NCBI RefSeq assembly: GCF_000315625.1
Contig: NW_005434588.1
Location: forward strand, 288,133-326,044
Origin: Guillardia theta CCMP2712
Taxonomy: Eukaryota; Protista; Cryptophyta
DNA length: 37,912 bases
Direction: 5' to 3'
Both the position numbers and the translations under genes were made by a program. The notes under the pieces were generated by a model, which saw nothing but the letters and a program-made list of their open reading frames with translations, was not told where the DNA came from and did not search any database. Shown here one piece after another: positions 1 to 37,912 of the stretch; position 1 is the first letter of the stretch, and the number at the start of each line of letters is the position of its first letter.

Positions 1-273
1 CTGCCCCTGCCCCTGCCCCTGCCCCTGCCCCTGCCCCTGCCCCTGCCCCTGCCCCTGCCCCTGCTTCTGCTTCTGCTTCTGCTTCTGCTTCTGCATCTGC
101 ATCTGTATCTGCTTCTGCTTTTTCCTATTCCTATTCTTCCTCTATACCTCTAGGTCTACAAATACTAATACCACGGGTAAGGGGAAGAGGCAGGGGCAGG
201 AGCAGGAGCAGGAGCAGGGGCAGGGGCAGGGGCAGGGGCAGGGGCAGGGGCAGGGGCAGGGGCAGGGGCAGGG

Positions 274-308
<35 letters not shown>

Positions 309-375
309 GGCAGCGGGGCAAGGGCAGGAGAAGGGAGCGAGGAGGGGCAGGGGCAGGGGCAGGGGCAAGAGCAGG
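1..375. repeat. Hexamer microsatellites (CTGCCC)n/(CTGCTT)n and (GCAGGG/GCAGGA)n
   Basis: Perfect or near-perfect hexamer runs at 1-120 and ~188-375. The AP/CP/SC-repeat ORFs here are their translations. Confidence 0.95.
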
Positions 376-607
376 AGCGGGAAAGAATTCCGGGTTAGAT
401 TCGTGAGTGATAAGGAGGAAACGAACGATCGGGCTGTGGTCTCTGACGGTGTTTCGAACAGTGAAAGCGGCAAAGGAGGAAACAAAGAAAGAGGAGGAGT
501 CAGAGGAAGTGTCAAAGATACAAGGGCGAATACGTTCTGCTGCTGTGAGAGAGGGGATGAAGAGCAGCTGAAGGAGAGTATCAGTTCTCTGCCACATGTC
601 TTCCAAC

Positions 608-943
608 ATGTTCAGAACAAGAATCCCGCTTCTCTCCCTCCTCCTCCTCGCAGGGAGCGAAGGGTTCCAGGTATCTTTCTCCATGTCGCCCGCAACCTCC
701 AAGTTGCCCTCCTCCTTTGTCACTCCCCTCCTGCCGCCCCTGCATGACAGGTGGAGGAGCGAGAGGAGAGGCGGGGAGAGGGCAGGATCGTTGCGCATGC
801 AGCAAGACGACAGCAAGGTCAGGAGGATGCGGCTGCTCCGCATCGCAGAGCTGAGGAGGGAGATCGCGCTGGACGCCAAGCAGAAGGCGCAGCAGCTGAG
901 GGAGAAGTTCAAGGCAAGATACGCGAGACTGACAGGAGGTTGA
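608..943 (+). CDS. Putative plastid-targeted hypothetical protein (first exon; 3' end uncertain)
   Basis: ATG 608 gives MFRTRIPLLSLLLLAGSEG|FQV: a signal peptide followed by Phe, an S/P/R-rich transit-like segment ending ..GSLRM, then a GC3-rich basic coiled coil. A pyrimidine-rich intron-like tract follows to ~1406 (ctgac..tccag). Confidence 0.5.
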   Translation: MFRTRIPLLSLLLLAGSEGFQVSFSMSPATSKLPSSFVTPLLPPLHDRWRSERRGGERAGSLRMQQDDSKVRRMRLLRIAELRREIALDAKQKAQQLREKFKARYARLTGG

Positions 944-1511
944 GACTTTTCCCTCCTCCTCCTCCTCCCTCTTGCCTCGCTCCTGCCCTCCTGCCCTCCC
1001 TAATCACTCACTCCGACCCCCCGCTTTCCTCCCACTTCTCTCTTCTTGGCCCTTCTCACTCCCTATCCCCTATCCTCTCCTCCTCTGCCTTCCTCTGTCT
1101 TATCCAGCCCTCCCTCTCCTCCTCCCCTCTTGCTCTCTCCTCGTTCCCATGAGTTCTCTGCCTCCTTTCCTCTCTCCTCCTCCTCTAAGACTCGTATTGC
1201 CTTCAAGGGAGGCTTAATGTCACCTCAACCGGCACTTCTCCTACTGCCTCCTCTACAAGCCTCTCCACGGACCCTTCAGCAGAGAGCAGTATCATCCCCC
1301 CTTTTGCCCTCCTCCTCCTCCCCCTCGTCAACTAGTTCACTTCTCCTGGTCCACCTCCCTCCTCTACTTGCGCCGGCTCCTCGCCTCCTCTGACTTGTCT
1401 TCCAGTATCTCTCTGAATCTGTCGGCCTGCTCGGATCCACTCCCTCCTTCCGATTCACCGAGATCTTCGAGGCCAGCGAGCCCTCGACATCGATCTGAAA
1501 GGCGAAGGGAG

Positions 1512-1555
<44 letters not shown>

Positions 1556-1934
1556 TGATGAGGACGACGCGGGGGAAGGAGGAGGAGGAGGTGGAGGAGG
1601 AGGAGGAGGAGGAGGAGGATTGGGGGGGAGGGAGGAAAGGGGAGGGGAGGGGGATGAAGTTTTGAGGTGTAAAATCGCGACTGAACCATTGAGGGTGTGT
1701 GGACGCTTACGGGATGAGATGGGAAGGTGAGTGCAAGAAAAATGAACAAGGAGGAGGCGGAGAGAAAAGGAGACGGAAGCGATGAAACACAACCCAGGGC
1801 AGCAAGAGGGACACCTGAGGTAGAAGTTCTCGTGTTGGGGAGGAATGGGCAGGAGGAAATAGAGAGGCGGCAAGTGGTGGGCCAGGAGGCAGGAGGAGCA
1901 AGGTTGCAGCCCGAGGGCAGCTACTTCATTCGTT

Positions 1935-2989
1935 TCACATCCACTGCTTGAAGAACTCCAGCGAGTCCTTCCTGTTGGCCTTGATAGTCTTATCTCCCTT
2001 CTTCCAGTTCGCCGGGCAGCCCTGGCCCTTGTTGGCGGCCGCGTGCTGGGCAGCCTGAAGTAGCCTCATGACCTCGTCGATGTTGCGCCCTACCGGCTCG
2101 TCGTTGATGGAAAAGGAGCGGACAACACCCTCGGGGTCGATGATGTAAGTTCCCCTCATGGTTACTCCAAAGTGCTCGTCCGCCTCATCCTCCACCAGCA
2201 CGCCGTAGGAGGAGGAGATCCGCTTCGTGATGTCAGAGAGGAGGGGGAAGTCGATGGCGCCGAGCCCTCCGTCCTTCCTGTCTGTGCGAGTCCATGCGAG
2301 GTGAGTGTGGGGGGAGTCGACGGAGACACCGACGACCTGCGGAGGGAAAGTAAGGAGGAGAGAGGGAGCGAAGAGGCGCGAGGGACAGTAGAAGAGAGAG
2401 GAGCGAGCAAGAGGAAGACCCTAGAACAGGTAGAAAGTGGGGGGAGGAGGGAGAGGAAGATAGCGAAAGGGGGCATATGTAAAAGGAGGGAGAGAGGGAG
2501 GAAAGGATAGTTGCAGTTCGACACACAAGGGAGGTGGAGGAAGGTGGGAGAGGAGGGAGTGGGAGGAGGCAGAGGAGGAGTGGGGGGCGTGGGGCGGGAG
2601 GACGAGAGGAGAGGGACTAGAAATAGTTTCACCTCGGCTCCCAGCTTCTTGAACTCAGCGTACTTGTTGTTGAACTCAACGATCTCAGTCGGGCAAACAA
2701 ACGTGAAGTCGAGGGGATAGAAGAACAGGACCAGCCACTTGCCCTGCCGCGGCGAAGTCACGATGCCATGCCTACCTCCGCAGCCTCCAGCGCCCTACCT
2801 TGTAGTCCGAGGAGGCGAGGTCGACAATCTCTCCGTTCTTGACAGCCTTTCCCTTCCATGCAGGAGCTTGCTTCCTAACCTTGGAATAAGTCAGCGCTGA
2901 TCCCGCCCATCGAGGTGGCATACCGGAACGCTGGCTTCAGCAATCACCGAGATCGCGCAGAGTGCAGCGAGAGCAGTAAGAAACTTCAT
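1935..2989 (-). CDS. Typical 2-Cys peroxiredoxin (AhpC/Prx1 family) with N-terminal signal peptide, 219 aa, 4 exons
   Basis: Exons 2989-2924, 2879-2799, 2743-2633 and 2336-1935 join in frame via GT-AG introns (44, 55, 296 nt). Motifs: [14 protein letters not shown] (peroxidatic Cys), [22 protein letters not shown] (resolving Cys). Confidence 0.95.
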
Positions 2990-3489
2990 CCTGAAAGAGA
3001 TACAATGAGACAATGTGTGCAAGCTAGAGACGAGGGCAGTGATGTTGGCATCTTCATTGGACTGTATCCTTGCAAATCGTCCAGCTTTCCACTGCTCGCG
3101 TGTTCCTTTGAGCAATTCTAATCTCTTACCCTTGACGGAATTCATACCTCTTCTTCTTCTTGGAGTTTTCTCAAAGTTCCGCTCTCTCCCTCCCCTCGTA
3201 CACTATCCTGGTCCCCTTCTCCCGTCTCCTCCCATTGTTTCCAACCACTCCTCATATTCTCTTCTCCCAATGTCTCTCTCTCTCTCTCCTCGTCTATCCT
3301 TCCCCATGTTCTCTCTCTCGTCCTTCGTCCTCTCCCTCCTGATCTCCTCTCCACTCATCCTCCCGCCTCTCCGCCTCTTCTCCCCGTTGTCCATTCGATC
3401 GCCGATCTCGAACATTCCACCATTCCCAAACTATGCCACCACAGTGAGTACTACCCCTGCCCGCAGAGGATCATCCTGTACCCCTCCAT

Positions 3490-4340
3490 TTCTCTCATAG
3501 TACCCCTTCATTTACCACTTTCTCCCTCCACCCTACCCGTGGCAGACTACTCGTAACATCCCCACCCTAGGATTTCCATTCAACTACCCCTCATGTACTC
3601 AGGGCAAACAGGGAAATTTGAGCACTATTACAAGTATTAGTCTTGATTTCTGCCCTACAATATTTCTCTCTAAACCTCTGAGGCTGGCATGAATTATCAC
3701 CGGTGGTTTTGATATGTAGATGAGGGGTGGGGATAGATAGGTCGCTAGGTGGATGTTAATACCAGGCCGGGTGGGTGGCCTAATTCGAGGAGGTAGGGTA
3801 CGTTTGACCAGGGGTATAAAAATAGGGAAGATTTAGGAAACTTGGAGGTAGGGTACATAATTGAAAGGGTGGGTGAATTTACCTCGTCAGTAAAGGGGTA
3901 GTGAATTTCTGCTGGAGGGTAGCATACTGTGGTGGGCAGAAGCCAATGTGTCGGGATGAAGGGGTAGGGTAATGAAATTTGGGGTCTACAAATAACAAGG
4001 GGGTAATTGACTATTAAAAGTGTGGGTACTTCAATGATAAAATGTGGGTGGTGGATCAAATTCAATGAATTGATAAGGTGGGGTACTGATTGAATGTTGT
4101 TCAATCGATGTTGGGTACATTGTTGAGGGGTGGGTCCTCCCGAAAGTTGAGTAAAGGATCAGGAGGAACACAAAGGGTTGGGTACATCACATTGCAGGGT
4201 GGGGGTATCACAAGTACCCCTTATTTATATGTCTCTTTCTCAATATATTTCACTCACAGGGTGAGAATAAGTGGGTGGGTACTGATGGGGGTGGTTTTTG
4301 AAGGGGGTAGGGGTGTACCAAGGGTGACGCGGACTAGCGG
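3490..4340. other. Intergenic block rich in TACCC/CACCC/GGGTA/GGGTG words, between divergent genes
   Basis: Dense ACCC words on + at ~3500-3660, switching to GGGT words at ~3720-4340. No credible ORF. Confidence 0.6.
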
Positions 4341-4349
4341 GTGGGGAAC

Positions 4350-5204
4350 ATGGCGGGGGAGGGGCAGACAGCGATGGTGGTGACGCTATGCCTGCTGGTA
4401 ACAGTGTGGATGAGCGTTCATGTTCTCAGTACCGATATGACACAAAGCAACGTCATTCTGAACGCAGATCATGTCAAGAAGTTCAGATCTGTAATCCAAG
4501 ACCTCTCGTACGTTTCGGCTGTGGGTTGGAACCATACTCAGGAATTGATCAGGGAGTATCATGTGGATGATGTTGTACAAAGAGGGGTTGAGACTTCTCA
4601 GGTCCTCATGAAAGAGTACCATGTTGACGATGTGCTCAACAACATCTCTGAGGTTGTAAATCAAGGCCTGAAGCACACCGACAAATTCATCCGAGACAAC
4701 CATGTGGATGATGCGGTGGCGAACATGTCAGAGACTGTGAAGCAGTACACGATTGAGGGGATCAAACATACCGACAAATTCATCAGAGATAACCATGTGG
4801 ACGATGCGGTGGCGAACATCTCAGAGACTGTCAAGCAGTACACGATTGAGGGGATCAAAAGGACACATAAGTTTGTCAAGGACAACAAGGTGGATGAAGC
4901 GGTGGCCAACCTTGAAAAGGACGTTGCCAAGTACTCGGTAGAAGGGTGGAACAAAACCAAGAGACTCATGGAGGAATACCAAGTCCCGCAACTTGTTTCC
5001 AACCTCTCCGACTCCGTGGCAAAGTACTCAGAGCAGGGATGGAGAAATACTCAAACGCTGGCGAGGGAGTGGCATGTGCCTGAACTTGTAGGTAATATCA
5101 CTGATACAGTCGGCCGCCTGTCGAACGAAGGCTGGAAGAAGACACAGTCAATCATTAACGATCTTCAATCTGCTCCTCCACCTCCACCTCCCGCCAAGCG
5201 ATGA
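4350..5204 (+). CDS. Single-exon secreted or type II membrane protein with 31-aa amphipathic repeats
   Basis: Hydrophobic N-terminus (MVVTLCLLVTVWMSVHVL). 93-nt repeat (gacaaccatgtgga 4695 / gataaccatgtgga 4788) with unit DNHVDDAVANMSETVKQYTIEGIKHTDKFIR. Poly-Pro C-terminus. Confidence 0.85.
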   Translation: MAGEGQTAMVVTLCLLVTVWMSVHVLSTDMTQSNVILNADHVKKFRSVIQDLSYVSAVGWNHTQELIREYHVDDVVQRGVETSQVLMKEYHVDDVLNNISEVVNQGLKHTDKFIRDNHVDDAVANMSETVKQYTIEGIKHTDKFIRDNHVDDAVANISETVKQYTIEGIKRTHKFVKDNKVDEAVANLEKDVAKYSVEGWNKTKRLMEEYQVPQLVSNLSDSVAKYSEQGWRNTQTLAREWHVPELVGNITDTVGRLSNEGWKKTQSIINDLQSAPPPPPPAKR

Positions 5205-5639
5205 TTCAAAGTTGTCATCACACTGACTCTTCGTGATGATGGTTGGTTCGATCTGCCTCGTTTGATGTGCCATGGGGAAAGGGCAAGCGCCTGCTGTGTT
5301 TTGGTTAGAACCGGTTTGTTTGCTACACTTTCAATGTATTCATTTTTTCCGTTTCAACCCGATTTTTGGTCAACCGATACAACACTGAATTGACAGGATA
5401 CAAGTTTCTCTCAACTGATCTATTGAGCATCGCTCCTTTCTCACGTTCAAACCGGCTCTGTTGTGATAAATGCTCTGCTCCTACTCTTGCCTTAGGGTGA
5501 ACTGAAAGAACAGAGCAACTGCCGAACTGAGCAAGAGATGAAGTAAGCACGGGCCCCGATCCTGATTCATATAGCTGAGTAACCACAGGGACAACTCTTC
5601 CGAGTAGAGTCATTGGTTGACATGTTGCCCAAGTCAACT

Positions 5640-5960
5640 GAGGCCTCCGTCAGTGCCGTGTGTCCGACGGTCATCAGTGCACCGGCGGCCCGATGCCTTC
5701 CGACAATCCGATCATCAAGTTTGACTCGGCCAACGAACTTCAAAGCAGTCTACTCACACAGCATCCGTCCGAAGTTTCGGGCTCCGTGCGGGGCCCGACT
5801 GGTCGGATAATCATCAGCACGGTGATCGGAGGCGGCGCCTCCAAGCCCCGTGCGGCACGGCAGCGGTCCTACCCCGAATTAAAAATCAGTACGAGGACAA
5901 TCAGAAGGCTTCAGTGGAGCCCGAGGCTTGACCCTGACCGTGGCAGTGACGGTCGCAAAG
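5640..5960. other. GC-rich micro-palindrome block containing the dispersed motif (5881-5932)
   Basis: Dense GACTC/CCGG/GATC/GTNAC words. 5881-5904 is the exact reverse complement of 32169-32192. Confidence 0.6.
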
Positions 5961-6049
5961 ACCATACTGATCACATATGGCGAGAAGAGAGAAGAGAAAA
6001 AGACAACTAACCCTCATCATGGCATCCTGTACTAGCCTAACAGATCGCC

Positions 6050-7440
6050 CGGCCCCGCCGACTTACGACCTCGCCTGGCCTCGGCCCCACCCCCGCAGGC
6101 TACCCGGATTGTACCATGAAGGAACCGTCACTAGTAAGCTCAGCCTGCGGCTCAGCGGCTTGTGCTCCATGTCGGATGGCGCTCCTCAGTGTCTATGAAC
6201 CTCGGCACCGTCGGTCACTAGGTAGCCTACACAGGGTAACGTCCGCCCCCTACAGCATGTCCGGGCCGATTCCCTACGGCCATGAATAGAACGTGACTTC
6301 TTGTCTTCACCATGTACTGGAGAGACGGTCGGTCACTACTCAACAGCCGTGCTACACTTAAGATGCTGCTACAAGTTCAAGAGCATTGAAGAAGCGAGCA
6401 GGGAATACGCTGCTTGCCTGGCGTACGTTTCACAGCAAGCCAACAAGCTTCGCACAGTCGTCATGATCAATCCGTGTAATGATAACTCAAATCTATTGGT
6501 ACAGCTATCCTACCCTCGCCACCTCTCTCCGCGACCGCGTTACCACTTGCAGTCTAGTGAAACTCTTGTTCGCTTCTTACTCACCATGTAGCTGTCAGTA
6601 CAGACCCTCAGTGCGTTGATGCAGCGATGGCAGGGCCTTCCATCTTCGCACTTCTGCTTCTTCTGCCTGCAGGATACGCATGCTTGCTTGGTATGTCTCT
6701 GGTTCAACCGCTTGTCAGCTTTGCGAGCACCTGCGGGTCCCTGGACTGCTGTGACGAGCGCAGGCAACCTGACTTCCCCTTCTATCTCGGCCTCGGATGC
6801 CGGCGAGGACGAAGCATGATCTGGATCCTCTGTGAGGTCTGCTAGCTCCAAGAAGGATCGGAGGCTCTCGGGCCGAATGACAATATGGGAGATGGCGTCG
6901 TCGAGCGAGGATCCCGAAAGTGGGGCAGGTACCAGCGTACAGCCTTCTGCTTCGGGAGAGTAGGGGGGGGGAGAGGAGCAGGAAAGGCAGGAGAGGAACT
7001 CAGGCGGTAAGGGAGGTTGCTGCATGGCGGCTGCCGCGGTTCCCTGCATGCTGTTCGACGGAAATCCTGTGGTAAAAGGGTGCTTGTCCGAAGGTCACGT
7101 GACCCGAATAGTAAAAGAGTTAAAACTAGTTTTAATATGGTAAAACTGATTTTACGGTTGACCTGTGAAAAAAGAAAGTTTCCGGATTCCACTCGAATGG
7201 CTTCCTTGGCACTCCCGTGGTACTCGTGTGCAGTACCAGTAGGGTGAGAGTACCACGACTTACGAAGGTTTACTACAGAGCCAGACTTGTTGACAGTCAC
7301 ATCACACAATGCTACCGTACAGACTACTTGAGTACTTCGGTGCTAGCAGTAGGATACAGTTGGTAGGCGATGCTAGGACCCGGTATCATACGGTAATGGC
7401 GGCGACGGTACTCCATGCCACCGCTGTCAGCCTCTCCACG
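6050..7440. repeat. Tandem segmental duplication, copy 1
   Basis: 6050-6379 matches ~7780-8096, 6392-7048 matches 9003-9659, 7125-7271 matches ~9710-9837, and 7272-7440 matches 9841-10215 with many indels. Confidence 0.95.
6540..7049 (-). CDS. Zn(II)2Cys6 binuclear-cluster (GAL4-type) protein, copy 1
   Basis: KQACVSCRQKKQKCEDGRPCHRCINALRVC = C-x2-C-x6-C-x5-C-x2-C-x6-C. Start is 7049 or the GCCGCC-ATG at 7025. An ATG|GTGAGT donor right after the domain means the true 3' end may be spliced. Confidence 0.85.
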   Translation of the reverse strand: MQGTAAAAMQQPPLPPEFLSCLSCSSPPPYSPEAEGCTLVPAPLSGSSLDDAISHIVIRPESLRSFLELADLTEDPDHASSSPASEAEIEGEVRLPALVTAVQGPAGARKADKRLNQRHTKQACVSCRQKKQKCEDGRPCHRCINALRVCTDSYMVSKKRTRVSLDCKW

Positions 7441-7779
7441 TGTCACAACTACCCGTACCCCCCACCCCCCCCCCCCCCCCCTCCTCCCCCTCCCCCCGGC
7501 GGGGACCGTCGCACAGTGACCCCCACCGTAACTTTGAGTAAAGTGTCCGGTACCAGTGACTACGGTACTACGGCCTGTGACTCAGCCTGACACAAACTTG
7601 AATGGCAAGCATGAATGAAGGAGAGTCACTGAGTGGAGCTGAAGAACTTCGGAGGAAGAAACAAGCCTTGAAGGCCCGGGCCAGCCTGAGGGAGGAAAGG
7701 AAAGACGCCAAAGACGCCTGAGTTATATCAACCGCGGCCGCCCCGTCCAGGAGTCTGGCAATGATTGAAAGATCCGGCG

Positions 7780-10215
7780 CCCAGCCCCGCCGACTTACGA
7801 CGCGGGGCTAGCCTCCGATTGTACCATGAAGGGACCGTCACTAGTAAGCTCAGCCTGCGGCTCAGCGGCTTGTGCCCCATGTCGGATGGCGCTCCAAGTG
7901 TCCGACAGGCTGAGAGCCTCGGCACCGTCAGCCACTAGGTAGCCTACACAGGGTAACGTCCGCCCCCTACAGCATGTCCGGGCCGATTCCCTACGGCCAT
8001 GAATAGAACGTGACTTCTTGTCTTCACCATGTACTGGAGAGACGGTCGGTCACTACTCAACAGCCGTGCTACACTTAAGATGCTGCTACAAGTTCATGAG
8101 TTGTATACACATCACAGAGATCATCGGATTGTCAACGACACGCCGAGTAAAGTAAGCCTGGATGAAGAAGATAGACAAGCAGAAGATAGACGTCTCTAAG
8201 TTTACTGGGAGGTAAACTACGCACAATCACCACACTCACTGTGCATGCAAGTGGGGAAATCAGAAGGCCAAACGCTGGGGAAGCGTCCGCTTAAATAAGG
8301 AGTATCCGGGAGAGTATCCGACGAGTATCCGGGTGTTTTCGGATCCTCATGTGGATACAACATCAGTATTGAGATCTCTATCAGGTTTCAAAGCCAATTC
8401 TTTTGACAGCTTCTGCAGAACTGCTGCTTGTCTGCACCTAATGAAGGCTCACAACACGTGATCAAGATGCCAGTTAACATCACCATCCTAACACCACGAC
8501 AACAATCCTTCTTCTGTACAGCGAAATCATGCAGACCACTACAAACAATGAAGAGAGCAAAGGTCCATACTGTATGTCCGAAGAGCACTGACTTACCCGG
8601 TCTTAGGCTGTTATATGCACGTCTTCAACTCAGTCCAAGACGGCACCCTCAAACCAACAAAACTCTGCCTTGTTGCTCTGAAAGGATTGATTGCATTGAA
8701 ACTCACGTCCATACACGAACATAACCTGAGTCACAAAAATCTCAGATTCATTCAAGACTCAAGCGGGTGATGTTGAGCAGTGACCGAGCGGGAGGTCGGG
8801 CATGTCAGAGTTCATCAATCAATGCAGTTGTCAGCAACTGTTCTCCGATGAAAACTTCGTCCTCCGACTGCCTGCAACAGGGTCTCGAAGTCGTTCCCAT
8901 ACGAGTGACTGTAGCATGCAGAAACATGTCATGTTTGCTTCACCACTCGACACATCAGCTTTCAACTCTCAAAATCGGTCTCACCATGTCACCGCAGTGA
9001 AAAAGCGAGCAGGGAATACGCTGCTTGCCTGGCGTACGTTTCACAGCAAGCCAACAAGCTTCGCACAGTCGTCATGATCAATCCGTGTAATTATAACTCA
9101 AATCTATTGGTACAGCTATCCTACCCTCGCCACCTCTCTCCGCGACCGCGTTACCACTTGCAGTCTAGTGAAACTCTTGTTCGCTTCTTACTCACCATGT
9201 AGCTGTCAGTACAGACCCTCAGTGCGTTGATGCAGCGATGGCAGGGCCTTCCATCTTCGCACTTCTGCTTCTTCTGCCTGCAGGATACGCATGCTTGCTT
9301 GGTATGTCTCTGGTTCAACCGCTTGTCAGCTTTGCGAGCACCTGCGGGTCCCTGGACTGCTGTGACGAGCGCAGGCAACCTGACTTCCCCTTCTATCTTG
9401 GCCTCGGATGCCGGCGAGGACGAAGCATGATCTGGATCCTCTGTGAGGTCTGCTAGCTCAAAGAAGGATCGGAGGCTCTCGGGCCGAATGACAATATGGG
9501 AGATGGCGTCGTCGAGCGAGGATCCCGAAAGTGGGGCAGGTACCAGCGTACAGCCTTCTGCTTCGGGAGAGTAGGGGGGGGGAGAGGAGCAGGAAAGGCA
9601 GGAGAGGAACTCAGGCGGTAAGGGAGGTTGCTGCATGGCGGCTGCCGCGGTTCCCTGCAAGCTGCTGGACGGAGACCCAAATATCAGTAAAAGATTTAAA
9701 ACTAGTTTTAATATGGTAAAACTGGTTTTACGGATGACCTGTGAAAAAAGAAAGTTTCCGGATTCCGCTCGAATGGCTTCGTGGTAACTCGTGTGCAGTA
9801 CCAGTAGGGTGAGAGTACCACGACTTACGAAGGTTTGCCGTACTACATCGGAGCCAGAGGCTCAGACTGGTCACCGGGGTTGACACGGTCACATCACTGA
9901 TGAGCCTCATGGCGGCTCATCAGTAGTACTACCGTTTTTAACTTAACTTTTGAGTAAAGGACCTACCGTACTACGGTACAGACTCGGTGACCGTCCTACT
10001 TGGCAAGTTGAGTACAGTTTGGTTCTAGCACCGTGACGGTAGGCCGGGTACAGGCTTACGGTCGGTATGGTACTCCTGCAGCCTCAGAGTGCGGTACGGT
10101 ACGGTCCTGGGACCCGGTATCATACGGTTTGGTGGCAGCGACCGTACCGTACTACGGCACGGTACTTCGTGCCACCCGCCGTTTGATACCGCCGGAGTCG
10201 ACGGTCAGCCTCACG
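7780..10215. repeat. Tandem segmental duplication, copy 2 (extra ~0.9 kb at 8097-9002; expanded upstream region)
   Basis: Collinear with 6050-7440, near-identical over the gene body. Confidence 0.95.
9151..9636 (-). CDS. Zn(II)2Cys6 binuclear-cluster protein, copy 2
   Basis: Differs from copy 1 by two internal residues (L>F, E>K). The upstream ATG of copy 1 is TTG here (9660), so the shared ATG at 9636 is the likely start. Confidence 0.85.
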   Translation of the reverse strand: MQQPPLPPEFLSCLSCSSPPPYSPEAEGCTLVPAPLSGSSLDDAISHIVIRPESLRSFFELADLTEDPDHASSSPASEAKIEGEVRLPALVTAVQGPAGARKADKRLNQRHTKQACVSCRQKKQKCEDGRPCHRCINALRVCTDSYMVSKKRTRVSLDCKW

Positions 10216-10720
10216 CGGCGGGCACAAGGCCGGTAACCCGGGCCGGCGGGGCGCCGCTGCCTGGGCCGGCTGATACCGTAGTACGTAACGTGACGGTCCG
10301 ATCACAACTCACAGAGTCAGTCCCACGGCCGCCCCCGGGCCCCCGGGCCCGGCCCAGCAGTGCCAGTGACTCGTGACTCACTGGTGACGCATATTCACTG
10401 CCGAGTTCCGACGTCGGAACGGTTCAACTTCAACACGGGGCTTCAAGGCTTGACAGTGCCACGGACTCGACGGTCCGACTCCGATCACCGTCGTCCGAAG
10501 ACCGGTCGGGGACCGGGCAGCGCTGCCGCTCCGGTCGGGCCCGGCCGGAGCCGCATCACTGAGTCATACCGGGTCCCGGACTGGATCCCGGACTCGACCC
10601 GGAAGGAAGCCTTGAAGCCTGCAGTGCCTTAAAACTCGGGCCGGGCCGCCGTGACTCGGGAGCCCTAGTAGGCACATAATAACGGTCTCTGGTATCTGTG
10701 TAACCGTAGGCGTCTCTTCG
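9838..10720. other. GC-rich micro-palindrome block upstream of Zn-cluster copy 2
   Basis: Many nested odd-length palindromes, e.g. 9896-9924, 9964-9978, 9985-9993, 9998-10008, 10030-10040. Confidence 0.8.
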
Positions 10721-10760
10721 CGCCATGTCCTAGTTTTGATTAGTGCAGGCAAGGAGGCGG

Positions 10761-10917
<157 letters not shown>

Positions 10918-11507
10918 AATGCAACAATTCACATAATGGTTCTCATGAGAAGATTGGACAAAGGAGATGGACTCCCATAACGTGACAAGCTTCGAAACAT
11001 TTAGAATCGACGCTCCCTTTTTGCAAAAAGGAGATTTCCATCACTATCTCTAATGGAGAATAAGAGATACTGATGGACATTAGAGTCAGAAATAGAATCG
11101 GCAAAGCCGCCGATCATTTGTAGAATTCAGTGCAGACACTGCTATCGCAATGATTGCATCAGTCAGAACATGCCAAATGCGAATCAAGATTCATGAGAAG
11201 CATGAAGTGTAAAGTGTAGTAAGAACTAGAGCGTTTGTCCACTCATGATGAGAAGACAAAAGGTAGCGATTGAGGCAGACATTGGAACGATCCTATGTCG
11301 GAAGCTGAGGCAAAAAACCGGACCTCCACACCAGCACCTGCTCTCCTCCTCCGTCCTCTGACTGTTTGAACAGGCAGGGGGAGAAAGGGATCCGACCAGT
11401 TCACCTGATGATTCCTTCTTACGGTTGACCCCTTTCCCTCCTTCCTCCTTCCCTCACAAGTTCTCTCAGGATCCATCGGCGCGCCCCCCCCGGCACGGCC
11501 AGCGAGC

Positions 11508-12042
11508 ATGAAGAGGTGGGGGGGAGGCAAGGAATGTCGACGATTCATGATAATGTGCAACAGGAGAGTAAGTATCTTCTTCCTCCATGCTGGAGTCTAC
11601 GCGCTTGCAACAGGTAGCGTAGGAGACTCAGTGGGTGTTCTGCTCTGATTGCCTTCGGTACAGCCTTGTGCATGGTAGTCTTCTTCGCCATTGAGTCAGA
11701 GAGAGCGGAGCTGATCCAGGCAAGGCGAGGGAGAAACGTGAAAGATGTGAGGAGAGGAGGCGTGCTTGCGAACATCGCCTGCTGACGCGCCATGTCAGGC
11801 CAAGAGGTCGAAGCTGCAAGGGATTGTAGGTGAGGAGGGTTAGTGTGCTTGCTCTTACGGGGAGTGAGTTGCCTTGTCGAAGAATCTGCAAAGAAGACAT
11901 CAGAGATGATCAACTCGATGAGGTGAGGAAAATACCCCTCCTCCTCCTCCTCCTCCTCCTCCTCCTCCTCCTCCTCCTCCTCCTCCTCCTCCTCCTCCTC
12001 CTCCTCCTGACATGTTATTCTCAAAGCTTCTCAAGTCTGTGA
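11508..12042 (+). CDS. Putative 6-exon microprotein (~66 aa) with one N-terminal hydrophobic helix
   Basis: Manual splicing gives MKRRVSIFFLHAGVYALATALCMVVFFAIESERAELIQAKRSKLQGIVESAKKTSEMINSMSFSSL*. All five introns are short and phase-compatible; the last contains (CCT)n. Confidence 0.55.
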
Positions 12043-12107
12043 CATTTGACTTCGTCACGAAAGCGGACCGAGCGAAATGGGCTTCTCTAGACAGCATTTC
12101 TCGCTTT

Positions 12108-12207
12108 NNNNNNNNNNNNNNNNNNNNNNNNNNNNNNNNNNNNNNNNNNNNNNNNNNNNNNNNNNNNNNNNNNNNNNNNNNNNNNNNNNNNNNNNNNNNN
12201 NNNNNNN
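12108..12207. other. Assembly gap (100 N)
   Basis: Run of N. Confidence 1.
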
Positions 12208-12393
12208 GTCCCTGGGAGCCCGGGAGGGTAAAGGGGGTTTATTTATCCTTGGGCACCCCAACCCCCCCCCCCCCTCCCCCCCCCTCTTCCCCCCCTTCTT
12301 CCCCCCCCTCCTCTTCATCCCCCTCCCCCCCCCTTCCCGCTCTCCGCCCCCCCCCCCCCCCCTTCCCCCCAAACTGATCTTTCCTTGCAACAG

Positions 12394-14148
12394 TGCTACG
12401 CTTGCTTCACCGACGTTGGCCATGGTGAGGAGGAGGAAGCCTGTGTCTTGTTTTCTGACGCGTCCGAGTAGCTCATCTCGACCATGCTGCTCACGGGGAG
12501 CACGAGAGTCACGGGGAGGAAGAGGCGCACGAGGGAGAGGAGGAGGCGGCGCATGCTAGCGTGAAGGGTGAACAGGTAGATTGAGGAGGAGAGGGGAGAT
12601 CAAGGAGGGAGAAGAAGTGGAGCAGCAGGAAGGAGTGGAGCAAGGGGTTCGATGCTCCTGGAACCCTGACACTCTCTGCAGAAACTCTCCTCGCAGCTCT
12701 CTCAGTCCGAGCATGAGGGCGAACATGGTGAGGCGTCTGACCCTCTTCTTGTGCTCACCAGCCTGGCAGAGGCCTACAGCACTGAGATCATGTTCTTCTC
12801 CTACATCCCGACCTGCTGCCCCAACGCTCACGTTGAACGGTGAAGCATGCCTCTACCTGAAATCCACCTTCACCTCCACCACTTCCTTCGCCGCCACCAC
12901 CTCTTCCTCATCATCATTATCAACATCAACATCAACAACCTTTTCATCCTCCTCTTCCTCCTTCTCGTCATCATCACCATCATCATCATTCTCTTCCACT
13001 TCCTCTCACGTTCTCGTGGTCAGGATCCATCACTCTGCGGCTGATGCGGAGCTCAACAAGCCCTGCACCAAGGACGAGGCAGAGCTCGAGGCCTTCAAGG
13101 TCCACGGAGACGTCAAAGTTTGCTCGCACGAGGACATGGAGGAGGCGCAGGTTTGCCCTTGTTCTCTCTCCCACCTCACCCCCGAGTTGGCTCCCTCTCT
13201 TCTTCTACTCTCCCTCCCTCTCTCCACCTCTCCCTCCTCTCCTCGTCGTTCAGCTGTATCCTCCCGCTCTCCTCCTTTGACCTCCACCTTCCCACTTGAT
13301 CTCCTCCTCTTTTCTTCTCATGCTCTCTGCGCTGAAGCCCCACGTCCTCGCAGGCTCTGATCAATACTCTTGATGTTTGGGTCGTCGTTTTCTGCAGGTC
13401 TTTTGCCGTCCCTCCTTCCTCCAACTGCCTCCCTCCTATCAGCTACTTCCTGTCCCCAATTCCACCTTGTACCTTCTCCCCCTCCCCCTGACTCCTTCAC
13501 CTTCTCCTACTTGGCTCCTTCCTCCTCATACCTCTTCCCACCTCCCCTTTCGTTGCTCAACCTCCTTCTTCCTTCCTTCATCCTTCCTAACGCCTGTCTT
13601 GCTAGTATCCTGTGGATGTTGGGGATCCTAATCCTACACAACTGGCTGGGGCAGTTTCATAGTAAGAGCGGAGGGAGAGGAGGGAAATGGATGGAGGGGA
13701 TGGAGTGTACTGGCCCTCTTGCAGGAGAGGGAGTTGTAGCAGGAAGGTGAAGTGAGAGGCCGGAGGAAAGAGGAACGAGGACGGAGGAGAGAGTTGGAAG
13801 GAGGAAAGAGGTGAGGAGGAAGGAGGGGCTTACAAGTGACTTAGGACACGCACATACTGGGCATCATGGGGGCCATGGACACGAGCACGATCACGATCAC
13901 GATCACGAGCACGAGCACGAGCACGAGCATGACAAGAAGGGGGTGAGACTGATCAGAGTCCTTCCTCCCTCTCCCTCTCCCTCTCCCTCTCCCTCTCCCT
14001 CTCCCTCTCCCTCTCCCTCTCCCTCTCCCTTCAGTCCTCTCTGTCAATTTCCGTCTCTCTTGCACCTGCCTCTGTTGCCTCATGTATCTTTCCTCCCTAT
14101 CCTTCCCTTCTTCCCATTCGCTGACGGGGCCCTAAACAGACTCCTTAA
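12394..14148 (+). CDS. Multi-exon membrane protein with a C-terminal TM helix and His/Glu/Asp-rich tail (5' end uncertain, near the gap)
   Basis: GC3-rich exons splice to ..EHEAYSTEIMFFSYIPTCCPNAHVER-IHHSAADAELNKPCTKDEAELEAFKVHGDVKVCSHEDMEEAQ-ALINTLDVWVVVFCS-ILWMLGILILHNWLGQFH-RHAHTGHHGGHGHEHDHDHDHEHEHEHEHDKKG-TP*. Confidence 0.55.
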
Positions 14149-14149
14149 G

Positions 14150-15868
14150 CCTTAGCAAACGAACGGAGGGCATCGGAGACAAAAGCTGGACAGCACATTG
14201 ACGATGAAGAGTCAATGCTGCATCGATACATACAATGTTCATAAAGCATGAAAGCTATGAAGGACCAATGTCAAGTACAGCATCCTGAACAGCATTCCTT
14301 TCACTCCTCTCCTCCTTATTTGACATTTCTGAGCGTGTAATTAAATATACATCATGGGATCCTCCCTAACCCCATCGTACACCCCCGACCTCCTCCCCTC
14401 CGCGTGTCCCTCCCTTCCCTCACTTCTCCTCGGACAGACATGATGAGTTTGAGCTGCTGAGGCTTGACAAATTCAGCTCAGCGCTCTCGTTCTGTCCAGC
14501 ACGCTTCCACAAGAGGTTCGGGGAGAGTCCCTGAGGTGACCCAACGCCTCCGATGATCATTGAGTCTGAGTTCATCATGTCCTTCAACGCAGCTCGACAC
14601 AAGGGGGGAACACTTATGGCTCCTGTCAAGATGGTGAGCTGGTATGCTTCCAACGATGGGACGTGTACAGAACAGGATGCAGAGGAGCACAGGATGCAAG
14701 AGATGGGGAGGACGAACGAAGTTGACAAGGAAGGGGGGGGGGGGGGGTTTAGAGAGACAGAGGAGGCGAGTTACCTGCTAGCAGGAAACCGATGACGAGG
14801 ATCGCACAGAGTCGAGGAGTGAGTGGAGTGATGTGCTCTTTCGAGCCTGGTCTTGTCCACCTTGCGGCCAAGGCCGCATCGACTATGGATGCAACCTGCA
14901 TAACGAGATGAGCCCAACAAAGGAGAGGAGAAAGGGGGTGACCGCAGGGGAGGTAACGAGAGGAGGGGACAGGAGGAGAGAGTGAGCGGAGAAGGATTGG
15001 AGATAAGCAGACACCAAACAAGTCGTACATACCGCGAGAGTGATCGAAACGCTTGCAAGTGGAATAGAAGAGCCTTCCAGACTTAAAAGACTTGCCTGAT
15101 ACTAAGCAAACATCCCGTGAGTCACAACATTTAGAAAATCTCATCAAAAATATTATCAACATCGGCATCGGCATCGATCATACTCAGGTCTCATCTTCTC
15201 CATCATCATATATTAATCTTCGTACTCTAACAGTGACTCGGCCTTGACGTCTTCACACCCATCATCACGATCATCATCTGCATCATCCGATCGAAAACAA
15301 CGACAACAACAAAGACTTCTTGTCTCAGTCCTCACCTTAAAGGGGCCCCAGCTCAACTCGAACAAAGTCCGCCATACCTCAAGCATGCCGTCAAACATCG
15401 CGCAATCGAGGGCAACAAATGTACCATCAGCGTGCTGAAGACCATTGACGCACAGATCAGCCCAACCCCAACACAAAGGAGGCGCTGCATGCTCTCTGAG
15501 TGCTGCCAGCCAGGGTTCCCGTCCAAGACCGCCCTCCTCTCAGCCTCGGGATGCGGCTGCGCTGGGCAATGCTCGTTCATGTCCAGAGAGATGGGTCCAA
15601 AAACAGTTCTCGCGCCTGCTCAGTAGGTCAATGCAAGAAACTGAGCTGTGTCCAACCATTTCGGATATCATTCTCTGCACCGGATCGCTTCGAGCACTAC
15701 CACTGTGCTACTAGGACGACCTACACTTGCTATCCTCACAATGGAACGGGCAGTTGAGCCCGAAATTCTATCCTTCGATGCGACCTCTTCAACATGCAAT
15801 CTTAAACTGGTGGATTCCCTTTCAATAACAGATTTCAATGAATCAGTGAAATCAAGATTCTCTAACAT
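14150..15868 (-). CDS. Multi-exon membrane protein, possibly distantly iGluR-like; boundaries approximate
   Basis: Phase-compatible exons give ..MQRLLCVGVGLICASMVFSTLM|VWRTLFELSWGPFK.. and ..VASIVDAALAARWTRPGSKEHITPLTPRLCAILVIGFLLA|AYQLTILTGAISVPPLCRAALKDMMNSDSMIIGG.. (junction 14775/14646). Confidence 0.45.
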
Positions 15869-16029
15869 CAATCCCAGTCCTCCCTGCCAAAGGTTTTTCA
15901 TATCTCGGTGCCAATTTTTCTTCTCCCATGAGCAAGTCCCCGACATCCACAGGTTCCCTCCCACACTGCCATGGTGTTTCTTCCCTTCCAGCACATCTTC
16001 ACAATCTCTTACCAAAATTCCAAGTCACT

Positions 16030-17945
16030 GAGCCTTTCCTCCCTCCCTTCTCCTTCCCTCCTCCCTCCTGCCCTATCCCTTCCTCCAACGCGCGCCATCA
16101 TTCCTCCTGTCCCATTGGTACCCCCACCCCCATTAAAAACATCTCACCCACCCACCACATTCCCTACCACCCCACACCTTTGGTGAGCCCCAACCTCCTC
16201 TGTTCAAAAAGTACCCCTATCAGCCTATTGTGACCCCTGCTTTACCACCACCCCTCCAACATACTCTACCATACCACCCACCCCTCTTGTTGCAGATGTG
16301 CTGGGAGAATCCGAAATCCTATCACCCCCACCCCCTTTCCTCAACTACTTTGACAAACCCCCTCTTTTTCCCACATATAACCCCCACCCTTATAACCCCT
16401 CCAGTAGCCTTGCAAGGTGCCACCCCCACATTTGACTACCTTTGAACCCCCAATGATCCTGCAAGACCCTACCCATTTCTCATCAATCTACCCCTACCCT
16501 CTGACATATTTTGACCACCCCGGCATAAATAATATCTTCATTCAAATTCATCACCCACCCTCACCCTTCCAAACAACCCTGTCATTCTCGCAGGGTAGAG
16601 AATACATGGGGTGGGTGGTCAAGGCATGACCCTACTGTAGCATCGACAAGATTATCACCCTACCACCCAAACATTCGGATTGACTACCTACCCACCATCA
16701 TATCTGGCCCGAAAATGCTGATTGAAGAGGACCCTACCTATGATGATATGTCTGAAATAAGTAGAAAATGACCGGTGCAGCAACACCCACCCCTGGAATT
16801 ACGGAAATTCCTTTTGGACTACAGGAGAAGTCGGAGGTCAAATGACAACTCCCATTCAACCACCCCACCCCTTCGGCAGCCTACCCCCAAAGTCATCACC
16901 ACATCCAAAAAAGGAGTCCACAGTGCTAACACTACCCCACCTACTTCATGTTCGTCCCTAAACCGTAAACCCCACCCCCTTTTGAATTTGTTCCGGAATG
17001 TTTAGTACCCCAGGATCACAAGACCCCCTTTGAGGCCAGTACCCCACCCCCTCTTTCTCGAGTATCTCGTGACCTTCGCTCACCGTCGTATGGAACTCCT
17101 CGGCTCCAAAAGCAGCCCTTCTCGAAATTTCGACAAACTTCCCGAACAAATTGAATAATTTGAATAATATTCTATCAATAAATCAAACCATACCGTACAT
17201 TTTGGAGAAAATATTTCAATTGGCTGAAATGGAGGAATCAAAATGTCTCCATGGTTGGCCCAGGGGTTCTCAGGAGCTCCACCCACAGACGTACTTTCTC
17301 AGTACCCTACCCAGGGATAAACACTCGAATGCACCATAACTTTACCGGTACTGAAAGTACCCTACCCATCTGAAATCCTGAGGACAGCAAGATAAAAAAT
17401 TCTCCATCGCTGTATGACCACCCCACAACTTTCTTGTCGTATGAGTACCCACCCTACCCAAGAGAGTATCAAGTCCCGTCTGGAATCCCGAGGTAACTGT
17501 CAGCTATAAAAGGTGGGTACTGAGAGGGGAAAATGACGGGTGGAAACTGGTACAATCCATGGTTGGAAATTGACAAATTGACTAGAGGGTGGGTGATTTT
17601 GCAGGAGTAAGGTGTGGTAGGGTAGTACAATCAAGTTTGAAAGGTAGTCTTTTGTACCAGGACAGAAAAACGTGGGGCCCTTTGGGGGAAGAGGTCAGGG
17701 TAATTGGTAGGGTGGTAACAAGTCAAAAGGGGAGGTGGGGGTACAAGTGAGTTTGAAAGCAGCGGTTAATGGTCAAGCGAACCATATGTTGCGAAATATT
17801 TAGGAGGTGGGGTAGTACAACCCACCAGGGATTTCAACATACTTTCTGGGGAAAACAGATGGTGGAAAGCGGCGTCAAGGATTTGGGTTATCTATTTTTT
17901 TCAAAAGACTCTGAAAAGAAGTGTTTTCACCCTCAAAAACCCCTG
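16030..17945. other. Long TACCC/CACCC-rich intergenic block
   Basis: Same word composition as 3490-4340. C-rich on + to ~17460, G-rich from ~17510. Confidence 0.6.
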
Positions 17946-18740
17946 CACCCCGGCCCCCGCATCCGGAGTCCGGCGGGTGACTCATCAGTACTGCCGTAGT
18001 TGACTGACGGTCTGAGGACTTTACCGGCCCGGCATCCGATCCGGTCTCTCAGAGGGCCCGACTGAGCGGCCCGGCGGGACCGCCGTCGGCGGGCCGCCAC
18101 TGTCAGCACTGGCCGCCCGGCCAGCCGCAACTCGAGGCTCCGGCCCGGGCCCGGCGAGCCGCGAGTCACGCGGCGGCATCATCCGAAGTCGTCACGGTGG
18201 CACTGATCGGACCGTATCGTCCGGTCCCGGGCCGAGACCCGGTACCCCGGGCCGGTGGCGCCACCGTCGGAAAACCATCTTCGTACGGAGTCGGATCAAG
18301 TCAGGGCCGGCGGCGGCGCCCCCGGCCGCCGGATCTCACTGATCGGATGGAACGTACGGTATGCCAGCCGTGGGCCGCCAGTCAGATAGCGCCGAGTTAC
18401 GGTGACCGGACCGTGTGAAAAAACTCTCCTGTCACTAAACCAAGACGACTTACGTGTCACTGTCAGTCAAACCGGCGGCGAACTCACGTCAAGTTGCGGC
18501 GGCCACGGTCTATTATCGGAGCGCCGGGCCCGGGGGCCGGGCCGGGCGGCGCCCCGGGGCCCGGCGCTACTAGCCCCGGCCGGGCCGATGCATCACCGGG
18601 CAGTGAGTCACCGATCGGACTCAGTGATGATCATCGTCCCGGGGATGCCGTGGCCCCACCGCCGCGGCGGGCAGCGCCAGCTGCCAGTGGGCGGCCCGCC
18701 GGTCGAAACTTCAGGCGGCCGCCGTGATTGATCCGGGAAT
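17945..18740. other. GC-rich micro-palindrome block
   Basis: Dense CCSGG, GASTC, GTSAC, CGATCG, ACSGT words and small hairpins such as gccgcg-agtca-cgcggc. Confidence 0.7.
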
Positions 18741-18744
18741 CAGC

Positions 18745-18821
18745 TCTGAATTCAGACACTATTCAGGCTCTGAATAGTTTCCTATGTCACTATTCAGGGC
18801 CTGAATAGCGTTTGAATAGCT
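18745..18821. repeat. Cluster of CTATTCAG-nnn-CTGAATAG palindromes
   Basis: tctgaattcaga, cactattcag-gct-ctgaatag, cactattcag-ggc-ctgaatag and a further tgaatag half-site. Confidence 0.8.
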
Positions 18822-20209
18822 AAATCGCAACGGTTCGACATCTCGGTAAAAGCCGACGAGCGGCGCCCTGGCAGGGCGTTCCACACAGCGTACACATGGC
18901 GTGCGCAGCCTCGCCCGACTTCCTTCCCGTGAACCTCTGCCTCTCCATCTGACTGACAACATAACATCAACTATCATCCTGTCAGCATAGACTCATGGCA
19001 GCCTGCACACCTAGCTCACCCTCACTCTTTATTAGCTCTTGTTGCTCGCTGTTGAACATCTCTGAGACAGCAAGATTGTGTTGCTGAAAGCTTTCCTGTT
19101 GTGTGTTCAACGAGGACAATGATAACGAATCCAAATGTAATGTTCAACGGTACATATGATTAACATACAGCATCTTTTCATAGTAACATGCATATGTTCA
19201 AGAACAGGCAAAGGTAAACTTCGAAGGATATTCCAACGGGCTAACGTCACCGCTTCCTGTGCATGTGTCAAGCTATGCAGATTCCAGTGAGCTCATCTGT
19301 AGTCACCAAGGATTGGAGACATGAATCCTGAAGGGGACACAAACATCGTGAGCTTTCGCTTGAATTTAGGAAGTTCATGCAATAAATGATTTCATACTGT
19401 ACGCTTCATGTTGTTGATTTCCTGCATTGACAGCAACAGAGATATTGCATGAGCGGCTCATGCAATATCTCTGTTGCTGGAATCTCATATGACTGCAACG
19501 CAACCTTCGCATACGCATCAGATCTGCATTCTTTCTGCATAGCATGGCAACCGCATGAATGCATCGATGGAACGAGTTGTTGACAGTTAAAAAAAAGCGA
19601 TGGTTGTGGTACAAATTGATAACTGGAATCTTTAGCTAGGGTCATCTATGGATTTAACCTAGATCTTAACCCCTTTCTCCAGGTTAACTAAACTGGGCAC
19701 ACTACGCAACGCTATTCAGAAGGACATCCATAAGACCTCTAGTATCTTTTTAACTTAACTTCGAGTGCAAATACTACCGTGCTGTGGTCGGCCATTGTTT
19801 GGTTCAAGAGAGGGTAGGGGGTCATCAGGAAAGGATGACACACGTAAAGTTCTGACCTCAAAAACATTTTTACGTTTAAAAGAGGGGGTACAGAATGATT
19901 TACGAATAAAACGTTGTACAGTAGGTCAAACGAATTCAGGAAAGTTGAAATATTTCCTGCTAGTTTCAACTTTGCCTCCGCAGGCCCCCCACAATGTGAG
20001 ATGCGTCCTGAGGCGGCCCAATGATTTCTTGAAGAGATTTCTAAAAATATATTCAATGACCCCCTGTTGTACCGCAATATGGTTTACTAATCAAATTATA
20101 TCGTTTTCAGAATAAACATGGTACACATTTTCCCTTTATAAATTATAAAACTGTTTTTGAATGTTAAAACCGTTGTAAAGTGCTGGTTCAGCCTTTTCAG
20201 CCAAAACCA

Positions 20210-21310
20210 GTCATCGGCTCCCCACAGCCCCACCCCTAGGATCTGACTACCCCACCCCTAGGTGTCCCCCACCCCCATTGTTGCAGCTGATGGGGCACAT
20301 GACTCGAGCATCCTCAAGGACCCTTACCTTGAGTTTATTTTGCATCTAGTACCCTTTCTTTTTATAATAAAAGTACCCAGTACATGTAGAAAAAGAATAA
20401 CAACTACCCGTACTTTTTGGAAATCCCATCATTTGAGACTCATCACCACCCCTAGTTGAAATCCCTACCCCACCGATCGGGATCCACTGGGATACACCAA
20501 CAAGCTCAACAGGTTGGGGTGCAGTCTGAGATTTCTTGGACCCAGGAGGGTGGGGTCTAGAAGGTACCGGTATATTCTCTAACAAATCTCGGTTTAAGGT
20601 GTGGTAGGGTACTGCTTTCTGACGGTAGGTAAGTCGCCACCAGGGTGCTCTTGATTCTCAGAATGAACGGGTGGTCAGTATCGATTGATGCTCGACCACT
20701 GGTCCTGTTCAACAAGCACCGGTCCTATTGGATCAATGGTACTTAGTTGACCCCTTTGACACACTAATTTCGTGCTGTTTGCAGGGGTACTAGAGTACCC
20801 CACCCTTCAAAAATGTATTGAGACTTATCTAGTACCCCCAAATATACCCCAGCACCCCTTCGAATTCCCCACCCCACCCCATGGGCAGTCTTGATTCGTT
20901 TTGTGACGACACTCCACTACCCCCTGGGAAGACCACCCTTCCAATTCCATGATTGTTGTGCAACTACCCCCTCAGAAGAACTACATTTGGGATACCACCC
21001 TTGGTATCTCTCTGCTATGCACTTGCCATACCACCACCCACAATTTAAACATGCAAAGCATACCCTACCCACTATGGTTTGCGACTCTTTGAACCTACCC
21101 CTGATTTCCATCGAATATTCCTTTAAAAATACCGGTAATGTTCTAGACCGATTGAGCTATACCCCTCCATTTCACTTGTCAAAGCCCATAACCCCTGAAT
21201 ACTCAAAAACCTTATGAGTACCCCTCTGAAGTACCCCACCCTGACATCAAAACCCTACCTTTTGATGCCATACCCACCCCTGGGATCCCTGGACCCCAAT
21301 CTCTAGCTAC
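20210..21310. other. TACCC/CACCC-rich intergenic block upstream of hemA copy 1
   Basis: Same word composition; includes ggggtact-ag-agtacccc at 20784-20801. Confidence 0.6.
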
Positions 21311-21476
21311 CAACACCGCGTCCTCCTCCTGGCATCCAGTATCGGTGGGCAAGGCAACGACCAAGGAGAGGAGAAGAGAGAGGAACAAGAACAGGACAAG
21401 GGAGACTTTCAAAGTTCTCTCAGCTCAGACCTTGTGTGCTTATCACTTCCTCGCTCGTTCTCTCTGCAAGTTTAAA

Positions 21477-23147
21477 ATGCAGCTCGTGGCTGGCCTCGTG
21501 CTCCTATCGGCAGCATCATGCGCTGCTTTCAGTCCTGTTGCCCCTTTGAGGTGATGACTTGCCCTATTGTGCATGATAGTTGCTAACGATCCCATGGAAC
21601 AGGGTTGTTGGATCGTCTGCTGCTAGGTTGAATGTTTCACCGGCAAGGTTTGCTACCCGGCCTATCTTGGTGAGACAAAGCATTTTCAAACACTGCAGCC
21701 AGCATACCTGCTCGCCTTCATTTTTGTTGTCCTCCCTTGCAATCATCTTTCTCATGGCACTGCTCTGACCTCTGACCTTCAGGCCAACGTCCGAATGGAC
21801 ATGGAAATTCCTAAGTCTCTCCCCATCGAGCCCAAGACCAAGGAGGACAGGAAGGGCAAGCCCTCGGAGACGAGGGTTGTCGTCCTCGGTCTCAGCCACA
21901 AGACAGCTACCGTCGAGGTCCGCGAGAAGTTGGCCGTGCAGGAGCACAACTGGCAGAGCGTCGGTCGCGCCATCGCCGCGCTCCCGTCGCTCAAGGAGGC
22001 TGCCGTCCTCTCCACGTGCAACCGCTTCGAGATCTACTTTGTCACCAACGACGTGCACGCCGGGATCAGGGAGGTGACGGAGTACCTGAGCACGACCCGC
22101 GGGGTGTCGATGAAGGAGCTGAGGAGCTCGCTCTTCATGCTCAGCGAGGACGACGCGGTGTGGCATGCGCTGCGGGTGGCGGGAGGGCTGGACTCCCTGG
22201 TGATCGGGGAGGGGCAGATCCTGTCGCAGATGAAGCGGTGCTACGAGATCGCGACGGAGAAGCAGGGAGCGGCGGGGAAGGTGCTGACGCGCATGCTCAA
22301 CACGGCGGTGTCGGCAGGAAAGCGGGTGAGGTCGGAGACGGGGATCGCGCGAGGAGGAGTGTCGATCTCGTCTGCGGCGGTGGAGCTGGTGGAGAAGAAC
22401 TGCCTGCAGGACCTGGACCTTGACATGGACCAGCTGGACATCTGTATCCTCGGGGCCGGGAAGATGGCGAGGCTGCTGGTGCAGCACCTGCTGCCCCGCA
22501 ACGTGAAGAGCATCACCATCGTGAACCGATCGCAGCAGGGGGCGGACAACCTGGCGTCGATGTTCCCGGATGCGAACATCAAGACGGCGCTCATGGACTC
22601 GATGCTGGAGATGGTCGGGACGTCGCACGTGACGTTCGCGTGCACGGGGGCGATGGAGCCGATCCTGTACCAGGAGAACCTCGAGGGCGCGATGCAGCGA
22701 GGCGCGATGCTGGTGGACATCAGCGTGCCGAGGAACATCGACGACGTCGGGGCGAACAAGGTCGAGGGCGTGAAGGCGTACAACGTGGACGATCTCAAGG
22801 CCGTGGTTGCGGCGAACCAGGCGAGGAGGCAGCGGCTGGTGCTGGAGGCGGAGGAGCTGCTGCAGGATGAGATGAAGTCGTTCAAGGGTTGGCATCAGTC
22901 CCTTGGAACCGTGCCAATGATTACCAAACTTCAGAGCCGCGCCAACAAGATCCGCCGCGAGGAGCTTCTCAAGTACGAGCGGAAGCTGTCGGGGCTGAGC
23001 GCGCAGGAGCGAGAGACGGTGGAGAGGCTGACCAAGGGGATCGTGGCGAAGCTGCTGCACGGCCCCATGTCGCACTTGAGGACAGTTGATGACGTTTCGG
23101 ACAGGCAGTCGACTGTAAAGAGCCTGGAGGCAATGTTCCGCCTCTAG
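21477..23147 (+). CDS. hemA: Glutamyl-tRNA reductase, plastid-targeted, copy 1 (3 exons)
   Basis: Exons 21477-21550, 21603-21669 and 21783-23147. Presequence MQLVAGLVLLSAASCAA|FSP. Motifs GLSHKTA..REKLA, LSTCNRFE (catalytic Cys), GEGQILSQ, GAGKM (NADPH), DISVPRNI. Confidence 0.97.
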
Positions 23148-24678
23148 AGCTCTTAGCTTGTCTGAGCGTGTAATTTTGTAGTCCTCACATGGTCTCCATT
23201 GATTTTTTTGAAGTTGTAAATTATTGTTGGCGTCAAACCTGAGTTGTGCTGCTCTCCCATTCCCCCGCCTTATCTGCTACATCCTCTTTACGCTCCATCC
23301 ATGTACCCTGCCGATCCTCCACACATGACTAGCATCTCCATCTCACCCGCACTGATGCATACATTCAGAGATTACTCTTACGACATCGCTTCATTATCTT
23401 TCCAGCACCATCACAAGATCCTGAACATAGCACGAATGCTGTTTATCACTGCCTCTGACTCCGACAGCTCAGGGTCTACCGTCTTCATGTGCGACATGGG
23501 GCCGTGCAGCAGCTTCGCCACGATCCCCTTGGTCAGCCTCTCCACCGTCTCTCGCTCCTGCGCGCTCAGCCCCGACAGCTTCCGCTCGTACTTGAGCATC
23601 TCGGCTATCCTAATCTCCTCCGCCCTGCTCCTCAGCCTTGCGATCATGGGGACGTTGTCAAGGGAATGGCACCATTCCTTGAACGACTGAACCTCGTCCT
23701 GCATCAGCTCCTCCGCCTCCAGCACCAGCCGCTGCCTCCTCGCCTGGTTCGCCGCAACCACGGCCTTGAGATCGTCCACGTTGTACGCCTTCACGCCCTC
23801 GACCTTGTTCGCCCCGACGTCGTCGATGTTCCTCGGCACGCTGATGTCCACCAGCATCGCGCCTCGCTGCATCGCGCCCTCGAGGTTCTCCTGGTACAGG
23901 ATCGGCTCCATCGCCCCCGTGCACGCGAACGTCACGTGCGACGTCCCGACCATCTCCAGCATCGAGTCCATGAGCGCCGTCTTGATGTTCGCGTCCGGAA
24001 ACATCGACGCCAGGTTGTCCGCCCCCTGCTGTGATCGGTTCACGATGGTGATGCTCTTCACGTTGCGGGGCAGCAGGTGCTGCACCAGCAGCCTCGCCAT
24101 CTTCCCGGCCCCGAGGATACAGATGTCCAGCTGGTCCATGTCAAGGTCCAGGTCCTGCAGGCAGTTCTTCTCCACCAGCTCCACCGCCGCAGACGAGATC
24201 GACACTCCTCCTCGCGCGATCCCCGTCTCCGACCTCACCCGCTTTCCTGCCGACACCGCCGTGTTGAGCATGCGCGTCAGCACCTTCCCCGCCGCTCCCT
24301 GCTTCTCCGTCGCGATCTCGTAGCACCGCTTCATCTGCGACAGGATCTGCCCCTCCCCGATCACCAGGGAGTCCAGCCCTCCCGCCACCCGCAGCGCATG
24401 CCACACCGCGTCGTCCTCGCTGAGCATGAAGAGCGAGCTCCTCAGCTCCTTCATCGACACCCCGCGGGTCGTGCTCAGGTACTCCGTCACCTCCCTGATC
24501 CCGGCGTGCACGTCGTTGGTGACAAAGTAGATCTCGAAGCGGTTGCACGTAGAGAGGACGGCAGCCTCCTTGAGCGACGGGAGCGCGGCGATGGCGCGAC
24601 CGACGCTCTGCCAGTTGTGCTCCTGCACGGCCAACTTCTCGCGGACCTCGACGGTAGCTGTCTTGTGGCTGAGACCGA
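21886..24678. repeat. 1.19-kb inverted repeat formed by the two hemA cores (21886-23075 / 23489-24678)
   Basis: Arms are collinear without indels (coordinate sum 46564 at both ends) and near-identical except for a diverged patch at ~22860-22967. Confidence 0.95.
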
Positions 24679-25086
24679 TGGCGGCAATTTGCATCCTATT
24701 CCTCTCCTGCCGCTTCGTCACAGGAGGAGGACACGCCTTCGTGTCGACTTGCAAGTCTCGTGGAGGCTCCTGCCTCATGCTCGCAGCCTCCTGCTTCCTC
24801 TGCCCCTCGGGCGGGTGGGCTGACTTGCTCAACAGTGTCTTCTTGGAGGGGAACGCGATGACCTGCCGCTAGTTCAGCCATGTCCTCCTCTACCGGATCA
24901 TCTTCACCATCTGGATCGACGGGCAGACCTTGAGCAACGATCTCTTGCTGCCTGGCAGTGGCAGCGGCCTGTGACGAAGTCGCTTCAGTCTTCAGAGAGA
25001 GGAGCGGGAGGTGAAAACCTTGGTGAGAACGCCATGAGCTGGCGCATGGAGAGGAATGCGAAGATGAGGAACCATTTCCTCTTCAT
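23411..25086 (-). CDS. hemA: Glutamyl-tRNA reductase, plastid-targeted, copy 2 (3 exons)
   Basis: ATG 25086 gives MKRKWFLIFAFLSMRQLMA|FSP. Two short introns with the same phases (2, 0) as copy 1 lead into the 23411-24832 ORF, with all catalytic motifs intact. Confidence 0.93.
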
Positions 25087-25744
25087 GGTGGAGAGACCTG
25101 AGGCGCCTTGTCAGCAGCGCATCTAGAAGTGATCCATCGCATCGAACATGCCAGTCTCTAACGATGAGGATATCTGACAACCAGAAGAAAAGTTCGTCTC
25201 CTCAAATCCAATCAGACTGCTCCACGACAATCCTTTTCATCCCAGTATTTTCTCCTAACCCGCACATCTCCTGGTACTCTTCTGCTTGACCTCCCTCTCT
25301 GCCCTCCTCAATTCCGGTTGAACTCAACCTCGTCTCTAATCTTCTTCCCCTAACTTCCCTCATCCTTCTGAGCTGTAAGGTTCTCCCTACACCCTCCTCC
25401 TATCCTGTTCCCCTGTTCCTCTTCTTCTCCCTTCCTCTTCCTCCTCTTCTCCCTTCCTCTTCCTCCTCCCATATCCTCCTCCCCCTTCCGCCATCTTCGC
25501 AACGGAGGGTCGCAAGGGGGAGTTGAGTCTATGTATTAGTATTTTAACAGATGTACCATAGAGCGAAAAACATAAGTATAGTATTTTTAAAAAGTACTTG
25601 TGAATATAAATTAATTTAGGTTTGTACCGTGAGGCCTCCTCCCCATGAAAGTGTCTCTATTTATACCTCTTCCAAGAATGGAGGCAGCGCTGCAACCCAA
25701 ATTGACTAAAACAATCATGAGCGAGTCTGCCTCATTCAAATCAC

Positions 25745-25915
25745 TGAAACTCCGGGCCCGGGCCCGATCGGACCGTCCGGCGAGCCCGCCGCCGCCTGGC
25801 TCCGCCGGGCAACTTTCAAGGCCCGGACTGTCCCGACCCTGCGGGCACTGAACTTAGCTGACTCGGCGGCCCGGCGGCGAGTCACTACTGATGGCATCAT
25901 GGCATCGGCAAGTTT
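25745..25915. other. Short micro-palindrome block upstream of hemA copy 2
   Basis: ccgggcccgggcccgatcggaccgtccgg, gactcggc, gagtcact and ttcaaggcc words. Confidence 0.55.
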
Positions 25916-26019
25916 CCATTCATTACTGACAATAGAGTGCTAGAGTACAGGAGGAGCATCGATGATCCGACCAGGTCGGACGTTCACTGACATGGCGGGC
26001 AATCATCGGATGAAGGCCG

Positions 26020-29000
26020 TCAGTGCTGGCCCATCTCCTTGCGGAGCTGGTGGACCTCCCAGCGCATCTGACGGAGCTCAGAGAGGAACTTGCTCAAGTC
26101 GACCTCGGCGCCTTCCTGCGGGAGAGAGGGTGAGAGGAGGCGAGTGGGAACAGGCGGCAGCGGCAGCGGCAACAAGCAGCAGCAGCAGCAGGACAAGGAC
26201 GAGGAGTACGGTACAACAGCAGCTCAGGAGAAGAATGAGCAGTAAGCAGCAGGACAAGGAGGAGGAGGGAGTGGGAGGAGAGGAGCGGTAGGTGGAGAGG
26301 GGGAGGGAGGGTGGGAGGACCTCCGCGCTTGATGTCTTGGCCTTGGTCGAGGCCTGCATGCTCGACCAGATCTTGAGCGCATCTCCCATGGGGATCTGGA
26401 GGCGAGAGAGCATGTCGTTCCTGGACATGAGGAAGAAAGCCTCGTCGTCGATGTTCTGATCGTGAAACTTCTGCATGTGATAGCTCATGTTGAGCTCCGA
26501 GAGCGTCTTGAAGATGTGCTCGCACCTCGTCTGATCCAGCCCCTCCACCATGAAGTCCCCGTTGCCCTCTAGCCCCTTGTCATCCCGCATACTTCCCTGC
26601 GTCTTCATCCTCATCCCCGCCAGCGTCTTGTCCGCCTTCTTCTTGATGAAGATGACGTCTTCTACGGACTGCATCCCAATGATAATGCGCGTCTTGCCGA
26701 TGGTCGGGCTCGTGATGGGGAGGACGCAGCCGCCCTTGCCGAAGGAGAAGCCGTTGCTCAAGCCGATGTTGATGATGGAGGGCTGAAAGAACGAGTTGGG
26801 ATCCAGCTGGCCGAGAGTAGAGAAGGAGCTGGCGGTCAGGGAGGAGAGGTTGTCGAACACGTACAGAAGCATCCCCTTGGAGTTGAGCGTGAAGGAAAAC
26901 TTCCTCCACTGCCCGAAGTCGTCGTGCTCCTGCTTCAACACCCCCAGCGGCCTGTCTTCATGGCAGAGTAGCCAACCACGGTGAACCTCAAGGGCCTCCG
27001 ACGTCTTCCCCGCGGAAGGAGTGCGCTTGAAAGGATGCGCAGCCCGGAGGATGCTCTCCTGCTGCTTGCGGACAGCCCCGACAAACTCTTCCTTCTCCCC
27101 AGCGGTGTTGAACTCCACGTCGAGACTCGTCTGGGAGGAGGAGAAGTAGATTCTCAACGCCGAGCTCTTGTTCCATACGTTCTCTAGCCCAGTCACTGTC
27201 GTGATCGGGGAGCTCTTAGCAGTACTGTTGGGCTTCTTGGAAGGGATCTTGTTCCCGCTGGCGTCTGTCTCTACGCTGTCGTCCTGGGACAGGCTGCCTG
27301 CGGTGAGGTCGAGGACGAGCCTCTTGTAGCCGGACTCCAGGAGGTTTAGCTTCTTCTTGACCAGCCAGACCATAAGCCGGGAGTCGTCCTGCTCCTGGGG
27401 TTTGAAGCTCTCCAACCTCTGATGCTTGATCCTCTCCGACTCCCTCTGCTCGCTCTGCGCCAAGAGCAGCTCGTGGCGCTCGAGCAGATCGTTCTTCATC
27501 TCTGTCAGCATGCGATCGATGGTGCCGAAACCTCTCTCGGACCTCTGAGACAGCTTCTTGGTCACGTGGTTGTTGATCCCGAAGCGAGCAGCCCGCAAGG
27601 AGCAGAACTGGAAGAGCTTGTCATAAAAGGCCGAGAACATCTCCTTGATGTCCAGGACGCTGGCGTACGTGAGGATGAAGCAAGAGACTTCGGTATTGGC
27701 GGTAGCGTCCTCCGCATGGTGACGGCAGATCTCGGGGAAGAGAGTCATCTCGCCGAAGAACGCTTCCTGCCCTCCCTTCTCTGCCGTCCGAAGGCGCATG
27801 AAAGACTCCGAGGAGTAGATAGACTCTCCCGTCTCGTTCACGTACTCCTCCAACCTCATCCCGTGCAGGTTCACCATCCCCTCAGTGATGAAGTACATCT
27901 CCCCGCCCTCGTCTCCCCTAAGGTAGATGCTGTCCGCCCTCCTGTACACCATGGGCTGCAGCCTGACGTAGATCTCCCCGATGACCTCGGGGTCAAGGTT
28001 GAACAACAGGGGGATTTTCTTCTCTGCCTCTGACCCCAGGTGCTTCAACGTCATCCTCCTCAGCTGCCTGGGGAACGTGTTGAGCAGCTCCATCTCCGTG
28101 AAGAGCTCTCCGCTGCGTCTCCAGCACCCTCCAAAGTAAGCTGTCACACGCCGCTTCAGGTCAGGCCTGGCAAGGCGGAAGTCGAGGTACTCAGAAACAG
28201 TCCGCAGCTTGTCCTCGAACCTCAGGCGGGCCCCCTGGGCTTGCGAGAGAAGGGTAGTGATGTTTCCCATGGCAAACCCAAAGATCACCACCCCCGTCAG
28301 CGCCACAAACACACTGTAAATCCTCTCCTCGTGTGTTACGGGGAGGACGTCGCCGTACCCGAGGGTACTGACCGTGGCCAGCGCCCAGTACAGGCAGAGG
28401 ACGTACTTTTCGATGTCGGAGCCATGATCGGCAATCTCTGGGTTGTAAGCTCGCATCCAGTTGTCGGCTGATGCGGGATCAATCATCATCACAAACATGC
28501 AGCCCAGGAAATGTGCAGAGAAGACCATCAAGAAGATGGAGCGGAAGATCTTGAGAACGGTCCTGAGAGACCCGGACCTGTCCTTCTCTTCCAGCTGCGA
28601 CAGCTTGTTCAGGAATCTCACAGCTCGCACCATCTTCAGGATACGGATGAACTTGAGGACACGCAGCGTCGGAGCAAGGTTGTCGCCCGAGGACGCCGCA
28701 GTCACAATCTTATCAAAGGGAACGCTGCCAGGCAGATCAATCCAGAACCATCCCCGCAGGTAGTTCCTAGCGATCATCCACATGTTGGTAGTGTAAACTC
28801 CTTGATGCGTGTAAGCAGTACAGAAGGAGAGTATAACATCCGCACAGAAGATCACATCCAAGCACAAGTCCCAGATCTGGTATGGCGTCATGGGACCCTT
28901 GATAGGATCTGAACCGAAAGCGAGGAGCAACGGAACAGCAAACGTGGTGTACAGGAGCAGAAACATGACAACCAAGTCCCACGACTGCTTGCTCAGGGAA

Positions 29001-29911
29001 TCGGGATCGAAAGGAAACAGAGGGTTGTTCGTCGGCTGAGTCTGAGCTCCTTCGTTTCTTTCCCGGAAAACTATCTTGACCAGGTCAGAAAATGTCAGCC
29101 TCAGTTCTTCCGACTCCTTGCTTTGCTTGGAATGCTTGTCCACGAACACCTTCAGCCTGACTCTCCCTGATATCAATTCTTGCTTCTTCGAGTACGTGTT
29201 CGAATGTTCGAGATAGTACCACTTGTCCGTGACTTCGTCGTACTCTGGGCCCTCCAGGTTTAGCGTCACGCAACCCATGAAATCCTTGGCATTCCCGAGC
29301 ACAGAGAAGTCGTGGTCCCACACAACAACATCCAGCTTGTTGCAAGGATTGCTCATCTCATCCTCCAGGGTCAACGTCTCATCCCAGACAGGGTCCAACG
29401 TCTCTGTGCATACTTTGGTCTTGAGGACACGAGATCCGAAGTGGAGCTCCACGAAGGGGTCAGACTTGCCGTTCTTGTCTCGGGCAGCAAGGCTCTCGGC
29501 CTGGACCACAGTGACAGTGATCTGGCGAGTGTTGATGATTCTCTCGATGGTCTCCGCTATGTTACAGTCACGAGGGATGAATCCAAGGCCAGAAAGAAGC
29601 TCCCGGGCATCGTCGACGAGGATCGAAGAGTCTACGGGCTGTGCCCCGTCGTTTCCACCCTGCGCTTTCAGATGCTTCATGAATGCATCTTTGAGCTCTG
29701 CAAGCTCGTCTGGCGCAAAGAAGTATCCGTACTTCTTCTGCATGTCCTTGAGCTCTCTGTCATCTATGGAACGCGTCGTAACTTCCTCTGGACCGGAGTG
29801 GCCGTTGGCAGAGGACTCTTTCCTGGCGAAACCATTCTCGTCAAATACTGCCTCCTCCTGCGCCCAAGTCATCTCAGCTGTAGCTGAGACTTCCGTTTGA
29901 TGGCCGTTCAT
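26020..29911 (-). CDS. Voltage-gated K+/CNBD-family channel (~1228 aa): EF-hand-like lobe + C2 + 6TM + CNBD + SAM + coiled coil
   Basis: Exon 29911-26321, intron 26320-26116, terminal exon 26115-26020 (EGAEVDLSKFLSELRQMRWEVHQLRKEMGQH*). WD..LLYT S1 start, S4 LRVLKFIRILKMVRAVRFL, filter STLGYGD, C-linker, EMYFI..G..FFGEM CNBD, SAM-like MQKFHDQNIDDEAFFLMSRNDML..LQIPMGDALKI. Confidence 0.93.
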
Positions 29912-30369
29912 GCTCGTAAGGCCCTCAGCACGTTGCTTTCAATCCGCAAGACGCAACCGTGTCGAGAATGACCTGTACCTTGAGTCGTAAGTCAACAACA
30001 GAATCAACAACAGAGTCTCGAGCATTCAGAGAAATTTCATGTAAAGAAAATCAAAACAGATGGTCTGTGTGTTGTGATCAACATGATTAATTAATGTATT
30101 CGTGAGTGTTGAAAGCGTTTCTATTCCAACACGGTGGAAGCTGTTGAAACGACTAGCTTGCAAGAAGCAACGAAACAGTAAGAGGAGGGAGGCAAGGAAG
30201 AGCAGGAAGAGCAGGGAGAGCAGGGAGAGGGAATACAAAGAAACTTGAAAAACGAATGAACGCAGCAATCACAAGGACGACAGGACCAAGAAGATATTAA
30301 CCAGCTAAAGCAGCTCGGGATTGAATGGAAGACGGTTGAAGCTGCAACGAAGAGCAGAGGGAACAAGAA

Positions 30370-30905
30370 AGGAGGAGGAGGTGGTGGTGGAGGAGGAGGA
30401 GGAGGAGGAGAGGGGGAGAGGAGGAGGACGAGGAGGACGAGGAGGACGAGGACGAGGACGAGGAGGACGAGGACGAGGACGAGGAGGACGAGGACGAGAA
30501 CAAGAACGAGAAAGAGGACGAGGATGACGAGGAGGACGAGGACAAGAACAAAGACGACCAGGGCGAGGATGAGGAGGAGGATGATGACTTAGAAGGCGAG
30601 GATGAGGAGGAGGACGAGGACAGAAGGAGGAAGAAAAGGACAGGAGGAGGACGAGGAGGACAGGAGGAGGAAGAAAAGGACAGGAGGAGGAAGAGGAGGA
30701 CAGAAGGAGGAAGAAAAGGACAGGAGGAGGAAGAGGAGGACAGAAGGAGGAAGAAAAGGACAGGAGGAGGAAGAGGAGGACAGAAGGAGGAAGAAAAGGA
30801 CAGGAGGAGGAAGAGGAGGACAGGAGGAGGAAGGAAGAGGAGGACAGAAGGAGGAAGAAAAGGACAGGAGGAGGAGGAGGAGGACAGGAGGAGGAAGAGG
30901 AGGAG
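30370..30905. repeat. Purine-rich micro/minisatellite; 20-bp units CAGAAGGAGGAAGAAAAGGA / CAGGAGGAGGAAGAGGAGGA at ~30621-30900
   Basis: 20-nt periodicity is visible directly, preceded by (GGA/CGA)n runs. Confidence 0.9.
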
Positions 30906-31009
30906 TCAGCTACTAGTCATTGCCGCCATCGTGACGGTCATTGCCGCCATCGTGACGGCAGTGACGGCTGGGAAAAACAACATTTTTATGGTTTTCTTGC
31001 GCGAGGTGA

Positions 31010-31910
31010 GTGTAGACCGAAGGGTAGGGGTACATTGGTAGGGGTTGTTTATAGGTGAAAAGTAGGGGTATTTCACCATGACGTCAGCTTGTTTCTCGGT
31101 GGGGTACAGACTGTGCGGCGCTGCTAATCAAGAGCAGGGGGTGGGGGTATCTACCCTACCCCACCTTGCTCGTGGCTCATTGTCATTGTTACTACCTACC
31201 CCCTTGAAATCGAACCAGGTACCTCTAGGAGAGTTCCAACATTGCCTCAGACCCTCTTCCAGTTCGAACCTAATCCCCACCCTACCCCACCCTTCAATTC
31301 CCCAATTCGGCATCGTGCCAACTGGGGAGAAGGTAGGGGTCAATTCGCGACAGCTAGGGGTAGGGATCCTGGTTGACTTTTTTTTTGTAAGGTTGAGGCG
31401 GCAAGTGGGGTGACTTTCGGAATTGGGGGTAGGGCACTTGAATGACCACCGGTAGTTCAACTCACGGGTACCCCTTCGGTACAGTTTTTAACATTTCTAC
31501 GGTAGGAGGGGGTCAGGGCCATGTTCGATGGTCGGGCGACCAGCTGAGGCCAGTGGCATGGGAAAGGGTAAGTGATTTCCTATGTGCCACCATATGTAAA
31601 AGAGCTGAAGGTCCTTGGTCCCAGGGGAACCTCCCAGTGGGGTTCAGTGGTGCAATACCGTGGCAGGGTCAGCCCGCTGCCACAGATATGGCCTGCGGGA
31701 CCTGAGCCCGTCTAGGGGTGGGGTGGTATCATATAATGTTGTATCCGCATTTGTAAACTTTCCCAATCATGCCGCGGGACCGTACGGTACCGGCGGGGGT
31801 GGGGGGCTCCGAGACCCACTGGCCTAACTCAAAAGGGTGGGATCTTGACGGGATTTTGAGGGGTGATGAGGGTCAGTAGGCTACATATTGGGGGTGGGGG
31901 TACCTGGACG
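31010..31910. other. GGGTA/GGGTG/TACCC-rich intergenic block
   Basis: Same word composition as the other such blocks; lies between the divergent channel and EML genes. Confidence 0.6.
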
Positions 31911-32460
31911 GTCTGAGCAGGCGCGGTGACCGACCTCCGGAAAATTGAAGAGCCTGAGAATGAGGGCGATGAAGGCCGCCGGTAGCTAGCAGTAACTTAA
32001 CTTTGAGTGAATTAAGTGGTACCGTGGTACAGTAAGAGTCCCAGGCCGAGTCTGAGGCCGGCGGGAGTCCTTCCGAACTTCAAACTCAGTCGAAGTCACC
32101 GAAGTTCTGACTCGATGATGAACTGAAACGCCTGTGCGACAGTGTCAGGTCAAGCCTCCTCGACTCTCCTGATTGTCCTCGTACTGATTTTTGACTTAAC
32201 TTTGAGTAAAAGAACGGTTCCGGGGGCGGGACTCAGCCTGACTCTTCGCCGGGCCGACTCCGACGCGGCGGCGCGCCGGGCCGGGGGGGAATGGTCCCCC
32301 GGTGGAGGCGCCTGACGCGGCGCGCACTGCGGCGATCCGGGACTCGGGGAACTTCCGAGTTCGGAACCGTCTGAGTCACTCTTGCGACTTGTCACGAGTC
32401 AAACATACTATATATGATAACTTCGGAACTTCACTGCCGGTCCCTAAAACTTTGAGCCTG
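31910..32460. other. Micro-palindrome block with two copies of the dispersed motif, upstream of the EML gene
   Basis: taacttaactttgagt at 31993-32008, longest motif copy at 32148-32211, dense GASTC/CCSGG words. Confidence 0.7.
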
Positions 32461-32497
32461 TTGTAAACTTTCAAACTTTCAAAATCGGAACGAAAAG

Positions 32498-35400
32498 ATG
32501 GCGGGAGCGGGGGCAAGCGGCTTGGGCGGGAGATGCTGAGGGACGGCGGAGGGAGTTGGACAGCAGGACGCGGAGCAGAGCGACACGGTTGAGATAGACG
32601 AGCAAGCATGGCGAAGCTTGAAGTACACATGAGTGCTGATCCACAGCTCAGGGACAAGACGTTTCACCTTTCGCAGGCAAGTCGATTGCGATGATGTAGA
32701 AGCTTCGAGAAGTTTGACGACTCTCAGAACGACATGGTGTTTGGTCGAGATCCCTCTTGCGATGTCAAGCTCTTCTGGGATGGCGCGTCGAGAAAGCATT
32801 TCTCGATCCGCGGTCTCAGGCAATTCCTACATGAAAGTGGAAAACACTCTTAACTGTTCAGGATAGATGCGATGGGACAGGTATACCCACAGAATGGCGA
32901 GTGGTAGACGAAGCGAACAGCTCCAACAATGGTGTTTTTGTGAACAGCATTCGTGTCCGCGAAGCCATTCTGAAGGTGTATGACATGCGCAAATCGGATG
33001 GTTCGATTCACTTTGTTTGTAGGATGGGGATCTTGTCGGTTTGGGGAAAGGAAGGTGGTCGATGCTTTCCCCGAAAGTTCCCCATGATGTGTGAGCAGAG
33101 ATGTTGCGTTCGGATCAAAGATCTCATCCAGAAATCTTGAGTACCTGTTCTGCTTGAGAACCAAGGTTTCCAACCTCCTTCGCGCTCTTGTGCGTAACGG
33201 GCAGAAAATCAGGCGGACCGTGCCCCTCATCAGAATCGTCTGCAGACAGGTGAAGCATGAGGAGGAGGAGGTGCCATGTGAGTGAAGTTGGACGAGTAGA
33301 TCTCGCGTCCAAGGGTGCTCACCGACAGGTTTCCTAACTCCTTGCGGTCACTGGTGGCTCGATATCAGCCCTGATCCTACGAGCAGCTCCGAGGAGCGGC
33401 GAGGCATCCTCTGCATGGACACATCGTGGCTGGTGAACTGAAGGTGGGAGGAGGAGGAGGAGGAGGAGGAGGATCCTTAACCGTGCGGCAGGAGAGGAAG
33501 GAGATACGTAACGAGGGTCCTGCGGGGCAGACCTACCATCCTTGCAAAGTTAGCGATCGATAAATTATGTCATCAGCAAGCTAACTCTGACCTCAGGCAA
33601 GGGTCTACCCGCAATCGTGGTGGAGAGCCTCGGCCGTAAGTCGTTCTGACGTGAAAGATGCTGAGTGATGGCCTGGTTGAGAAGTCCGATAGCGCGCCGA
33701 CTCCTTGCGAGCTACAGCTCCAGTACGTCTACGGTCAGCCCCGGAGGCCTGCATCGGTAGATTCTGACGTGATTGTGAAGGGATAAGATCTTTCGACACG
33801 AGGGACATCGTTCACTACCTTGACAGCAATCACATCGTGTATCCGGTAGTGCTCGGCGCTTGTGAAAGACCAGGTCACACCCTCCCGGCCTGACCCTGTC
33901 TGACCCCAGGCTGCTTCGCTGGTGGTAATTTACGACATCGGTAACAGCATGTTCTGGGAGGAGCGAAGTTCTGACCGGTCCCAGCCCATCACACCCAACA
34001 GTTCTTCGACGAGCACGACGATGACGTCATCAGCATAGCTATACATCCCAGCAAGGTGAGGGCAAGAAAGTTCAATCCTCTGCTTGTCCCTTTGATCGGG
34101 TTGTCCTAGAAATACATCGCATCTGGGCAGGTCGCGTCTCTAAGGCGTCGCACGAGCGAAGGTCGGCCATGTGCGTCTGTTCTGGTATGGAACGCCTCGA
34201 CGCTAAAGAGGAACAACCGTCCGGTGGAGGAGGTAGAGGCGCGATGGTGCAGGGAGGATGTTGGAAGTTTGACGCTGGCGTACTCAAGGGAGGATGGAAG
34301 AGCAGAGGTGTACTGGCGCGGGACCTCCAGCACAGGATTCATTCCCTGGACTTCGATCGCTCTGGCAGGAACTTGGTACCTGCGCAAGACGAAAGTTGGC
34401 AAGACGGCTGACCATAAGAGTGTGTTGTTCGCTGCTTGCCAGGTTGTCTTCGGGGGAAAGAGCGACGCAAGTGCTATGATCGTCGTGTACGAGTGGGAGA
34501 CAGGCAGGACGCTCTGGCAGGTGTTGCCTTCATGTCCCTTGCGATGAACCCGTCGCTGACGTGTGACCGTTGCGATCAAGCTAACGGCTGCAACAAACCT
34601 TGTCACCTCTGTCAAGCACAACCCCGTCATCCCAACGCAGTTTGTTCAGTGTGGGGACCGAGGAGTGAGATACTGGGACTATGCGGTCGGGCGTTCCATC
34701 TGCCCACCTTAGGGTCTAACGGCTGCAACAGACCGCTGCCAGCAACCCGGAGGCTGCCTCCAAGAGCGCCTCCTACCTCAAGGTCCAACTACTCCCCAGC
34801 TACCTCCCGACAGGCCATTTGACACCCTCCGTCTCCAGCTGACCCGCAAACCCTGTCAAGGGAACTGTGTGGCGTTCACGGATGACGGGCAGGCTGCGAT
34901 TGTTGGGATGCAGAACGGGATGATAATCTTCTTTGGGAATAAGGTAATTTCATCCCTCGCCCTCTAATATTTCAATTCTTCCCTACGGATGGGTCGAAAT
35001 TTCCTCACTCGCCCCTTGGAACGACTTGAAATTCTTCATGCTCCCTGCTCGCAGTGAACTTGATCGTCAGGGGACGGAGATCGTCGGGCTGGAGCACATC
35101 AAAGATGCTCACGACGGAGCGGTGCTCCTCCGCCCTCCCCTTCATCCCTCACCCTCCTCCTCTGCTCCAGGTCCTCTGCCTCCTGGTCTGCGATGGCCTG
35201 CTGGTCAGCTCAGGACAGGATGCATACATCAAGGTCGACCAGCAGCAGCCGTTCTCTTTCCTGAAGCTTCCCATGCCTGACAGGTCTGGGAGTTCCAGTG
35301 GGCAGGAGATCATCTGGTGAAGCCTGCCAGGCTGATCAGACAGGTGCCGCCTGCTGCCTCCTCCCGACACTCATGATCGTTGTCAGGTCTCCGTCCGGGG

Positions 35401-37047
35401 ATACTCGACCAAGGTGCATGAGTCGGTAGCGTCTGTGACGAGCATGGACTACATGGAGGTCAGGGAGGGAGCGAGCGACGGAGGGAGGGAAGGAAGGAGA
35501 GGAGGAGGAAGGGACGGAGGAGCGTCAAGGAGCGGATAAGGGTGGGAGAGGGAGCGAGAGAAGGAGGGGAGGTGGGACAGAAGGGAGCGTCGAGGAGCGG
35601 GTCAACGGGGGAAGGGGACGGAGGAAGAGACTTGACGGCTCAGTGCAGGGGAAACTTCTGTGTGCGACCAACACACACTACGTCCTTCAGATCTCACTGG
35701 ATCAGATGGAGCTCACTGACCACCGCGCTGCCTTCCATCGGAGTGTCTTGACTGTCCTGAACTTNNNNNNNNNNNNNNNNNNNNNNNNNNNNNNNNNNNN
35801 NNNNNNNNNNNNNNNNNNNNNNNNNNNNNNNNNNNNNNNNNNNNNNNNNNNNNNNNNNNNNNNNTTACCCCCCTCAGATCAGAAGCTGGCACGAGGTCAG
35901 ACAGGCGCGCAGCATTTCATGAGGCCCCATGTGTCCATCCGATCTACCGCTGACAAGCAGGCTGATTCGACTCAAAGGTCGCGACTGAGGCCTTCGATGG
36001 CAGCAGAGTACTACATTCCCAGTGTTACGTCAACACAGAGGTCTGGAGAACATCCTGCAGCTCAGCTTCTTCAGGAATAGTAAGGATCATGGTCCTCCTC
36101 ATGAATCATCCTCTTCTCTCTTTTTTTCTTCCTCCTCTTCCAAATCCCCGTCCCTTTTTCCTCTTCTTCGGGATCCCTTTCTTCTCCACTTATCCACAAA
36201 GTATCCTCCATCCTCCTTTTGCTCCTATCCTCCTCCTCCTGCACTCCTCCACCTTTCCTGTTCTTCCAACTCCCTCCTCGTTCCTCGTTCGTCTTCCTCT
36301 ACCGCTTCTCCCCCCCCCCACGTGACTCTCCTCCCCTTCTAGGCAAGAAACTCCTACAACCCCGGAGGAGTTGGAGAGCCTGCAAGACAACCCTGGGCTC
36401 TCTCAGGAGGTGATGGTCCCATGTGCTTCTGCCCCAGCTGACCTCCACCTGATAGTCTGCGCATTTCCTTTGGAGCAGAGCGAGGTTCAACGGCTCCTCC
36501 TGCTCCCCTTGCTACTCCTTCCTTCTTTCCTGCCTGCCTGCCTGCCTTCCTTCCTCGTCGTCGTCGTCGTCGACCTGGCATGACATGAAACTGGCAGTTC
36601 ATCTGCACGTGTGGAGACGACTGCACTTTGCGGATCTGGAACACAAACATCCGGTGGGTGAGGAGGTAGCGGAGGGAGCAGCAGCGTCATCGACGCGTAT
36701 GCAGGAACCTCCACAGACTTGAGAACGGGAGGATAGCGGTCGCCGACATGGGCATCCCTGGTGACAAGGGACAAGGAGGTTTTCGATCCCACAGTCTCAA
36801 GTCCTGTCAGGCGTCTGCTGCGACGTCTCGTCCGACGGCAGGCTCGTCGCCGTCGGTGAAGCATGCTCCCTCGTCCTCGTTGGGTCGTGAGTTTGACTTG
36901 ACTGCAAGGTCACCGGGGAGGACAGTTCACCGTGTGGGACTCGTCGACGGTCTCCATGCTCTCTCCCTCCCCCTCATCCTCCCATCAACACTTTCCCTGC
37001 TTGTCGTTCCCCTCCCTCCTCCCCCCTCCTCCTCCTCTTCCTCTTCC

Positions 37048-37138
<91 letters not shown>

Positions 37139-37302
37139 GCATGACGGACGGATGGTGCAGATGTTGTGCGTGCTTGAGCATGCAAGAAGCAATCGCTACA
37201 TCACCATAATCAAGTTCTCGCCAGACTGCAGGTGAACCCACGATTGGAGGACTTGGAGGGAAATAGAGGACTGACTGGCTACTACTGCTACTACACAACT
37301 GT

Positions 37303-37333
<31 letters not shown>

Positions 37334-37432
37334 ACTGAATTGCTGCTACTACACAACTACTTCTAATCCCTACTACTGGTGGTGGTACTGAACTGCTACT
37401 AATACTACTGGTGGTGGTGGTGTTGGTACTAT

Positions 37433-37514
<82 letters not shown>

Positions 37515-37912
37515 ACCACGGCTGCTGCTACTACTGACTCCAGGTACCTCCTGGTCGGGTCAAGAGAGGCCTCGCTGGTGATGTACGACGTGCGGTACAA
37601 CTACAAGAAGGTCTCGGAGAACTCCTCAGCACACACCTCCGTCATCCTCTCCGCCGATTTCTCAACGGATGTCAAGTTGATTCTCCCTCTCCTCCTGCCA
37701 AGTCAAGTCGGTGACCCTGAGACGTCCAGGTACCTCAGGAGCGCCGATGCCGACGGCAACCTGATCTACCTAAGTGTCCCCGAGCTCAAGTCCAGCAGGC
37801 TCTCAGCTTTCGACCTGAGGGATCAGGCTTGGTTCACGCATGACTGTCACTTCGGATGGGACAAGCAGGGGTCAGAAAACCTCTCCTCCTCTCCTCTGAG
37901 GAGTACTGGGAA
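32498..37912 (+). CDS. EMAP/EML-like (HELP + WD40) protein with N-terminal FHA domain; many exons, spans a gap, truncated by the window end
   Basis: FHA: VFGRDPSCDV..SRKHFSI and SSNNGVFVN. HELP/WD: LQYVYG, DIVHYLDSNHIVYP, FFDEHDDDVISIAIHPS, IASGQV. Propeller end: YLLVGSREASLVMYDV..HTSVILSADFSTD and DQAWFTHDCHFGWDKQG. Confidence 0.85.
35765..35864. other. Assembly gap (100 N)
   Basis: Run of N. Confidence 1.
37048..37513. repeat. Intronic microsatellites (TCA)n 37048-37136, (CTA/CTG)n and (TGCTCC)n 37432-37513
   Basis: Perfect runs between EML exons. Confidence 0.9.

Follow-up and report, generated by a model that had tools for sequence, protein, structure and literature searches.

A duplicated Zn(2)Cys(6) gene

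The window, a stretch of 37,912 nt from Guillardia theta, contains two minus-strand copies of a Zn(2)Cys(6) gene in tandem. The first long open reading frame encodes 169 amino acids in both copy 1 (6540-7049) and copy 2 (9151-9660); the former matches Pfam PF00172 at 25.6 bits, against a cut-off of 21, and the latter also matches Zn_clus above the cut-off. A preliminary description of the locus had called the gene bodies nearly identical, and they are: positions 6383-7062 and 8994-9673 share 98.8% identity over 680 nt without an indel. Further paired blocks of the duplication are 6098-6383 with 7806-8100, and 7110-7271 with 9686-9836. Identity is graded, being 98.8% in the gene body and about 96-97% in the flanks, and from a substitution divergence of 1-5% the tandem duplication appears to be recent.

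In the 3′ part of the unit there is an 8-nt difference between the copies at 7902-7909 (..CAG-G-CTG, the first arm being imperfect), and about 894 nt (8101-8993) are found in copy 2 only, where copy 1 has 7 nt. A simple insertion junction was looked for in this segment and none was found. Part of it belongs to a very high-copy repeat (8067-8384) that has a polyadenylated minus-strand transcript. No RNA from the Zn(2)Cys(6) genes was seen in the one run examined. The inverted GluTR gene pair was checked for informative indels and yielded none.

Compact and expanded states of the upstream stretch

Beyond 7271 in copy 1 and 9836 in copy 2, the copies have in common only short collinear exact anchors (10, 9, 9, 19 and 9 nt), which reach 7434 and 10212, and weaker anchors that extend to about 7673 and 10617. 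The ordered anchors confirm that the upstream stretch, about 180 nt long at copy 1, has a counterpart of about 390 nt at copy 2. The stretch of copy 1 (7272-7440) is in a compact state, while that of copy 2 (9837-10215) is expanded by about 210 nt, with the same anchors in the same order. Substitution divergence in the anchors is only about 3-5%, like that of the flanks, yet the difference of about 210 nt is distributed over more than 12 indels, in an alignment that is ambiguous in places between the anchors.

The extra sequence is rich in palindromes. Counting those with arms of at least 5 nt and loops of 0-3 nt, there are 10 in 9837-10215, compared with 1.8 +/- 1.5 in dinucleotide shuffles (0 of 300 shuffles reach 10), and none in 7272-7440. 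The extras are thus more palindromic than a composition-matched control, and the palindromes listed in the preliminary description are all present where it had placed them, including an 11-bp stem at 9896-9906/9914-9924. Further upstream, a GC-rich palindrome island (10216-10760) has 12 palindromes where 3.2 are expected.

Because palindromic GC-rich DNA is hard to sequence, an assembly artefact has to be considered. However, a 1063-nt contig from an independent DNA run of 2021 spans 9787-10750 with no differences from the assembly, and raw ChIP-input-type reads from a 2026 run, which have a depth of about 5-12x over the whole stretch, show no variants in the region of the finding. The sequence is therefore backed by raw data, and an artefact can for practical purposes be dismissed.

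Individual extra pieces in copy 2

Some of the extra sequence has a diagnostic structure, in which a triplet B has become B-X-rc(B)-Z-B, with X and Z standing for one base each, usually C and G. An insertion of this type is 8 nt long, that is, 3 (target triplet) + 1 + 3 (inverted triplet) + 1. Three events at the locus match this frame exactly, and in all there are four frames in 9837-10215, compared with 0.4 expected. The frame GTA-C-TAC-G-GTA (X = C, Z = G) lies at 9968-9978, is overlapped by a frame starting at 9964, and has its triplet in single form in copy 1. The others include TTG-G-CAA-G-TTG at 10000-10010 and TAC-C-GTA-C-TAC at 10145-10155.

Other pieces are of different kinds. Four extras had been said to be exactly 8 nt long; four are indeed of this length, but two of them, GGCTCAGA and CCGTGACG, are built differently from the remaining pair. 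An 8-nt extra at 9851-9863 forms GAGCC-AGA-GGCTC, with 5-nt arms and a 3-nt loop, and the 8-nt extra CCGTGACG at 10026-10040 forms ACCGT-G-ACGGT, a self-palindrome rather than a copy of its flank; neither has the structure of the frame. At 9896-9924, the 11-bp stem with its 7-nt loop includes nested C-centred odd palindromes (CATCA-C-TGATG and ATGAG-C-CTCAT) and stands where copy 1 has 6 nt.

The largest extra piece is of yet another type. On the plus strand at 9929-9968, the 3′ tail of a dispersed repeat (9935-9959) plus GAC lies between direct repeats of CTACCG (9929-9934 and 9963-9968), a hexamer found once in copy 1. At least 1583 occurrences of the 23-nt tail were counted genome-wide; in a sample of 20 copies, every one stops at an identical base, and variable 5′ truncation leaves lengths of 23 to about 185 nt. 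Copies of the motif TTTTAACTTAACTTTGAGTAAAG share one fixed end and are truncated to different extents at the other, which identifies them as tails of a retroelement-like repeat. This motif had also been considered as the terminal inverted repeat of a MITE family that could be the agent, an idea that was rejected on finding that inverted pairs have no flanking target duplication. The 34-nt piece (9935-9968), with its 6-bp flanking repeat, has the features of a 5′-truncated non-LTR insertion and is probably an aborted retroelement-tail insertion with its own duplication.

Peeling intact frames off copy 2 recovers three events, or 24 of the approximately 210 extra bases, which rules out frames as the source of the whole expansion. 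The earlier picture of a dozen short inverted-copy insertions makes the site look more uniform than it is. The promoter side of copy 2 grew stepwise through small insertions that differ in kind; besides the frames, these comprise the 34-nt insertion, longer C-centred palindromes, and pieces that match none of these types.

Genome-wide excess of the frame

The locus is not unique, but is one of the densest examples of a genome-wide signature that is concentrated in GC-rich islands. The adjoining island (10216-10760) has 10 more C/G-centred frames, giving 14 in 9837-10760 compared with 0.9 expected. In a 248-kb sample, mostly from one contig, for which expectations were derived from Markov-chain nulls, all frames number 227 versus 85 expected, and C/G-centred frames 170 versus about 29. 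Among the centre pairs XZ, CG is the most frequent (71 versus 6.8), followed by CC (38 versus 6.5), GC (32 versus 7.2) and GG (29 versus 6.2), whereas each pair containing A or T is at about 1-1.6 times expectation. Shifted spacings, with |X| or |Z| equal to 0 or 2, are at 0.9-1.4 times expectation, and a matrix of arm and repeat lengths peaks at 4+3. Across the whole genome, GGACTCCGGGA occurs 625 times versus 60 and TTGCCAAGTTG 372 times versus 113, while the A/T-centred GGAATCCTGGA occurs only 33 times.

Frames are strongly clustered, with 80% of neighbours less than 200 nt apart compared with 13% if they were uniformly placed. It is only this clustering and the specific frame that exceed expectation; palindromes overall, counted over 200 kb, are not above composition-matched controls (836 versus 818).

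The triplet B can be any sequence (55% GC, with no consensus), and AT-containing triplets are enriched as well (70 versus 9.2 and 16 versus 2.2). This bears on the idea that the palindromes are selected binding sites gained by turnover, for example CGG/CCG half-sites for the Zn-cluster factor itself. The stretch does lie upstream of a Zn(2)Cys(6) gene, and ACGGT/ACCGT and CGG-N-CCG-like words occur there at 17 per kb, compared with 1-2 per kb elsewhere in the window. However, the freedom of B indicates a regularity of structure rather than of motif, the same frames are found all over the genome, and the genes gave no RNA in the run noted above, so that selection for binding sites is a very improbable explanation.

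Two properties of the centres are informative. First, of the 76 frames that have A or T as the flanking ancestral base, 58 nevertheless have G or C at Z, from which it follows that the centres are not derived from target bases. Second, the excess of CG over GC (71 versus 32) cannot come from composition or from a preference for palindromes, because reversal of the sequence interconverts the two classes.

The first property weighs heavily against classic excision scars with P-nucleotides, whether of hAT type (8-bp duplication) or of RAG/Transib type (5-bp duplication). In favour of such scars, four extras are 8 nt long, the palindromes are odd as in hAT scars, and several events, if read as 5-bp or 8-bp duplications, seem to be centred on the complement of the adjacent base. 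An 8-bp duplication in which the right copy starts at the complement of T1 fitted three events, but it was rejected by the test of flanking A/T bases, as was the 5-bp reading; in the polarised event described below, the centre G adjoins an ancestral A. The direct repeat is only 3 nt, and the even zig-zag expected of exact RAG-type hairpins is not enriched. The hAT arithmetic of the preliminary description was therefore wrong, and we consider a classic hAT or RAG origin most unlikely.

Direction and tempo of change

A relative represented in a metagenome (X6) allows the direction of some changes to be read. The 8-nt piece at 10000-10007, which creates TTG-G-CAA-G-TTG, is missing from both copy 1 and the X6 relative, and is thus a recent insertion in the reference lineage. 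Conversely, the X6 relative has 8 extra letters inserted behind 9849 (9849-9850), which produce GGA-C-TCC-G-GGA, a perfect frame with X = C and Z = G that the reference lacks; this 11-mer occurs 625 times in the genome versus 60 for its control. A second polarised case is the frame TTA-C-TAA-G-TTA at G000:C14:385035-385066, located in a repeat tail; the insertion is absent from the consensus of that tail, of which there are at least 1500 copies.

In 248 nt, the X6 relative and the reference differ by two 8-nt differences and one substitution. The proposal that the changes are recent is borne out by this comparison and by the polarised insertion. At this locus, promoter-side indel turnover is at least an order of magnitude faster than substitution. 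The expected length mode near 8 nt did not materialise in a 24-nt repeat tail, where insertions of +1 to +9 were counted 3, 7, 6, 8, 7, 3, 3, 3 and 2 times, the +8 class being represented by only 3.

These data can be set against an ordinary history, in which an old duplication had its gene body homogenised by gene conversion or selection, and the upstream stretches diverged by normal indels or by deletions in copy 1 between short repeats. The graded identity (98.8% in the body, about 96-97% in the flanks) is compatible with this scenario; a frame that underwent a deletion between its 3-nt repeats would revert exactly to the compact state, and the direction of change is established for one copy difference here. 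Yet that event is an insertion, the frame is a derived structure with a genome-wide excess, the palindromes number ten in one copy and zero in the other, and a substitution level of about 3-5% in the anchors sits poorly with more than 12 indels. An ordinary history is accordingly improbable.

Proposed origin of the 8-nt frames

An inverted copy of the flank at the junction, together with a retained target duplication, is the general mark of a hairpin-type scar, and both are present here. Transposases of the hAT, Transib/RAG and MULE types hairpin the flanks of the donor site, leaving palindromic P-nucleotide scars (PMC5873905; PMC5499845). We suggest that the 8-nt frames are the excision scars of a putative cut-and-paste transposon that makes a 3-bp target duplication and whose hairpinned flanks keep its terminal C, a reading to which we give a probability of roughly 55%. 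That the locus was hit repeatedly by a process writing inverted copies of the flank, as first surmised, is supported, and hairpin-type cut-and-repair is the best mechanism for it.

The steps given here are a proposal. The transposon would insert with a target duplication of 3 bp, or sometimes 4 bp. During excision, the transposase would nick the non-transferred strand one base inside the element, and each flank would be sealed as a hairpin whose tip is the 5′-terminal C of the element. Host nucleases would then cut the hairpins open, in most cases on the 3′ side of the tip. As the duplicated triplet is present in each flank, the two overhangs would both contain rc(B) and could anneal over 3 bases, with fill-in and ligation giving the constant +8 outcome. 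Opening on the other side of the tip, followed by fill-in, would exchange C for G and generate the CC, GG and GC variants. If each hairpin opens 3′ of the tip at p of about 0.67, the predicted numbers are 64/32/32/16, compared with observed excesses of 64/31/23/25 (CG/CC/GG/GC). To our knowledge, a geometry in which a flank hairpin goes together with nicking one base into the element has not been documented.

Several searches were directed at the agent. In the genome, there are six weak Pfam matches to MULE-type transposase domains, and none to RAG1 (PF12940), to the hAT dimerisation domain (PF05699) or to CACTA Tnp2/Transposase_21 (PF02992); these negatives are weak, and for PF05699 no control genome gave a match either. 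In about 280 kb, no transposon was seen that combines C...G ends with a 3-bp duplication, and de novo screening of 280 kb for elements that have inverted repeats and short duplications returned only chance hits and artefacts of a large inverted gene pair; no filled allele came to light that could be paired with a scar. There was no CATTCTG...CAGAATG element in the sample, and in the literature no paper was found on palindromic islands or Transib in Guillardia. The missing RAG1 and Dimer_Tnp_hAT matches also count, weakly, against the classic hAT or RAG scars discussed above.

It is conceivable that there is no transposon, and that the frames are templated insertions from break repair or replication at fragile promoter-side islands, made through fold-back or snap-back by an end-joining polymerase or through template switches at stalled forks. 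Inverted copies of the immediate flank, followed by resumption of the original template, are the product of template switching; the concentration of frames in GC-rich, palindrome-prone DNA is compatible with such insertions; and no agent transposon emerged from the sampled sequence or from the family searches, whose Pfam negatives are weak. Some extras also seem to be templated nearby, as CGTGACGGT, from the ACCGT-G-ACGGT extra, recurs at 10288-10296, and a piece of the tail is common to 7527-7573. On the other hand, template switching does not predict a fixed, untemplated 1-nt C/G centre, an asymmetry of CG over GC, or a fixed 3-nt return (+8). Its bases should be wholly templated and its switch points variable, whereas here the centres are untemplated and the geometry is fixed; even-centred and 2-nt-centred analogues are not enriched. 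Moreover, a hairpin loop of 1 nt is easily made by transesterification but is hard for polymerase fold-back. We therefore regard templated insertion as unlikely, although it deserves to be kept in view. If there is no transposon, the fixed C/G-centred geometry would point to an undescribed repair activity.

More tentatively, and at odds well short of even, a hairpin transposon system of undescribed geometry, with the terminal C at the tip, may have written tens of thousands of 8-base scars of identical format. The GC-rich palindrome islands 5′ of genes would then consist largely of scars, each of which would add cruciform-prone DNA that attracts more insertions; through this positive feedback, promoters would change much faster than coding sequence. 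If this is true, it would explain mechanistically how the palindrome-rich GC islands beside genes of this alga arose. Excision scars have so far been known from individual loci; the one format found here is recognisable from sequence alone, can be counted across the genome (on the order of 10^4-10^5) and is polymorphic between close relatives. If the frames are excision scars, they form a readable and polarisable record of excision history.

Comparison with known systems

Insertions made by template switching, quasi-palindrome correction or polymerase theta resemble the frames in that they are reverse-complement copies of adjacent sequence that make or perfect hairpins. Unlike the frames, they have no fixed geometry, untemplated C/G turning points, strand asymmetry or constant +8.

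The hAT elements (Ac/Ds, Tam3, Hermes) provide a closer parallel, with odd palindromes at the repaired donor site, inverted flank copies (P-nucleotides), a retained target duplication, and an outcome that varies with the side of the tip at which the hairpin is opened (PMC5873905). However, the duplication is 3 nt here rather than 8, and the centre is constantly C/G, whereas in hAT scars the central base is the complement of the one that adjoined the element (PMC5873905). A single fixed-length product also dominates here, unlike in hAT excision, which would follow from annealing of the two overhangs through the short duplicated triplet.

CACTA/En-Spm elements (5′-CACTA...TAGTG-3′) resemble the putative transposon in their 3-bp target duplication and in their outermost bases, C at the 5′ terminus and G at the 3′ terminus. 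The excision scars reported for plant CACTA elements are 3-5 bp, in contrast to the fixed +8 with an inverted triplet seen here.

Finally, RAG and Transib target GC-rich DNA. As is proposed for the frames, they involve a flank hairpin made by the transposase, and the ends of their elements begin with C (CAC...). The differences are that RAG hairpins are exact and give even palindromes, while the frames are odd with a retained C, and that Transib makes a 5-bp duplication, compared with 3, or rarely 4, bp here. If the agent were a RAG-like transposase with a shifted nick, it would bear on how flank-hairpin chemistry varies among the relatives of the V(D)J recombinase.

Rapid rewriting upstream of a duplicated gene

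The source assembly (87.1 Mb in 669 contigs), in which the window is 288133-326044 of contig C86, contains only two copies of the minus-strand Zn(2)Cys(6) gene, which lie in tandem within the window (ORFs at 6540-7049 and 9151-9660). As the preliminary description stated, the gene bodies are nearly identical: 6383-7062 and 8994-9673 align with 672 matches, 8 mismatches and no indels. Two other blocks are common to both copies, 6098-6383 with 7806-8100 (274 matches, 11 mismatches) and 7110-7271 with 9686-9836, and ~894 nt in copy 2 stand at the place of 7 nt in copy 1.

Past 7271/9836 the copies have in common only short exact anchors (10, 9, 9, 19 and 9 nt), and because these are collinear, the compact stretch 7272-7440 of copy 1 corresponds to the expanded stretch 9837-10215 of copy 2. 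The stretches differ by ~210 nt in more than 12 indels, whereas substitution divergence of the anchors is only ~3-5%; indels here have therefore been far faster than substitutions, as had been proposed. Such low anchor substitution beside so large an indel difference is not accounted for by an old duplication whose gene body underwent conversion. Assembly error is ruled out, since a 1063-nt contig from an independent 2021 DNA run is identical to the window over 9787-10750, and in a 2026 run the raw reads span the upstream stretch fully and without variants.

Some observations concern the flanks. A contig of the independent DNA run (X2) fuses copy-1 sequence, as far as 7221, with copy-2 sequence beginning at 9787 through a 50-nt identical block; it reflects either the route of assembly across this repeat or a variant without one copy. 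Upstream of copy 1 is a 40-nt C-rich tract (7458-7497), absent from copy 2, at which independent-run contigs seem to break. The segment 8067-8384 is very high-copy (contig depth ~1450, vs ~90 in the surroundings) and is preceded by ...GAGTAAAG TAA in many genomic copies; it has abundant minus-strand RNA reads, whose poly(T) loose ends indicate a polyadenylated transcript. Elsewhere in the window are two complete glutamyl-tRNA reductase genes, tail to tail (21795-23147, plus strand; 23411-24832, minus strand), forming a 1.2-kb inverted duplication of 96% identity; a 1277-aa ORF (26078-29911, minus strand) with C2, ion-transport channel and cyclic-nucleotide-binding domains; and perfect (GGAGCA)n microsatellites of 26 and 14 units with a related imperfect array (10761-10917, 37433-37514 and 190-375), in both orientations inside 38 kb, among many more purine- or pyrimidine-rich microsatellites.

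A common format for 8-nt insertions

Every palindrome previously listed is present, including the 11-bp stem, and their excess is borne out by controls: copy 2 upstream has 10 palindromes with arms of at least 5 nt, vs 1.8 +/- 1.5 in dinucleotide shuffles (0/300 reach that number). The next 545 nt have 12, vs 3.2 expected, and the copy-1 counterpart 7272-7440 has none.

Three events convert a single triplet B to B-X-rc(B)-Z-B, where rc(B) is the reverse complement and X and Z are single bases; we call this product a frame. They are TTG-G-CAA-G-TTG at 10000, GTA-C-TAC-G-GTA at 9968, and GGA-C-TCC-G-GGA in X6, a relative from a freshwater metagenome. Longer, conspicuous palindromes arise where the base preceding B happens to pair. 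To our knowledge, this insertion format has not been described.

The X6 relative also supplies polarity. Relative to the reference, its low-depth contig, spanning 9795-10042, has a single substitution (9915) and two differences of 8 letters each. The 8 nt at 10000 are missing, exactly as in copy 1, and thus were inserted in the reference lineage; for the 8 additional letters behind 9849 in X6, copy 1 gives no polarity. The second polarised case lies in a dispersed repeat tail, one copy of which has TTA-C-TAA-G-TTA in place of the single TTA of the family consensus (at least 1500 copies); two further copies have near-frames.

A 23-nt motif, TTTTAACTTAACTTTGAGTAAAG, has at least 1583 genome occurrences at up to 2 mismatches (0 for the control). 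It forms the constant 3' end of a repeat that is truncated at variable 5' points, copies keeping 23 to ~185 nt, a pattern in line with aborted retroelement insertions. The motif occurs in the window at 9935-9959, 7527-7545, 31992-32012 and 32191-32211 and in sampled loci L034-L053, often beside palindrome islands and sometimes as inverted pairs.

The extra pieces are not all inverted copies. Removal of intact frames from 9827-10215 accounts for 3 events, or 24 of the ~210 nt. Outside the format fall GGCTCAGA, with 5-nt arms and a 3-nt loop, and CCGTGACG, a palindrome by itself. The largest extra piece has two parts. Where copy 1 has 6 nt, copy 2 has 31 nt that contain the 11-bp stem and nested C-centred palindromes; next comes a 25-nt dispersed-repeat tail plus GAC, with CTACCG, present once in copy 1, on each side. 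The remaining extras (5, 3, about 9, 13, 14 nt and others) may be scars that have decayed or formed imprecisely. In repeat-tail copies, insertions of +1 to +9 show no mode at 8, so 8 nt marks one specific product and not indels generally.

Frames across the genome

In a 248-kb sample, made up of the window, 20 pieces of 10 kb from contig C86 and 20 loci of 2 kb, odd palindromes are enriched where the arm (n) and the direct repeat after it (k) add up to 7: 83 vs 34 expected for (4,3), 49 vs 30 for (5,2), 45 vs 27 for (6,1) and 35 vs 14 for (7,0), with ~1.2-1.5x in off-diagonal cells and other loop sizes. Against a second-order Markov null in 400-nt blocks, frames number 227 vs 85 expected, and analogues with 0- or 2-nt centres reach 0.9-1.4x. 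The excess lies entirely in C/G centres (XZ = CG, 71 vs 6.8; CC, 38 vs 6.5; GC, 32 vs 7.2; GG, 29 vs 6.2), all other pairs being at ~1-1.6x. It is not due to low complexity: C/G-centred frames number 70 vs 9.2 for triplets with two A/T and 16 vs 2.2 for three, and frames with other centres stand at ~1x. Genome-wide, GGACTCCGGGA occurs 625 times (60 for its reversed control), TTGCCAAGTTG 372 (113 for the control) and the A/T-centred GGAATCCTGGA 33; by extrapolation, there would be some 3-5 x 10^4 intact frames.

Frames are clustered in the sample, with 80% of neighbours less than 200 nt apart (13% under uniform spread) and a nearby GC content of 0.60 vs 0.49 overall. There are 14 in 9837-10760, every one C/G-centred, vs 0.9 expected (0/500), and 3 in 7272-7800, vs 0.3. 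The locus is an unusually dense case of an insertion signature that is stereotyped, genome-wide and still active. Palindrome-dense, GC-rich (0.60-0.72) islands occur about once per 20 kb on contig C86, examples being window 17950-18720, L028:801-1700, L027:4800-5600 and L022:6300-7200. Windows of 400 nt with at least 9 palindromes number 43, vs 1 in controls; the islands have only short words in common, and no long sequence.

Possible mechanism

The frames support the earlier proposal of serial hairpin-type scars, but not its hAT arithmetic. Scars of hAT elements are palindromes that have as their centre the complement of the base next to the element (PMC5873905), and a hAT-type reading, with 8-bp or 5-bp duplications, fails on centres beside A/T bases: of 76 frames whose ancestral flanking base is A or T, 58 nonetheless have a G/C centre, and the polarised event at 10000 has a G next to an ancestral A. 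The centre bases therefore do not originate in the target.

The simplest model that fits would involve a 3-bp target duplication, or 4-bp in a minority (24 such frames vs 7.3 expected), by an element with ends 5'-C...G-3'. The nick in the non-transferred strand would lie one base within the element, so that each flank would form a hairpin with the terminal C at its tip. As the triplet is present in both flanks, the opened overhangs would have rc(B) in common and anneal, fixing the product at +8. Opening of both tips on the 3' side would give C...G centres, and on the other side swapped centres; with p ~0.67, predicted excesses are 64/32/32/16, vs 64/31/23/25 found. Composition cannot explain the preponderance of CG over GC, as each class turns into the other when the sequence is reversed.

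We give a link between frames and a transposon slightly better than even odds (about 0.55). No element was seen at frame sites, and 280 kb of sequence held no convincing element with inverted repeats and a 3-bp duplication. Six-frame genome searches gave six matches barely above cut-off for the MULE Pfam model and none for the CACTA Tnp2, RAG1 and hAT dimerisation models, the latter being weak negatives because control genomes also gave none. Plant CACTA elements likewise have a 3-bp duplication and C...G ends, but their scars are of 3-5 bp.
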